This document shows, piece after piece, positions 1-64,000 of a stretch of 64,000 bases of DNA. This DNA comes from Candidatus Dojkabacteria bacterium (lineage in GTDB: Bacteria > Patescibacteriota > Dojkabacteria > J137), in assembly GCA_030950485.1 (NCBI GenBank), contig JAUZRK010000005.1:4449-68448 (forward strand), given 5' to 3'. Position 1 is the first letter of the stretch. Every line of letters starts with the position of its first letter. The notes beneath the pieces were generated by a model. The model saw nothing but the letters and a program-made list of their open reading frames with translations, was not told where the DNA came from and ran no database searches. The position numbers and the translations under genes were made by a program.

Positions 1-2
1 AC

Positions 3-305
3 GATCTTTATCCAATAGTTCACAGAGCACATATTTTTTCACCTAAGGTAGTTGAATTTAGAAGAATAAATGGTATTGACTTAGAAAAAGAATTAGAGAA
101 TCCAAAAGGATATGTATATCACGGAACACCAAGAAGCAAGATAACTAACCAGATACCCGATAGTTGGATAGATAGTATGCAAGAAAAGGGATTTATTCCT
201 TCTGATGATGGGGCTGTTCATGCTTGGATTGGAACACCACTGAGAGCTCTTGGTATTGCTGATACCAACCATGTTTTTCAACCAACATATAGAATTAAAT
301 TAGAT
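3..305 (+). CDS. 3'-terminal fragment of an upstream gene (about 100 codons, no start in the window); hypothetical
   Basis: I translated frame 3 myself and it is open from the window edge to a TAA at 303-305: ...GYVYHGTPRSKITNQIPDSWIDSMQEKGFIPSDDGAVHAWIGTPLRALGIADTNHVFQPTYRIKLD*. It is absent from the ORF track because it has no long Met-initiated segment. Confidence 0.35.
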
Positions 306-320
306 TAATTACCAGACAAT

Positions 321-551
321 ATGGAAGTAGAGACAAAAGGTAAAGAGATTGGCCATGTAATTATACAGCTACCGTTAACTAAGAGTGGGCAATTTGATAG
401 TAAGAATAAAATTGGTACGCGATTTAGAGATGACTATGAAACTATTCCCAGTTTCGCAGTTGAAGTTTACTTTGGGGAGATAGGAGTATACGTACCTCTT
501 AACCAGTATAAAGAACTAAGGGCTAAATATTATAAGTTTATCTCCGATTAG
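321..551 (+). CDS. Small hypothetical protein (76 aa) immediately downstream of the truncated ORF
   Basis: ORF track. It lies 15 bp after the stop of the preceding ORF on the same strand. No recognisable motif. Confidence 0.3.
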   Translation: MEVETKGKEIGHVIIQLPLTKSGQFDSKNKIGTRFRDDYETIPSFAVEVYFGEIGVYVPLNQYKELRAKYYKFISD

Positions 552-582
552 CTAGGCTTCCTGTGGTTCACTTGGATCTCCA

Positions 583-987
583 TCAAGTACTTCTGCTGGT
601 ATATGAATCTTTAAGCAGTTCATTTTCTTGCTCAGCTACACCATTGATTCTACCTATTCTATTCCTAACATAATCTTTAGTATGCTTGTCACTATGCTTA
701 GAAACTTCTTCAAATTTAGCCAGATTTGCTTTTAACTGCATCTTTCTATCATCATTATTAGGTTGCATTGTACAAAGAAAAGCCAGTTGTTCAATATTTG
801 CCTCTAACGCCTGTAGTGTATTTGGAGCATTTTCAATTGCATTGTTCCATTTCTGTCTAAACCTATAACCAGCACTTCTATGATTTTTATCTATTTGGTT
901 CTCTTGTCTTGAGAGTTGGAAATCTGATAATCTTTCTTTCCTTCTTGTCGCTCTGTTTCTGCTAATTATGTTGCTGTATTTTTCCAT
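583..987 (-). CDS. Hypothetical basic (K/R-rich) protein, 134 aa
   Basis: ORF track. The protein is highly basic and the region is bounded by a terminator-like hairpin (1017-1045). No motif I can name with confidence. Confidence 0.35.
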   Translation of the reverse strand: MEKYSNIISRNRATRRKERLSDFQLSRQENQIDKNHRSAGYRFRQKWNNAIENAPNTLQALEANIEQLAFLCTMQPNNDDRKMQLKANLAKFEEVSKHSDKHTKDYVRNRIGRINGVAEQENELLKDSYTSRST

Positions 988-1016
988 TACAAAAAGCTAA
1001 ATATTGAAATATAAAA

Positions 1017-1045
1017 TAAGGGAGCGGAAAGCACTCCCTTATAAT
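1017..1045 (-). terminator. Rho-independent terminator of the fasciclin gene
   Basis: Minus-strand hairpin AAGGGAGTGCTTTCCGCTCCCTT followed by ATTTTATATTT, directly after the stop at 1054. Confidence 0.5.
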
Positions 1046-1053
1046 TTAAAACT

Positions 1054-2046
1054 TTATGGTAAAAGTACAGTATCGATTACATGAACAACACCATTTGAAG
1101 TCTTAACATCTGCAAGACTAACCATAGCTCTGTTTTGATTTCCAACGATAAACACACCTTCATCAGTAATATCTACAGTCAATGTTTCTCCATTTAAAGT
1201 AGTAATTACTTGCACATTAGTAAGCTCATCTGAGAAAACTTCATTTGCAATTACATGATATGTTAAAACATTTTGAAGACTCTCTATATTTTCTGGTAAC
1301 AACAATGTTGCTACGCTATCAGAAATCTCAGCAAATGCATCGTTTGTAGGTGCAAAAACTGTATAGCTTGCGCTAGGATCAGCTAAAGTACTATCTAATT
1401 GAGCTGCAACTACAGCATCAACTAATGTAGATAATGTTGGAGTAGCAATTGCAGTATCAACAACAGTTCCAAATTGACCTGGAACTAATACGCTATCTAT
1501 AATATGAACAACTCCATTAGAAGTCTCTATATCAGCAGTTAGTACCATTGCATTATTAATATATACAACACCATCTATAATTCTAACTCTTAGAGTTTCT
1601 CCATTTAGAGACTCTACTATTTGTCCATCTCTTAGATCTGATGAAAGAACTTCAGAGTTCACTACATGGTAACCAAGTACATCTTGTAGTTGAGCCATAT
1701 TCTCTGTTAATAGTAATGTATCTACTGTTGGTTGAATTAAAGCAAACGCATTGTTTGTAGGTGCGAATACTGTGTAACTTGCATTAGGATTTGAAAGTGT
1801 ATCTACAAGCTCAGCTGCAGTTACAGCTGCTACCAATGTTGATAAATTATCCGTTGCTACTGCTGTTTCTACAATATTTGGATCTACCTCTGTATTATCC
1901 ATTTCCTCCTGAACCATTTCTGTATCACTTTCCTCATTAGCATCTTCATCACTTTCATTTAAAGCATAAAAGCTGATTGCTGCTACGAAAACTATTGCCA
2001 GTAATCCAAAGAAGTAAATAACTAGCTTATTTGACTTATTCTCCAT
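1054..2046 (-). CDS. Secreted/membrane-anchored protein with two tandem fasciclin (FAS1) domains
   Basis: N-terminal TM/signal segment. Two repeats each carry the FAS1 signatures: 'TVFAPTN(N/D)AF...LLL' near the repeat start and '...NGVVH(I/V)ID.VLLP' at its end. Confidence 0.8.
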   Translation of the reverse strand: MENKSNKLVIYFFGLLAIVFVAAISFYALNESDEDANEESDTEMVQEEMDNTEVDPNIVETAVATDNLSTLVAAVTAAELVDTLSNPNASYTVFAPTNNAFALIQPTVDTLLLTENMAQLQDVLGYHVVNSEVLSSDLRDGQIVESLNGETLRVRIIDGVVYINNAMVLTADIETSNGVVHIIDSVLVPGQFGTVVDTAIATPTLSTLVDAVVAAQLDSTLADPSASYTVFAPTNDAFAEISDSVATLLLPENIESLQNVLTYHVIANEVFSDELTNVQVITTLNGETLTVDITDEGVFIVGNQNRAMVSLADVKTSNGVVHVIDTVLLP

Positions 2047-2129
2047 ATAATTAAACTAATAAATAAATAATATAAATATTCGAAACATATTTTAGTTTCA
2101 TAATTTAAGTAGAAGTTAGTGTACAAATC

Positions 2130-2654
2130 TTGAAAATTTTTAGAAAGAAGAATGAGATAATTGAGTTAGAAAGGCTTTTTGATAAGTACTTTACAGATAT
2201 TTATAAATTTTTTACTTTTAAAGTACAAAATAAAAATATTGCTGAAGATTTAACTAGCGAGACTTTTTTACGGCTGGCTGAAATTATAAAAAATAATACT
2301 AAAATAAATAATAATAAAGCTTTTATTTACGGTATTGCAAAGAATGTTTTTCTTGAGTGGTTAAAGACTAAATATAAACTTAATTCATTTAATGACATTG
2401 AAAATATAGACTTCTATAATTATGCAAATGGTTTTATAAACTCCTACGAAAAAAGTACTGAACTAGAAGAAATAGTAAAAAGACTTATAAAAAAGCTTCC
2501 AAAGAAACAAATGGAAATTTTGAATTATCGAATAAATGAAAAACTAACTCTAAAAGAGGTTAGAGAGAAAATTGGAAAAGATTATAATTATGTTAAAGTA
2601 ACTCAGAGAAGAGCGATAAGCAATATTAAAAAGCTTTTAGCTACAGAAACATAA
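2130..2654 (+). CDS. Sigma-70 family (ECF-type) RNA polymerase sigma factor
   Basis: Region 2-like 'ETFLRLAEIIKNN...FLEWL' and region 4 HTH 'LTLKEVREKIG...VTQRRAISNIKKLL'. About 170 aa, typical of ECF sigmas. Confidence 0.65.
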   Translation: MKIFRKKNEIIELERLFDKYFTDIYKFFTFKVQNKNIAEDLTSETFLRLAEIIKNNTKINNNKAFIYGIAKNVFLEWLKTKYKLNSFNDIENIDFYNYANGFINSYEKSTELEEIVKRLIKKLPKKQMEILNYRINEKLTLKEVREKIGKDYNYVKVTQRRAISNIKKLLATET

Positions 2655-2683
2655 ATGTACACTATTAATCACTTATATAATAA

Positions 2684-3505
2684 ATGAATAAAATAGATTT
2701 AAAAAAAGAAATAAATTTAATAGATTTTGAAGAGAATAAAAATTTTAAAAAATCTCTTCGAAAAAAATTTATTAAAAATGCTACTCCAACAGAAAGTAAT
2801 ATATTTTCTAAGATTCTATTAAGTCGACTAATATTAATACCTTTACTTTCGCTTGTAATTATCTTTACTGCGATTTTAATTTCTATCTCTACTGATAAAG
2901 ATAATATCAATTTAATAGAAACTAGTTATGCAGATATGTCTCAAGCTTCATTCATGCCTTTATATTATATTGAAAAATTTGATGAATATTCACAATCTAA
3001 TCTTCATCACCAAATGAACCTTGCGAGACTTCCACTTAATTACAACGAGAAGGATAGTTTCAATTTAGAGTCAGTTATTGAAATTGAAAAAGAAGAAGCG
3101 TTTTTAGATTGTCCAGAGGCTCTTCCTATAAGTGATTTTATTAATAAAATTACGGTTGTAGAAAAATATAAAAAGGGTAGTCCTAAAGATTATTCTTTTA
3201 GTATGAAAGTTGATTCTTCAAATGTAGATGATAAGATTTCTTATGAATATAAAGATGGTACTCTAATCTATAAGAACAATGAAACTGAGGAGAAAGTAGA
3301 GGATGAGAGCTTGAATTTACTAACTACCGAAAAGCCTAGTGAAGATTTTTTAGGTAAAGATGAATTCATAAAAATGTTGAGATGTAATGGAGAAGAGTCA
3401 GAAATCAACTATAAATTTGAGGAAAAGGATAGCGAAACTCTTCTTACGGCAAAGAGAAGAGATAAAACTCTTTTTACAATTAAAACTATTCAAAAATCAA
3501 TTTAG
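2684..3505 (+). CDS. Membrane protein, candidate anti-sigma factor partner of the upstream sigma factor
   Basis: Immediately downstream on the same strand. Single TM (LILIPLLSLVIIFTAILISI) after a cytoplasmic N-terminus. Assignment is by context only. Confidence 0.4.
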   Translation: MNKIDLKKEINLIDFEENKNFKKSLRKKFIKNATPTESNIFSKILLSRLILIPLLSLVIIFTAILISISTDKDNINLIETSYADMSQASFMPLYYIEKFDEYSQSNLHHQMNLARLPLNYNEKDSFNLESVIEIEKEEAFLDCPEALPISDFINKITVVEKYKKGSPKDYSFSMKVDSSNVDDKISYEYKDGTLIYKNNETEEKVEDESLNLLTTEKPSEDFLGKDEFIKMLRCNGEESEINYKFEEKDSETLLTAKRRDKTLFTIKTIQKSI

Positions 3506-3598
3506 ACGAAATATATGAAAATTACTGTTCTTGCAGATGTATGTATAGACAATAACAGAGTAGAGGGCATTAGCTATAAATATTTCGGAGGTCCATGA

Positions 3599-4387
3599 AT
3601 GTATACTCATCTAACCTTAAAAATGTTTCAAGATATTGAATATACAATAGTTACAAATTTCTCTGATGACTTCGTTGAATTCACTAAAGGAGTGTCGTTT
3701 TTATCAAAAGAACCAAACTCTGATAAAACCTTAATGTACCAAAATATTGTAGAAAATGGACGTAGGAAACAAATTGCACAAAATTACGATAGAACTCATT
3801 TTGCAGATCCAATTGAGAAAATTCAAGAAGAGGTAAGAGAATCTGATCTAATTATATTTGCGCCCCTTTCACCTTATTATCAAATTGATCATATCAAGGA
3901 TATTCTTTCAGTTAAAAGTAATACTGCAAAATCTTTACTTTTACCGCAGGGATACTTAAGAAAATTCGATAGTAACGGTAATGTATTAGAAAGAGAATTA
4001 GAAGAAGTAGACTTGCTTTTCCCACTATTTGATTTTGGTATCTTATCTGATGAGGACCTGGAAGACTTAAGTCTTATTCCAGAATGGACAAAAAAACATA
4101 AAATCGGTTTAATAGTTACAAGAGGGAAAGATGGAGCTGACGTATACTATGGAGCTGATCTTTTTGATAATGGTGTGAAATATAATGTTTCAACAACACC
4201 TGTTGAGAATATAAAGGACTCAACTGGTTCAGGCGAAATATTTAGTGCAAGTTTTGCTTATATGTATGTAAAGACTAGAGATACTGGGAAAAGTATAGCC
4301 TTTGGAAATAAAGTAGCAGGTAGATGTTTACTTTACTCTCCTAGAGAGTTAGAAAACATGAATTTAGACAAACTATTTAGAAATTAG
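3599..4387 (+). CDS. PfkB-family carbohydrate/nucleoside kinase-like protein; the 5' part appears cut off by an in-frame TGA (see finding)
   Basis: C-terminal PfkB signature 'DSTGSGEIFSASFAY' (DTxGAGD-type). The upstream in-frame segment 3515-3595 encodes MKITVLADVCIDNNRVEGISYKYFGGP, then TGA. Confidence 0.5.
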   Translation: MYTHLTLKMFQDIEYTIVTNFSDDFVEFTKGVSFLSKEPNSDKTLMYQNIVENGRRKQIAQNYDRTHFADPIEKIQEEVRESDLIIFAPLSPYYQIDHIKDILSVKSNTAKSLLLPQGYLRKFDSNGNVLERELEEVDLLFPLFDFGILSDEDLEDLSLIPEWTKKHKIGLIVTRGKDGADVYYGADLFDNGVKYNVSTTPVENIKDSTGSGEIFSASFAYMYVKTRDTGKSIAFGNKVAGRCLLYSPRELENMNLDKLFRN

Positions 4388-4403
4388 TTTACTATCCTTA
4401 TTT

Positions 4404-5336
4404 TCATTTATACCTAATTTCTGAATCATTATCTTTTCCAAAAACTTCATCTAGTTCTTCTTTGATTACAGCTAGATCATTTTCCTCAGAAAATATTGAT
4501 TTTAGAGTTTTTAGGATAGAAGATAAAAATTCTTCATAATCTTGATCTAATAAAGTAGTAGGAAAGAAATCAATCATATACAGAACTTTATTTATAGACC
4601 TTGCAATGATATCTATCGATTCAAATTGTTCTAGCTCAGATACTGAGTAAGCTAGCTCTAACATATCAATTAGTCGTAGATTCAGCAAGTTTCTATCTAA
4701 AATAAATTCTTCAAATTTAACAGCCAAATCTTTACGCCCTAAAAATAATTTTTCGGCTATTCTTATATTTGTATCAAAATCAGTACCTAGTAAGATTTCT
4801 AATTTTTTAATTATAAAACTAGGTCTTAAATAAAAAGGAGGATTAATAGCTAAATCAATATCACCTGATTGAACTACAAAACTATTATCAACCTCTATCT
4901 CTGGTTTGAAATTATAATTATGCAGCTTGCCATCACCAACCTCATCAAAGATAAAGATGTCACTTTCGTCTGCCAATATATTATATACATAAATTAAGTA
5001 TCTATTCGGATCAGATATATAATTTTGTCTAAAGTTCCTATCAAATATCATCATGCTAATTAATCTAGATGTTGCTACGATAGAAGAAGATACTCCATCT
5101 TTAGCGCACCATAAAAGTTTATCTGCATATTTAGGATCAAGTCCGAGTGATATGTCTAAATCAACTTCTACAAAATCTTGAAGTTCAATTTGAGATTTTG
5201 CATAAGTATCTCTCTGTGCTTCAATACTAATTCTGTCTATCACCTCTGCTCGATATAAACGTTTAAGACTACTAGCTGTACTAGTTGAATCATTACGAGT
5301 AAAACTACTTATTTGTGTGAGTATTTTATTTCTCAT
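4404..5336 (-). CDS. Hypothetical protein, 310 aa
   Basis: ORF track. Acidic, no recognisable motif. Its start abuts the stop of the ABC ATPase gene at 5336. Confidence 0.45.
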   Translation of the reverse strand: MRNKILTQISSFTRNDSTSTASSLKRLYRAEVIDRISIEAQRDTYAKSQIELQDFVEVDLDISLGLDPKYADKLLWCAKDGVSSSIVATSRLISMMIFDRNFRQNYISDPNRYLIYVYNILADESDIFIFDEVGDGKLHNYNFKPEIEVDNSFVVQSGDIDLAINPPFYLRPSFIIKKLEILLGTDFDTNIRIAEKLFLGRKDLAVKFEEFILDRNLLNLRLIDMLELAYSVSELEQFESIDIIARSINKVLYMIDFFPTTLLDQDYEEFLSSILKTLKSIFSEENDLAVIKEELDEVFGKDNDSEIRYK

Positions 5337-6319
5337 TAGCTTTTAAAAATATTTCCAATAATATCCTCCAGACTAACTTCAGACACATCTAAATCATCAA
5401 CTGGGAATTTAGCAAGAACATCTCCGGCTATTTTTGTATGAACTTTCCGATCAACAGATAGAGTAGCACTAAAACCAGCACCATCATAGTCGATTACATC
5501 ACCATACTGACTTAGATCTTTCTTTAATACTTTTTTATTAAATATAAACTTAAGATTCTTATGCGAAGCGTATTCTTTAATAAGATTATCAATTGCACCG
5601 TCAAACACTAACCCTCCTTTATTTATAATAATTAATCGGTCACAAAGCTCTTGTACATCATCCATATAATGACTAGTTAGAAGAATTGTATTTTCATGTT
5701 TTTTATTTAGATCAAGAAAAAATTCTCGAATTTTCTTCTGAACTACTATATCAAGTCCAATAGTTGGTTCGTCAAGAAATACAACTTCAGGTTTATGTAG
5801 AAGAGCTGCTAAAAGTTCACACTTCATTCTCTGACCAAGAGAAAGTTTTCTAACTGGAATATCTAAAATATCTTTAGCATCTAACATTTCTGAAAGATAC
5901 TCAACTTGAGTCTTAAATGTTTTATCATTCATTTCATAAATTTCTTTATTCAAGACAAACCCTTCCATAGCTGGAAGATCCCACCAAAGTTGTGATCTCT
6001 GGCCTAAAACAAGTCCAATCTTTTTAAGAAACTCTTTCTTTCTTTTAAATGGTTTATAACCTAAAACTTCAATGATTCCATCAGATGGATAGAGTATTCC
6101 AGAAAGCATTTTTAAAGTTGTTGTTTTACCAGCACTATTTGGTCCTATAAATCCTACCTTTTCTCCTTTTTCAATAGTAAAACTAATATCATCAACAGCC
6201 TTTATATCAAAGTGCTCACGTTTAAAGAGACTCTTCAAAGTACCTTTTAAACCAGCTTCTTTTTTATACTGTTTAAAGTATCTTTTCAAGTTCTGAACTT
6301 TTACTACTGGCTTCGACAT
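5336..6319 (-). CDS. ABC transporter ATP-binding protein
   Basis: Walker A 'GPNSAGKTTTLKML', ABC signature 'LSLGQRMKCELLAAL', Walker B 'VVFLDEPTIGLD'. Confidence 0.85.
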   Translation of the reverse strand: MSKPVVKVQNLKRYFKQYKKEAGLKGTLKSLFKREHFDIKAVDDISFTIEKGEKVGFIGPNSAGKTTTLKMLSGILYPSDGIIEVLGYKPFKRKKEFLKKIGLVLGQRSQLWWDLPAMEGFVLNKEIYEMNDKTFKTQVEYLSEMLDAKDILDIPVRKLSLGQRMKCELLAALLHKPEVVFLDEPTIGLDIVVQKKIREFFLDLNKKHENTILLTSHYMDDVQELCDRLIIINKGGLVFDGAIDNLIKEYASHKNLKFIFNKKVLKKDLSQYGDVIDYDGAGFSATLSVDRKVHTKIAGDVLAKFPVDDLDVSEVSLEDIIGNIFKS

Positions 6320-6477
6320 TTTGAAATTGTAAGATATTAAATATTAAGATCAGATCAGATTGTAAAGTATAAATTTATTTAGCTATGAAAGACAGTAACT
6401 AAGTAATTACCATGCCTTTTGCTTTTTGTATTTTGTATTTTTCCTTTTTCCTTTTTCTTACTTCTTATGTCTTACTT

Positions 6478-7290
6478 CTACCCAACCCCACTATACTTCT
6501 TCAAACCTTTATCCCAAAGTATTTTCGAAATAATATAGAAAATTACTATCATACAGATCTCAACTAAATACACTTCTAAATAAATTTCCCCATCTCTAAA
6601 AAGTTTAGCTGGATAGAATGATACAAAAGCTACTGGAAGGATTACCATCATAGTTACTCTTAGAATTTTATGTAGAGTTCCAAGTGGAATTCTTGCAAAA
6701 TTTTCAATACTTGTTCCGACTAAATCTCTAAACATATGCGCATTATCAATATAAAAAGATAATGAGATAAGAATCAGGTTAACAAAGTAAATTGCAATGA
6801 AACCTAATATGAATATTATAATTGAGTTCAATGAGACAAGTAAGTTAATGTTCTGAGTTCCACTTAACCCGTAGATCGCGAGTGGGATAACTGTAACGAA
6901 CATCGGAATGATTTGGGGAATGCTAACGCTTTTAAATGTAAGTATAAAATACCGGTTTACTGGTTTAGTAAGAATCATATCTAGCTCTCCAGAAATGAGT
7001 TTTTTTGGAAGTTCTCTAAAATTCTTAAAAAATATTATTACAAATAAATATACATAGATTTGTGAAAATACAAGTAGGAGGATCATATCCTTAAATTCCC
7101 AACCTTGAAATGTATCAATCTTAGAAAACAAAAATTTTAAAGATATTAACTGCCCCATAGTCCAAACTATATTTGCAAGTGCACTCATCATTAGATTAAA
7201 CCTATGACTCATAAGTTCAACTATAGAAACCTTTATAAATAATGAATATAGTTTTAGATATCTTTTAATATTATCCATTAGCTGCGTCAT
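6478..7290 (-). CDS. ABC-2 type transporter permease (polytopic membrane protein)
   Basis: Multiple hydrophobic helices, in an operon with the ATPase. The ATPase-plus-two-permease layout resembles the COG4586/COG4587/COG3694 family. Confidence 0.55.
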   Translation of the reverse strand: MTQLMDNIKRYLKLYSLFIKVSIVELMSHRFNLMMSALANIVWTMGQLISLKFLFSKIDTFQGWEFKDMILLLVFSQIYVYLFVIIFFKNFRELPKKLISGELDMILTKPVNRYFILTFKSVSIPQIIPMFVTVIPLAIYGLSGTQNINLLVSLNSIIIFILGFIAIYFVNLILISLSFYIDNAHMFRDLVGTSIENFARIPLGTLHKILRVTMMVILPVAFVSFYPAKLFRDGEIYLEVYLVEICMIVIFYIISKILWDKGLKKYSGVG

Positions 7291-8050
7291 AACTTTTTAA
7301 ACCTTTTTGAAAAGTGAATTGTGCAAGAATGAAAAATATAACAAACCAAATTACTGTAACAATAAGTCCTTGATATATATCTTTTTGCTCAAGTTGTCCT
7401 TGATAAATTTGAAGCTGAAATGCTCCCTGAAAATACGCTGGTGTATAACTTACAATATTTTGAATAGTGTTTGAAAAGAAATATATAGGTATTAAAGCTC
7501 CATTTATAATATCAAAAAACAAATCTACAACTGTCAAAGTATGACCGATTTCTCTTATCCAGAATGAAAGGGAACCCAGAAACCACATAAATGTATGCCA
7601 CATAAACTGACTTAGTACAAGTGAAATTAAAAAGTAAATGAAGTTAACTCCTGAGCTTGGGGCGAAAATATCTGGTCTAATTATCGCCGCTATTATAATC
7701 AAAATTGATGGTACTAATGTCCTTATAAATAGTATCGTAAAAATACTCATTATCTTAGTATATGGATAATAGGTCGGTTTAACTAAGAATGAATTAAGCT
7801 CCCCTTTTTGTATTCCATCAGAAATCCAATTCGCGATTTTACCCGTTCTTGTTGGTTTAAAAATAGAATAAAAAATGATGAAGTAGGCAAGAAGCATTTT
7901 TTCTTCACCTGGATTAGATGCAGTTAATCTCCATAGATAAAACATAACTAGTGCGTAAGTTACGTAATAAAACCAACTTACAAGCATATCGAATCTATAT
8001 GTAGAGATTAACGCAAAGTTCATTGTAACTAAGCGATAATATTTTTTCAC
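7271..8050 (-). CDS. ABC-2 type transporter permease, second subunit
   Basis: Polytopic membrane protein overlapping the downstream permease by 20 bp; same operon. Confidence 0.55.
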   Translation of the reverse strand: MKKYYRLVTMNFALISTYRFDMLVSWFYYVTYALVMFYLWRLTASNPGEEKMLLAYFIIFYSIFKPTRTGKIANWISDGIQKGELNSFLVKPTYYPYTKIMSIFTILFIRTLVPSILIIIAAIIRPDIFAPSSGVNFIYFLISLVLSQFMWHTFMWFLGSLSFWIREIGHTLTVVDLFFDIINGALIPIYFFSNTIQNIVSYTPAYFQGAFQLQIYQGQLEQKDIYQGLIVTVIWFVIFFILAQFTFQKGLKSYDAANG

Positions 8051-8105
8051 AGACTGTGTTTTTAATGGGAATTAGGCATTGTAGCAGCTATTATTAGAGA
8101 GACAA

Positions 8106-8741
8106 CTATAAATTAAAGAAGAGACTGAAAAAGTCTAAAATTATAGATAAAAAACTCTTGCTTAAACCGTTTATACCTATTAGACCTGTAGGATTTGCTT
8201 TTATACTGTAGTCTAGTGCTTCATCTATAGATAAACCTTGATCATCAATTTTAGTTGAAGGTAATTTAACTTCCTCAGGTTCAATATACATAATACTGCT
8301 ATTTGAAAAATCTTCTCCCCTTCCATTCATTGATTCAGGCATAATTGAACTTGCAGTTGAATCTTCTATAATATTTTCGTCATATAATCGATAAAGCATA
8401 TCGCCATCTTCACTATAAACCTCATTATTTATTTCATTCCCTGCGAATGGATTTTCAAGAGACGGAAGATCCATATTTAAGCCATTAACAAAAGTATTTA
8501 CATCTTCTTTCACTACTTCATCATTTATCACTGTTCCATCCTGTGAACTTAATGAAAACGGTAATGCTACAAATAAAACTGCAAAAACTCCAATAATACT
8601 AAATTTGAAGAAATTAGTATTAAATAAATCATTTGATTTAGTTTCAGAAACTCTTCCAAAAACTTTCATAAACACTTTATCCTCCTGTTTCTCTGTCGGC
8701 TCTAAATCCTGTCTATATTGTTTTAATAATTCTTTAATCAT
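8106..8741 (-). CDS. Membrane protein, candidate anti-sigma factor
   Basis: Directly downstream of the ECF sigma factor gene. Central TM (FKFSIIGVFAVLFVALPF) with a short cytoplasmic N-terminus. Confidence 0.4.
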   Translation of the reverse strand: MIKELLKQYRQDLEPTEKQEDKVFMKVFGRVSETKSNDLFNTNFFKFSIIGVFAVLFVALPFSLSSQDGTVINDEVVKEDVNTFVNGLNMDLPSLENPFAGNEINNEVYSEDGDMLYRLYDENIIEDSTASSIMPESMNGRGEDFSNSSIMYIEPEEVKLPSTKIDDQGLSIDEALDYSIKANPTGLIGINGLSKSFLSIILDFFSLFFNL

Positions 8742-8828
8742 TTGATTAGAACTTATTATTTATTTCTAGCTATAGTAATTTTTTGTACTTATAACTTTAG
8801 CTACCTAATTACTACAAGTTGCTATTAA

Positions 8829-9380
8829 TTACTTTTTATTCTCTATTGCCAACTCCTTAGCCTTCTTAATCGCTCTATTTTGTAATACTTTTACATTTCC
8901 AACTGTTGTCTCCATAATTTTTGCCGTTTCTTTAAGAGAGTAGTTTAACAAAAATCTTAACTCTAATACTTCTTTATATCTTGGTTTTAATGATCCAAGT
9001 AATGCCTTTATTATTTTCTCATTTTCGACTTTCGACTTTTGACTTTCATTGTCTTCTGTTTCATTATTCTCGTCTCTCAAGTAATCTAAATTTTCATCAT
9101 CAACCAAAGCTGTTTTGTCTTTACTCTTATACCAATCATAAACAAGATGTTTTCCAATCGTATACAACCACGATTTAAAACTTGAATTTCCCTTAAAGTT
9201 CTCTAACTTCTCAAATGCTCTTAGAAAGCTCTCAGACACTATATCTTCAGCTCTTTCATTTGTATTGACCTTGTGTCTTACAAAAATATATAGGCTCTTA
9301 AAGTGCTCTCTATAAAGTTTTTCACGAGATTTTGAATCTCCATTTTTTGCTTTTTCAATAACTCTCTTTTCGAAGAGCAT
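8829..9380 (-). CDS. ECF-type sigma-70 family sigma factor
   Basis: Region 2 'AEDIVSESFLRAFEKLENFKG...FKSWLYTIGKHLVYDWYK' and region 4 'LKETAKIMETTVGNVKVLQNRAIKKAKEL'. Confidence 0.75.
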   Translation of the reverse strand: MLFEKRVIEKAKNGDSKSREKLYREHFKSLYIFVRHKVNTNERAEDIVSESFLRAFEKLENFKGNSSFKSWLYTIGKHLVYDWYKSKDKTALVDDENLDYLRDENNETEDNESQKSKVENEKIIKALLGSLKPRYKEVLELRFLLNYSLKETAKIMETTVGNVKVLQNRAIKKAKELAIENKK

Positions 9381-9616
9381 TTTACTATACTGTTAATAAT
9401 TTAGACTAAAAAGGTTACACAGAAAACATATTTTTTCTCAAGGGTTATATTTAAAATCAAAGACAAGTTATTTTTATGAATTTAGAAAAAAGTAATTTAT
9501 AGTAACTATTCACCAACTAACATATCAATGTATTTACTACTGTATTTACTACTGTATTACCTTTATCTTATGCCTTATATCTTATGTCTTATGCCTTACT
9601 TCTTACTTTCTACTTT

Positions 9617-10324
9617 TCACTTCCTACCCCACTCATACAACCCAATCCCAACAGACACTGCTAAATTAAATGAATCAATATTTTCCGATTGAGGAATTTT
9701 TATAACCTCTCCTATTTTTAAAAGTTCTTCAGGAACTCCAAATGATTCAGCTCCAAAGAGCAGAGTAGAAGGCTTTTTAAATGTTACTGTATCAATATTC
9801 TTTTCAGTTCTTGAGTCAAAGATGTAAATATTTTCTCTATTAGATAAATATTTCTCAACATCTAAGACCAACTCTATATTCATTTTAAAAATCCCTCCCA
9901 TTGAACTTCTAATAACTTTTGGATTAAAAATATCAACAGCAGGTTCAACCAAAGCAATATTACTAATTCCAAACCCTAGTGCAGTTCTTATTATTGTTCC
10001 AATATTCCCGTAATCAGATGGATTATATAAAACTAAGTGTGTCTCATTTTGATTTAACTTTGACTCAAACTTATTGAATATTCCTATAAAGTAAGTATTT
10101 TCTTTTTCAGAAAGATCCTTAATTTGCCTATCTGCTTCTATAAAGTCTATATTAAACTTTATACATAGATTTTTAATTATCACAAAAGCTTCAGATTCAA
10201 CTGAAGCTGAACTATAAATAATTTTCACTATTTCACTAGGCTTATTATTTACTAATTCAATTGTAGGATAAGCACCTAATGTGTAAGAGTATTGTAATTT
10301 CTTCTTATATTTACTAAACTTCAC
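9617..10324 (-). CDS. SpoU/TrmH-family RNA 2'-O-methyltransferase
   Basis: SPOUT motifs 'LVLYNPSDYGNIGTIIRTALGFGI' and 'PKVIRSSMGG'. Ends with a TGA stop. Confidence 0.8.
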   Translation of the reverse strand: MKFSKYKKKLQYSYTLGAYPTIELVNNKPSEIVKIIYSSASVESEAFVIIKNLCIKFNIDFIEADRQIKDLSEKENTYFIGIFNKFESKLNQNETHLVLYNPSDYGNIGTIIRTALGFGISNIALVEPAVDIFNPKVIRSSMGGIFKMNIELVLDVEKYLSNRENIYIFDSRTEKNIDTVTFKKPSTLLFGAESFGVPEELLKIGEVIKIPQSENIDSFNLAVSVGIGLYEWGRK

Positions 10325-10363
10325 TTATATCAATGTTATTATTAAGTATTATAAGATAAATCT

Positions 10364-10786
10364 ATGATGACAGCATTAACAATAATTTTAGGTATTATTA
10401 TTACCCCAATTGCTTTAATTTTTCTATTTAGAATCTATGGGAAAATAAGAAAAGCACTTAAGCCTAGCGAGAAGTGGAAATTATCTCTGCTTCTAAAACT
10501 GAATGAATACCAGAAAAGAATTCATACTTCTGATATTAATAGTTTAAAAAGTTTAAAAAATGATTTAGAAAAACTATTAGCTAAGATTTTTAATAAAAAA
10601 GGAGTTAGTGGTTCTAGTTTTAAAGATAAAGTAAAAAATTCATCTAAGCTATTGAGTAAAGAAGAGTGTGAATCATTAAAAAATGCTATAAAAATAAAGG
10701 ATGACTCAGTAGATAAAAATGAGTTAAAGGATGTTATAAATGCAATGTTTGATGCATCTAATTCAATTTTAACTAAATCTAATTGA
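10364..10786 (+). CDS. Hypothetical membrane-anchored protein, 140 aa
   Basis: N-terminal TM helix followed by a K/E-rich helical region. Ends with TGA immediately followed by TAA. Confidence 0.4.
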   Translation: MMTALTIILGIIITPIALIFLFRIYGKIRKALKPSEKWKLSLLLKLNEYQKRIHTSDINSLKSLKNDLEKLLAKIFNKKGVSGSSFKDKVKNSSKLLSKEECESLKNAIKIKDDSVDKNELKDVINAMFDASNSILTKSN

Positions 10787-10964
10787 TAAAGATTTTGTCG
10801 TTAATAATCCAAGGAATCGTATTAGGAGCAATTGTTGGATCTCTTCTGGCTTTCTATTATTATAAGATTCCTGTTGAGAATGGGGTAGTATACGGCGTAC
10901 TACCTGGGGTGTTTTTTAGGTTGGTTGTGAGGTTTAAATTTGGAATATAATGGCTACTGTCTAT

Positions 10965-13900
10965 TTAGTTTATAGTTCTAGCTATAAATGTATTACTAGT
11001 TAAATCATAGTTATTAAAATCAAATGTATCATTTAGAGTAACTGGTATCTTTTGGTTTACATATTTACTAGAAATATGATTAATAGTCATTGAATAGTTT
11101 GATATAGCTCCAGTATTTCCTGGTACTAATACATATTTAAACCCTTTCTTCTCTGCCATCTTAGCAGTTTCATCTAAAAACCATTCTATAAAGTTATCAA
11201 TTGGTATACTTTCCTCATCCGGGTAGTTGAACCCCCTAACTAACAGCGCTTTAGAACCGTCATTTAAAGTTACCTCAAATAAGAGTACTGATCCATCAAG
11301 CTTAAGTTCCCCTTGACCTCTTTCGCCTTCTCTTACAAATTTAAATGGTATAACCTTATGATTAGGGTTATCTATTAGAGGGTAAACACCTGTATAACAT
11401 ACATCTGCAACATATCCTGACAATTCTCCTACCAATCCTAAATCTGGTATTACTTTTACTGCTCGCTTATCTCCTGTTTCAAATTGTCTCATTTCTTCGA
11501 CAGATGCTTTGAATGTTGTTAATTCTTTTTCATATGATTCTAGAACAGTAGATCTTCTCTTCCTATTTTGAGCACCAGAGAGTTCCTTCAAAAATTTGTC
11601 ACTCCAATAAGAACGGATTTCCTTATATTCTTCATCTTCTATCTTTTCTTCATCAAGAGGCTCATTCGGAAATTTAAATACATGATTATTACCTTGTTCA
11701 TTTAGTAGATTTATAATAGAAAGTACTGCATTAGGACTTATTTCTTCATCTTGAAGAGCAATCCTTAAATTATCTATCATGTCTTCATCTCCCTGAAGAG
11801 ACTCTATTAATTTAGTAAATAAACTCCTTCTTATAATTCTATTCTGAACATCTGAATCTGCCTTACCAAATTTAAGATCTGATACTAGCATTATTATATC
11901 TTCAATATCAGAGAGTGATTCTAATTCTTTTTTACGACTTTCGTATTCATCTATTTGTTTTCTTAAAAATATATCTTTCTTTTCAGTACCAGTTTGACTT
12001 AAGGTGCTTTCTAATATTGAAACCTTTTCAGCTATATATAGATCTATACCCTCTAATATATAATTTAAATCATCTCCATTTTCTAAAACAGCCAAATAAT
12101 CATCAGCTATTATATTAAATTCTTCTACAATCCCACTAGGATCAAACATCGTAGCAACTTCACTATCTGTAAAACTCATTTTATAATAACCTTTATAGTC
12201 AGCTCTATTTAATTGTCGCTGATTAAAATCTGATAGTATAGTTTCAAAAGATATTCTCCCTAAACTAAATCTATGTGTATCGTATCCTGTAGCCTGACGT
12301 AAAAAGATTTTATCTATTTCAGTTAGTTTTTCAATCTCCTCTGGCTGAATTTCTTTAGCTGATAATATTCTATTTTTCATACTAGTACCAGCTTGAAAAA
12401 ATTCTTCTGTAGTTTGAAGCTGAAATCGCTTTATCTCGTCTGAGAGTTCATAAGTCCCATTTAACTTTTCATATCTGTATATCTCTTTTAATACTCTGAA
12501 TAAAGCAGGGGACCTTGACAGACCAAGCCTACTGACAAACATAGTCAAGACTTCAATGTCCTCATCTGTTGCTTCAAAGTTACTTTCCTCTTCATTAAGT
12601 AAATATACAATTAGATTTGCAGTTCTATCGTATGCGTTTTGAGTAAAAGCATTTCTTCTCTTCTGATTCGAAATTGGTAGAGCTGAAAGAAATTTCTCAG
12701 CAGCCTCTTCGCCGTATAGTGTCCCAAAACTCTTCTTGCTCATAAGTTTGAAAGTCTCCTCTTTATCAAATTCTAAATACCTTAACATTAATTCCCTAGT
12801 TTCTTCGCCTTCAAATAAAAGACCGTCTATATCATCTATTCTACTAATCCAGTAATCTTTTATTTTCTCTGGTATCCTTCCAATATAGTCAGATACTTGA
12901 TGATTATTATCAATTCTATGAATAAAATTTTTAACGTTATTTAAATAATCTTCTGATAATTCGCCATCTATTAAATATTTAAATATATTTGTGTTTAATC
13001 TATTGATAGATTTATTTTGAGAATTTTGTATATATGCTCCTAATTCAGTAAGGTCATCTAGTTTTGTATACTCAACTAACCTTTCCCAATCTTCAGAAGT
13101 AAGACTTTCAATTAAAGAATTCTCATTTGAGAATGCTTGAAGAAATTCTATATTCTCTACTAAAACATTTACTTCTCCATACCTAGAACCAAATGCTATT
13201 AAGTGCTTAATAGTATTACTTTGTAATTTTTCATTTCGAGCAACTTCCTTCAAATCTGACACTGGTAATTTTCGAAGATCTAAGTTTGCAGCGCTAAGTC
13301 TCCTAGCTATATTCTCACGAGTCTCCAGTGGAATCTCATTATTATATAAAATATCTAGTATTTTAGAAGTTCCGTCTTCAAGACTTGAGATATACCCTAA
13401 AATATTAGGAGAATTGGAGATATCTTGTAGAATTTTTAGCTCTCTTTTTGCTTGCCAAATTTCTTTGTATTCTACGCTATTAGCTTCAATGTCTTTTACT
13501 CTTAATTCTAATTCAGCTCTTGCAGAATTTAATTCTCCAAGATTTTTTAATAGGAATTCTATATCGGCATCCTTTGTATACTCAAATACTTGATCGATAT
13601 TTCTCTTTGTTTTAAATACATCTTCAAGACCTAATTCCAAAATTAATTTTGCAGTTTCTTCCAAATTACTTGAATTTGAAGTAGGCATAATTATCTTCAA
13701 TGCTACTTCCAAGGTCTGAAGGTTAGCGTCTTCTATTCTCTCAGAATAAGAATTTGCATTACTCTTTGATCTCAAGCTGGTAAATAAATCTGGTAAAGCA
13801 TTAGATAAAGTTTGCTTAATCTTTATACCTAAGTCCTTATCAACTCCATCTATAAATGTTAAAAGTGACCAAATTTGATCATCTGAGCCACCAATATCTT

Positions 13901-14186
13901 TTAATGTTTTATTTAAAGTCTTCTCTAAATCAGTTGTACTAAACCGAAGTCTTAGGTCAGTAAATTGACGTCTTATACTCGACATAAACTCAGTATCTTC
14001 ATCACCAATATCAGTCCCAAAAATTTCTTGAATCAATCCATCTATTTGAGGTTCATCAATTTTGATATGTGGAATTATTCTTGAGAAATCACCATATTGA
14101 GAGTTATTTAACAGCATATTAATCATACCTCTACTACTAAGTTTAATCTCACTATTATCTTCTGAAATATAAAAGTCTAAAAACAA
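10965..14186 (-). CDS. Very large hypothetical protein (1073 aa), mostly acidic and helical, with a distinct about 170-aa C-terminal domain
   Basis: Uninterrupted 3.2-kb ORF. No signal peptide, TM segment, Walker or other motif I recognise. The C-terminal segment 'GYVADVCYTG...NPNHKVIPF...LVPGNTGAISNY' is compositionally distinct from the rest. Confidence 0.6.
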   Translation of the reverse strand: MFLDFYISEDNSEIKLSSRGMINMLLNNSQYGDFSRIIPHIKIDEPQIDGLIQEIFGTDIGDEDTEFMSSIRRQFTDLRLRFSTTDLEKTLNKTLKDIGGSDDQIWSLLTFIDGVDKDLGIKIKQTLSNALPDLFTSLRSKSNANSYSERIEDANLQTLEVALKIIMPTSNSSNLEETAKLILELGLEDVFKTKRNIDQVFEYTKDADIEFLLKNLGELNSARAELELRVKDIEANSVEYKEIWQAKRELKILQDISNSPNILGYISSLEDGTSKILDILYNNEIPLETRENIARRLSAANLDLRKLPVSDLKEVARNEKLQSNTIKHLIAFGSRYGEVNVLVENIEFLQAFSNENSLIESLTSEDWERLVEYTKLDDLTELGAYIQNSQNKSINRLNTNIFKYLIDGELSEDYLNNVKNFIHRIDNNHQVSDYIGRIPEKIKDYWISRIDDIDGLLFEGEETRELMLRYLEFDKEETFKLMSKKSFGTLYGEEAAEKFLSALPISNQKRRNAFTQNAYDRTANLIVYLLNEEESNFEATDEDIEVLTMFVSRLGLSRSPALFRVLKEIYRYEKLNGTYELSDEIKRFQLQTTEEFFQAGTSMKNRILSAKEIQPEEIEKLTEIDKIFLRQATGYDTHRFSLGRISFETILSDFNQRQLNRADYKGYYKMSFTDSEVATMFDPSGIVEEFNIIADDYLAVLENGDDLNYILEGIDLYIAEKVSILESTLSQTGTEKKDIFLRKQIDEYESRKKELESLSDIEDIIMLVSDLKFGKADSDVQNRIIRRSLFTKLIESLQGDEDMIDNLRIALQDEEISPNAVLSIINLLNEQGNNHVFKFPNEPLDEEKIEDEEYKEIRSYWSDKFLKELSGAQNRKRRSTVLESYEKELTTFKASVEEMRQFETGDKRAVKVIPDLGLVGELSGYVADVCYTGVYPLIDNPNHKVIPFKFVREGERGQGELKLDGSVLLFEVTLNDGSKALLVRGFNYPDEESIPIDNFIEWFLDETAKMAEKKGFKYVLVPGNTGAISNYSMTINHISSKYVNQKIPVTLNDTFDFNNYDLTSNTFIARTIN

Positions 14187-14276
14187 ATCATCAAAATTAA
14201 TTTCTAGACTTCCCCTCTCATCAGTCTTTACATAACTATCAAAAAAATACTAATATCTATATTACTTTTTTCATTT

Positions 14277-16061
14277 TCAGCATAGTAAAGTAACATCTTT
14301 ATTTGCTAATCCATTCAGCGCTTTATGCAGTCCACTTCTATTTAAATGTATATCACTTCCGTCTTCACTCAAAACAAAGTCCGGCTCATTTATATCATTT
14401 ACAATATGTGGGATGTATCTAGATAAGTTAGAATTATTTACTCTTTCATAAAGTATCACTCTTTCTAATCCAACAGACTCACTTACACTCTCGTCAAAGA
14501 AAGGCTGAAGTCCCATTAATGAATAATAATCAACTTCATCAGAATCTAAATAAACACTAATCTGACCTCTAACCTCATTAATTATCTCTGCTGATAAAAC
14601 GTCTGTAATAGGCCTATCATCATTATATTTATAACTTAATAAACCAGTATACCTATCGTAACCATCAGCCATATGACTTAGTTCACTTTTAAGAATGAAT
14701 TCTACGCCTCCTTCTCTGATTTGTTCTAATACTATGTCATGAACACTACTATCAATCTTTATAGGTTTTTTAGAGTATGGCGCGTTTTCTATTACAGACT
14801 TAAGTATCCTTTTAGACAAATCAGCCCTTACTTTGCCACTCTCTGTAAATCTTTCTCCAATAAAATCTGGAAGAGAAGAGAACCCAGATTCAATTACTTT
14901 CCCTAAAAGACTATTGTTAACATATATCTTATATCCAAATTGATCATTTAAATCTGCTGATCCTCCAGTAAATAAATATTCAAACTCATCATCACTAAGA
15001 GCTGTAATACGATATTTTATTGAATCAGGGAAATTAATCTCTAATTCTGTACAATAATTCACTATTACACCAAGGTCAGATCTGTGTATTTGATCAGCTT
15101 TAATTTGTGCTTCTAAGAAGTTTCTTACTTCTGGTTGAAGTCTATTAAAATCTCCATTTGTCTTATGAATAGCAGCTAAGATGACATTCGCAGAAGCTTT
15201 TGATTCTTCCGAAATTTCTGGGATATCTGTAGTTATCTGTTCCCACATTGGTCCATTTTCTCCTATACTCTTGCCTGAAGAAATTATTATGGATAATGCA
15301 TTATCATAAGTATCATCACTAATTGCATCTATTGAGAAAAGTTCATCAGCTTCAGACAATGCTTCATTATTCTGAGAATTAGCTACCAGAGCTACTAACT
15401 CTATTGAATCATGTTTAGCTAGTGTTATCGGCTTTGAAGCGACTTCAGATCTAATTTTGATAGAATCATCGCTAGTGTCTTTTATAATTTGCGCTGCTAG
15501 TGGATTAACCTCCTTTCCTTCTTTTAAGTTTATATAAGCTATGGCGTTCGCAATAGATCTTTTAGCAATGACTTCATTCTGTATTTCTAAATCTTGTTTT
15601 TCAGCTCTTCGAAATCTTAAACTTGAGGATTTAAACTCTTCAAAGTCTTGATCTGATATCTCTGGTAATAGACCGACAAATCTATCGCTCTCAAGTAACT
15701 CAGCTAACTGTACGGCATCATCACCATCAAGACTGTTATGGTACAAGTTTTTATTTATAAATCCGAAAAAATTAACTTTACCAGTGTTTGTTAAATGATC
15801 AAATAACTCCTCTCTAAATATAGAATCATTTACAATTGTAGATTTATCATTTTCGCCCCTAACATCTCTAAGAAATGATAGAACCCTAATAGCAACTCGT
15901 GTAGAAGCATTAAATAAATTTGCGTTTTGCCCCTGAACAGATCGTCTTAACTTTACTTCTAATATGTCGCTACTTTGTAAAGCTGTATTATCTGTTTGAG
16001 GTTGAATATCTAAAGTCTCATCTTCAGTATTTTGAACATTAGTATTATTATCTTCAGACAT
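14277..16061 (-). CDS. Large hypothetical protein (594 aa), acidic, co-oriented with the downstream 1073-aa gene
   Basis: Uninterrupted 1.8-kb ORF, 90 bp upstream of the 1073-aa gene on the same strand. No recognisable motif. Confidence 0.6.
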   Translation of the reverse strand: MSEDNNTNVQNTEDETLDIQPQTDNTALQSSDILEVKLRRSVQGQNANLFNASTRVAIRVLSFLRDVRGENDKSTIVNDSIFREELFDHLTNTGKVNFFGFINKNLYHNSLDGDDAVQLAELLESDRFVGLLPEISDQDFEEFKSSSLRFRRAEKQDLEIQNEVIAKRSIANAIAYINLKEGKEVNPLAAQIIKDTSDDSIKIRSEVASKPITLAKHDSIELVALVANSQNNEALSEADELFSIDAISDDTYDNALSIIISSGKSIGENGPMWEQITTDIPEISEESKASANVILAAIHKTNGDFNRLQPEVRNFLEAQIKADQIHRSDLGVIVNYCTELEINFPDSIKYRITALSDDEFEYLFTGGSADLNDQFGYKIYVNNSLLGKVIESGFSSLPDFIGERFTESGKVRADLSKRILKSVIENAPYSKKPIKIDSSVHDIVLEQIREGGVEFILKSELSHMADGYDRYTGLLSYKYNDDRPITDVLSAEIINEVRGQISVYLDSDEVDYYSLMGLQPFFDESVSESVGLERVILYERVNNSNLSRYIPHIVNDINEPDFVLSEDGSDIHLNRSGLHKALNGLANKDVTLLC

Positions 16062-16159
16062 ATATTAATCTTGATGATACTCCATCTTAATTAATATCAT
16101 TCTTAAGATCAATGTATTTGAATAAATATTAAATATGTTTAGATTTATTTAAAAAAATA

Positions 16160-17338
16160 TTATTCTTTTCTTGCAGCATATAATCCAAACATACTTCCAA
16201 ATAGCGCTAAGATAAATGTAGAGATAATTGCTATAGAAAGTGAATAGTCACTTTTTAAAATTCCATACCCCATCATGTAGATAAAAAGTAATCCTCTAGA
16301 AAGTAATGACTGCATAGAAAGAATTGTCGAGCGCATAGAAGACTCAATTCGATCATTAGTAAACTGGCCAATTGCAATTCTACTAACTGTGTCTAAGATA
16401 CCAATTATTATTGCAACGAGAATTATTATAAATAACGAGTTTATTAATTGAAATAGTATTATCAAAGGAGTTGTAATAGCTGTAAATTTTATTAGTTTAT
16501 TTATTTTTATTATTTTTTTAAACTTCTTTAAAAGGATAGCGCCAATGGCTCTTCCTATTATTATTAAAGTACAATAAGACCAATCTGACTTTGCTTAAAA
16601 CTATAATCTTCTGAGACTACCTGTATAACCGATTTTGCAGATATAAAAATAGACGAGAAAACTACATAATGAGTTGTGATTTTAAACAAACCATTTTTAA
16701 CTGCTTTTTTAGAAATCAATTCTTTTAAGCTAGATAGAGTATGTCTTAAATAGTTACTATCTTGAATCTCCCTAGCTTTCTTTGTAATATCCGGCTCTTT
16801 TACAAAAAGGATTATCAAGGACGATAATAAGTAGAAAAATATCGGTAACCCTAAAGTAGCTCTTAAGTTATATTGTCCTATAATTCCACCTATCAAAGTA
16901 TATAAAGCAGAGGTTGCAAACGAGATTAGTAATACGTTATTCATAACCTTCTTATAATTCGCCTCATTATTCTCCTGCTTTAATGAATCATAAATAAGCG
17001 CAGTATCCGCTCCAGAGTTTAAACTTAATCCAAGTGCTGAAAAGGCTACTGATACTAATAGGAATAAGTAACTGTCATTTACCATTAATGAAAAATATCA
17101 TGGCAATCATATTTGATAAACCTCCTAAGTATAATGAAAGTTTACGAGATACTTTATCCGCAATTACTCCAGTTGGAACTTCAAATAATAGAACCATTAA
17201 TGAAAAAGTTCCTACAGCACTTAGCGCCTGAACCTCTGTAAATGATTTATATTTAGTTAAATATGGAATAAGAGTAGCAAACCAAAACGTTGGAGTAGAA
17301 AATATGTTGAATAGATAGATTAATTTTATATTTTTCAT
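16160..17338 (-). pseudogene. MFS-type transporter disrupted by two frameshifts
   Basis: Three consecutive minus-strand ORFs (17075-17338, 16564-17085, 16160-16465) are all polytopic-membrane in character. I traced a frame change at about 17080 (…FFINGK* / VNDSYLF…) and another at about 16560 in a TTATTATTA run (…QIGLIVL* / IIIGRAIGAILL…). Confidence 0.55.
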
Positions 17339-17480
17339 AAATCATTATAAAACAAAACGCTGCTTATAGTTGATTAAGTAATGATAGAACATCAGCAATC
17401 CATACTCATAATCTCATTTCCTTATTCACCTATAACTTTTTACTTTAAAATTTTGACTTTTAACTTTATAGTATACTTAT

Positions 17481-18647
17481 TTGATGGAACTCTCAAAAGA
17501 TCAAGACAAAGCACTTAAAGAAATTCTTAAATGGTTTAAAAACCCTTCTAGATCTAATTATATAACACTAGGTGGTTATGCAGGAACTGGTAAAACAACA
17601 TTAGTTTCACTACTACGAGAAGAACTAAGAAAGGAGCATAAAAACTTATCTGTTTCATTTTGTAGCTATACTGGAAAAGCAACTAGAGTTCTTGAAGATA
17701 AACTAAGAGAAAGTAAATCAATTTTAAACCAAGATACAGTAAGTACAATTCACTCTTTAATCTACTCTACAATTACAAATGCTAAAGAAGAAATTATTGG
17801 TTGGGAAAGAAAAAGAGAAGTTGGTAGTGATCTTATAATTGTAGATGAAGCTTCAATGGTAGATAGTAGAATTTGGAATGATCTAAGTTCTTTTGGAATT
17901 CCAATACTAGCAGTTGGAGATCATGGACAATTACCTCCAATAAGCGGAAGTTTTAATCTAGTTGAAAAGCCAATGATAAAATTAGAGGAGATACATAGAC
18001 AGGCAAAAGAAAACCCGATAATAGAGCTCTCAATTCAAGCAAGAAAAGAGGGAAAAATTGATCCCGGTCACTATAGCGGCAATGTAATAAAACTTAGAAG
18101 GTCTGATGAAGACTCAAGAGAAATGTTTTCAGAACTTCTCCAAAATTCAAATAATGATTCATTAGTACTATGTGGATATAACCATACAAGAGTGAAACTT
18201 AATAAATTTATTAGAGATTCTTTGGAGTACGAAACAAGCACACCTGAGTTTGGAGATAGAGTGATTTGCCTAAGAAATAACCATCAGAAAGGTATTTTTA
18301 ACGGGATGCATGGAAACATAAAAAAAATCACTAGCCATAATAATGGCTGGTATAACGCTGAGATCGAAATGGATGGGGATGATAAACGTTTTAAAGGATT
18401 AATTTCAAAAGATCAATTTAATAATCCACAGTCTTTAAACTTCACTGAAGAAAGAGGGAGATATATGGATGGGGATCTTTTTGACTTTGGATACGCGATT
18501 ACAGTCCATAAAGCTCAGGGTAGTCAAGCTAATAGAGTAGTATTGTTTGAAGAGCGTTTTAAACAAATGACCGATAAAATGTGGAAGAGATGGCTTTATA
18601 CTGCAGTTACAAGAGCTGAATCTGAGTTGTATATTTTAGGTGATTAG
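17481..18647 (+). CDS. SF1B RecD/Dda-like ATP-dependent DNA helicase (short form)
   Basis: Walker A 'GGYAGTGKTTL', motif II 'LIIVDEASMVD', 'AVGDHGQLPP', C-terminal 'AITVHKAQGSQANRVVL' and 'YTAVTRAESELYILG'. Confidence 0.8.
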   Translation: MMELSKDQDKALKEILKWFKNPSRSNYITLGGYAGTGKTTLVSLLREELRKEHKNLSVSFCSYTGKATRVLEDKLRESKSILNQDTVSTIHSLIYSTITNAKEEIIGWERKREVGSDLIIVDEASMVDSRIWNDLSSFGIPILAVGDHGQLPPISGSFNLVEKPMIKLEEIHRQAKENPIIELSIQARKEGKIDPGHYSGNVIKLRRSDEDSREMFSELLQNSNNDSLVLCGYNHTRVKLNKFIRDSLEYETSTPEFGDRVICLRNNHQKGIFNGMHGNIKKITSHNNGWYNAEIEMDGDDKRFKGLISKDQFNNPQSLNFTEERGRYMDGDLFDFGYAITVHKAQGSQANRVVLFEERFKQMTDKMWKRWLYTAVTRAESELYILGD

Positions 18648-18651
18648 GAAT

Positions 18652-19713
18652 TTACAATTCAGGATTATTGACAATCTTATGTAAATCTTCTGGGATATCC
18701 TGGAACTCAATTCCCAATCTATAGAGTAAATAATCTGTCTTAGATTTTAAACCTCTGATAATTTGAAAAAATCTACCCTTTTTAAAACTTTCTAAATAAT
18801 TAGAGAATGTCCAATCTAACCTTAGTTTTGGATCATTCATATTGTTACTATTAAATACTAATTCTAGGAGTGTATACATTCCATTACTTATTTCCACCAT
18901 TGCAGTCTTACCGTCAGAAGCTTGCATTAACATTATATACCCAGCATTTTTAGGGAAATCTATTATAGTACTAACATTTGACTTATTCATATCGATAATA
19001 CAGAAATCTAGGCTCTCATTTACATAAAACGAACCTTTAAACTTGGGTTGTCTTAAAAGCACATGCCCCATATAACTAAGTGTTTCTACTGCTAATAAGT
19101 TTCTAATCCTTCTTTCCCGGGGATTCATACTATAAAGCTGTGGAAAGATATAAGTTCTTATTATAGCTATTTCTCTATATTTATAATCTCCATACAGTGC
19201 ATATCCAATATCTGACAATCCCGTTGTTTGCCTAATATCAAAAATATTTCTTATCCCGTCTAGTTCAAAACACTTTGTAAACATATCGTAAGCATGCGTA
19301 TTATTAGTCTCTACTATATTTCTTGCTACAAGCATCTGTTTATCTAAATAGAAACCTGATTCTACAAATAGTCTGAAAGATAGATACTGCGTTTCGTTTT
19401 CGAATAAAACAACTTCACTTAATGACTCATCAGCATTGCTTATAAAACAGTAGTATGTAGAGGGTATACCAGAATTTGAAACTATTTTTGGAATATCAGG
19501 AAATGCTATTTTAAAGTCAGTATCTGGAATATTTATACCAGCAGGTAGATAATCTAAGTCTTCATCATATTCTAAAATATCGAGTTTAGTCTGCTTAATA
19601 ATTCTATCCCGTGCAGAGTTTTTAGCCTTATCGCTAACTTCATCAATTTCATAAGAATTAACTAAAGTTATTCCTCTTGCAGCCGTTACAGTTCTATCTG
19701 GTCTGTAAAACAC
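18652..19713 (-). CDS. Hypothetical protein, convergent with the helicase; the reading frame stays open upstream to about 19967 (see finding)
   Basis: The ORF track starts at a GTG. By manual translation the same frame is open for about 85 more codons upstream with no start codon. An ATG at 19965-19967 is in the +1 frame and joins that frame across a TATATAT run. Confidence 0.5.
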   Translation of the reverse strand: MFYRPDRTVTAARGITLVNSYEIDEVSDKAKNSARDRIIKQTKLDILEYDEDLDYLPAGINIPDTDFKIAFPDIPKIVSNSGIPSTYYCFISNADESLSEVVLFENETQYLSFRLFVESGFYLDKQMLVARNIVETNNTHAYDMFTKCFELDGIRNIFDIRQTTGLSDIGYALYGDYKYREIAIIRTYIFPQLYSMNPRERRIRNLLAVETLSYMGHVLLRQPKFKGSFYVNESLDFCIIDMNKSNVSTIIDFPKNAGYIMLMQASDGKTAMVEISNGMYTLLELVFNSNNMNDPKLRLDWTFSNYLESFKKGRFFQIIRGLKSKTDYLLYRLGIEFQDIPEDLHKIVNNPEL

Positions 19714-20034
19714 TGAATGTCCAAAGTCATCTTCAAATATTGTAGATGGTGATATTAATTTAAGTGCACCAATTACTGAATCTTGAAATCTCCCATCTGG
19801 ATTACCAGTGTAGTGCGATCCGTTATATGCAATTTCTTTTCCCAGTCTAGATGTAGCTAGATAGAAGTATGAACAAGCACTATATCTTGAATCTCTAACT
19901 CTATCTTCTATTATTTCAGATAACTCAACATATATACCCCTCGCTCCTGTAGCTCATATTCCGTTTTCTCATCCATACAATGAATTACAAATTAACAGAA
20001 GGATTTTAGCATACTATAAAGAGGTCTGTCATAT

Positions 20035-20069
20035 ACAAAAAAAGAGGTAGCACAATGCTACCTCTTTAC
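20035..20069 (-). terminator. Rho-independent terminator downstream of the cyclophilin gene
   Basis: Hairpin AAAGAGGTAGC-ATTGT-GCTACCTCTTT followed by TTTTTTTG on the minus strand. Confidence 0.5.
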
Positions 20070-20088
20070 TAATTTTCGATTAATTTTT

Positions 20089-20847
20089 CTACATATCCAT
20101 TATTTCAATTTTCTCAATTACAGCTCCTTTAGGAAGTTTATCAACTACATCTCGGCCAGAAATCACTTGTCCGAAAATAGTATATAAAGGAGGTAGTTGT
20201 CCATCCTCCAACATAATAAAGAACTGACTTCCGTTTGTATTAGGTCCTGAATTAGCCATAGCTAATGCTCCTTTTTTATAATCTATCACATCCATTGGTT
20301 GTCCATACTGATCCATTACCTGAGTTCTAGGGTATTTATCAACCGGGATAAATTCATCTTCAAATTGATATCCTGGTCCTCCTGATCCAGTTCCAGTTGG
20401 ATCACCTCCTTGAATTACAAATCTTTCCACTCTTCTATGAAAAATCAAACCATCGTAAAAGTCTTCATTAGCTAGAAAAACATGATTACTAACAGCAATA
20501 GGCGCTAAATCGGCATATAACTCTAGTTCGATTACACCTTCGCTTGTTGTAATAACAGATTTCTTATTCTTTATCTCACTATCTGCTAAAACACCAGGTG
20601 ATTTAGGGTACATATTTGCTTTAGAACTTGTTCCTTTATCTGACATATTTGAATTATTAAAATCTAGATTATCTAAAGAAGAAGTATCGTCTCCTTCATA
20701 TACTGTAATATTATCACTTAATTCAACATTTTCTGTGATTTCTTCATCAGAAGTATCTTCATTAGTAAATTTATCATATGCTACAACTGAGAAAAAAACT
20801 ATAACAGCTGCAGTTAATGTTCCAGCAGTGTACGTGTATTTATTCAT
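20089..20847 (-). CDS. ppiB: Cyclophilin-type peptidyl-prolyl cis-trans isomerase with N-terminal membrane anchor/signal
   Basis: 'FHRRVERFVIQGGDPTGTGSGGPGYQFEDEF', '...GALAMANSGPNTNGSQFFI', and an N-terminal TM segment. Confidence 0.85.
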   Translation of the reverse strand: MNKYTYTAGTLTAAVIVFFSVVAYDKFTNEDTSDEEITENVELSDNITVYEGDDTSSLDNLDFNNSNMSDKGTSSKANMYPKSPGVLADSEIKNKKSVITTSEGVIELELYADLAPIAVSNHVFLANEDFYDGLIFHRRVERFVIQGGDPTGTGSGGPGYQFEDEFIPVDKYPRTQVMDQYGQPMDVIDYKKGALAMANSGPNTNGSQFFIMLEDGQLPPLYTIFGQVISGRDVVDKLPKGAVIEKIEIMDM

Positions 20848-20925
20848 AACTCTTTTTAAAATATTAGACTAGGTATTATAAATAAGGATTAGTTAACTTA
20901 CAAACAAGGAATGTTATTATGTTTT

Positions 20926-21546
20926 TTATAATAAGTTATGCTTTCCGACAACCATCTCTAATTTAACCAGTGAATGGAGCTTAGATTCAAAAAGTTCTGC
21001 TTTATATTGATTCGAAGTTCCAATATAAATTTTATTAATTTTAGTAGCTGCATCAAACTCTCCAAGCGCTGAATCTAAAAAAAGTAAAGCTATTTGCTTT
21101 ACTTCATTATCTATTTTTCTAATTTCATTAATGTAAATATTGACGTTAATGAGATTTGTTTTAAAATCAGGATAGTACGTAAAAAAGACATCCTCACAAG
21201 TTAGAATTGTCTTATTCATTTTAAATCTCAACTTCTTTATATCTTTTTTTTGTCTAAAAGCCTTTATATTCCAGCCTTCAATTGATATAGGTGATTCTTC
21301 TACAACTCTTATAACATCTTCAAATGCGTCAACTAAGCCATCTGCACTTATTACCAACTGATTATCTTCGCTATTCTTGGTGAAATTTAATTCGAATATT
21401 AACTTGTCATTAATTTTCTGGAGCTTCTGTTTCAAAGAGTTAATTAAAGAGTAGTCATCTTCTTTTAATCCACCCAGTAATTTACTATTACCTGCAAACC
21501 AGGTCCAAAAATCATTAATCCTTTTTTCCTTTAAATTTAAAAGCAT
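20926..21546 (-). CDS. Hypothetical protein, 206 aa
   Basis: ORF track. Contains 'FWTWF' but no named motif. Confidence 0.4.
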   Translation of the reverse strand: MLLNLKEKRINDFWTWFAGNSKLLGGLKEDDYSLINSLKQKLQKINDKLIFELNFTKNSEDNQLVISADGLVDAFEDVIRVVEESPISIEGWNIKAFRQKKDIKKLRFKMNKTILTCEDVFFTYYPDFKTNLINVNIYINEIRKIDNEVKQIALLFLDSALGEFDAATKINKIYIGTSNQYKAELFESKLHSLVKLEMVVGKHNLL

Positions 21547-21553
21547 TTACGTT

Positions 21554-22150
21554 ATGTTTTTAAGGGTGATATTATTTAATAATACTAAATTTTTCGAAAT
21601 GATAGAAGAGAAAAATCAAAAAGATCTAAAAGACATATTCTTATCTATTGAATATCAAGAAAAAAATGAATTAGAAATCAGTGAGAATATATTAATAAAA
21701 ACTCTTAAAAGATCACCAGACTCAATAGAGGCAAAGATTAGATTGGGTTTAATAGAAAGTAGTCTAGATAAAAAAGATACAGCTAAATTTCTTTTCAATT
21801 CTATAAGTGTTGAAGAATGGAACTTAGAGTTATTTCTGTTTGAAAAATTATTAGCAAATAAAAGTTCAAAAAAGAAAGTGTTGAAAATTATTAAAGAAGC
21901 AGAGAAGAATAAGATAACATACTTATCTAGACTGTATTATATGGCTGCTACAATAATGCTAGATCATAATGATTCAAAAGCTTACGTGTTTGCAAGAAAG
22001 GCTTTAATTAATACTCAGAATCAGGAATTTTTCGAAGAATATGATAAGCTATATATAAAATCCATTAAAAGACAGGAAGTAGACTGGAGATTCTTTTTCA
22101 TAATCTTAGGATTTACAATATTTTTTCTAATTATTAAATTGTTATTATAG
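21554..22150 (+). CDS. Hypothetical TPR-like protein with C-terminal TM helix
   Basis: Helical repeat character, C-terminal hydrophobic stretch FFFIILGFTIFFLIIKLLL. Confidence 0.4.
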   Translation: MFLRVILFNNTKFFEMIEEKNQKDLKDIFLSIEYQEKNELEISENILIKTLKRSPDSIEAKIRLGLIESSLDKKDTAKFLFNSISVEEWNLELFLFEKLLANKSSKKKVLKIIKEAEKNKITYLSRLYYMAATIMLDHNDSKAYVFARKALINTQNQEFFEEYDKLYIKSIKRQEVDWRFFFIILGFTIFFLIIKLLL

Positions 22151-22154
22151 AACC

Positions 22155-22661
22155 ATGACTTTTGAAGATATAAACTTTGATGCAGAAAGAGAATATTTAA
22201 AAGCAGTAGAAGCCTTAGAAGCTGGAAAATGGAGTAGTGCTTTTGAGGTATTAATTGATATTACGAAAAATTATCCAGAGTTTGCAAAGGGTTATTATTC
22301 ATTAGGATGGCTCTTCTTTCATAAACTTGGAAATCATAGACTAGCTTTAAAAATGTATAACAAATGTTTAGAGCTTGATATTGAATCAATTAAATTTCAA
22401 CATTCGTTTATACATGTGTTGATTGTAATGAAAGAATTTAAAACACTAAAAACTATATTAACTAGTGCGGAAAAATTACCTGGAATAGATTTATCAATAA
22501 TCTTTGATGCATATGGCCAGATGTATGAGTTACAAGGAGATTTTGATAAGGCTTTAGAATACTATAAGAAATCTTTAGAGTTAGATATAAATAATGGCGC
22601 GGTGGAACATTTTAATGACGCTGTAAAAAGATGTAATAGAAAGCAAGAGATATTAACTTAG
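22155..22661 (+). CDS. Tetratricopeptide-repeat protein
   Basis: TPR-like repeats 'AKGYYSLGWLFFHKLGNHRLALKMYNKCLELD' and 'GDFDKALEYYKKSLELD'. Confidence 0.55.
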   Translation: MTFEDINFDAEREYLKAVEALEAGKWSSAFEVLIDITKNYPEFAKGYYSLGWLFFHKLGNHRLALKMYNKCLELDIESIKFQHSFIHVLIVMKEFKTLKTILTSAEKLPGIDLSIIFDAYGQMYELQGDFDKALEYYKKSLELDINNGAVEHFNDAVKRCNRKQEILT

Positions 22662-23707
22662 TCTCTAGTCCTTCTTTCTCTTTTTAAAACCTTAGTAACC
22701 AGTTGACCACAAGCTGCATCTACGTCATCACCCATAGTTACTCTAATCGTAAAATTAATTCCGTTATCTTCTAAAATCCCTGTAAATCTTTTTATATTTT
22801 CTTTTGGAGATCTCTTATAGTCCTCCCCTCTAACTGGATTGAATGGAATTAAATTAACATGATGTAATCTATTCTTCATTAAATCAACTAGCTCTCTTGC
22901 GCTTTCTGCTGTATCAGTCTTATCTTTAATCATTATGTATTCATAACTAACTCTTTTGTTTGTAAGTTCTACATAGTTATCAAGTGTTCGCATTAATTCA
23001 TCTAATTCAAACTTTTCGGCTACCGGCATAAGTTCTGCTCGCAGTTTTTGATTAGGCGCATGTAAACTTATAGCTAGCCTTCCTCTAAATCCAGATTCAA
23101 ATAGCTGGTTCATTTGGGGAATAAATCCTGAAGTAGAAATCGTTATCCTTCTTGTACTCATTCCATATTTATCTTCGTCAGTAAATACATCAATTGATTC
23201 AAGAACGCTTTTTAAATTAAGCATTGGTTCTCCCATTCCCATAAAAACTATATTTGTAACTTTTTGGTCTTCTAAATCCAATTTCTTTAGGTACCTAGAT
23301 GCCCAAAGTACTTGATCTACAATTTCTCTTGCGTCTAAATTCCCGTTAAAGCCCATCTTCCCTGTTGCACAAAATCTACAATTAACAGGACATCCAACCA
23401 TACAACTTACGCATACAGTATTTCTACCATCTCTATGACGCATCAATACAGTTTCTATTAATTTCCCATCTTTTTTCCTTTTGAATAAAGCCTTAATTGT
23501 ATCTTCTCTTTTAGAGACGATAACTCGGGCTTCCTCTAACGTAAAAAATTCTACTTCTTCTTTAATCTTCTCTCTAAGATCTTTAGACCACGTAGTAATA
23601 TCATCAAAACTAAAAGCTATATCTTTATAAATAGCTTGGTTAAATTGATTTTCTCTAAATTTTGGAAGCTTATTTTTTTCTACAAATTCTTTTATCATTT
23701 TATTCAA
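22658..23707 (-). CDS. rlmN: Radical-SAM dual-specificity rRNA/tRNA m2A methyltransferase RlmN
   Basis: 'CVSCMVGCPVNCRFCATG' (CxxxCxxC), 'FMGMGEPMLN', and a conserved C-terminal Cys in 'VDAACGQL'. Confidence 0.85.
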   Translation of the reverse strand: MNKMIKEFVEKNKLPKFRENQFNQAIYKDIAFSFDDITTWSKDLREKIKEEVEFFTLEEARVIVSKREDTIKALFKRKKDGKLIETVLMRHRDGRNTVCVSCMVGCPVNCRFCATGKMGFNGNLDAREIVDQVLWASRYLKKLDLEDQKVTNIVFMGMGEPMLNLKSVLESIDVFTDEDKYGMSTRRITISTSGFIPQMNQLFESGFRGRLAISLHAPNQKLRAELMPVAEKFELDELMRTLDNYVELTNKRVSYEYIMIKDKTDTAESARELVDLMKNRLHHVNLIPFNPVRGEDYKRSPKENIKRFTGILEDNGINFTIRVTMGDDVDAACGQLVTKVLKRERRTRD

Positions 23708-23815
23708 ATATTCAACTAATTATAGCAACATAGTAAGTATTTATCCTATATGTAAGAAATTTTAGAAATGTCTGCTATAATCTGGCGTTACAAAATTTAT
23801 TATTTTTTTTATATA

Positions 23816-24320
23816 TGGCAGATTCATTTGAAGAAACACAGACCCCTGCAGAAGTATTAGATGTTAAAAGTAAAATGCTCCTGTAGTAGTAGGAGAGTTC
23901 AGAAGAGAGTTTAATAACAGTAGAGAAGATGCTGGTGCTAAAGATTTACCTAAGATTAATGTAATGCGTGAACCATATAGTAAGTATGAAGAAGCTCATA
24001 AAGAGATTTATACAATTTATAATGGTGCTAGAGAAAAATATGTAAATGCTGCAGGCCTTGTCAGAAATGGTTTAAGTGAAAAAAAATGGGAATTTAGCTA
24101 TTACAAACCATTCTGATATGAGATTTATGCTTACTGAGTGTATTAATGAATACAAAAAGTCTGGATTTCCAAAAACTGCTGGAGAACTTGATAATATGCA
24201 AACTAGAGTTGCTTTAATTAGTTTTAATAATCTTGTAGATTGAAAAGATGAGTTAATAGGAGTTACAGAGGGTAGAGATGTTTTAGAAAACGAGCTCACT
24301 GAACCAGAAGCTTTAATCTA
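23816..24320 (+). pseudogene. Decayed gene relic: four collinear ORF pieces in three frames separated by stops
   Basis: Manual translation gives MADSFEETQTPAEVLDVKSKMLL*, then APVVVGEFRREF…SYYKPF*, then DMRFMLTECINEYKKSGFPKTAGELDNMQTRVALISFNNLVD*, then KDELIGVTEGRDVLENELTEPEALI*, consecutive on the plus strand. Confidence 0.4.
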
Positions 24321-24370
24321 GTTTAAAACTAATATTTAAGGTTTAACTAAGCTTGTTATATAAATACAAG

Positions 24371-24403
24371 AAATTAAAAGAGGATCTTAAAATAAGATCC
24401 TCT
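24371..24403. terminator. Bidirectional hairpin terminator
   Basis: Perfect palindrome AAAAGAGGATCTT-AAAAT-AAGATCCTCTTTT between the plus-strand relic and the minus-strand gene ending at 24425. Confidence 0.45.
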
Positions 24404-24424
24404 TTTGATATTTATTACAGAAAC

Positions 24425-24991
24425 TTAATATCCAAAGATATCAAAAGTTGCAGTACAAACCTCAACTTCCTCAACACTACAAGTTACATCAGCTTGATCG
24501 CTTACTGAAGAAGTCTCAATTACACAAGACGCATCTCCTGTAGACAGTGGTAGAGCATCAAATCTAATTCGACCACTAAAATCTACTGAAGTCCAATCTT
24601 CACTATAGCTTCCATCTTCAGTTTTAACTATATTTTCAGAATCATAAACTAAATCTGTAGGGAAGCCTTGATCCATACAATTACCAACCCCGTTCTCAAA
24701 AGTAAAGTAAGCGTAAACATCAGCAGCATCCATTATTCCCAATCCTATTTCAGAAAATGCAACTGGTCCCTCCATAGCTACTACAGCATCTTCTTCGATT
24801 TCATCAATATCAGAATCTGCAGATTCGCTCTCACTTTCTTCTTCATTTTCTACATCGTTTTCTTCTCTTTCTTCTTGCTGAGTTTCATCTTCATTCTTAT
24901 CTTTATCGTCTGAATCACTCATTAAAAAATAACCTCCAACCGCAACTACGGCAAGTATTAATACTGAAACTAAAGCTAATTGTTTAGACAT
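24425..24991 (-). CDS. Membrane-anchored/secreted acidic protein with Cys-containing C-terminal domain
   Basis: N-terminal TM (LALVSVLILAVVAVGGYFL), a D/E-rich linker, and a C-terminal about 110-aa domain. Confidence 0.5.
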   Translation of the reverse strand: MSKQLALVSVLILAVVAVGGYFLMSDSDDKDKNEDETQQEEREENDVENEEESESESADSDIDEIEEDAVVAMEGPVAFSEIGLGIMDAADVYAYFTFENGVGNCMDQGFPTDLVYDSENIVKTEDGSYSEDWTSVDFSGRIRFDALPLSTGDASCVIETSSVSDQADVTCSVEEVEVCTATFDIFGY

Positions 24992-25182
24992 AAATTCAAA
25001 TTAAAATATAATATATAGAAATTTAACATAGTGAAAACTACATTAAAATTATCCACAGATATTTTAAGGTAATGGTAATTACTAGTTGCCTATAATTCTA
25101 TCGGCAATATCAGAAGCTCTATCTCTTAAATTATCAGGTAAAGACTATCTATAGTGGACTTAATTGTATAATTTTAGCCAGC

Positions 25183-25481
25183 CTACATTTCTTTATATAT
25201 CTCATAATCACCATTATAATCTTCTACCATATATCCATTTCTTTGATAAAAGCTTTTAGCTGCCTCTATATTCTCTGAACTAATTGTCCCAGATATCTCA
25301 GAAATACCTCTTCTTCTAGTTGCTGTAACATCTGTGTTCCAAATCCTCTACCTCTAGAATCAGGGTTAACAGTAATTTGTGTTAACCTACAACTAGGTGG
25401 AGAATTATAAGTAGGATCAGCTTCCTCATAAAAACCCCTTATATACCCATGTTTATAATTTAGTTTAAATTGCTGTCTCAT
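25183..25481 (-). pseudogene. GNAT N-acetyltransferase remnant: N-terminally truncated and frameshifted
   Basis: GNAT motif A 'RGRGFGTQMLQQLEEEV' lies in the 25266-25481 ORF. The C-terminal piece '…SENIEAAKSFYQRNGYMVEDYNGDYEIYKEM*' is in another frame, ending at 25183. In total under 100 codons. Confidence 0.5.
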
Positions 25482-25594
25482 ATTTTTAAATAAAGTGGTT
25501 GTGGATTATATCATAGGCGCTGAATACAGGCATCTTAATGAGTATGACTTTACTAGAATTCAACTAGAGTATAGTAAGGTTTATCTAGATTGCA

Positions 25595-25800
25595 ATTCCC
25601 AATCATTTGCTTGCTTTGTGTATCTTGTTGTCTTTAATGCGTGTCTCTCTAGTCGCAAACCTACATCATAGGTTTGTCCTACGTAATATCTGTCAATTTC
25701 TTTGGAGTAAAGTATATATACAAAATACATTGCCTTTTTTTTGAAGTGTAATAAATGGTGAGCGCTGAGGGATTCGAACCCCCGACCCTTTCGGTGTAAA
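25595..25800. repeat. Direct repeat copy 1 (about 206 bp, roughly 95% identical to 25935-26140): 3' half of tRNA-Val plus the first about 48 codons of the GIY-YIG gene
   Basis: My by-eye alignment of the two segments shows only scattered substitutions. Confidence 0.8.
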
Positions 25801-25843
25801 TCCCGAAGGCTTTCGGGACTCTAGTCAGCTGAGCTTTGAATTA
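25756..25843 (-). pseudogene. Degenerate tRNA-Val copy: intact 3' half (anticodon loop through CCA), hairpin insertion, non-pairing 5' acceptor strand
   Basis: The 3' half is identical to tRNA-Val(TAC). The 5' part reads AATTCAAAGCTCAGCTGACTAGAGTCCCGAAAGCCTTCGGGA, so the acceptor stem cannot form. Confidence 0.5.
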
Positions 25844-26072
25844 GAAATTCTATATAGCTTCTGCTTTTTTTCTTTTTAATCTCTTTCTCTCTTTTCATTG
25901 CCTCAGATCTTGTTTTATATTCTTCCGTATATTTTAATTCCCAATCGTTTGCTTGCTTTGTATACCTTGTTGTCTTTAATGCGTGTCTCTCTAGTCGCAA
26001 ACCTACATCATAGGTTTGTCCTACGTAATCTCTGTCAATTTCTTTGGAGTAGAGTATATATACAAAGTACAT
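25821..26072 (-). CDS. Small GIY-YIG domain nuclease (83 aa)
   Basis: 'MYFVYILYSKEIDRDYVGQTYDVGLRLERH' matches the GIY-X10-YIG…R…H core. Starts about 25 nt after the tRNA-Val 3' end. Its last about 9 codons read through tRNA D-arm-derived sequence. Confidence 0.65.
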   Translation of the reverse strand: MYFVYILYSKEIDRDYVGQTYDVGLRLERHALKTTRYTKQANDWELKYTEEYKTRSEAMKREKEIKKKKSRSYIEFLIQSSAD

Positions 26073-26140
26073 TGCCTTTTTTTTGAAGTGTAATAAATGG
26101 TGAGCGCTGAGGGATTCGAACCCCCGACCCTTTCGGTGTA
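25935..26140. repeat. Direct repeat copy 2, embedded in the intact tRNA-Val / GIY-YIG unit
   Basis: See copy 1. The offset between copies is 340 bp. Confidence 0.8.
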
Positions 26141-26174
26141 AACGAAATGCTCTAGCCAGCTGAGCTAAGCGCTC
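26098..26174 (-). tRNA. tRNA-Val (anticodon TAC), CCA encoded
   Basis: I folded the cloverleaf by hand. Acceptor GAGCGCT/AGCGCTC, D-arm GCTCAGCTGGCTAGAGC, anticodon stem TTTCG/CGAAA with loop TTTACAC, T-arm GGGGG-TTCGAAT-CCCTC. Confidence 0.85.
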
Positions 26175-26411
26175 TCAAATACCATTTATTTTAAAGAACT
26201 TAAGAATTATACAACAAGATTAGTTTCTATACAAAGCTTTTATAAATTTGATTCTATAACTCAATACAGATTGCATTATCCTAAATTACTTAAGACCCTT
26301 ATCAATGGGCTTAATTTAAAAATTAACTAGATACGTCTTCTAAATATTAGAATGATTGTGAATAGTCACGGGTGCACGAATTGTAAATGCATATATTCAT
26401 TATTATCTCAC

Positions 26412-26669
26412 TTATAATAAGTAGCTTGAAAATAGTGATAAAAGAATTACTACTCCAAGTATCCTACGAAAGTAATTTACACCACTGACTAATTCCATCA
26501 GTGCCCATATTAATAAAAAAGTGTTGGAGATAATAAATAGCTCAGTTTGTTTTGAGTTAAACAATGGAGATATTATTACTAGTCTTACTATTCCCCAGCC
26601 AATTATAGGCCAGTTAGGAAATTGAGCAATTACAATCTTTCCATTTTTATCCCTAAAGAGCCTATCCAT
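26412..26669 (-). CDS. Small integral membrane protein, 85 aa
   Basis: Two to three hydrophobic helices; ORF track. Confidence 0.4.
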   Translation of the reverse strand: MDRLFRDKNGKIVIAQFPNWPIIGWGIVRLVIISPLFNSKQTELFIISNTFLLIWALMELVSGVNYFRRILGVVILLSLFSSYLL

Positions 26670-27358
26670 TAAATTGCAGTAAAGCTTTCGGCAGATTTAA
26701 ACAGATTAGAGATATTTTCACTACCAGTTTTTGCTTTAATCTCAACTATATATGCAGAGTCAGAGTTAAATTTAACAAAATATCTTATATATCTACCTCT
26801 GATATCATTATCAATAAAGTTAGCTTCAAATAGACAAGCTTCACTTCCATTTAAATCTATGTATTTATCATTTCTAATATCAAAAGTATCATAAGCTACC
26901 GAGACTTGAGTAATTATTTCTTCTGAAAGCGAGCTACAAGTACTTCTGGATAGAGACCTTGAACCTGGAAGAGAAGTGATTGTTATACTTTCAGAAAGGT
27001 CTGCATCGCTATCTGCTAATATTTGAACTCTGTCTCCAATTTTAATTTCCCAATTATCTAAATAGTAAATTTTATATTTTCTATTCTTATATGTTTCATA
27101 CCCTATATAATCCTCATCTGAAGTTGCAATGGATTCTTCAAATTTATAATTATATTCAATTTCAAGATCGTCAGCTACATCAATATTTTCTTCATCTTTC
27201 ACGCAGGGGCCATAATCTTGTGCAAATGGACCATGATAAATACAATCACCGCCACTATACAAATAACCAAATGCTACGAATCTAGCAAACAAAAAGCAAG
27301 ATGTTGCAATTATTAGAATAAAAATTCCTTTTAATATTAAAGATAAAACATTTTCCAT
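26669..27358 (-). CDS. Membrane-anchored hypothetical protein with acidic linker
   Basis: N-terminal TM (ILKGIFILIIATSCFLFARFVAF) and a D/E-rich segment. Architecture is similar to 24425-24991 and 27443-28222. Confidence 0.5.
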   Translation of the reverse strand: MENVLSLILKGIFILIIATSCFLFARFVAFGYLYSGGDCIYHGPFAQDYGPCVKDEENIDVADDLEIEYNYKFEESIATSDEDYIGYETYKNRKYKIYYLDNWEIKIGDRVQILADSDADLSESITITSLPGSRSLSRSTCSSLSEEIITQVSVAYDTFDIRNDKYIDLNGSEACLFEANFIDNDIRGRYIRYFVKFNSDSAYIVEIKAKTGSENISNLFKSAESFTAI

Positions 27359-27442
27359 AGATTTATATTATCTCATTAGGGCAAATAAGAAAAGAAAGAA
27401 GGAGCAATAATTGCTCCTTCTTTCTTAATTTTGAATGACTAC

Positions 27443-28222
27443 TTATTTTAAGCTAAAAGAAGATTGAACCTTCTCTCCAGCTTTTAAATTATCTCCTTTT
27501 GATCCAGTGTTAGATAGAGTTACTGAATATGCAACATCATCGTTTGCTACTGAAATAATATCTGTATTAATTGTTACAAAGAAAGAAATACTTGCACTAA
27601 ACTGACAAGCTTTATCTCCTCCAACTTTAATTTCTTTAGCATCACTTGTTTCAATTCCTAAATCGAAATCATCTTCAGATATATCAAATGTCTTATCTAA
27701 GAAGTCTTGACAATTACCTTCTAGGATCATGTCTTTATCTTCATCTTTTAGTTTCTGAATATTTACTGTAACAGTGTCATCAAGATCACTGAAATCAATA
27801 TCTGCAGGATCTGTATTTTCTAAAGCCTCTATTTGAGCTGTTGGTTGTAAACTTAACGACTCTTCTCCTGCTGTATCGTCATATTCCCATTCTTTAGGAT
27901 ATCCTATTTCGTATTCTGCAGTTTCGTAAACCTCATATCCATCTGGAATTCCTCCTTCTGAATCTTCACTATCGTCTCCTCCAAAAGCGAAGAAACTAAC
28001 AGCAATAACTAGTATTAAGACTACAAGTGCACTTACAACTCCGATAATCATAGTTGTATTATTATCTTTAACTGTAATCTTCTTTGTATCAACTACTTCA
28101 ACTTTTTCTGATTTTTCTTTAGTATCAGTCTCTTTAGCTTTTGTGGCTTTTTTTTCTTTAGCTTCAGCCATATAAATATATTGGTAATAATTAAATTTAA
28201 AATATGTAACACAATATATCAT
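27443..28222 (-). CDS. Membrane-anchored hypothetical protein with K/E-rich N-terminus and acidic linker
   Basis: TM 'MIIGVVSALVVLILVIAVSFFAF' followed by GGDDSEDSEGG and an about 170-aa C-terminal domain. Confidence 0.5.
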   Translation of the reverse strand: MIYCVTYFKFNYYQYIYMAEAKEKKATKAKETDTKEKSEKVEVVDTKKITVKDNNTTMIIGVVSALVVLILVIAVSFFAFGGDDSEDSEGGIPDGYEVYETAEYEIGYPKEWEYDDTAGEESLSLQPTAQIEALENTDPADIDFSDLDDTVTVNIQKLKDEDKDMILEGNCQDFLDKTFDISEDDFDLGIETSDAKEIKVGGDKACQFSASISFFVTINTDIISVANDDVAYSVTLSNTGSKGDNLKAGEKVQSSFSLK

Positions 28223-28272
28223 TAATACATTGTGAGCGCTATAAATTTAGTTTATCTTGAGTATTATAAAAA

Positions 28273-28350
28273 TGGTGCCGAGGGGCGGACTCGAACCGCC
28301 GACACCCCGCTCTTCAGGCGAGTGCTCTACCAGCTGAGCTACCTCAGCAC
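28273..28350 (-). tRNA. tRNA-Phe (anticodon GAA), CCA encoded
   Basis: Hand-folded. Acceptor GTGCTGA/TCGGCAC, anticodon stem CTCGC/GCGGG with loop CTGAAGA, T-loop TTCGAGT. Confidence 0.85.
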
Positions 28351-28533
28351 ATTTTTAAGTAAGCAAAACGATTATAATATAATTTTATTAAATATACTAA
28401 TAAAACTTTCTTCTTAATATAGAGAGATCAAGTATCAGACAGAGTAGTATGAGTATTTGCATGTTAAAGTATATCTATATTAGTATGCATTTATACTAAA
28501 TGGATAAATAAAAACTATAAAATATCAAACTGT

Positions 28534-29085
28534 TTATTTAAATCTATACAACTTAGGTGGTCTATAAGAAACCCCCTCTAAAAGCTCCCCTGTATCTTCA
28601 AGTAAATCTAATGATTTTAATAACCTATGAAAATTCCCCTTCTCTATATCGTAATTTACTAACGATTTATAGATATCAAACATAGACTCAATAGTAAATT
28701 TCTTTCCTATAAAAGCTTCATAATATTGTTTATCAAATTCAGAGTAGTGTTTTACTAAGTTTGATCTAGTAAGTCTTTCAAGCCCCTTACTAAATTTATG
28801 TATACTTCTAAATAACCTTGGATTTATATCAGTCTGTTCAATAGGTATTAACGAATAATAGTATAGAGATAGAGAAGCATTATCTGTTTCCTTAACTGAA
28901 ACAAACTCTGGACTTAGTAATTTTTTTGAAGATTGAGCATCTTTTAAAAAACTATTAAGACTTATTTTCAAACTAGCATCAATTGAATTGTTTATTTCAA
29001 TCTTATTTTCTTCTGATATATAGAAAGAGTTAAAAACCTTATCGTAAGTTATTATAAACAGACTTATCGTTACATCAAATTTCAT
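28534..29085 (-). CDS. Hypothetical protein, 183 aa
   Basis: ORF track; no motif recognised. Confidence 0.4.
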   Translation of the reverse strand: MKFDVTISLFIITYDKVFNSFYISEENKIEINNSIDASLKISLNSFLKDAQSSKKLLSPEFVSVKETDNASLSLYYYSLIPIEQTDINPRLFRSIHKFSKGLERLTRSNLVKHYSEFDKQYYEAFIGKKFTIESMFDIYKSLVNYDIEKGNFHRLLKSLDLLEDTGELLEGVSYRPPKLYRFK

Positions 29086-29267
29086 ATTAGGTTTAATTCA
29101 TTAAGTATATTAGTGAATTATACACCTAATTGTTTGTTTAATAAAAAGCTAGTTTAAAAAAGGATTATCCAAATTCTCATTTGTATCATCGTCTTCGTTC
29201 TTTGCCAAAGCTGACAAGAACATAAAAGGAGCTGATGTTGTAAATATGACTAATATTACAGCGGCCT

Positions 29268-30365
29268 CTACCGAGAGAATGAAACTATAGACAAAGCACC
29301 CATTACTCCTAAAGGTATAACACGGCCTCCGCCTATAAATAAGTTCCTAAATACTTGATAAGAAGCAATTCTATTGTCATATCTCTCATCATCATCTATT
29401 ACTGCCAACAAATAATTAGAAAGCAAAATACTTACGGTTGAATAGAAAATAACTTGAGCGATACTAAATACTATAAAGGTCATGTTATTAAAATTTTTTA
29501 TTAACATTATTGGTAGGGTACTGTAAGCAAGTGCGCTTACTCCAATGATCACCCGTATATGTGAGAACTTCTTTAAGTTTATCTTCCCAAGTACAAATGA
29601 GTAAATAATGTTGATAACTGCTATCAATACTTTTATATTTCTCCAATCATTTAACGAGCCTAATTTTGTAATTATCAAAATGTCTATTAATCCCCAATCA
29701 ACTGAATATGCAATTCCTAATGAAAGTGAAATTAATGCTACGTGTTTTAATTTATCATCTCTCTTTGAATTTTTAAGCAACAAGAAAAGTGCGTTATCTT
29801 GCTTTAAGCTACTAATTTTAAAAAACATTATTCCTATACCAAATAGTATGTATGTAAGACTTACTATCAGTAATGATCTCTTGTAATCAAAGCTATTTAC
29901 TAAGAACTCAATAGTAATTGGTGCAGCAATTGATAATATTGAACTTAATATAGTTAGATATGAAGAAAATTTAACTCTCGTGTCTTTATTAGTGACAGCC
30001 TGATCGACTATAGGAAAAGCAGTCATTCTTATGCTATAGGACATACCCATTAAAACTCCAATGAGAATATAATATTTAGATAAATCTTCGAAGTATATGC
30101 TTGAAAATAATCCCGTAGCTCCAAAAGTTATAATTGAAATCAATACACTTAGTTTAGGGGAAAAAATATGAACTAATTTATCGGCAATAAACAAAAACAT
30201 GAATAAACTTGAAACAGCTGATAAATTAAATAATACACTTCTTTGGAGAGATTCGCCCTCAGACCAAATACCAAAATTTATAAGTACATAAAGGACTCCG
30301 GTTACAAAGGCCAATAAATTACTAAAAATTAACCAGACTAAGCCTTGATTTTTGTTATTTTCCAT
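29268..30365 (-). CDS. Polytopic integral membrane protein (about 10 TM), family unassigned
   Basis: Hydrophobic helices throughout; no transporter signature I can name. Confidence 0.5.
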   Translation of the reverse strand: MENNKNQGLVWLIFSNLLAFVTGVLYVLINFGIWSEGESLQRSVLFNLSAVSSLFMFLFIADKLVHIFSPKLSVLISIITFGATGLFSSIYFEDLSKYYILIGVLMGMSYSIRMTAFPIVDQAVTNKDTRVKFSSYLTILSSILSIAAPITIEFLVNSFDYKRSLLIVSLTYILFGIGIMFFKISSLKQDNALFLLLKNSKRDDKLKHVALISLSLGIAYSVDWGLIDILIITKLGSLNDWRNIKVLIAVINIIYSFVLGKINLKKFSHIRVIIGVSALAYSTLPIMLIKNFNNMTFIVFSIAQVIFYSTVSILLSNYLLAVIDDDERYDNRIASYQVFRNLFIGGGRVIPLGVMGALSIVSFSR

Positions 30366-30486
30366 TTAGTTAGCACTAATAATACAATTCATATTAATAT
30401 AAATAAAACTTAATTGTAATACTGTCACTTTCTTTATCAAAACTAGTCTTAAATGATATACTAACTTAAGAAATTAAAACTTTATA

Positions 30487-31773
30487 ATGGCCATATATCG
30501 AATAAATGGAGGGTTAAAATTAAGTGGTGAAGTTACTCCAACACCAAATAAGAACGAAGTTCTACCTGCTGTAGTCGCAGCACTTTTGACTGATGAACAA
30601 GTAACTTTACATAACGTACCAAAGACTAGTGATGTTAGGGGTATGTTAAAAATAATAAAAAAGCTTGGAGGAAAAGTATCTTATACTAATGGTGGAAATA
30701 CTGTAAAAGTAAATTCAAGTACTATACAAGATGGAGAACTGGACCTTGAGCTAACAAAAAAAATGAAAGCTGGAGTAATGTTTATGGCTCCATTACTTCT
30801 AAGATTTAAAAAAGCCTTCATGCCAATACCTGGAGGTTGTAAATTAGGAACTAGACCATTAGATGCATTTGTAAATGGAATGGAGATGCTTGGTGCTAGA
30901 TATGAACCTTCAGAAAAAGGATTTTTCTTACATGGTGATACACTAAAAGCAAACTCAATCTGGCCATGGTTTCCAAGCGTTACTGGAACAGAGAATTTAA
31001 TAATGCTTGCTACTGGAATTAAAGGTCGTATTGAAATTTTCAATGCCGCTGCAGAACCTCATGTACAGCAACTTTGTAAAATGTTGGTTTCAATGGGAGC
31101 GAATATTGAAGGAATAGGTTCAAATAAATTAATAATAGAAGGAGGTCATGAACTAAAGGGAACAGAGTGGACTATAGCCAGTGATCATTTGGATATAATA
31201 GAATATATTGCTAGTGCTGCTGTAACTGAAAGTGAATTAAGAATTAATAATGCTATACCAGAACATACAAGTCTTATTAGACAAGCGTTTGAGATAGTAG
31301 GAGTTAAAACGTTCTATGAAGGAACTACTTTAGTGGTTCCAGAAAAACAAAGTCTTAAAATAAAAAAGACTATTAAAGGCGATATTTACGATATTAAGGC
31401 TTTCTTTTGGCCGATGTTTCCGCCTGATGCTATTCACTCACTAATAGTTACAGCATTAAAATCAGAAGGAAAGATGATATTCCATAACTCATTTTACGAG
31501 TACGGTTTTTTCTTCGCAGAAGAGCTAGCTAAGATGAAAGGTAATGTAGTAATGGCAGATCCTCATAGATTAATTACATTTGGTCCTACAAATTTTAGAG
31601 CTGGACCAATAGATGCTCCTAATATAATTGCTGCAACCAAAGGCTTATTTGTCGCGGCTCTAGCAGCGCCAGGAGAAACTATTCTTCATGATAGAACTGA
31701 TCAATTAATGAGAAGATATCCAAACTTAGTCGATATTTACAATAGTGTTGGAGCTCAAATAGAGAAGATTTAG
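30487..31773 (+). CDS. murA: UDP-N-acetylglucosamine 1-carboxyvinyltransferase
   Basis: N-terminal 'INGGLKLSGEVTPTPNKNEVLPAVVAALLTDEQVTLHNVPKTSDV' and active-site Cys region 'PGGCKLGTRPLDAF'. Confidence 0.85.
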   Translation: MAIYRINGGLKLSGEVTPTPNKNEVLPAVVAALLTDEQVTLHNVPKTSDVRGMLKIIKKLGGKVSYTNGGNTVKVNSSTIQDGELDLELTKKMKAGVMFMAPLLLRFKKAFMPIPGGCKLGTRPLDAFVNGMEMLGARYEPSEKGFFLHGDTLKANSIWPWFPSVTGTENLIMLATGIKGRIEIFNAAAEPHVQQLCKMLVSMGANIEGIGSNKLIIEGGHELKGTEWTIASDHLDIIEYIASAAVTESELRINNAIPEHTSLIRQAFEIVGVKTFYEGTTLVVPEKQSLKIKKTIKGDIYDIKAFFWPMFPPDAIHSLIVTALKSEGKMIFHNSFYEYGFFFAEELAKMKGNVVMADPHRLITFGPTNFRAGPIDAPNIIAATKGLFVAALAAPGETILHDRTDQLMRRYPNLVDIYNSVGAQIEKI

Positions 31774-32345
31774 CACAAATAAACCTAGGTACTAATCTCT
31801 CATATCAACCTGCAGGTAGCTTAATATATTATGTATAATAAGCTACTTTTTTTAGATTCATTAACTATCTACTAATTCTTCTCACACTTATCCTTATGAA
31901 GATACTCAAACTATTATTATCTTCAAATAACTCTAGATTAAATCAAAAAAGTATATGTGCCAGTAGGAAGAAATGTTACGTAAGTCCGTACTATATATAA
32001 GCTATAAATAGAACTTTATACTACTTAAACTGTAGTGCCCATATTCTATTTTAAATGTAGCCATTCTGCTATAAAAGTACATTTAAAGGAGGATTCTACT
32101 TCTAATATAGGGTCCTACAACAACTCTTATGGAACAGATTTAACAAATATTGATCTCTTATTGTGCATAACTGGTAATGCAAATTGCTATATAAATGATC
32201 TTACTCTTAGCAAGGTTGATGTATTTATTTATACATAGTGCAAGAGTGCTGTATGTTACGCCTTTGGAGATACTATTTTTTTAGAGTAAATTCATCTTAT
32301 GAGACGTTTTACAAAATAAATCGTATATATCAGGTTCAGTTTATT

Positions 32346-32393
32346 CACTTTTGTGATTTAAAAAATGTGCTTCTAAGAAGATCACAAAAGTGA
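32346..32393. promoter_or_regulatory. 14-bp perfect inverted repeat (TTCACTTTTGTGAT … ATCACAAAAGTGAA) about 40 bp upstream of mutL
   Basis: Read directly from the sequence. The spacer is about 20 nt and no T-run follows. Confidence 0.3.
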
Positions 32394-32434
32394 TAACCTA
32401 TACTTAAGTAACATTAAATTCTAAAAAGCTAAAA

Positions 32435-34267
32435 GTGAGTAAAATAAATAAGTTAGAAAAAGAAATAATAAATAAAATTGCAGCAGGAGAAGTTGTAGAA
32501 CGACCTGCATCTGTAATAAAAGAGCTTATTGAAAATTCAATTGACGCTAAGGCTTCAAAAATAATTATAAATATAGAGAACAATGGAGAAGATCTAATAG
32601 AGATAGTAGACAATGGAAAAGGAATGAACCGTGAAGATGCTATTAAATCAGTAGAACTACACGCAACTTCAAAGATAACAAACGAGAAAGATCTAAGCTA
32701 TATTTCAAGCCATGGGTTCAGAGGCGAGGCATTAGCCAGCATCAGTTCTGTCTCAGAAGAATTCACAATAGATACAAAAACAGCTGGATATGAAGCAGTG
32801 ACAGTCTATCTCCGAAACGAAGAGCTAAGAGCCGATATTTCAAACAAAACTATAGAGGGTACTACAATAAGTATTAGAAATTTATTTGGCAATGTACCAG
32901 CAAGAAAGAAGTTCCTTAAAGCAAGTAAAACCGAGATGAAGCAGATTATTAATTCTTTTTTACAAACTTCACTTCCTTATATTAAAGTTCACTTTGAACT
33001 TTTTCATGATGGGAATTTAATTCATAGATTAACAAAAACGGAGAGTATAGAAAATAGATTATTTGATGCATTCGGTAAGAATTTCTTAAATACCTTGTTT
33101 ATAACAAATGAATCTACAGATTCAGATTTAAAAACAAGGTGCTTAATTTCAAAACCTGAAAGTGCTCCAAAGAAGGCAACTATTCAATATATTTATCTTA
33201 ACAATAGGTTCATAGGCAGCAAGACGATTAACGCTGCAGTAAGTCAAGCATTTACTGGTTTTATTCACAGAGATCTAAGGCCAAACTTCATAATATTTAT
33301 AAAAATAGATCCTAGTAAGATAGATATAAATGTTCATCCTAGAAAATTGGAAGTTAAATTTGAAGATGAATCGCTAGTATTTAAAAGGATATATTCGCAT
33401 GTGCGTTCTATTTTAGAGAAAGAAACAAAAAGAATTATTAAGGATAAGATAGAAGATAGTAATGAATTAAATTTAAGTAAATATAAAAATATTTCAGAAC
33501 CAAGAAAAGACTTCTCAGTTAAAGAGAGTAGCAGAAGTTATAGCCCTACGAGTCAATCAAATAACTACATTAACGAAAGTAAAGATAAAATAGTAAAGCA
33601 ATCAATGAGCTTTTCAAAGCTACTTCTAGATGAATCAATCTCAAATACAGAGGCTAGCTTAGATCAAAAAATATCGAATTATAATCCAAAACAAATCTTC
33701 AATACTTATATATTAATAGAGAAGGACAACGATGCTGTCTTTATAGATCAACACGCCGCTAGCGAAAAGATATATTTCGAGAAACTAATCGCACAATATA
33801 AAACAAAAAATATTAAATCAAAATCTCTTCTAGTTCCAGAAATTGTAGAGTTTAATAATACAAATTCAAAGAATATAATATTAGAGAGTAGAGAAGAGCT
33901 CGCAAAACTTGGTGTAGTAATTGAAAATCTTGATTCTAAATCAATACAGGTAACAGAAGTTCCAGAGATATTTAAAAAAATGGATCTATCAGATACTTTT
34001 AAAGAAATTTTAGAAGAGGATCAAGATATAGTAGCCACTTTTGAATCTGGAAACCTTGATATCAGTAAAAGTATTTATCTTAAACTAGCTACAATTTCAT
34101 GCCATGGATCAATTAGAGCAGGGCAGATATTAAATACTGAAGAAATGAATAGTTTAATAAATGAGTTACTAACGCTAGATAATCCATATAACTGCCCTCA
34201 TGGACGACCTACCATTTGGAGTATCAGTAAAACACAGCTAGAATCTAATTTTAAACGAGATATGTAA
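32435..34267 (+). CDS. mutL: DNA mismatch repair protein MutL
   Basis: GHKL ATPase N-terminus 'IAAGEVVERPASVIKELIENSIDA', 'VDNGKGM', 'HGFRGEAL'. GTG start. Confidence 0.85.
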   Translation: MSKINKLEKEIINKIAAGEVVERPASVIKELIENSIDAKASKIIINIENNGEDLIEIVDNGKGMNREDAIKSVELHATSKITNEKDLSYISSHGFRGEALASISSVSEEFTIDTKTAGYEAVTVYLRNEELRADISNKTIEGTTISIRNLFGNVPARKKFLKASKTEMKQIINSFLQTSLPYIKVHFELFHDGNLIHRLTKTESIENRLFDAFGKNFLNTLFITNESTDSDLKTRCLISKPESAPKKATIQYIYLNNRFIGSKTINAAVSQAFTGFIHRDLRPNFIIFIKIDPSKIDINVHPRKLEVKFEDESLVFKRIYSHVRSILEKETKRIIKDKIEDSNELNLSKYKNISEPRKDFSVKESSRSYSPTSQSNNYINESKDKIVKQSMSFSKLLLDESISNTEASLDQKISNYNPKQIFNTYILIEKDNDAVFIDQHAASEKIYFEKLIAQYKTKNIKSKSLLVPEIVEFNNTNSKNIILESREELAKLGVVIENLDSKSIQVTEVPEIFKKMDLSDTFKEILEEDQDIVATFESGNLDISKSIYLKLATISCHGSIRAGQILNTEEMNSLINELLTLDNPYNCPHGRPTIWSISKTQLESNFKRDM

Positions 34268-34728
34268 TGATAAAAATATTAATCCCAATATTAGCTCTAA
34301 CAATAGCAATTGCAATCCCAGTTCTCAGTAAGGATAATATAACCCAATACAAAGATGGCAATTTTATTAATGTGAGCTTTGAACAAAAAGAAACTCCAAA
34401 ACTGACTCTAGAAATAGCCCTATCACCTAATAAAAGGCAAGAAGGTCTTATGTATAGAAAAGAGCTTGATAAGAACAGCGGTATGATTTTTATATTTGAA
34501 AAAGATCAACCACTAACATTCTGGATGAAAAATACTCTATTATCTTTAGATATAATGTACATTAATAGTGAATACGAAATTGTTAAGATTTATTCATCTA
34601 CAAAAACCAATCAAACGTCAGAATTATATCCTTCTATAGTCCTATCTATGTATGTTATTGAAGTTAATTCTGGCTGGGCAGAAGATAATAAGATTGAAGT
34701 TGGAGATATTATAAATATTAGTAGATAG
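34267..34728 (+). CDS. DUF192 (COG1430) family protein
   Basis: 'EGLMYRKELDKNSGMIFIF…TFWMKNTLLSLDIMYIN' matches the DUF192 core. N-terminal signal/TM segment. Confidence 0.6.
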   Translation: MIKILIPILALTIAIAIPVLSKDNITQYKDGNFINVSFEQKETPKLTLEIALSPNKRQEGLMYRKELDKNSGMIFIFEKDQPLTFWMKNTLLSLDIMYINSEYEIVKIYSSTKTNQTSELYPSIVLSMYVIEVNSGWAEDNKIEVGDIINISR

Positions 34729-34864
34729 CCTACCTTATTATATTTCAGGGCTATACAAGAAAATTATTGATGTTAGATTTAAATCAGTTAGTTAAGCAGA
34801 GTTATACAATATTTGCTAATTAGCAACTTATAATTTAAAATTAGGAAGTTAAATTAAACAATAA

Positions 34865-35464
34865 ATGAGTTATTTAATCCCAACTGTAATAGAGAATACT
34901 AGATTAGGAGAAAGAGCATACGATATATATTCCAGACTTCTTAAAGAGAGGATAATATTTATAGGTACTGCAATAGATGCAGGAGTAGCAAACGCAGTAA
35001 TTGCCCAGTTGTTATTCTTAGAAAAAGAAAATGCTAATAAAGACATAGTCATATATGTTAACTCACCAGGAGGCGTAGTAACTGCAGGATTAGCAATTTA
35101 TGACACTATGCAATATGTAAAGCCAGATATAACTACAATTTGTGTAGGTATAGCAGCATCTATGGGATCTATATTATTAACTGGTGGAGCAAAAGGTAAA
35201 AGATTTGCTTTAGCAAATAGTGAGGTTATGATTCACCAACCAATGGGAGGGACTGAAGGTCAAGCAAGTGATATAAAGATACATGCAGACCATATTATCA
35301 AGACAAGAGATAGGTTAAATAGAATCCTAGCTAACCATACAGGACAGAAGATTAGTACAATAGAGAATGATGTAGAGAGAGATAAGTACTTAAGTTCCGA
35401 AGAAGCCTTAGAGTATGGGCTAATAGATAAAATAATTAGCAAGAACCCTTTAAGTGCAAAATAG
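34865..35464 (+). CDS. clpP: ATP-dependent Clp protease proteolytic subunit
   Basis: '[25 protein letters not shown]', catalytic Ser in '[11 protein letters not shown]', 'MIHQPMGG'. Confidence 0.9.
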
Positions 35465-35491
35465 ATATTTTAGCTAAGTTAATTAGAAAAA

Positions 35492-35568
35492 GGGCACCTA
35501 GCTCATCTGGCTAGAGCACTCCGTTGACGTCGGAGAGGTGACAGGTTCGAATCCTGTGGTGCCCACCA
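35492..35568 (+). tRNA. tRNA-Val (anticodon GAC), CCA encoded
   Basis: Hand-folded. Acceptor GGGCACC/GGTGCCC, anticodon stem CTCCG/CGGAG with loop TTGACGT, T-loop TTCGAAT. Confidence 0.85.
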
Positions 35569-35589
35569 ATAAGTTATTATTTATTAAAT

Positions 35590-37146
35590 ATGAGCATAAT
35601 TAATGCTACTGATGAAGAAAAACACTCTGCAGCTCACGTTTTAGCTACTGCAGTGTCAAGAGTATTTCAAAATGTAAAGGTAGGTATAGGTCCTGTAACT
35701 AAAGATGGGTTTTATTATGACTTCAAATTCGATAGAACATTAACAAAGGAAGACATAGAGAAAATAGAGGATATTGCTAATGAAATAATCAATGAAGATT
35801 TAGAATTCAAACAGATTTTTCTTTCTAGAGACGAAGCAGGTGACTTATTATTGAGACTAGGTCAGATTTTTAAATCTGAATTAATAAAATCTATTCCCGA
35901 TGAGGAAATAAGCTTCTATAAGGTTGGAGATGAATTCATAGATCTATGTAGAGGACCACATATAGCAAAGACTTCAGAGTTAGGTTACATCAAAATATCA
36001 AATCTTGAAAAAGTTCATTGGAAGAATGATAATTCTAGACCAGAAATGATAAGAATTCATGGGCTAGTATTCAAGAACAAAAGCGAGTTCAGTGAATTCG
36101 TGAAACAGCGACAGGAGAAAGAAAATAGAAGTTTTACAAATATAATTAAAAGTTCTGGACTTGGTTTAATTGAAGATACAAGCATACTTTTAATGCCACC
36201 AGCAGTGAGAGCATTAAAAAATATAGAAAATCTTTTTATGAAGAATTTTTACAAGTATTCTCCTAAGAATTTTCAAATAATAGATCAAGAAGTAGGGATT
36301 AATAGTCACTCAGAAAAGCTTATAGATCTTCTAAAAGCAAACCCGATAAGTTATAAGTCGTTGCCATTAACTTATGTACATAAACATGTCTCAAAAAAAG
36401 AGCTGAATGGTAAATCTCTAAAAACAGAAGAAAGCAGAATTGATGTTTTGACAAAGAAAACTAATGTACTGAATTTATTAATCGGCATAACAGACAACTT
36501 TATAGACACTATTAAGGAGCTGTCAGAGAATGTGATTGTTAAGGTTTACTCATCAAATTTAGATGATCTGAAATTAAATACACTTTCAAACTATTTACAA
36601 AAGAATGTAATCTCCCATGAAAAAATACTTTCAAAAGAGATAGAAGATGGAATGGTTAAGATCGAGTTCTTTATAAAAAATAGTTTAAATGAAGTTTCAC
36701 TTTTTGGGTCATTCTTTAATGATGAACTAGATAGCCTTACTTATACTGACGAATTAAATACAAAAGTTACAATGAGTAGAGTAGTCATCAATTTTAATCC
36801 TCTAATAATTTTTAGTTCATTAGTTCAAGATAAAGGAATTGCCCTTCCAAGCAAGGTACATCCTTACCAAATAAGGATAATCCCTATTTCAAATTATAAT
36901 CAAGAATATGCTGCAGATGTTAGAGCAGAACTTAGACTTGCAGGATTAGATAGTGATGTAGACAAAAGATCAAGAAGTATCAATTGGAAGATAAGAGATG
37001 CTATAGTGAAAGGGATTCCATTTATTGTAGTTGTAGGAAATAAAGAAAATGCAAATAAAGCAATATCTTTAAGAAAAAATAAATTGGAAGTTGGTTTACT
37101 TTCTATAAGTGAAGCAATTGAAAATATTAAAGAATCATTGGCTTGA
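35590..37146 (+). CDS. Threonyl-tRNA synthetase-like protein: editing (N2) domain + degenerate class-II core + anticodon-binding domain; no TGS domain
   Basis: Editing-site residues align ('HSAAH', 'GFYYDF', 'DLCRGPH'), as do 'SYKSLPL' and the anticodon-binding domain 'IPFIVVVGNKE'. Motif 2 (HRNE…GLMRVRGFTQDDAHIF) and motif 3 (HRAILGSMERF) are replaced by 'HKHVSKKELNGKSLKTEESRIDVLT' and 'SRVVINFNPLIIF'. Confidence 0.7.
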   Translation: MSIINATDEEKHSAAHVLATAVSRVFQNVKVGIGPVTKDGFYYDFKFDRTLTKEDIEKIEDIANEIINEDLEFKQIFLSRDEAGDLLLRLGQIFKSELIKSIPDEEISFYKVGDEFIDLCRGPHIAKTSELGYIKISNLEKVHWKNDNSRPEMIRIHGLVFKNKSEFSEFVKQRQEKENRSFTNIIKSSGLGLIEDTSILLMPPAVRALKNIENLFMKNFYKYSPKNFQIIDQEVGINSHSEKLIDLLKANPISYKSLPLTYVHKHVSKKELNGKSLKTEESRIDVLTKKTNVLNLLIGITDNFIDTIKELSENVIVKVYSSNLDDLKLNTLSNYLQKNVISHEKILSKEIEDGMVKIEFFIKNSLNEVSLFGSFFNDELDSLTYTDELNTKVTMSRVVINFNPLIIFSSLVQDKGIALPSKVHPYQIRIIPISNYNQEYAADVRAELRLAGLDSDVDKRSRSINWKIRDAIVKGIPFIVVVGNKENANKAISLRKNKLEVGLLSISEAIENIKESLA

Positions 37147-37198
37147 AGTTGAGATATTAGTAAAAATTTGCTAATATTTTGTTCAGCAAAGTAATTTT

Positions 37199-37801
37199 AT
37201 ATCATTAAAAATAAATACAATTAGAAGATCAAGAAAAACAACTAAAAGTAATAAAGGTTTAAAGCTTAATTTCGATAGAAACGAGCGAATTAGAGCAGTA
37301 CAAGTAAGACTTATTGACGATGCAGACGAAAATATTGGAGTACTTAAAACAAGTGAAGCACTTGCAATGGCTAAAGAGAGAGAGTTAGATTTAGTATTAA
37401 TATCTCCAAAAGAAGATATTCCAGTAGCAAAAATAATTGATTGGTCAAAATTTAAGTATATTCAAAGCAAGAAATTTAAAAATTCTGCTAAAGGAAATAC
37501 AAAATCAAAAGAATGGTGGTTTAAGCCAAAGATAGAAGCTTTTGATATTAAAATAAAATTAAACAAAATTAAGAAGTTTTTAAGTAAAGGTGGTGTTGCA
37601 AAAATTACTGTAAGATCACAAAGAAGAGTGCATAAATCGGAAATGTATAGTACAATGGACAAGGTTCTTGAATATGGTGAGGAATTTTTCGAAAAGCTAG
37701 GTGATGTATCTAGCGAAGGTAGAAATTTAAGCGTATTAGTTAAATTAAAATCTAACAGCAAGAATGAAGAAACAGAAAAAAATCAAACTAAAGACTCATA
37801 A
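37199..37801 (+). CDS. infC: Translation initiation factor IF-3, with non-AUG (AUA/AUU) start
   Basis: The track ORF 37367-37801 is IF-3. The same frame is open back to a TAA at 37172-37174 and encodes an IF-3 N-domain ('RIRAVQVRLIDDADENIGVLKTSEALAMAKERELDLV') with no ATG. An AUU start is the established infC feature. Confidence 0.7.
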   Translation: MSLKINTIRRSRKTTKSNKGLKLNFDRNERIRAVQVRLIDDADENIGVLKTSEALAMAKERELDLVLISPKEDIPVAKIIDWSKFKYIQSKKFKNSAKGNTKSKEWWFKPKIEAFDIKIKLNKIKKFLSKGGVAKITVRSQRRVHKSEMYSTMDKVLEYGEEFFEKLGDVSSEGRNLSVLVKLKSNSKNEETEKNQTKDS

Positions 37802-37973
37802 AGGTCTTTCAAAAAGATTCAAAGTTACAGCAACTGGAAAAGTAACTAGAAATGCAAAAAGAATGAGAAAATATGGTTATACTCATTCAAAATCTAGTAA
37901 AAATACAGATAAGAAATCTTTACAATTAGCAAAACCTGAAGCTAAAAAAATTAAAAAATTATTAGGTAAATAA
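37764..37973 (+). CDS. rpmI: 50S ribosomal protein L35
   Basis: 'KLKTHKGLSKRFKVTATGKVTRNAKRMRKYGYTHSK'. Lies between infC and rplT as in the canonical operon. The exact start is uncertain because it overlaps the infC end. Confidence 0.75.
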   Translation: MKKQKKIKLKTHKGLSKRFKVTATGKVTRNAKRMRKYGYTHSKSSKNTDKKSLQLAKPEAKKIKKLLGK

Positions 37974-37975
37974 TT

Positions 37976-38317
37976 ATGAGAATCAAAAGAGGTGTATCTA
38001 AAAATAGAAGGCATAAAAAAGTTCTAAAAGCCGCAAAAGGATATAGAATGACATATTCTAAGCTTTATAGAAGAGCTACTGAAGCTTTACTACATGCCGG
38101 TCAATACAGTTATGCTCATAGAAAAAGAAGAAAGAGTCAAAAAAGAACTGAGTGGATAAAAGTAATATCTGCAGCTCTAACTAAAACAGATATGAGTTAC
38201 AGCCAATTCATTTCAACTATGAAAAAAAGTAATGTTGAACTAGATAGAAAAAGCTTAGCTGAAATGATTGTAAATAAACCTGCTCACTTTGAAGCTTTAA
38301 TAAGTGAATTAAAGTAG
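37976..38317 (+). CDS. rplT: 50S ribosomal protein L20
   Basis: 'MRIKRGVSKNRRHKKVLKAAKGYRMTYSKLYRRATEALLHAGQYSYAHRKRRK'. Confidence 0.9.
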   Translation: MRIKRGVSKNRRHKKVLKAAKGYRMTYSKLYRRATEALLHAGQYSYAHRKRRKSQKRTEWIKVISAALTKTDMSYSQFISTMKKSNVELDRKSLAEMIVNKPAHFEALISELK

Positions 38318-38336
38318 TAAAAAAATAAAATATTAA

Positions 38337-38370
38337 AAAGACTTCTTAATAATTAAGAAGTCTTTTTTTT
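38337..38370 (+). terminator. Rho-independent terminator of the infC-rpmI-rplT operon
   Basis: Perfect hairpin AAGACTTCTTAAT-AATTAAGAAGTCTT followed by TTTTTTTTG. Confidence 0.7.
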
Positions 38371-38510
38371 GTCTATTTTTTATATTTACTTTTTTATATA
38401 TACCACTATATTAAATTTGTTCTGAAACAAAATAAAGAGAGAAGTAATATAAACCTTTTATTTAGGAATTATATATCTGCTTCTCTCTCTAAATATGCTT
38501 TTAAACGCTC

Positions 38511-41500
38511 TTAATTAGGGCTTACAGCCACTTGTTGACTCACAGCTGATCTTATCCTACTTCCATCTGAAGTAGTAGCTTCTACATAAAATGAATACGA
38601 TTTGCTCTCGTTAGGAATGTTACCTCCCCATGATAATTCAAAACCACCAACAACTGGATTCATAGTTCCTACTAGTTCAGTTGTAGAACTATTAACTAGC
38701 TGATATAACTGAACATTACTTATACTTCCATTACCAGTGTAATTAATACTAATACCTTTAACTATCCCATTTCCAATGTCACTTCCAAATTGAAGATTTG
38801 ATTGGGGGAATGTAACAAAACCTATATTTTGACTTTCCACATCTCCAACTACAACTGAAACACTGTGAGTATATTCTTCTCCATTAGATAAAGTAGCGAT
38901 AGCAGTAACTCGATAAATGCCATCTGTAATGCCCAAAGAGTTTATATTATAAGATTCATTAATTTTTTGGAAATTTTCATCTACTTTTCCTAGGTATCTA
39001 TCACCTAAGTAAAATTCAACTTCATCTAATAAACCGCTAAGTAAAGTCACATCACCTCTAATACTTAAGCTATTATCTATTCTTTGTCCCTCTCTTGGTG
39101 TACTAAATGAGAAGAAAGGAGTCGATATACCATTAGATCTCTCAATATTACATTCTTCAGTTGGCTTTCCATTTGATATCCCTTTATTTTTAAGATATTT
39201 ATCTAAGTAACCTTGCCATCTTTCAACAGGCATTTTGTACTTTTTAAATGTCTTTTCTATAGAATTACCTGTTTCAATATCCACTTCTCTTGCTAATTTA
39301 TCTTCTTGATCCTTACAAACCTTAGCTACCTCAGTAGTAATATAACTTGGTGGTGTTTTTCCTTGAATCATCCAATCCGATTGTAATCCAACACAGTCAT
39401 CTTCATTACACCCTCCTGCCTTAACTAAAAGAGCTGGAAGTTTAAATGTAGGATCCTTACCTTCATAGTAAGGCTGAGAAGAGATATCCCTAATGTATGA
39501 AGATAACCAAGGTTGAACTACATAGTAAGGATAACCATAAGTTTGATCTAAAGGATCATTATTATTGTTACCTGCCCAAGCTAATGTTACTTGATTACTG
39601 TTCCAAGCTAATTGTGTTGATTCAGTATTGTTTTCTGTAGTTCCAGTTTTAGAAGCTAGAAACACACCAGATTGAGCTGCAATACTTTGTAAATCGTATA
39701 AAACATCATTTATCATATAAACAGCCTGTGGACTAAATACTTCTTGTTCTTCAACAGTCGCATCATATATTACATTTCCATCAGCGTCTAAAATTCTTAA
39801 AATAGGATTCAAAGGTACATATTTACCCTCATTAGCATAAGCACCAAAAGCGGCAACGTGTTCAGTATATTTAACAGATGCTCCACCTAATATAACAGAA
39901 GGTCCAATCTGAGCCCGATCTATAGTTGTATAACCCATTTTCACTGCTTGATTATAATAATTATCAATACCTACGAGTTCTACAACTTCTAATGCAGTAA
40001 TATTTCTCGACTCTCTAAGTGCAGTTCTTACTGTTAACTCGTGTCCTAAATAAGAGCTATCCCAGTTTTTTGGATAATAAAATAATTCTGGATATTCAAT
40101 AGGAATATCCGGGATATTACTTCCTCCAAATAGAAGGCCTTTTTCAAAAGCTAGAGTATATCCTAGAACTTTTGCTGTAGATCCTGGCTCATTTAAAGAT
40201 GTTAATACATTTACTTGTGGATCATACTTACATTCTAATCCATATTCATTACAACCAGTACTTTCTCCAGAGTATGATTTAGATCCAGCCATAGTTATTA
40301 TTTGTCCATTATTAGGGTCTATAGTCATTAATGCCGCATTATTTACATTCCAATAACTATATTCATCACCAGCTTGAGCAACATATTGTTCAGCAATTTC
40401 TTGCTGTTTGTAATCTAGAGTAGTTATAATTTGATAACCTCCTTGCTGAAGTTCTGGCAATGTAAATGGTTCTTCTCCATTTTTATAGTTATTTGTTAAT
40501 AGTGCCTCAACTACATAATCTACGAAGTGTCCAGCTAATTTATCAGTAGCGATTGGTGGAGCATATACAATATTCTCAGTCTCAACTCTAGCTTCTCTAA
40601 CCATATCTTTCGTAAAGATATCATCGGCATTCTTATCATCTATATTTTCTCTATATTTATCATTAATATAGTCTAAATTATCCTCTATTTCGTCTAAGAT
40701 ATACCCTTGTCTTTCTTTTACTGCTGCTTGTGAAGCAACGATATCTCCATCAACTGGTTGTGTAGGAGAGAGATAAGATGGGTCCTGAATAATAGACGCT
40801 AGAATAGTAGCTTGTACCAAACTTAAATCTTTTGGATCTACACCGAAATAAAATTCAGATGCTGTTTGTAAACCTACAATATTAGAACCAAATGGAACAA
40901 CAGAAAGATACATTTGTAGGATTTCATCTTTACTTCTTTCATCTTCAATTAAAGAAGCCATGATCCATTCTTTTATTTTTCTTTCATACTTATTCTGTTC
41001 ATCACTAAATATAGTAATCTTTAAGAATTGTTGTGTAATAGTACTAGCACCACAGCCAGAACCACCACTACTTAAATTTTTATAACCACAATAAAAGATT
41101 CCTTTTACATCCACACCATCATGATCATAGAATTCTCTATCTTCAGCAGCTAAAAATGCCCATCTAACAGTATGAGGTATTCCGTCAATTTCAATTTTAT
41201 CGCTATTAAATTCATTAAATAGTTTATAAAGCTCTGTTCCCTTATGAACATTATCAAATGAAGCTCTATCATATATTTTACTTGCAACAGGCACGTCTTT
41301 AAATGGTTCATCTGGAGAAGGTAATTCATCAGATAGATCTTGGATCCATCTAAATAAAACAACACCTCCAACTACGCCAGCTACAAACATAAATCCTAAA
41401 AACACTAAACCTACCTTAGCCAATACTTTAAAAATCTTCTTTCTTTTCTTGTTTGTAAAAAAGTTTTTTCCTGTAGATCTAGAAATACCTTTCAACTTCT

Positions 41501-41609
41501 TTTTATTTTTCTCTATAGTCTGAGTTCTAGATTTATAAGAACTTTTTCTTTTTCGAGTTTTAAATTTTATATTATTTCTTGCCATACTTATATTTTGGTA
41601 AACATACAA
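38511..41609 (-). CDS. Class A penicillin-binding protein (transglycosylase + transpeptidase) with long C-terminal extension
   Basis: GT51 'FYDHDGVD…GASTITQQ'; transpeptidase 'EPGSTAKV' (SxxK) and 'ASKTGTT' (KTG); basic N-terminus followed by a TM. The real start is probably the ATG at about 41585 ('MARNN'). Confidence 0.85.
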   Translation of the reverse strand: MYVYQNISMARNNIKFKTRKRKSSYKSRTQTIEKNKKKLKGISRSTGKNFFTNKKRKKIFKVLAKVGLVFLGFMFVAGVVGGVVLFRWIQDLSDELPSPDEPFKDVPVASKIYDRASFDNVHKGTELYKLFNEFNSDKIEIDGIPHTVRWAFLAAEDREFYDHDGVDVKGIFYCGYKNLSSGGSGCGASTITQQFLKITIFSDEQNKYERKIKEWIMASLIEDERSKDEILQMYLSVVPFGSNIVGLQTASEFYFGVDPKDLSLVQATILASIIQDPSYLSPTQPVDGDIVASQAAVKERQGYILDEIEDNLDYINDKYRENIDDKNADDIFTKDMVREARVETENIVYAPPIATDKLAGHFVDYVVEALLTNNYKNGEEPFTLPELQQGGYQIITTLDYKQQEIAEQYVAQAGDEYSYWNVNNAALMTIDPNNGQIITMAGSKSYSGESTGCNEYGLECKYDPQVNVLTSLNEPGSTAKVLGYTLAFEKGLLFGGSNIPDIPIEYPELFYYPKNWDSSYLGHELTVRTALRESRNITALEVVELVGIDNYYNQAVKMGYTTIDRAQIGPSVILGGASVKYTEHVAAFGAYANEGKYVPLNPILRILDADGNVIYDATVEEQEVFSPQAVYMINDVLYDLQSIAAQSGVFLASKTGTTENNTESTQLAWNSNQVTLAWAGNNNNDPLDQTYGYPYYVVQPWLSSYIRDISSQPYYEGKDPTFKLPALLVKAGGCNEDDCVGLQSDWMIQGKTPPSYITTEVAKVCKDQEDKLAREVDIETGNSIEKTFKKYKMPVERWQGYLDKYLKNKGISNGKPTEECNIERSNGISTPFFSFSTPREGQRIDNSLSIRGDVTLLSGLLDEVEFYLGDRYLGKVDENFQKINESYNINSLGITDGIYRVTAIATLSNGEEYTHSVSVVVGDVESQNIGFVTFPQSNLQFGSDIGNGIVKGISINYTGNGSISNVQLYQLVNSSTTELVGTMNPVVGGFELSWGGNIPNESKSYSFYVEATTSDGSRIRSAVSQQVAVSPN

Positions 41610-41635
41610 TTATATCAGAATGAGTTAATAAATTT

Positions 41636-42211
41636 TTATTTAGATTCTTTCTTTTTGTAAAAAATTAATGTATTTTTACCTATCTTTCTAGTATCTAAGA
41701 TAGCTAACTTTTCTAAGGTTCCATAATCATTTTTCCCAGTCTCAACTTTTAATATTAATATAGTTTTGGTATCCATTAATTCGGATAAAACGTCATATTT
41801 AATTCTATTTATGTTTTTAAATGGGGGATCAATAAATATTAAGTCAAATCTTTCTTTATTTTGAATAGAAGCATTTAAAAACGCATTGTAATCCAATTTG
41901 ATCACATTAAATCTCTCAACTTCTATTTCTAGCTTATTAATATTTTCTTTTATTACCTTTATTGCATCAGATGACTTATCAACGAATGTAACTTTTTTTG
42001 CACCGTTACTTAGGGCCTCAATACCTATAGATCCGCTCCCAGCAAATAGGTCTAAACATTCTAAATATGTAATATCTACTAAAATATCAAACATTGTTTT
42101 TTTGACCCTATCTGTTATAGGTCTAGTAATATCAACGGCAACATCTAAGCGAGTACCCTTAAATTCACCACTTATAATCCTAGGTTTTATTATTAAATCT
42201 TGCCTACTCAC
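41636..42211 (-). CDS. rsmD: 16S rRNA m2G966 methyltransferase RsmD-like
   Basis: 'LDLFAGSGSIGIEALSNGAKKVTFVDKS' and 'FDLIFIDPPF'. Confidence 0.75.
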   Translation of the reverse strand: MSRQDLIIKPRIISGEFKGTRLDVAVDITRPITDRVKKTMFDILVDITYLECLDLFAGSGSIGIEALSNGAKKVTFVDKSSDAIKVIKENINKLEIEVERFNVIKLDYNAFLNASIQNKERFDLIFIDPPFKNINRIKYDVLSELMDTKTILILKVETGKNDYGTLEKLAILDTRKIGKNTLIFYKKKESK

Positions 42212-42659
42212 TTAGTCTAATATAATAAACAGAAATTCCTAAAGTAGTGGCAACATTTAATGAGTTCTTTTTACCATGCATTGGTAGCTCTAATGAGCAA
42301 TCTGATTTTTCAATAACTTCATTACTAACGCCAGTTATTTCATTACCAACTATAAATACAATTTTATCTCCAAACTCATGACCTTTAAAATTCTTAGAAT
42401 TATTCGTTTGTTCTATTGATATTATTTCAAAACCAGCTTCTTTATATTTATCAATTGAATCATTCAGTTTGTCTACATGTTCAAAATCTATATAATTTTC
42501 TGCACCGAGTGCTGTTTTTAAAACTTTTTGATGTGGAGGATAGGGAGTAATTCCAGATAGATATATCTTTTTTACATTAGCTCCATCACATGTTCTAAAT
42601 ATAGCTCCTACGTTTAAAGCAGATCTAACATTATCTAACATTATGATTATCTCTTTCAT
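42204..42659 (-). CDS. Small SpoU-family (TrmL-like) RNA 2'-O-methyltransferase
   Basis: 'ALNVGAIFRTCDGANV', 'IVFIVGNEITGVS', 'ELPMHGKKNSLNVATTLGI'. About 150 aa. Confidence 0.65.
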   Translation of the reverse strand: MKEIIIMLDNVRSALNVGAIFRTCDGANVKKIYLSGITPYPPHQKVLKTALGAENYIDFEHVDKLNDSIDKYKEAGFEIISIEQTNNSKNFKGHEFGDKIVFIVGNEITGVSNEVIEKSDCSLELPMHGKKNSLNVATTLGISVYYIRLSE

Positions 42660-42663
42660 ACTA

Positions 42664-44673
42664 TTATTTAAATAAATTTATTCTTTTAATTTTCTTTTTA
42701 TAAAGAATAGATGCAAATGATTTAGTCTTTTTAATTAATTCTATATCATTTAGCTTAGCTATCTTTAAATCTGGAATTCCAGATTGTTTAGTACCGTATA
42801 CTTCACCAGGACCTCTTTTTTCTAAATCAAAATTTGCAACATCTAAACCATCATTATTATTTGCAATAAAACTCAATCTTTCTAATGAATGTTCATTTAT
42901 ATTACTATCTGCAAAAAGAAAACAATAACTCTGGGTATCATTTCTACCAACCCTACCTCTTATCTGATGAAGTTGAGCTAATCCAAATCTTTCTGCATTT
43001 TCGATAATCATTATTGTAGCATTAGCCACATCAATACCTACCTCTATGACTGATGTTGAAACTAGAATATCATATTTCTTATCCGCATAATCATTCATAA
43101 TAGCTTCTTTCTCGATATCCTTCATTTTCCCATATAATAAACCAATACTTAGATCTGGATACATATCTACAAGTTGCTCATAAAGAGCTTTAGCAGACTT
43201 TACTTGTAAAGACGCAGAATCTTCAATTAAGGGACAAATCCAATAAACCTGAACTCCCTCTGATTTAATTTTTTCTTCAACCCACTTATAGGAATCATTT
43301 CTTTTTGATTCAGGTACTACAAAAGTCTTTATTGGCATTCGTCCTTTTGGTTTAGTTTTAATTGTGTGCAATTTTATATCACTAAAAAAAGTTTCAGCAA
43401 TAGTTCTTGGAATTGGGGTAGCAGTCATATTTATAAAGTGGGGATACCTATTATCTTCAATTTGTTCATCAATAGCACTTAACAATTCACTTCTTTGATG
43501 TACTCCAAATCTATGCTGTTCATCTACAATAACCGCACCTAGTTTATTAAAAACTCTTTTCTTTCTAGATAAAAGAGCAGTAGTACCAATTATAATATTT
43601 GATTCATTACTATGCTTTGTATTAGATGAAGTTACTAAACTTACCTCTATATTAGTGTATTCTTTAAATATATTAGAAAGGTTTTCATAATGTTGTGCAG
43701 CTAGAATTGTAGTTGGTGCTAATATAGCTGTTTGATATCCTGATTTTGCAACAATGAAAGCAATGAACATAGCAATTAAAGTCTTACCACTTCCAACGTC
43801 TCCTTGAACCAAGTCATTCAGTAAGACTCCATCTTTCAAAGATTTAAATATATTTTTTATTATTTCGGTTTGATCTTTAGTTGGAGTAAAAGGAAATAGA
43901 GACATGAATTCATTTAAATATGATTCATCTAATTTCAATTCTACAGGCATTCTAATATTACTGCTTTTATTATTTAATATCCTAAGGTGTATGTCTGTAA
44001 GTTCTAAAGCTGATAGTGTTTTCACAGATTCATCAAGCTCATTAAATCCAACAGGAAAATGGAGTTTATGAATCAAGCTTACAAGATCTATATTCGAATA
44101 TTCTTCAGATACAAGTTCAAGTTCATTTATAATCTCGAAAGAATAATTATCAAACAATTCTTTCACTCTATTACGAAGCCATTTCTTTGAAACACCTGCT
44201 GTAAGTCTGTACTCAGGAGCTATTCTTGCTAAATGAGTACTTTCTGAATCACCTTTAATTTCCTCAAAGTCCCTAACATTTAACTGAAACTTTCTGCCTA
44301 TTAGCTTTATTTTTCCTGTTATATAAAATTCCTTACCTGGTTTTAAGATATTTTCTAAAAAGTCCTGGTTAAACCAACTACATTCAATTTCACCAGTTTC
44401 ATCAAAAGCAGTAGCTTTTTGTAAAGATCTATTGCCTTTAATTCTAATATTTTTAAAATTACTTATAATTAATCTGAAGGTATATTGTTCTTCTAAATTT
44501 AGAAATGCTGATACGTCATTTACTTTAGAAATATCACTAGTATCTGTATATGAACGTGGAAAGTATGTTAATATATCTTTAACTGTAAAGATGCCTAATT
44601 TATAGAGCTTTTTTCTATAGGCATCACTTATGTATTTAAGCCTAGTTACTTCATCCTCAAGATTTATCTCCAC
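42664..44673 (-). CDS. recG: ATP-dependent DNA helicase RecG
   Basis: 'GDVGSGKTLIAMFIAFIVAKSGYQTAILAPTTILAAQHY', 'VIVDEQHRFGVHQR', 'QLHQIRGRVGR'; N-terminal wedge/OB region. Confidence 0.85.
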   Translation of the reverse strand: MEINLEDEVTRLKYISDAYRKKLYKLGIFTVKDILTYFPRSYTDTSDISKVNDVSAFLNLEEQYTFRLIISNFKNIRIKGNRSLQKATAFDETGEIECSWFNQDFLENILKPGKEFYITGKIKLIGRKFQLNVRDFEEIKGDSESTHLARIAPEYRLTAGVSKKWLRNRVKELFDNYSFEIINELELVSEEYSNIDLVSLIHKLHFPVGFNELDESVKTLSALELTDIHLRILNNKSSNIRMPVELKLDESYLNEFMSLFPFTPTKDQTEIIKNIFKSLKDGVLLNDLVQGDVGSGKTLIAMFIAFIVAKSGYQTAILAPTTILAAQHYENLSNIFKEYTNIEVSLVTSSNTKHSNESNIIIGTTALLSRKKRVFNKLGAVIVDEQHRFGVHQRSELLSAIDEQIEDNRYPHFINMTATPIPRTIAETFFSDIKLHTIKTKPKGRMPIKTFVVPESKRNDSYKWVEEKIKSEGVQVYWICPLIEDSASLQVKSAKALYEQLVDMYPDLSIGLLYGKMKDIEKEAIMNDYADKKYDILVSTSVIEVGIDVANATIMIIENAERFGLAQLHQIRGRVGRNDTQSYCFLFADSNINEHSLERLSFIANNNDGLDVANFDLEKRGPGEVYGTKQSGIPDLKIAKLNDIELIKKTKSFASILYKKKIKRINLFK

Positions 44674-44862
44674 GATTTAGTTTGTTGATAATAACAAGAG
44701 TAAAGGAGAAACTAGTAAACTAAGAGCCATCAAGGCGCTTAATACCAGAATAACTGTCCTTTTAAACTTTTTCTTTGTTAGAATTTTTATATATTTCATA
44801 AGAAAATAATATCATATTGTCATTGATTGATGAAGAGGACGTAAATTTACATTTTAGATATG

Positions 44863-46476
44863 TTAGCTACAATCACCCCAAGCAACTACTATAAATTCAT
44901 CATCTTCATATTTCTTGCATATTTCTTTACCAGATAGACTATCGATACTCTTAAGATCATGTAAATCAAAGACTTTTTCTACAATAAAGTAACCTTTTGT
45001 GTGTCTTTCTACTGCATAAATATTATTTAAACTTAGCTCATTAACTTCAAAGTAAAAATAATACATATTATTATTATTAAACTGTACGAATTTACCAAAT
45101 TCTTCATCCTGAGAATAAAGCCATAAGATTATATGTTCATTCGGAGTTATTATAGCTGTATCCTGATCAATTGTTATTGGTAGATCTAGTAGAACAGTAT
45201 AATCTTTCAACAGAGCAGTATGGTATTTTTTCTGTCTAGTCACATTCTCTCTTATATTAAGGTCACCAACAAAATAAAAACCACCAAAAATTAAAATTAT
45301 GAAACAGCTGTAGAATAAAGAATAGATTAAATTATAGGCTTTGGTACTCTTAATAAATTTATACAACCATAACCTAATTATACTAAATAGCTCATTTAAA
45401 CCTATTGCTATTAGTAATATGATCCAAGGGATGATGTATATATAATATCTTTCTTCAAAGTATCTATTAAAATATAGACCATAAAATACAATGTAGGCTA
45501 TAAAAACAAAGAGTATAGACTTGATCTCTATAGACTTAGATCTTATTGAGGTTAATATCCCTATTAATACTAAAACTAAGAAAGAAAAAGTTATGAAAAA
45601 TCTCAATTCTTCCTGAATATAATTAGCAAAGATTGGTGATCCAGAAAATATATATTCAAAAAATCTTTTATTAAAGTGCGGCAAAACTGTCATACTATCT
45701 TTACCTATGAAGTTTAATCCAAAACCCATTACCGAGAATGGTATATTAATAAGCAGAAAAGAAAGTAAAAATTTTATGTAGTTATTAACATCTTTATATT
45801 TAAAAATAATGATACTTATAAAATATCCTATATAGATTACTGAAATATTCGGAAAAGTGCTGTTAAAATCAAAAAGGAAATACACTATAGGTATAAGTGT
45901 TAAAGCTATAAGCTTATTAGATACTTTTAGTTTACTAAAATTAATTGGAGTTTCAATATCAAGTTGTCTTATAAAATATAAAGACCACACAGTATTAAAT
46001 AAGAGAAAGAATGAATATTCTCTAATATAACTCCCCATTGCTATTGCTAGCGGAGAAAATAACCAAGCTACCGCTGCAGTAATTGCTGTGGCTGTATTAT
46101 ACTTTTTTAAGTAAAAGAACAATGCTATTGAAACAAAAGAGCTTACAATTGCTGTTGGCAAAATGATCCATGGTTCAAAATTCCCAAAAATATAGCCTGT
46201 TATTATTGTTGTTATAGTAACTATTGGGCCCCTTGTATATGGCTGATTATACCCGTCTCTAAATAAAGCTCCCTTCTGTCCATCTAGAACAGATTGAGCT
46301 TCTGCAATGTGGTAATACTCGTCAAATTGCATACTTTTAAAATCTACAACAATCATTCTCAGTGCTAACCCTGCAAAAAATATTGCAGTCAATAAAACAA
46401 ATAGTTTTAATTTTCCGTTCATTTTATTTATATTTAATTTATACCTTGTTATACTTTCATTATGAAAAATATACAA
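44863..46476 (-). CDS. GT-C fold glycosyltransferase (PMT/ArnT-like, GT39/83-type) polytopic membrane protein
   Basis: More than 10 TM helices. First extracytoplasmic loop carries 'FDEYYH' (a DE motif). Lies in a cluster with GT2 and GT4 genes. Confidence 0.55.
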   Translation of the reverse strand: MYIFHNESITRYKLNINKMNGKLKLFVLLTAIFFAGLALRMIVVDFKSMQFDEYYHIAEAQSVLDGQKGALFRDGYNQPYTRGPIVTITTIITGYIFGNFEPWIILPTAIVSSFVSIALFFYLKKYNTATAITAAVAWLFSPLAIAMGSYIREYSFFLLFNTVWSLYFIRQLDIETPINFSKLKVSNKLIALTLIPIVYFLFDFNSTFPNISVIYIGYFISIIIFKYKDVNNYIKFLLSFLLINIPFSVMGFGLNFIGKDSMTVLPHFNKRFFEYIFSGSPIFANYIQEELRFFITFSFLVLVLIGILTSIRSKSIEIKSILFVFIAYIVFYGLYFNRYFEERYYIYIIPWIILLIAIGLNELFSIIRLWLYKFIKSTKAYNLIYSLFYSCFIILIFGGFYFVGDLNIRENVTRQKKYHTALLKDYTVLLDLPITIDQDTAIITPNEHIILWLYSQDEEFGKFVQFNNNNMYYFYFEVNELSLNNIYAVERHTKGYFIVEKVFDLHDLKSIDSLSGKEICKKYEDDEFIVVAWGDCS

Positions 46477-47415
46477 ATATCAGTAGTAGCTCCAATTTTT
46501 AACGAAAGTAAAAATATAAATGAGCTCCATAAAAGATTAACTGACACATTAGATTCTACAAAAAAAAGCTTTGAAATTATATACGTAGAAAATAGATCCT
46601 CAGATAATAGCCTAGAAGTATTAAAGAAACTAAAAGGAGCGAGAATTCTATCGCTTAGATTACCAGAGTTTAAATATAGAACAACTCAGTCTATAGCATT
46701 AGATGCAGGAATTAAAGCCGCAAAAGGAGAGCTTATTGTTACAATTGATTCTGATCTTCAGAATCCTCCAGAAGAAATTCCAAAACTATTAAAGAAGATG
46801 GAAGATGATGATTTAGATGTTGTATCTGGTTGGAGAAAAAAAAGAAAGGACAGTTTTATAATAAGAAATTTATCAAAGCTTGGAAGTATTTTAAGAAAGA
46901 AAGTTATAAACCCAGGAGTACATGATTTAGGCTGTACATTAAAGATTTACAAGCGAGAGACATTGGAAGGAATAGATTTATACGGAGAAATGCATAGATA
47001 TTTAACAGCTTTAATAAGATGGAAAGGATTCAAAGTAGGAGAGCTTGTAATTGAACATAATGCAAGAACAGGAGGAACAAGTGCTTATAAATGGGATAAG
47101 ATGTTTAGAGGCTTTGTAGACATGTGGTTAATTTGGTTTTGGAAAAAATATGATGATAGACCACTTCACTTATTTGGAGTATTAGGCCTAGTATTAGCGC
47201 TTTTGGGTAGTTCAATGTTAGTACTTCTAGCGTTCTTAAGAATATTTGGAATTATCTCGCTTTCAGATTCTATATGGCCACTGATATCTGTATTGGCAAT
47301 AATTACAGGTACTCAGTTCTTCATATTCGGGATTATGTTAGATATAATTATTAAGAATTACTATTCAACAAGCAAAGAGAAGATTTATACTATAAAAGAA
47401 GACATTAGTGTTTAG
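46462..47415 (+). CDS. GT2 polyprenyl-phosphate glycosyltransferase (ArnC/DPM-synthase-like) with C-terminal TM helices
   Basis: 'VVAPIFNESKNI…IIYVENRSSDNS…LDAGIKAAKGELIVTIDSDLQNPPEEI' and two C-terminal TM segments. Confidence 0.8.
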   Translation: MKNIQISVVAPIFNESKNINELHKRLTDTLDSTKKSFEIIYVENRSSDNSLEVLKKLKGARILSLRLPEFKYRTTQSIALDAGIKAAKGELIVTIDSDLQNPPEEIPKLLKKMEDDDLDVVSGWRKKRKDSFIIRNLSKLGSILRKKVINPGVHDLGCTLKIYKRETLEGIDLYGEMHRYLTALIRWKGFKVGELVIEHNARTGGTSAYKWDKMFRGFVDMWLIWFWKKYDDRPLHLFGVLGLVLALLGSSMLVLLAFLRIFGIISLSDSIWPLISVLAIITGTQFFIFGIMLDIIIKNYYSTSKEKIYTIKEDISV

Positions 47416-47418
47416 ACT

Positions 47419-48570
47419 ATGAGGATTATCTTTTACAGCTATGAATACCCACCACTTGGAGGAGGAGTAGGAAATGCTACAAAAAAAATATTTACAGAAT
47501 TTTCAAAACTAGATAATTTAAAGATAGATTTTATTACTTCTTCTATAAGTGGAAAATATGAAGAAGAAAAAGTATATAAGAACATTACATTCTACAAGCT
47601 TCCCCTAGGTAAAAGAACAAAAGAAAATTATCACAAACAAAAGCCGCTCAATATGATTCTATTTTCTTGGAAAGCATATTGGAAAACGTGGAGTCTGATT
47701 TTAAAAAATAAATATTGTTTGACTCATTTTTTCGGCTTTCCTGGAGGATTGGTTTCATTACTATTTATATGGAAAATGCCATATATGGTTTCATTAAGAG
47801 GGGTAGATGTGCCTGGATATAATCCTAGATTTAAATATTTTTACATTTTCTACAAGCCTTTAAGCTGGGTTATTTGGAAATTAGCTAAATATGTAGTCCC
47901 TAATAGTAAAGGGCTACAAAAACTAGCCTACAAGACCTCAAAAACAGTAAATTACAAAGTTATTTACAATGGAATTGATACTGAACAATTTAAACCTGTT
48001 GAAGAAGACAAAAAATTCCCTGTATTTACTGTTACTCAGGGAGGTACATTGTTTGGAAGGAAAAAGGGTTTAGAATACTTAATACAAGGATTTGCATACT
48101 TCACAAAAAAGTATTCAAATACAAAATTACTAATGATTGCTAGTGGAGATCTTGAGATAGAGTATAAACAATTAGTAAAAGATTTAAACATTGAAGATAA
48201 AGTAGAGTTTGTTGGTTTTAAAGAAAATAATTGGATTGCTGAAAATCTTCCTAAATGTCATGTATTCTGCCTTCCTTCACTTAATGAAGGTATGTCCAAT
48301 GCAGCTTTAGAGGCTCTTGCTTCTGGGCTTCCTCTTATACTTACAGATACAGGTGGGACTGAGGAATTACTAAAATATAAAAATGGACTAGTGGTAGATA
48401 AAAAAAATCCCAAATCAATTTCAAATGCTCTTGAGAAAATATATTTAGATAAAGAACTTAGACTCAAGATGAATGAGCAAAGCAGAAGACGAGCTAATGA
48501 GATGAGCTGGAAGGCAGTTGCTGAGGAATACTTGAATCTTTATCAGTCCATAGCTTATCCCTCTCAGTAG
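47419..48570 (+). CDS. GT4 (GT-B fold) glycosyltransferase
   Basis: 'LPSLNEGMSNAALEALASGLPLILTDTGGTEEL' (the E-x7-E region). Confidence 0.8.
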   Translation: MRIIFYSYEYPPLGGGVGNATKKIFTEFSKLDNLKIDFITSSISGKYEEEKVYKNITFYKLPLGKRTKENYHKQKPLNMILFSWKAYWKTWSLILKNKYCLTHFFGFPGGLVSLLFIWKMPYMVSLRGVDVPGYNPRFKYFYIFYKPLSWVIWKLAKYVVPNSKGLQKLAYKTSKTVNYKVIYNGIDTEQFKPVEEDKKFPVFTVTQGGTLFGRKKGLEYLIQGFAYFTKKYSNTKLLMIASGDLEIEYKQLVKDLNIEDKVEFVGFKENNWIAENLPKCHVFCLPSLNEGMSNAALEALASGLPLILTDTGGTEELLKYKNGLVVDKKNPKSISNALEKIYLDKELRLKMNEQSRRRANEMSWKAVAEEYLNLYQSIAYPSQ

Positions 48571-49456
48571 TTAGATATACAATTCCTCCTATTGCTCCAT
48601 TTATAGCATTAGCAAAAAAATTAGTAGGTCCAAGTAAATATAAATTACTTGATTTTGTAGCACCTTCAAATAAATTTACATATAAGTAATCTCTAATGCC
48701 TAAGCCATTGAAACTAAGAGGTATTATTAAGAATAGATTAGTTATAGGAATAATTGCTAAGAAATACAGTAATGAAATATCTAATCCTATCGATTTTGCC
48801 AGAAAGAAATTAAATAGTATTACATTAATCTGTAGTACTAGTGCCCATAAGAGAGAATTAAAATAAGCTAATTTAGATATGTTAGCTACATAATCATGAA
48901 CCTCATTTATTTTTTTCACTCTTTTATACTTATTAATTATTCCAAGCACCTTGTCAGTAGTAACAGATATCCAAATCCCGATAGTAAAACAAATAAAAAA
49001 TCCTAGATATAAATATATGTAGTTAGGAAATTTAACATTCTCTAGCAGAGCAATTAAAATCATTCCTAAAAGACCATAAACTAATAAGACACTTAGTCCT
49101 AAGAATCTATCTATAAATATAATTGCAGATGCTTCAGAGTAGTTTTTAAGCTTTGGTCTTATAAATCTTGCACGAAATACATCCCCGCCAAAATTAGTAG
49201 GTAGAAAGATTGAAAAAAAACTTCCAATCAAATTTACTTTTATCAGACTAATTAGAGATGTGTCCTTCCCTAATAATGATCTAAGTCTTAATGCAGCAAA
49301 GAAATTGTTAGAAATTGTAATTAAAAGTGCCAATAAAAAGAAAAATAAGCTTTCAAAAGTAAGCTCTATTTTAATTTCTTTATAATCTATTTCTGAAAAG
49401 ATATAACCTAGAAGAGCAAAGCTAAACAAGATTTTAAAAATTATTTTTCTATTCAT
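48494..49456 (-). CDS. Flippase-like membrane protein (UPF0104 / LPG-synthase-TM-like)
   Basis: Polytopic, about 320 aa, co-located with the GT2. Family assignment is from overall architecture only. Confidence 0.4.
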   Translation of the reverse strand: MNRKIIFKILFSFALLGYIFSEIDYKEIKIELTFESLFFFLLALLITISNNFFAALRLRSLLGKDTSLISLIKVNLIGSFFSIFLPTNFGGDVFRARFIRPKLKNYSEASAIIFIDRFLGLSVLLVYGLLGMILIALLENVKFPNYIYLYLGFFICFTIGIWISVTTDKVLGIINKYKRVKKINEVHDYVANISKLAYFNSLLWALVLQINVILFNFFLAKSIGLDISLLYFLAIIPITNLFLIIPLSFNGLGIRDYLYVNLFEGATKSSNLYLLGPTNFFANAINGAIGGIVYLTTERDKLWTDKDSSIPQQLPSSSSH

Positions 49457-49515
49457 ATTCCAATTATAACTTCTTTTATTTTATTTTGTTATTATAACTA
49501 GATACTACAATTTTA

Positions 49516-51102
49516 TTGAAAAGAGCAGTTATGAAATTTATAAATCTAAAGTTACTATTACTTATAATAATTATTGCAATAGCTTCATTTACTTACAGCA
49601 GAAACTTAAGTAAAGAAAACTTTCAGCAAGATGAATATCAGGTAATTGAAGCTGCAGAAGGAATGAGAAAAGCTGGCAATTTTTATAAATGGGACTTCAG
49701 GTTAAATAAATCAGGAGAGTTTACAGATTGTATAAATTCAGACCCTCATTGTAATTATAATCGAGCAATTCCACATACACTTTTAGTAACCTCTTCTTTT
49801 ATTTTACATGGAGGAGTAAGTGAATCATCAGCAAGAATGCCCTCGGTGATTTTAGGAGTATCTTTTAGCTTGATATCTTTCTATTTTATATATAACTTAT
49901 ATAAAATATATATAAAATATAGTCAAAGTTTCATACTAACATCAAGCGCCATAGGCTCGCTACTACTTATTTTAAGCCCTATTCATAAAGACATATTCGG
50001 TACTACAAGAATGTATGCCTTAGTGTTACCACTTTTCTTACTACAAGTTTTGTTTTTTATAAAATTTACTGGGATAGATAAGAACAAAAAGAATAGGAAT
50101 TTTAGCAAAAAGTATTTTTTAGTTTTTCTACTTCTGTCTATGCTTAATTTGATTACGCATATAAATTCAGGTCTCATTGCTATAGGTATATATACTTTTG
50201 CACTATCTAAAATAAAATTCAAAGAAAATGATAAAAATTTAAACTTATTTTATAGAGCAGTCAGCATTATCGGTTCAATTGGCATAATAATGATCATTAT
50301 CTTTAAGTTAATTGGTTTTGATCTAGATCTATTAGACCAAATTACATTATTAAAACAGCCAAACTGGCAGTATCTTTATTATTTTGTTGAATATCCATTT
50401 GAAAATATTTTTATACAAACTCTTACAGGAATTTGTTTGATAATTATTATCCTAATAAATCTACTTACAGGGCTGAATTTAAATATAATTAAGAAAATAG
50501 ATAAACTAACCAATGGAACGACTTTTTTTATAACTAATGTAGTGATCACGGCGACAATATTTTTAATATTTTTCGCTAACCGATATTCAACATACTTCTA
50601 TATATCATTTGTAATTCCTCTAGGATTTATACTCATATATGATTTTTTCTATAGAATTTTTTCTATTTTAATAAGAAGGAGTAGTATTAATACTATTATT
50701 TTAACAATAATTTTAATAATTATATTAGTTGCCCAATTTGCAGCAACAATAAACTATTCTAGAAAGTATCAAGCATTTATTCTTGCAGATTATAATTTTA
50801 CATACAATTTCGCTATTGAAGCTTTAGGGAAAGACTTAGATAAAAGTGCTTTATTAATACAACTTCCTAGAAAGTTTTATTTAGAAAGTGCATCTCAAAT
50901 TGAATTAGTTGATATTGGTAAAGAAGGATCTTTTACAATTAACGACTTCACTGAAATTCAATCTAAATACCCAAAAGGTTTTATCATATGGGCAAATGAG
51001 AAGGAAGAAGAACATATTAATACTGAACTAAAAGAGTATTTATACAATAATTACTTAAGAGTAGATTTAAAAGATTCAGGTATGACAATTTACAAATTCT
51101 AG
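49516..51102 (+). CDS. Second GT-C-like polytopic membrane glycosyltransferase
   Basis: Many TM helices. First loop has 'QQDEYQVIEAAEGM' (a DE motif). Confidence 0.5.
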   Translation: MKRAVMKFINLKLLLLIIIIAIASFTYSRNLSKENFQQDEYQVIEAAEGMRKAGNFYKWDFRLNKSGEFTDCINSDPHCNYNRAIPHTLLVTSSFILHGGVSESSARMPSVILGVSFSLISFYFIYNLYKIYIKYSQSFILTSSAIGSLLLILSPIHKDIFGTTRMYALVLPLFLLQVLFFIKFTGIDKNKKNRNFSKKYFLVFLLLSMLNLITHINSGLIAIGIYTFALSKIKFKENDKNLNLFYRAVSIIGSIGIIMIIIFKLIGFDLDLLDQITLLKQPNWQYLYYFVEYPFENIFIQTLTGICLIIIILINLLTGLNLNIIKKIDKLTNGTTFFITNVVITATIFLIFFANRYSTYFYISFVIPLGFILIYDFFYRIFSILIRRSSINTIILTIILIIILVAQFAATINYSRKYQAFILADYNFTYNFAIEALGKDLDKSALLIQLPRKFYLESASQIELVDIGKEGSFTINDFTEIQSKYPKGFIIWANEKEEEHINTELKEYLYNNYLRVDLKDSGMTIYKF

Positions 51103-51165
51103 AAAATATATAAATTTAGTGAAAATATTATTTTTTTTGTTATAATACTGGAGCACATTATAAAA

Positions 51166-51250
51166 GGAGAGTTGACAGAGTGGTCGAATGTGCCTGTCTT
51201 GAAAACAGGTGAGTCGCAAGGCTCCGGGGGTTCGAATCCCTCACTCTCCG
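51166..51250 (+). tRNA. tRNA-Ser (anticodon TGA), long variable arm, CCA not encoded
   Basis: Hand-folded. Acceptor GGAGAGT/ACTCTCC, anticodon stem CCTGT/ACAGG with loop CTTGAAA, long variable arm TGAGTCGCAAGGCTCC, T-loop TTCGAAT. Confidence 0.85.
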
Positions 51251-51292
51251 TTTTTTTCTAATTCAATAAACTAAATTGTTAAATCTTGAGAA

Positions 51293-51517
51293 ATGGCAGC
51301 AACAATGAAACATAGAAGATCATCTAGAAGACGAAAGACTACTAGAGGAGCTGACAGATATGATGCAGTACTTACAAAGTTTAAAAAGATAAAAAAATTT
51401 GGAGGATCTCCAGTTATTAAGCTTAGAAAAGGTGTCAAAGCAACACTATCACATAGAGTTACAAAAGAAAATCCTACTTACAAAGGAGTAAAAGTAATAA
51501 CTTCTAAAGAAGACTAA
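51293..51517 (+). CDS. rpmF: Probable 50S ribosomal protein L32 (Cys-less form)
   Basis: 'HRRSSRRRKTTRGADRYDAVLT' and 'TLSHRVTKENPTYKGVKVIT' match the bL32 pattern (…RRSH.AL… / …LSHRV.K….Y.GK.V). Confidence 0.6.
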   Translation: MAATMKHRRSSRRRKTTRGADRYDAVLTKFKKIKKFGGSPVIKLRKGVKATLSHRVTKENPTYKGVKVITSKED

Positions 51518-51525
51518 TAAATACA

Positions 51526-51966
51526 ATGGAAGAAAAGAAGAATAGAGATGCCAGACATCTGTCAAGACTTCTTGCAGTACAGTACTTCTTTACGACTATA
51601 GAGGCTATTAAGCTAAACAAATCATTCCAAGCTTTCGAACCTAACTCACTCATTTCAATCTTAGAAGAGAAGAAATTCAATTCTGAATTATATGAGAGAT
51701 TAATAGAAGGAACTTCTTCAAACGAAGAAGATTTGGATAAGAGAATCCAAAAACTTGCTCCATTAAGACCTTTAGACCAGATAAAAACTATCAATTTAAT
51801 AATATTGAGGATGTCAATCTGGGAAGGATTTGTAAGTAAAATAACACCACCAAAAGTTGTAATAAACGAAGCAATCGAACTTGCAAAAGCTTTTGGAGAT
51901 GATGAAGATGGTAAATTCATTAATGGTGTATTAGGAAATCTATTAAACGAAACTAAAGATGAGTAG
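51526..51966 (+). CDS. nusB: Transcription antitermination factor NusB
   Basis: 'ARHLSRLLAVQYFF…', 'RPLDQIKTINLIILRMSIWEG', 'PPKVVINEAIELAKAFGDDEDGKFINGVLG'. Confidence 0.85.
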   Translation: MEEKKNRDARHLSRLLAVQYFFTTIEAIKLNKSFQAFEPNSLISILEEKKFNSELYERLIEGTSSNEEDLDKRIQKLAPLRPLDQIKTINLIILRMSIWEGFVSKITPPKVVINEAIELAKAFGDDEDGKFINGVLGNLLNETKDE

Positions 51967-52675
51967 TGAGATTAAAAAGTTTCAAGATGTTTTAAATTTT
52001 CAATTCAATAATTTTGACCTTCTTATTGAAGCATTAACTCATAGATCTTACATAAATGAGAATAAAGAAGAAGATACATCTAATAACGAGAGGCTTGAAT
52101 TTATAGGAGATGCAGTATTAGAATTAGTTACTACTGAATATTTGTTTCATAAATATCCTAATAAACCAGAAGGTGATTTAACAAGCTTTAGATCTGCTTT
52201 GGTAAGAACAGAAAGCTTAGCTGAAGAATCTACTAAATTAGGAGTAGGAGAGTTTATAAGAATGAGTAAAGGAGAAGAATCTACTGGAGGTAGAGAAAGA
52301 TCATATATTTTGGCAAATACATTTGAGGCTATTACAGGAGCTATTTATCTTGATCAAGGATATGATAAAGCTCGTGAATATTTAATGTCAACTGTACTTA
52401 AAAAAACAGAAGAAATTGTAGAAAATAGATTAGATATTGATCCAAAATCAAAATTACAAGAGATGTCTCAGGAAATAATTAAAGAAACTCCATCGTATAA
52501 ACTTAAGTCATCAACTGGCCCAGATCACAGCAAAACATTTACAATGTGCCTAGTTATAAATGATATTGAGCTTACTACAGGTAAAGGTAAAAGTAAGCAA
52601 GAAGCAGAGCAAAATGCTGCAAAAGCAGCACTAGACTCATGGCAAGAAATAGAAGAAAAATTATCAGATAGTTAA
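51959..52675 (+). CDS. rnc: Ribonuclease III
   Basis: RNase III signature 'NERLEFIGDAVLELV' and a C-terminal dsRBD ('…GPDHSKTFTM…GKGKSKQEAEQNAA'). Confidence 0.9.
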   Translation: MSSEIKKFQDVLNFQFNNFDLLIEALTHRSYINENKEEDTSNNERLEFIGDAVLELVTTEYLFHKYPNKPEGDLTSFRSALVRTESLAEESTKLGVGEFIRMSKGEESTGGRERSYILANTFEAITGAIYLDQGYDKAREYLMSTVLKKTEEIVENRLDIDPKSKLQEMSQEIIKETPSYKLKSSTGPDHSKTFTMCLVINDIELTTGKGKSKQEAEQNAAKAALDSWQEIEEKLSDS

Positions 52676-52765
52676 TTCTAATTGGTTATTGATGGTATTA
52701 GCATTTTTTGATAAAATTGCTAAGCACTCAGAAAGCTTTGTATAAAATTATTATAAAAATTAAAT

Positions 52766-53128
52766 ATGGTAAAGATTAGATTAGCAAGAGTAGGAAGAAC
52801 ACATTATGCAACATTCAAAATAGTTGTTACACCTGCAAGAGAAAAACAAGTTTCAAAATTCATTGAAGAAATCGGTAGATACAACCCTCATACAAAAGAG
52901 TTAGTATTAGACAAAGAAAGAGCTGCTTACTGGATTTCTGTAGGTGCACAACCAACAGATACAGTGAAAAGAATGCTTATAAAAGATGGAATAGTTGAAA
53001 AGCCAAAAAAGAAAGTTACTTTCAGCAAAAAGCCTGGTAGAAAAGCTACAGAGAGAGCAGAGAAAGTAGCAGCTGCAAAAGAAGCAGAAGCTACAGCAAC
53101 TGAAGAAAAAACTGAAGCAGCTGAATAA
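52766..53128 (+). CDS. rpsP: 30S ribosomal protein S16 with C-terminal K/A/E-rich extension
   Basis: 'MVKIRLARVGRTHYATFKIVVTPAREK…GRYNP'. Confidence 0.9.
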   Translation: MVKIRLARVGRTHYATFKIVVTPAREKQVSKFIEEIGRYNPHTKELVLDKERAAYWISVGAQPTDTVKRMLIKDGIVEKPKKKVTFSKKPGRKATERAEKVAAAKEAEATATEEKTEAAE

Positions 53129-53142
53129 GCTAGATAATAGTT

Positions 53143-53874
53143 TTATAATTGCTTTCTATCAATATATTCAAGAATTGAACTATCTAGAGTGCTACTTGGA
53201 GAAATTTTAAGATATCTTCCAGTAGCCTCTATACTATCTTCCCTAAACTGATATTTAGAAAAAGTTAATTCAAAAGTCCATAAAGATCGCCCTTCTTCTT
53301 CAATTCCCTCTAATGTAAAATCTCTTAAGATAACAAAATCATCTAGTCTACTAAGTTCTGTTATAAAGCTATCTATGTTTCTAAATGTACCAGACATTCT
53401 AAACGAGACAGGAATTTCTTGAATAGTAACAGATGTATCTGCAAGATTGCTACCTTGTTGATTAATACTTGAAGCTGATAAAAGATCATTTGCTCTTTGC
53501 GTTTCTATTTCTAAACTATACCTATCTGCAAGTGAAGACAATCTTTCGCTAAATTCAATTACCTCAGTTGATCCAGATGGAGCAATTGAGTCTAAAAAAT
53601 CTAGGTTCTGCTGAAGTTCTATTTGATTTGATCTAAGCGCCCTAACGTAGCCAAGTTTATTGCTTGCTTTACTTCTTTCGCTTTCAAGACTACTAATGGC
53701 TGTAGTATCTGTTGTTATCTCATTAAATTTAGGTATTATTATAAGTAGTATAGATACCATAAATATAATTACAGATATTATAGGTACCACATAAAATTTA
53801 AAAAATTTAGCGTATTTTTTAGACTTAGAAGCTTCTTTCTTTTTTCTTTCCTCTAAAGTTATTATTTGGTCCAT
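53143..53874 (-). CDS. pilO: Type IV pilus assembly protein PilO-like
   Basis: Single N-terminal TM, coiled-coil, then a periplasmic domain. Last gene of the pilM-N-O set. Confidence 0.55.
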   Translation of the reverse strand: MDQIITLEERKKKEASKSKKYAKFFKFYVVPIISVIIFMVSILLIIIPKFNEITTDTTAISSLESERSKASNKLGYVRALRSNQIELQQNLDFLDSIAPSGSTEVIEFSERLSSLADRYSLEIETQRANDLLSASSINQQGSNLADTSVTIQEIPVSFRMSGTFRNIDSFITELSRLDDFVILRDFTLEGIEEEGRSLWTFELTFSKYQFREDSIEATGRYLKISPSSTLDSSILEYIDRKQL

Positions 53875-53877
53875 AAT

Positions 53878-54456
53878 TTATATCAGATTAAATCTAAATT
53901 CTAATTCTAAATCTATTCTTTCTGGATCATTTCTAAATTTAACAGATCTTATAGATACGTCTTTAATATTTTCATTTACTAAACTATTCCTATAGACTTC
54001 TATTACTTGATCTATATTATCTAATGTAACTACAATGACCATTAACGACTCCCTATCTTCTAGAGCATAATCAACAATGCTATTACCAAGAGCAATATCA
54101 TTAGATAAATCTATTATCTCTCTTAGTTTTATATCATTAGCCAATATAGGTTTTAGTAATATATTACCTTTTGTAATTAGCTCACCATTTAAAATTACTA
54201 CATCTTGATTAAGCCCAATCTCATTTTCAATCTGGCTTATTTCATTCTCTAAAGAATCAATTTTAGGAGTAACTCTAATTGCTTGATACATAGATAGCGA
54301 AAAATACATTAAAGCAGCAGAGAAGAGCAATATAAAAGAATAAATAATTGTAGTATCCCTTTTTTCAATAACTTTAATCTCTTCTTTAGATATTGGAGGT
54401 ACTAAATTAAATTCTTTAAATTTTTTCTCACTAAATGAAAAAGTATTTGTTGCCAT
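53878..54456 (-). CDS. pilN: Type IV pilus assembly protein PilN-like
   Basis: Short cytoplasmic N-terminus, TM 'TIIYSFILLFSAALMYFSL', periplasmic domain; follows pilM. Confidence 0.55.
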   Translation of the reverse strand: MATNTFSFSEKKFKEFNLVPPISKEEIKVIEKRDTTIIYSFILLFSAALMYFSLSMYQAIRVTPKIDSLENEISQIENEIGLNQDVVILNGELITKGNILLKPILANDIKLREIIDLSNDIALGNSIVDYALEDRESLMVIVVTLDNIDQVIEVYRNSLVNENIKDVSIRSVKFRNDPERIDLELEFRFNLI

Positions 54457-55503
54457 TTATATTACTAAACCTTTTAAAGATAAACCAAGAGCTACATTGT
54501 AACTATGTACATTTGTTGTTTGAACAATCTTCTTAGCTTGAGTAGTCAAGCTCATATTATTTATTGGGTCTACCAATACTGCATTTATTCCTAATGCATC
54601 TTTAATCATCTTATCAAGCATATATAATTTAGCCCCTCCACCAGTTAAATAAACAGTATTAATTTCTGACTTACCTAACTTCTCTTTATAATAAACAAGT
54701 GTTCTTGATATCTCGCTAATTAGCATCTGTGTTATTGGCTCAATTGCCTTTGCTATTTTTTGAATGTTTTCTGGTGTTTGATTTGCAAATTGTAATTTCA
54801 ATTGTTCAGCTTTAGCGTCATCAAATCCAAAATCAGCAGATAAGATTTTATTAATTGAAGATGAACCAGTACTTAATGTTTGAGAATATATACTGATACC
54901 TTTTCTAGCAAGAATAATATTACTGTTATCTGCACCAAAATCTAGTATTAGAATGTCTTCTTTCTGTCCTGTGGAGAATGTTACAAGCCTGGCTGTTGCT
55001 AGTGCTTCTGTCTCAATAGCTAATAGATTTAGGCCCGCCTTAGTTGCGATTTTTCTATAAAATTTAATTCTTTCCTTCGGAGCTGCAACTACGTACCAAT
55101 TTATATAAGGTTTACCATTTAGCTCTTTCTTATCTATATTTGTAAATGCAATGCTTACGTTATCTAATGATGTTGGTACCAATGGTTTTATTCCCCAATG
55201 AATTGCGTCATTTATATTTTCTTCATCAACTTCGGGTACAACTAGTAATCTAGAAAATACTGATTGTTCAGGAATAGAGAAGACACAGTTCTTAGTATTA
55301 ACTCCTGATCTTTCATGTATTTCTTTAACTGTCTCTGCTATTTCATCAATACCTTCTTCAGAATCATTACCTAATAATCCTATTTTAGTTAAACCTGATG
55401 CTAGTGATTCTAAAGTAACTTTGTTTCCAGATCTCTTTGTATAAGAAAGTTTTAAAGAATAGTCACCAAAATCTAAACCGAAAAATTCTATTATCTTTGC
55501 CAT
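54457..55503 (-). CDS. pilM: Type IV pilus assembly ATPase-fold protein PilM
   Basis: Actin-like fold cues 'FGLDFGDYSLKLS', 'ILILDFGADNSNIIL', 'VYLTGGGAKL'. Confidence 0.8.
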   Translation of the reverse strand: MAKIIEFFGLDFGDYSLKLSYTKRSGNKVTLESLASGLTKIGLLGNDSEEGIDEIAETVKEIHERSGVNTKNCVFSIPEQSVFSRLLVVPEVDEENINDAIHWGIKPLVPTSLDNVSIAFTNIDKKELNGKPYINWYVVAAPKERIKFYRKIATKAGLNLLAIETEALATARLVTFSTGQKEDILILDFGADNSNIILARKGISIYSQTLSTGSSSINKILSADFGFDDAKAEQLKLQFANQTPENIQKIAKAIEPITQMLISEISRTLVYYKEKLGKSEINTVYLTGGGAKLYMLDKMIKDALGINAVLVDPINNMSLTTQAKKIVQTTNVHSYNVALGLSLKGLVI

Positions 55504-55557
55504 TATAAAAATAATTAACTTATATATATAATAAAGTAAATAATTGTTAATGGAAAA

Positions 55558-56508
55558 TTAAAATATAATTACTCCATCCGAAATTAATGCATAATTGAAG
55601 ATTGAATCTAGCTGAGGAACCAAGGGAACACTAGATTCATATATTGCGCTTGATGATTCTGGATTAGATGAATCATATCCTACAGATTGAAAATCTCTTT
55701 TTTGGTAAGGGTACGTTGATTTATCACTTGGAATTATAGACAGAGTAGTAACACCTGAAACTCTACTTCTAGGTGTTATTATTAAAAATCTAGGTACATA
55801 ATTAGTTATTGGACCAGGCAAAGTACTAAAATAATCTGAAATTGTTATTTTAGTAGTATTAGTTGTATTAGATGGATCATCTACTTGGAAATTTAATACA
55901 TGTTTAAATGGATCTCCAGGATTACTAGGGCTATTATTAATAGGATCATCACCAATAAATTGATCAAAAACCCCATGGGCATCAAATATATCTTTCACAA
56001 GATAAAAATTTGAGCTGCTTAAATCTTCATAATAAATTGTAAACTCTAGAACTACGTCATTTGTCCACCTGATATCTAATGAATTGAAGTACCCTTTAGT
56101 AGAGCTGTCTTCTGCAAGTCTCACAGTATACATTTGATCTTTTATTAATGTTAGATCATCTATATCATGAGTATCTCTAACTTCTACCTCTCTTTCTACT
56201 ACCTGCTGACTGAAGTCTGAATCAGATTCCTCACAAATATAAACATCATCATAAGGTTTTTCAGAATCAGTTTTCTTATCGCACTTAGATCCTGGTAAAT
56301 TTTTTAAAGCAAAATCTAATTGGCCATATGTTCTTACATACTCATTAATTGTTTGTTCAGCTGAATTAGCTATTTGCTCATATGCCCTTGAAGTTTCTAC
56401 TTGCTCAGTGTCTCTCTGTATTAAAACAACTAGACCAATTATAACAATAGCTACTATCATTAAAACTATTAATGTTATCAACATGATTTGTCCTTTTTTA
56501 GAATTCAT
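55558..56508 (-). CDS. Pilus-associated membrane-anchored protein (possible non-canonical minor pilin / PilX-like)
   Basis: N-terminus 'KKGQIMLITLIVLMIVAIV' is prepilin-like but lacks Glu5. Lies inside the pilus operon. Confidence 0.4.
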   Translation of the reverse strand: MNSKKGQIMLITLIVLMIVAIVIIGLVVLIQRDTEQVETSRAYEQIANSAEQTINEYVRTYGQLDFALKNLPGSKCDKKTDSEKPYDDVYICEESDSDFSQQVVEREVEVRDTHDIDDLTLIKDQMYTVRLAEDSSTKGYFNSLDIRWTNDVVLEFTIYYEDLSSSNFYLVKDIFDAHGVFDQFIGDDPINNSPSNPGDPFKHVLNFQVDDPSNTTNTTKITISDYFSTLPGPITNYVPRFLIITPRSRVSGVTTLSIIPSDKSTYPYQKRDFQSVGYDSSNPESSSAIYESSVPLVPQLDSIFNYALISDGVIIF

Positions 56509-57052
56509 AGTTTCTTGTAGATATTGATATTTGTTGTATAAGATTTGTCACCTCAAGGTTTGTATTAAAGTGTGAACCTATTACTGTAAATAATACATTA
56601 TTCTGTGAGCTTGTAGTACCATTTTCGCTTGAAAATCCTTTTTCAAATTTAACTTTATCAATCACAATGTCACCATCCGTTTCAAATATAGTATTGTAAT
56701 TTCCCGTAGCGTCATCTTTTTCTTCTTTGCAATAACTATATTCTTCACATCTATGCCAAAGGTATTGAGTCCCACCTACTACAAATTCACATGACTCTGA
56801 ACCTTCTATACTATTAAGTCCACACTCTACAATATATTCAGAATTTCTTATATCCCTAGAAATTAGAGAAGTTAAATCAGAGAGAGATTCCCTAACCTTA
56901 CTTCTAGCTAAAGTTTTAAATGTGATATTTGAAGATAATATAAAAATATTAAAGAATAATGTTAAAACTAAAGCAATAACTGTCAAGCTTACTATAACTT
57001 CAATTAAAGAGAATCCCTTTTTATTTTTTTTAGATTTTAAGTGTAAATTCAT
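56498..57052 (-). CDS. Minor pilin / pseudopilin with class III signal peptide
   Basis: 'KKGFSLIEVIVSLTVIALVL' (G|FSLIE). Confidence 0.6.
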   Translation of the reverse strand: MNLHLKSKKNKKGFSLIEVIVSLTVIALVLTLFFNIFILSSNITFKTLARSKVRESLSDLTSLISRDIRNSEYIVECGLNSIEGSESCEFVVGGTQYLWHRCEEYSYCKEEKDDATGNYNTIFETDGDIVIDKVKFEKGFSSENGTTSSQNNVLFTVIGSHFNTNLEVTNLIQQISISTRNYEF

Positions 57053-57560
57053 CGTATCTTATTCCTCTTATAAAACTAAATAAATTTCTATCTCCAGACT
57101 TATAATATAAGACTGCATTTATCCCGTATGTGGCTGTACTACCAGGAATTACATCTGGTATTACTTGTATTTCTAGACAAGAAGTAATCTGATCTATATC
57201 TGCTACTGCTATTTTGTCAAAGTCTATATAGTAATCACTACTTTTTTCACAAGAGTCAATTCCTTCTGTTTGTAATTTTAAAAAATTCTCATTTGTGTCT
57301 TCATCAAATTCCAAACTATATGAGTATGTAAGCCCGCTCGTAGTTGGGAGTTGTGTTACTAAAACAGTACTCGGAGCTTTTACGATTTCCAGAGCTTTTA
57401 TTAATGATTTATTAGAAACATCTTCTATCTCATTTTGTTTTACTCTATATAAAGATGAGATTACCAAGTTAACTGCAACTACAAGTGTTGTAGAGATAAT
57501 TCCTAGAACTATCAATACCTCAACTAAACTAGACGCTTTTCTTTTACTTGCTACTTTCAT
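57030..57560 (-). CDS. Minor pilin-like protein (atypical Ala at -1)
   Basis: 'KRKASSLVEVLIVLGIISTTLVV', with Glu at +5 relative to an A|S cut. Confidence 0.45.
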   Translation of the reverse strand: MKVASKRKASSLVEVLIVLGIISTTLVVAVNLVISSLYRVKQNEIEDVSNKSLIKALEIVKAPSTVLVTQLPTTSGLTYSYSLEFDEDTNENFLKLQTEGIDSCEKSSDYYIDFDKIAVADIDQITSCLEIQVIPDVIPGSTATYGINAVLYYKSGDRNLFSFIRGIRYDEFTLKI

Positions 57561-58101
57561 TTATAGTATTTTTTTCTAAAGCAAATTCAATTATATTTGT
57601 TCTTGATCTAAGCGAATGAGTTAAAACTACAGTACATGTACCTGAATCTATAGGATTGAGATTTGTATCAAATTGAATCATGTCTAAATTTCTCCTTCTT
57701 ACAGCTATATATTGACAATCGCTTTCTATACCTACATCAATATAATTATTATTTCTAGAGATATCAATACTATCTGTACAACCAATTCCTACTAATGAAT
57801 CTTTACAATAAAATTTATTAAAATCGTTATCTATAATCTCTAATACATAATAATCTGGCAGTTGATCTATAACTCTTCCTGTTCCTGTAAAATCTAACGC
57901 CGGGTTAATGACTGCATTTCTAGCTTCATTTTGTAAACTATTTGTATATGTTACAAAATCTAAAGTAACTGTTTGTAATTCAACACTAGATTGATAATAT
58001 CTAAAAGAAAATATTGCCGTTAAGAAAATCATTACAGTTATTCCTAAACTGACTAGAACTTCGATTAAAGTAAACCCATGTTTTTTATCTACTATTTCCA
58101 T
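57544..58101 (-). CDS. Minor pilin with class III signal peptide
   Basis: 'KKHGFTLIEVLVSLGITVMIF' (G|FTLIE). Confidence 0.65.
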   Translation of the reverse strand: MEIVDKKHGFTLIEVLVSLGITVMIFLTAIFSFRYYQSSVELQTVTLDFVTYTNSLQNEARNAVINPALDFTGTGRVIDQLPDYYVLEIIDNDFNKFYCKDSLVGIGCTDSIDISRNNNYIDVGIESDCQYIAVRRRNLDMIQFDTNLNPIDSGTCTVVLTHSLRSRTNIIEFALEKNTINESSK

Positions 58102-58102
58102 A

Positions 58103-58939
58103 CTAATAATTGATAAATATTATGTCATTTATATTTTGGCCAAAGCCAAGTGCTACTGTAAAACCTATTAGTATTAATGGTACAAAGGGAATTAATACTC
58201 CTCGAAATTTTTTTAAATAATATGAGAAGGCTAGCGCAACAATACTTCCTAATATAAGTGTAGATAATAAAAATGGAACAACTAATGGCCAACCTATACT
58301 AAGTCCAATTATCATATTTACGTCAATATCACCTTCGCCTAAACCTTCTTCAGAAGTTAATTTAACAACACTCCATGTTAATGCAACTAAGAAAAATGCG
58401 CCAATTAAGCTACTTAAATTTCCTATATTTATAAGTTCAAAAATATATTCACTAGTTGTTCTGTAGCTAAAAAAATCAGCTATAGTAATAAACAAGCTAA
58501 TTAAAACAATTACGAATAATCCTTTTTTTATTACTGCAACAGGCACTGCAAAATTTATAATGTCATATACAGCTAAATATAATATTAAGATATAAACTCC
58601 AAAATAAAATGAAAAATGGAGTAGTATTTCCCATAACTGAACTTCAGTATTTTGAATGTAAATATTTATAAAACTTAATGAAAGAATAAAGGCAGTAAAA
58701 ATTGAGAGTAATTCACTAACAAAAAGTATCTTACCTTCTTTTACTAGTAAGTGTTTTTTAAAAATGATACTTGAAAAGGGTATTAGATATAATTTTAACT
58801 TTAATAAATCGTTTTTATCTAGAGATTTAAATCTAGATATTAAGTTAATATCTGTGCATGTAAAATAAAACTTCTTACTTAAGAAGTTTGCAAAATATAC
58901 TATTATTAATGTAAATAGAATAGGCATAAGTTTATACAA
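58103..58939 (-). CDS. pilD: Prepilin peptidase (A24 family) PilD
   Basis: Polytopic. 'LAVYDIINFAVP' and 'GEGDIDVNMIIG' resemble the two catalytic-Asp boxes. Confidence 0.65.
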   Translation of the reverse strand: MYKLMPILFTLIIVYFANFLSKKFYFTCTDINLISRFKSLDKNDLLKLKLYLIPFSSIIFKKHLLVKEGKILFVSELLSIFTAFILSLSFINIYIQNTEVQLWEILLHFSFYFGVYILILYLAVYDIINFAVPVAVIKKGLFVIVLISLFITIADFFSYRTTSEYIFELINIGNLSSLIGAFFLVALTWSVVKLTSEEGLGEGDIDVNMIIGLSIGWPLVVPFLLSTLILGSIVALAFSYYLKKFRGVLIPFVPLILIGFTVALGFGQNINDIIFINY

Positions 58940-58972
58940 TTTAGCTAATACTAGGATATCACAAAAAAAAGA

Positions 58973-59470
58973 CTAGGGTGTAGCATGCCAGCTATCAGTA
59001 TTTTCAGGGCATTCTTCTGTTCCGAAAGATCTTACAGTAGAACTATTTTCTAACTCTAAACAGAAGGCAAACGCACCATTAATATTTTCATAATAATAAT
59101 TTGTACTGCTTGAATCAGTTGATATACTAAAGGTTAAGAAATTCTCTAGATCATAAGTTCTTATTATATTATTCTCTGTACCATCAGGAAGTATTACATC
59201 AGATCTAATTTGTATCTGAGTTTCATTGAAAGTAACCTCGTCAGTTTCAGGATAAGTAAAATTATTTAATCTTCTGAAATCATTTATAAATTCTACCAAA
59301 TCCGAACCTGTAGATATTCTTTCATTATCTCTAGAATTTCTTCTTATAACTGAGAGTAATGAAAAAGAAAGTGCTATTAACATAGCAAACACTGACATTA
59401 CTACTAAAATTTCTAGCAATGTCAGTGCTTTTTTTTCAGAGTTTTTAACAGAACTCCTATGTTCCATCAT
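58973..59470 (-). CDS. Pilin-like protein (A|LTLLE N-terminus)
   Basis: 'EKKALTLLEILVVMSVFAMLIALSF'. Confidence 0.5.
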   Translation of the reverse strand: MMEHRSSVKNSEKKALTLLEILVVMSVFAMLIALSFSLLSVIRRNSRDNERISTGSDLVEFINDFRRLNNFTYPETDEVTFNETQIQIRSDVILPDGTENNIIRTYDLENFLTFSISTDSSSTNYYYENINGAFAFCLELENSSTVRSFGTEECPENTDSWHATP

Positions 59471-59924
59471 ATTCTACTGTTGCACAGGCTGTATAATCAC
59501 CTTCATTTTCCCAAGTACCTCCAGAACCTTCGAGTTGATACCCGAAAGTAAATTCAGAACCACTTGTGTTCACATCATAACAATATGCTGTTGAGTCAGT
59601 GTCAGAAGCTTCGTTAGCAGCTCCAACAGCACCATCTAAAGGAACTGATTCTGATGCTCCTCCTGGATAATTAACTGTAACCTCATCTGCAAGTATTTGT
59701 ACTTGAGCATTTGTTGGGTATTGACCATTAGCAGCACTAAACTCTTCCATGATTAATGCAAAAGCTTCTCCAGTTTTTCGCCTTTGAGTATCTCTAGCAT
59801 TTCTTTGTAACAATTGAATACCAAAAACAGACATTCCGATTAGTAGGGCAACAATTCCCATACCAACCATTAACTCGATAAGTGTGAAAGCACTCTTATC
59901 TTTTTTTACATTGTGTGCACTCAT
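59457..59924 (-). CDS. pilA: Type IV pilin, candidate major subunit
   Basis: 'KSAFTLIELMVGMGIVALLIGMSVFGI'. Immediately downstream of pilC, the usual position for the major pilin. Confidence 0.6.
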   Translation of the reverse strand: MSAHNVKKDKSAFTLIELMVGMGIVALLIGMSVFGIQLLQRNARDTQRRKTGEAFALIMEEFSAANGQYPTNAQVQILADEVTVNYPGGASESVPLDGAVGAANEASDTDSTAYCYDVNTSGSEFTFGYQLEGSGGTWENEGDYTACATVEYDGT

Positions 59925-59952
59925 TTGTAAAAATATAAAAATAAAATTTGTC

Positions 59953-61179
59953 TTAGAAAATGTTAGCTACATTGTATATTGGTAGATATATTGCTACCGC
60001 CATAAATGCTACTAATCCGCCAACTATTAACAGAATAATTGGCTCTAATAGCTTTGTCAAGTTACCTGTAATTTGTTCAACTTCTGCTTCATAATATTTA
60101 GCCATATCATCCATTACAACATCCATTTTTCCTGATTCTTCACCAGTTGCTATCATCTTGATTAAAATCAATGGAAAGGCTGCCTTATCATTATTTTTAG
60201 CCAATGCTAATGATAAACTTGCTCCTTTAGTAATATCATTTCTAGAATTTGAAACTATCTCACTAAAAAGTTTATTTGATAATGCTCTTGAGACAATTTC
60301 TAATGCCTCTACAATAGGGATACCACTTTTAATTAACATAGATAAAAGTCTACAAAACTCAGTTAGTTGAATTTTCATAGAAAGATTACCAAAAATTGGA
60401 ATTTTCAATTTTATTCTTGCAACAACAATTTTATTTTCCTTTTTTTGAGTAAAAGATTTATATAAAAATACTATAGCTGCAATACTTCCAATTAAGATAA
60501 ATAGAGTCGAGGGTTTACCTATAGTTTCACCTAAAACTACTAAGAAGTTAGTAACTCCTGGTAGCTCTGTTTCACCTAAACTCAAATAAAGTTCTTTAAC
60601 CTGAGGAATCATAAATAAAATCATTACGGCGACAACTGCAATAAGAACAAAGAATATAATTATTGGATAAATCATAGCTCCGACAATTTTTCCTTTTAAG
60701 TTCTTTCCCTTCTCCATATCTTCAGCAACCTTGATAAGCATTTCGTTTAAGTTACCACTTTTCTCACCAGCTGCAATAAGATTGATTTGAACATCAGAGA
60801 AAAACCCTCCTACTTTTTGAAATGCTTTTGATAGGGGAGAGCCAGATTCAATAATTCTATATATCTCTTCAAATTTTTTTCTAACACTTTCTTTTTCTGC
60901 CTGCTGCTTTAAAATTTCTATAGCTTGGATTATCGGAATTCCAGCTGATATCATTGTAGATAGCTGCTTAGAGATCAAGACACGCTCTGACAGTGGCATA
61001 CCTCCAATTTCAATATTTAATAAATTCTTTAGCCCAACTGCAAGATCCTCTTTTATCGTAATAATGGTCATATTCTGTCTAGTGAGATATTCCACGATTT
61101 CATCTCTAGTTGCTGCTTCACGTTTTCCTTCAATTTTATTTCCTGATGAGCTAACTGCGATATAACTATATGCTGCCAT
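59953..61179 (-). CDS. pilC: Type IV pilus platform protein PilC (GspF family)
   Basis: Two GspF repeats with about 3 TM segments; 'GEKSGNL' and 'GEESGKM' motifs. Confidence 0.85.
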   Translation of the reverse strand: MAAYSYIAVSSSGNKIEGKREAATRDEIVEYLTRQNMTIITIKEDLAVGLKNLLNIEIGGMPLSERVLISKQLSTMISAGIPIIQAIEILKQQAEKESVRKKFEEIYRIIESGSPLSKAFQKVGGFFSDVQINLIAAGEKSGNLNEMLIKVAEDMEKGKNLKGKIVGAMIYPIIIFFVLIAVVAVMILFMIPQVKELYLSLGETELPGVTNFLVVLGETIGKPSTLFILIGSIAAIVFLYKSFTQKKENKIVVARIKLKIPIFGNLSMKIQLTEFCRLLSMLIKSGIPIVEALEIVSRALSNKLFSEIVSNSRNDITKGASLSLALAKNNDKAAFPLILIKMIATGEESGKMDVVMDDMAKYYEAEVEQITGNLTKLLEPIILLIVGGLVAFMAVAIYLPIYNVANIF

Positions 61180-61184
61180 TGATT

Positions 61185-62507
61185 TTATTTCTTCAAATAT
61201 AAATCTAATTCGCTTGGTTTAGTAGTTGTTGCTTTCGCTACTTCTGATGTAATTTGTCCACTCTTGACTAATTGAGCAAGTGTTTTTTCCATAGAAATCA
61301 TTCCAGCTTCTTGTCCAGTTTGGATCATATTATCTATTTGATATGTTTTCCCTTCTCGAATTGCATTTTTTATAGCTGAATTTCCAATCATGAATTCGAT
61401 TACAGCTTTTCTACCACCAGAATTTAAAGGAACTAATCTCTGGGCTATTACTGCAACTATTACGTTTGCAAGCTGCGCTCGTACTTGAGATTGTTGTTCT
61501 TCTGGAAAAACATCAATTATTCTATCTATAGACTGAGAAGCAGAATTAGTATGCAATGTTGCAAATACTAAATGCCCTGTTTCTGCAACAGTTATTGTTG
61601 ACGAAATAGTAGGTAAATCTCTCATTTCTCCTACCAATACAACATCAGGATCTTGTCTTAATAATGATTTCAAAGCTCCAGTCCAATCATCAAAATCGTT
61701 ACCTAATTCCCTTTGATCAACTAAAGACATAGCTCTAGGAAATATGAATTCTATTGGATCTTCAAGTGTTATTAAGTGATGAGCCTTTGTTGAATTAATA
61801 TGATTAAAAATTGAAGCAATTGTTGTTGTCTTTCCACTACCAGTTGGACCTGTTACTAAAACCAACCCGTTTGCAATATCACCCAATGTTTTAAATACAG
61901 GTGGTAAACCTAATTCATCAACTGTTAAAATTTTCTCCGGAATTAATCTTGCAACTATAGAGAATGATCCCATAGTTTTATATATATTTACTCTAAATCT
62001 TCGTTTTCCAAAATCATATCCCAAATCTAATTGCTTTATATTTTCTATAACAACATCATTTCTATCTTTTAATAACTTTTTAACATAGCTGAGTAATAGT
62101 TCAGCAGTAAGTATTCCAGAACTAACAGTTTTTAATGAACCATCAACTCTAATTATAGCCCTGTAACCTTCGCCAAGATGAATGTCAGATGCTTTATATT
62201 TAATTGCTTGAGAAAAAAGATCTTGGATTGTGTATTGTTGCATATTTAGATCAACCTGAACATTTGAATTCTGCTGTGTTGAATTTGAACTAGGATATAC
62301 AGGTTTGTTTTCACTAATTCCTTGTAACTTTTCAGGTAGCTTTTCTGAAATGTCTTGCTGTGGAACACCAGCATTTTGATTTTGTTGATTATTTGTATTT
62401 TGTTCCATAGTGTTTTCAGACTGATTAGGGTTATTATCTATTGTGACATCTTTATCTTGTCTATTAAAGTCAGTTTTATTTTTTTCTTCTAGATCGATTA
62501 GTGGCAT
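61185..62507 (-). CDS. pilT: Twitching-motility ATPase PilT with about 90-aa N/Q-rich N-terminal extension (or mis-called start)
   Basis: 'ASDIHL…', Walker A 'VLVTGPTGSGKTTT', 'VLVGEMRD', 'TGHLVFATLHTNSA'. An internal Met (MQQYTIQDLF) gives a canonical-length PilT. Confidence 0.85.
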   Translation of the reverse strand: MPLIDLEEKNKTDFNRQDKDVTIDNNPNQSENTMEQNTNNQQNQNAGVPQQDISEKLPEKLQGISENKPVYPSSNSTQQNSNVQVDLNMQQYTIQDLFSQAIKYKASDIHLGEGYRAIIRVDGSLKTVSSGILTAELLLSYVKKLLKDRNDVVIENIKQLDLGYDFGKRRFRVNIYKTMGSFSIVARLIPEKILTVDELGLPPVFKTLGDIANGLVLVTGPTGSGKTTTIASIFNHINSTKAHHLITLEDPIEFIFPRAMSLVDQRELGNDFDDWTGALKSLLRQDPDVVLVGEMRDLPTISSTITVAETGHLVFATLHTNSASQSIDRIIDVFPEEQQSQVRAQLANVIVAVIAQRLVPLNSGGRKAVIEFMIGNSAIKNAIREGKTYQIDNMIQTGQEAGMISMEKTLAQLVKSGQITSEVAKATTTKPSELDLYLKK

Positions 62508-62529
62508 ATCTCTAAATTATTAATTTAAA

Positions 62530-63972
62530 TTATTCATTTCTTACTCTCATAACTTCTTCAAGAGTAGTAATACCTTCTAGTACTTTTATAAATCCATCTT
62601 GAATCATAGTCATCATTCCTTCACTAATGGCTTTTTCATTTATGCTAGAAATTGAGGCTTTTTCTAAAATTAACTTAGAGATACCTTCACTTATAACTAA
62701 ACATTCAAATATACCTGAACGACTGGCATAACCAGTTTGATTGCATTGTGGGCAACCGACTGCTTTATGTAAAGTTGCGTTTTTAGTATTTTTATCAAAA
62801 TGTATTCTTAATTTCTTCTCATCATCGTAAATATTGATTCCGTTTAATGGATCAAGTTCTTTATGAATTGTCTCTATAACCTCAGGACTTGCCTCATAAG
62901 GTTGTTTACACTCTTTACATAAAACTCTTACAAGTCTTTGTGCTTCTACAATATTGACTGTTGAAGATAGTAGAAACGGCTCTATCCCCATGTCTATTAA
63001 CCTTACGAATGCTCCTGCTGCGGAGTTTGTGTGAAGAGTTGCCATAACTAATCTACCAACAAGTGCTGCTTGAACAGCTAGTGCTGCAGTCTCTGAATCT
63101 CTAATTTCTCCAACCATGATTACATCAGGGTCCTGTCTTAAAATAGATCTTAGCCCACTCGCAAAAGTTAATCCTACTTCTGCATTTACCTGTACTTGAT
63201 TAATACCATCAATCTTAATCTCTACTGGGTCTTCAAGAGTAATTATATTTACTTTAGATGTATTTAGAATTTTCAAACTCGATGCTAAAGTCTGAGTTTT
63301 ACCACTTCCAGTAGGTCCAGTTACTAAGATAATTCCTTGAGTTTTAGAAAGAGCATCTCTTAGTCTTTTATAAGACTGGCCTCTAATACCTGTTTTTTCT
63401 AAATCAAGTATTCCTTTACTTGTTGCTTGTAACCTTAATACTATTTTTTCACCATGAATACTTGGCATAATCGATACACGAATATCTGTATATGAATTAT
63501 CTGCATTCTTAACCTGGAATCTATTATCTTGAGGTATTCTATGTTCATCAATTTTAAGATTAGATAGAATTTTAATTCTTGTTACAAGTGGAGCTAATAG
63601 TTTTCTTGGAATTGTAAGTTTCTCATGAAGAATTCCTCTTACCCTAAATCTAACTGTAATATTTGCTCTTCTAGGTTCGATATGAATGTCTGATGCATCA
63701 TTCTTTATACCGTAATCTAAAATCATGTTTACGATTTTTATAATTGGAGCAGTTCCTACATCTTCATCTTCTAGGTTACCTGAATCTGATTTTGATAAAT
63801 CCAATTTCCCAACTTCCACCAATGCTTCATCTACTTCAGTATCAATCTCTGCTCCATATTTAGTTTCAATTGCAGCATTAAGTTGATCTCTCGCAGCATA
63901 AAATGGTTCAATCCTTTTTTTAGTATATGATTCTAGATATTTTATTTTCTGAAGATCTAAAGGATCAAGCAT
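62530..63972 (-). CDS. pilB: Type IV pilus assembly ATPase PilB (GspE family); 5' end probably outside the window
   Basis: Walker A 'ILVTGPTGSGKTQT', 'VGEIRD', tetracysteine-like 'CKECKQ…CPQCNQTG'. The frame is still open at the window edge (…ETKHKVKVAMLD…). Confidence 0.85.
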   Translation of the reverse strand: MLDPLDLQKIKYLESYTKKRIEPFYAARDQLNAAIETKYGAEIDTEVDEALVEVGKLDLSKSDSGNLEDEDVGTAPIIKIVNMILDYGIKNDASDIHIEPRRANITVRFRVRGILHEKLTIPRKLLAPLVTRIKILSNLKIDEHRIPQDNRFQVKNADNSYTDIRVSIMPSIHGEKIVLRLQATSKGILDLEKTGIRGQSYKRLRDALSKTQGIILVTGPTGSGKTQTLASSLKILNTSKVNIITLEDPVEIKIDGINQVQVNAEVGLTFASGLRSILRQDPDVIMVGEIRDSETAALAVQAALVGRLVMATLHTNSAAGAFVRLIDMGIEPFLLSSTVNIVEAQRLVRVLCKECKQPYEASPEVIETIHKELDPLNGINIYDDEKKLRIHFDKNTKNATLHKAVGCPQCNQTGYASRSGIFECLVISEGISKLILEKASISSINEKAISEGMMTMIQDGFIKVLEGITTLEEVMRVRNE

Positions 63973-64000
63973 AGCAACTTTAACCTTATGCTTTGTTTCT

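Follow-up and report, generated by a model that had tools for sequence, protein, structure and literature searches.

Why should a mini GIY-YIG nuclease gene sit between a tRNA gene and an altered copy of that same tRNA in a member of the Dojkabacteria, and why is part of this arrangement present twice? The locus lies within a 64-kb stretch of DNA, referred to here as the window, in a region with a G+C content of ~30%. All of its parts are on the minus strand:

26098-26174 (-), functional tRNA-Val(TAC) with encoded CCA, the upstream member of the cassette (ARAGORN; full-length match to Rfam RF00005, 68 bits)
26073-26097 (-), spacer of 25 nt (TTTATTACACTTCAAAAAAAAGGCA); an AAGG Shine-Dalgarno-like motif lies 4 nt ahead of the ATG (sequence)
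25821-26072 (-), intact, stand-alone GIY-YIG ORF of 83 aa, NCBI MDQ6985130.1 (PF01541 match)
25756-25842 (-), tRNA-like copy (psi-tRNA), from the sequence and the repeat comparison
25801-25818 (-), hallmark hairpin TCCCGAA-AGCC-TTCGGGA, a 7-bp stem and tetraloop 3 nt past the stop, which folds as predicted
25731-25755 (-), second copy of the 25-nt spacer, with the same letters as the first (sequence)
25581-25730 (-), N-terminal stub of a second GIY-YIG unit, a 49-aa ORF, NCBI MDQ6985129.1 (PF01541 positions 1-48)
25928-26142 (-), repeat copy A: tRNA positions 32-77, spacer, and GIY codons 1-48 (repeat search)
25586-25800 (-), repeat copy B, at 96% identity to A and without a difference from the one copy of a sister MAG (repeat search and alignment)

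A first-pass annotation had placed a tRNA-Val(TAC) at 26098-26174 (-) and had proposed one functional and one pseudo tRNA. Both statements agree with the calls made here, as this tRNA was the only one that ARAGORN and Rfam recognized, and the tRNA-like copy received no ARAGORN call and no Rfam score even at E ≤ 10. An Rfam search with the copies from the window and 15 related loci returned no family besides tRNA. A scan for terminator-like sites detected no terminator hairpin in the 25-nt spacer of the window, whereas the spacers in most Bacteroidota relatives are terminators.

The 83-codon ORF reported earlier follows the tRNA after this spacer, and the profile match that had been named as the check on its identity was obtained (PF01541, E=5.9e-14; 52.6 bits with a cut-off of 22.6; profile positions 1-74 of 78). 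Y5, Y16, G18, H30, and E62 do not vary among 27 homologues, R26 is near-invariant (at least 90%), and the window protein has all six; the conserved Y, R, and E columns are what we take to be the catalytic residues, going by I-TevI and UvrC. The GIY-YIG domain occupies residues 1-71 of 83 and family members are 78-95 aa long throughout, leaving no room in the window protein for a second (RING/zinc-finger) domain. It is the sole Pfam domain of the ORF, and an added DNA-binding domain of the Seg/Mob type is absent, which makes sequence-specific homing by the 83-aa protein hard to picture.

Searching the PDB with the family profile matched 1zg2 (4.6e-12), 1ywl (2.8e-09), and chains of the structure-specific nuclease SLX1 (8e-05 to 6e-03), with no families beyond the UPF0213 structures and SLX1, and the window protein on its own matched 1zg2 at 2.5e-05. 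The nuclease would accordingly be classed with the UPF0213/Slx1-like clade and not with the UvrC or intron-encoded I-TevI types. The UPF0213/YhbQ proteins, which gave the best matches of solved structure, are likewise small single-domain bacterial GIY-YIG proteins, whereas Slx1 has a C-terminal zinc-finger/RING domain and a partner, Slx4, and the cassette nuclease has neither. A text search of a review of the GIY-YIG family (PMC1564403) gave no mention, in the text that it covered, of tRNA linkage of UPF0213. The nuclease had no match in NCBIfam and no meaningful match among the PADLOC defense models or PHROGs, where no homing-endonuclease family was matched. An exact look-up of the 83-aa protein found no match, and that of the 49-aa stub led to the sister MAG. 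One member of the stub's 90% cluster, a 451-aa glycyl-tRNA synthetase-like protein (P0121), was rejected as an unrelated product of the clustering.

As first reported, the intact ORF ends inside D-arm-derived sequence. Its last five codons and TAG stop (25823-25821) are made of such sequence, with the TAG falling in ...GCTGACTAGAG of the D-arm of the tRNA copy. The 5' acceptor strand of the copy is in turn replaced by ORF codons, and these are the AATTCAA that had been noticed in place of GAGCGCT. The D-arm (25819-25835) is 16/17 nt identical to tRNA-Val 26150-26166 at a spacing of 331, so it is repeated too and the duplicated unit begins at about tRNA position 8. From the anticodon loop through CCA, the copy is the functional tRNA-Val letter for letter. 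Between D-arm and anticodon loop it has 18 nt (TCCCGAAAGCCTTCGGGA, 25801-25818) in place of 7 nt (CATTTCG); this is the hairpin insertion seen before, and it takes the place of the anticodon-stem 5' strand. The pattern CCCG-N-CGGG has this single occurrence in the whole window, and RNA folding of the entire copy (z = -1.6) supports the hairpin and not a cloverleaf. A role as intrinsic terminator was considered and rejected because no T-run follows the hairpin here or in relatives.

The inner sequence of the hairpin (AAAGCCTT) fits the Ala-type AAAGC[A/T/G]TT, the type borne by Bacteroidota tRNA-Ala(GGC) cassettes, and not the Bacteroidota Val-type. The proteins nearest to the window nuclease (57-60% identity) also carry Ala-type hairpins. 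By its hairpin, the 3' module of the window cassette is shown to be chimeric, being of tRNA-Ala type on a tRNA-Val. The presence of an Ala-type hairpin on a tRNA-Val in the CPR (Dojkabacteria) is direct evidence for horizontal transfer of such cassettes from one tRNA species to another and across phyla.

How did the second unit arise? The repeat, first estimated at ~206 bp with an offset of 340 bp, measures 215 nt with 96% identity and a spacing of 342. Its first 75 nt (tRNA 3' half, spacer, and ATGTA) are the same in A and B, and all differences are confined to the coding part, where codons 1-46 carry six synonymous and one non-synonymous changes (dS ~0.24). The second frame, correctly described as ending in ...WELQSR*, is the 49-aa ORF at 25581-25730 (-) and still matches PF01541. 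Its homology to the intact gene stops after codon 46-47 and the region of the catalytic Glu is absent, so that the stub is presumably inactive.

An ordinary tandem duplication by slippage or unequal crossing-over, followed by decay, would leave the nuclease without a role and the layout without meaning. It could account for the 215-nt direct repeat and for a difference of 342 bp between two near-identical assemblies (see below), but not readily for the divergence of the copies. Since the coding copies differ mainly at synonymous sites, at dS ~0.24 and after 75 identical nt, the slippage duplication in progress that the first-pass annotation had offered is not supported. The hairpin of the window is moreover of the foreign (Ala) type, and the combination of D-loop stop and CCCG/CGGG hairpin recurs in >90 independent loci. 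We consider this origin highly improbable.

Least credible of all is that the repeat is a scar left at the tRNA gene by integrase-mediated insertion of a genomic island. As in islands and prophages of tyrosine integrases, there is a functional tRNA on one side, preserved as a gene, and a displaced partial copy on the other, with a duplicate of the tRNA 3' part bordering the insertion. The cassette, however, is ~340 bp in size, and neither the 250-bp insert nor the ORFs of 23.5-29 kb include an integrase. The repeat does not end with the tRNA, as an integrase scar had been expected to do, but runs 170 nt past it through the spacer and into 48 codons of the nuclease gene, and the D-arm is retained in the copy. 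Att sites have neither a conserved hairpin nor an overlap of ORF and tRNA, whereas the tRNA copy of the cassette is near-complete and hairpin-recoded, with repeats that are maintained and not decaying.

The sister MAG (L001) has no substitutions over 12 kb outside the repeat, and its positions 5931-12150 align to the window with no mismatches. The two differ in homopolymer lengths and in one 342-bp unit only, and the single unit present in the sister is the stub, the unit with the intact nuclease gene being the one that is missing. This could be an assembly difference. Full-cassette and stub alleles might have been joined in the window through the 75-nt block, or the sister MAG might be a collapsed repeat; both sequences are MAGs, a 75-nt exact repeat may mislead short-k assemblers, and many related loci are located at contig ends. 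On the other hand, the succession of tRNA copy, spacer, and GIY copy or stub is common in unrelated assemblies, including isolates and long contigs, and an artefact seems improbable to us. There is in either case a full ORF, a tRNA copy with the hairpin, and a stub, so the biology would hold even with a wrong unit count.

Comparison with other genomes showed that the tRNA/nuclease/tRNA-copy architecture is the rule for this protein family. A locus search with a tightened family alignment gave 144 evaluable loci with 37-62%-identical homologues, and 103 of them had a same-strand tRNA 13-150 nt upstream; a tRNA was counted when it was on the same strand and ended at most 160 nt from the ORF, a range that includes the 25-nt spacer of the window. 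The tRNA gene density would predict such adjacency by chance in ~1% or less. Loci with an upstream tRNA are mostly from Bacteroidota, and the layout occurs in several phyla and on many tRNA species, among them Ala-GGC, Val-TAC, Asp, Leu-TAA, Met, Asn, Arg, Ser, and Cys. Among the genome loci, the tRNA ends 21-150 nt before the GIY start (median 46) in 56/75, and a same-strand upstream tRNA is present in 47/69 independent metagenome loci. Exceptions are a few loci with the GIY gene directly 5' of an intact tRNA and none upstream. No relatives of the nuclease were found in viral contigs and none closer than 60% identity in metagenome contigs. The full-text literature searched, a body that omits most subscription journals, yielded no description of the architecture.

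Most of the loci with an upstream tRNA also have a second copy of it at the ORF 3' end. The cognate tRNA aligns at or just beyond the ORF 3' end in 48 genome loci (local score of at least 30), with copies that extend from position ~5-9, or only from 45-75, to the 3' end, and in the family copy the D-loop TAG is the nuclease stop codon. A hairpin lies between -30 and +90 nt of the stop in 55/78 genome and 39/74 metagenome loci (background 0.043 per 120 nt). The family hairpin is GC-rich, has 7 bp (TCCCGnn-loop-nnCGGGA), and stands in place of the anticodon arm, and some relatives have a second one at the T-loop. Its pairing is preserved in 98.4% of the cells, with 29 compensatory cells vs 8.3 expected and a value as high in 0/500 shuffles. 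The tRNA copy had been thought crippled by decay, a view that gives way here to that of a conserved, covarying hallmark of the family.

Syntenic Flavobacterium orthologues had pN of 0.04-0.2 vs pS of 0.3-0.85, and the locus is orthologous and stably occupied within Flavobacterium and within Flagellimonas, with the gene strongly constrained. These alignments show the nuclease to be under purifying selection. Over its final 28 nt, the tRNA copy equals the cognate tRNA in 19/41 tRNA-Ala loci, compared with a median of 18/28 against non-cognate tRNA-Ala, which shows that the 3' part of the copy is kept identical to the adjacent functional tRNA. Extra same-strand copies were found at 43/160 loci, mostly at offsets of 300-400 nt and with three units in L059 and six in L066. 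A terminal stub of 16-40 codons was present at at least 10 related loci, and frameshifted or stub copies are common in the arrays.

The closest analogue of the cassette is, judging by layout and behavior, phage SegB. According to the available portion of a report on phage T6 (PMC13096335), SegB is a GIY-YIG nuclease that cuts within tRNA genes and drives recombination-dependent tandem amplification of a unit of tRNA and truncated segB, involving microhomology of the tRNA 5' end with the segB 3' end, and its C-terminus tolerates shortening by 28 aa. From what that portion describes, SegB of T4/T6 and the cassette share a free-standing GIY-YIG gene adjoining tRNA genes, tandem tRNA-nuclease units with truncated nuclease copies in unstable, recombination-dependent arrays, and a junction between the nuclease 3' end and the tRNA 5' region. 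The SegB motif RAWTSGAAC given there is, in our reading, the reverse complement of the T-loop consensus GTTCGAATC, which is where some cassettes have their second hairpin. SegB is, however, phage-borne and larger as described there, whereas the cassette protein is chromosomal, 83 aa long, and consists of the catalytic domain only, and the viral contigs searched held no relatives of it. A hairpin-recoded tRNA copy and a D-loop stop codon are not described for SegB in the same portion of the report (PMC13096335).

We lean towards the view that the window contains one complete and one truncated unit of a tRNA-gene-resident cassette that is selfish and SegB-like. Each unit consists of a functional tRNA, a spacer with a GIY-YIG gene of ~83 aa, and a hairpin-recoded copy of that tRNA, and the cassette would ride the tRNA transcription unit. 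The nuclease may break DNA in or beside tRNA genes, and homologous repair through the tRNA-derived repeats could then duplicate, delete, homogenize, and occasionally transplant units; recombination between these repeats is our best reading of how unit numbers shift. The two-unit window would pass to the one-unit state of the sister by recombination inside the 75-nt identical block, at the price of the sole intact nuclease gene. The hairpin would disable the additional tRNA copy, and it may also remove a nuclease target or shorten the homology through which the cassette could be deleted. Simple target-site immunity fails, as the functional upstream tRNA retains any target that the tRNA carries. 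Of the first-pass suggestion of a small selfish tRNA-targeting or homing element, the idea of a small selfish element linked with tRNA genes fits the recurring layout, the arrays, and the copy-number differences.

Strong constraint and orthology within genera are as compatible with a gene useful to the host as with a persistent parasite. If the module has been domesticated by the host, its tRNA, nuclease, and tRNA-like RNA with the hairpin would form a conserved operon serving the cell, with arrays as by-products; tRNA-locus maintenance, protection of tRNA genes from integrating elements, and an RNA-regulated nuclease are possible roles. Species of the same genus share the locus as orthologues with strong purifying selection on the gene, the hairpin is conserved and covarying, the tRNA copy keeps its 3' part, and no phage copies appeared in the viral contigs. 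The hairpins are also located in the anticodon arm and, for some lineages, in the T-loop, and these are the two sublocations of tRNA genes that integrases, as Williams reportedly found in 2002, prefer. Yet copy number is unstable and frameshifted or stub arrays are common, the only intact copy is missing from the sister MAG with nothing else changed, and the hairpin is decayed beside an intact ORF at some loci (L030, L061). The cassette also occurs on many tRNA species with a chimeric 3' module in the window, and PADLOC defense models were unmatched. We therefore regard service to the host as rather unlikely.

A further possibility, less likely than not, is that the tRNA copy with its hairpin is no disabled leftover but acts together with the nuclease in a two-component system, serving as a cis-acting DNA site or as a tRNA-like RNA to which the domain-only enzyme binds. 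Nuclease and tRNA mimic might together recognize, cut, or convert tRNA genes, or regulate themselves. If so, they would represent an undescribed class of element residing at tRNA genes, widespread in Bacteroidota and in some of the CPR bacteria.

Bacteroidota genomes have very many small proteins annotated as "GIY-YIG nuclease family protein", and those of this clade belong to a fixed three-part module on a tRNA gene that forms unstable tandem arrays. This suggests a chromosomal counterpart of the SegB-driven amplification of phage tRNA genes that was recently shown, and a way for the number of tRNA gene copies and the structure of tRNA loci to change. The conserved hairpin is a concrete candidate for a target, an immunity device, or an RNA partner. 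Such arrays may also be a recurring reason why contigs break and why annotation reports spurious tRNAs.

The closest Dojkabacteria relatives, identified through RlmN, are 72% and 62-65% identical. A search of their RlmN homologues found no empty or differently occupied tRNA-Val site, the contigs being non-syntenic and without a tRNA. The GNAT protein of one locus (L167) had no detectable homology to the GNAT fragment of the window, leaving a joint deletion of the GIY 3' and GNAT 5' ends without support. In L167, the GNAT gene is full-length and lies beside RlmN.

In this Candidatus Dojkabacteria MAG, which belongs to the Candidate Phyla Radiation (CPR), an intact GIY-YIG ORF lies between a functional tRNA-Val and a recoded copy of that tRNA, with the following features:

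26098-26174 (-), tRNA-Val(TAC), called by ARAGORN and Rfam (68 bits)
25821-26072 (-), intact 83-codon ORF, Pfam GIY-YIG match at 5.9e-14
25586-25800 and 25928-26142, direct repeat of 215 nt with 96% identity and 342-nt spacing
25819-25835 and 26150-26166, D-arm repeat of 17 nt with 331-nt spacing

The first-pass annotation had placed the tRNA and, about 25 nt after its CCA, the 83-codon ORF here, and ARAGORN, Rfam, and ORF calls located both, the ORF starting 25 nt past the CCA. The Pfam match upholds its GIY-YIG assignment, and the recurrence of the tRNA 3′ half with the GIY-YIG start, estimated at about 206 bp and 340 bp apart, corresponds to the 215-nt repeat. As had been proposed, only one functional tRNA is present, tRNA-Val(TAC) being the single tRNA called in the locus by ARAGORN and Rfam. 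Since the D-arm is also repeated, at a spacing of 331 nt, the second tRNA copy starts at about tRNA position 8. It retains 16 of the 17 D-arm nucleotides, and TCCCGAAAGCCTTCGGGA (18 nt) occupies the place of the 7-nt anticodon-stem 5′ strand of the functional gene. From the anticodon loop to the CCA the copy is identical to the functional tRNA, and identity continues through the 25-nt spacer and ATGTA. A terminator search of this spacer found no terminator hairpin. The intact ORF ends inside D-arm-derived sequence, its TAG lying within the D-loop of the tRNA copy, and the second reading frame (the stub) ends after 49 codons, at the repeat end; both endpoints had been described before and are seen in the sequence. 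In the NCBI records, the intact ORF and the stub are each named “GIY-YIG nuclease family protein”.

Members of this protein family normally come in the tRNA/GIY-YIG/tRNA-copy layout, and we have high confidence that the window feature belongs to the same cassette family. Homologues of the window ORF (37–64% identical) were compared at 80 loci from species-representative genomes, nearly all Bacteroidota and relatives from the Fibrobacterota-Chlorobiota-Bacteroidota (FCB) group, and at 80 loci from metagenomes. Of the genome loci, 75 extend far enough upstream to be judged; in 56 of them a same-strand tRNA ends 21–150 nt (median 46) before the GIY start, and the same is true of 47/69 metagenome loci. 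Ala-GGC is the commonest species, the others being Val-TAC, Asp-GTC, Leu-TAA, Met, Asn-GTT, Arg, Ser-GCT, and Cys. In 48 genome loci the cognate tRNA also aligns locally at or just beyond the ORF 3′ end, these copies spanning position 5–9 onward or the last 30 nt only. Where the sequence was read, the D-loop TAG is the ORF stop (...AGC TCA GCT GGC TAG, SSAG-stop). The tRNA-ORF spacer of the relatives is usually the intrinsic terminator of the tRNA, with the ATG right after the T-run. Mini GIY-YIG genes recur at many tRNA loci in relatives, which fits the earlier suggestion of a small selfish tRNA-linked element.

Locus L162 (GCA_038856325.1, labelled Candidatus Pacearchaeota; 2399-2833) has a cassette on tRNA-Met, with an ORF that reads through the recoded copy. 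Also on its contig are genes for BacA, TruB, and a fragment of DXP synthase. We read these as bacterial-type neighbours and the locus as a second cassette example outside the FCB group; the DPANN-archaeal label of the MAG or contig may be wrong. In a minority of loci (L048, L095, L123, L135, and L138), the GIY gene is followed directly by an intact tRNA (Asp, Ala, Asn, Tyr, Lys) and has none ahead of it, possibly an alternative or ancestral order; the L123 ORF overlaps the initial 10 nt of the tRNA-Asn called intact. In L052 (Flavobacterium ajazii), a Flavo-1 RNA (Rfam RF01705, 79.8 bits; 1915-1990) precedes the tRNA-Ala cassette by ~0.9 kb, a proximity that is probably coincidental.

What looks like an insertion in the window is a hairpin that is conserved and covaries among the loci. 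A hairpin of the form (T)CCCG-N4-16-CGGG(A) occurs between -30 and +90 nt of the stop in 55/78 genome loci and 39/74 metagenome loci, with a background rate in the flanks of 0.043 per 120 nt. Its commonest start is exactly 5 nt after the stop, replacing the anticodon arm, and 58 of 72 hairpins combine a 7-bp stem with a tetraloop. All three stem pairs outside the search pattern covary (A:T vs C:G, A:T vs T:A, T:A vs C:G). In a 44-sequence alignment, 98.4% of cells are paired and 29 are double changes versus 8.3 in shuffles (0/500 shuffles reach the observed value); pairing collapses in slid registers. Such conservation and covariation across loci argue against the view that the copy was crippled by random decay. 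A second such hairpin occurs in the T-loop in several lineages (L005, L006, L010, L033, L041, L054, L063, L073, L074, L078, L079), and the Asn lineage has TCCGGCA..TGCCGGA. In Spirosoma/Algoriphagus loci L036, L063, L073, and L074, up to three near-identical hairpins (CCCGCAGCA[A/T]TGCGGG) occur per locus, including in the terminator of the tRNA itself; this looks like copying of hairpin sequences inside single loci.

The hairpin almost certainly disables the extra tRNA copy, and it may also remove a cleavage site, shorten cassette-deleting homology, stabilise the transcript 3′ end, or bind the nuclease. Rfam searches of the window and 15 related loci gave no family matching the recoded copy or hairpin, only tRNA. 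ARAGORN miscalls many recoded copies as tRNA-Ser, Pro, Leu, Tyr, Ile, Stop, or “???”, so that Bacteroidota annotations may contain spurious tRNA genes. Miscalled loci include L059 (2535-3302), L066 (2122-3339), L014, L023, L027, L051, L085, L099, L101, L106, and L142, and some recoded copies score just above the Rfam tRNA gathering threshold (31–38 bits).

Remnants of the cognate anticodon loop persist in the inner hairpin sequence, which varies by tRNA type, reading AAAGC[A/T/G]TT in Ala-type cassettes and ATTTATAAT and similar in Bacteroidota Val-type cassettes. That of the window, AAAGCCTT, is Ala-type and stands directly before the native Val anticodon loop; the proteins nearest to the window ORF are likewise Ala-type. 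From these sequences we infer a chimera, in which the 5′ module of a tRNA-Ala cassette was joined at the anticodon loop to a Dojkabacteria tRNA-Val, which would imply a transfer across both tRNA species and phyla.

The two coding copies of the window differ by six synonymous changes and one non-synonymous change over codons 1–46, the latter being D15 versus Y15, with Y the family consensus. The pS of 0.21 and dS of ~0.24 over the 48 aligned codons reflect mostly synonymous divergence, so the copies are not a fresh slippage product, contrary to the idea of a duplication in progress; both copies have evolved as coding sequence. The 75 nt ahead of both, including the 25-nt non-coding spacer, are identical. 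About five spacer differences would be expected if it evolved like synonymous sites (P(none) ~0.003, our own calculation), and the tRNA/spacer block has been homogenised or marks a recombination boundary. Additional same-strand copies occur in 43/160 loci, mostly at 300–400 nt offsets. Three units are present in L059 and six in L066, some frameshifted, and at least 10 arrays terminate in an N-terminal stub of 16–40 codons, which makes the 48-codon stub of the window typical.

The 49-aa stub is also encoded by the sister MAG contig L001 (JAUZSD010000003.1, assembly GCA_030949735.1); over 12 kb, L001 differs from the window outside the repeat in homopolymer lengths but by no substitution. L001 has one unit, in which the intact tRNA-Val leads into the stub-type copy, with downstream DNA as in the window; missing are the 342 bp that hold the intact nuclease gene and, with its hairpin, the 5′ part of the tRNA copy. 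Recombination inside the 75-nt identical block (tRNA 3′ half, spacer, ATGTA) could interconvert the one- and two-unit states in either direction. That the difference in unit number is an assembly artefact is improbable. The L001 tRNA-Val (5899-5976) has six G, versus five in the window tRNA (26098-26174), at the variable loop/T-stem junction, and its spacer has seven A versus eight; the remaining 12-kb differences are likewise indels, a pattern that suggests homopolymer errors of long-read assembly and not real variation. Contigs end within a few hundred bases of L003, L004, L008, L019, L033, L040, L042, L065, L070, L071, L080, and other loci, which suggests that short-read assembly often breaks at cassettes or at their arrays.

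The window protein consists of the catalytic domain alone, without a DNA-binding module in Pfam. Its family profile matches the UPF0213 proteins BH0048 (1zg2, 4.6e-12) and EF2693 (1ywl), followed by SLX1 structure-specific endonucleases; Y5, Y16, G18, H30, and E62 are invariant and R26 near-invariant. Defence models and phage homing-endonuclease families gave no match.

Selfish GIY-YIG nucleases associated with tRNA genes are a known kind; new here are the chromosomal setting, the minimal size, and the distinctive recoded tRNA partner. No description of the tRNA/GIY-YIG/recoded-tRNA-copy architecture was found in the full-text literature searched, and the one superfamily review searched gives no tRNA linkage for the UPF0213 clade (PMC1564403). 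The closest worked example is SegB, a GIY-YIG nuclease of the T4/T6 phage tRNA cluster that cuts within tRNA genes and, via phage recombination proteins, gives rise to unstable tandem repeats of tRNA-Tyr plus C-terminally truncated segB, the 5′ end of the tRNA sharing microhomology with the 3′ end of segB (PMC13096335). The bacterial cassette resembles this system in the fusion of the ORF 3′ end to a tRNA 5′ region and in its arrays, stubs, and unit-number polymorphism. Because of this shared geometry, a break-and-repair mechanism is proposed: the nuclease would break DNA at or near tRNA genes, possibly recognising structure rather than sequence like Slx1 relatives, and homologous repair between tRNA-derived repeats would duplicate, delete, homogenise, and occasionally transplant units. 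Confidence in such a selfish amplification mechanism, drawn by analogy, is moderate. One weak point is that the functional upstream tRNA stays a potential target; another is that the protein has no recognition domain.

The tRNA-Ala cassette locus is orthologous within Flavobacterium and within Flagellimonas, with a conserved upstream flank. The nuclease there is under strong purifying selection (e.g., dN 0.049 vs dS 0.395; dN 0.035 vs dS 0.651), and stable, constrained orthologues fit a host-useful role of the nuclease equally well as a selfish element. Among 41 Ala loci, the 3′ part of the tRNA copy matches its own functional tRNA at 28/28 positions in 19 and at no fewer than 26/28 in 24, versus a median of 18 of 28 against tRNA-Ala of other loci. 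This tracking of the functional neighbour means repeated conversion, selection, or both.

At 90% identity, the 49-aa stub is clustered with a 451-aa protein, P0121, which has the appearance of a glycyl-tRNA synthetase and was rejected as a relative, being a clustering artefact of the protein collection. The neighbouring ORFs 24425-24991, 26669-27358, and 27443-28222 (-) have an N-terminal hydrophobic segment, two with long acidic low-complexity stretches, and no significant Pfam match; we regard them as uncharacterised surface or secreted proteins of a kind typical of CPR genomes. Just downstream of the stub, a 71-aa ORF (25266-25481, -), reaching to ~25170, covers positions 47–90 of the 116 of the GNAT profile only. 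In-frame stops and then more GNAT-like residues follow it, the region is common to both MAGs, and from its sequence it looks like a degraded acetyltransferase gene.
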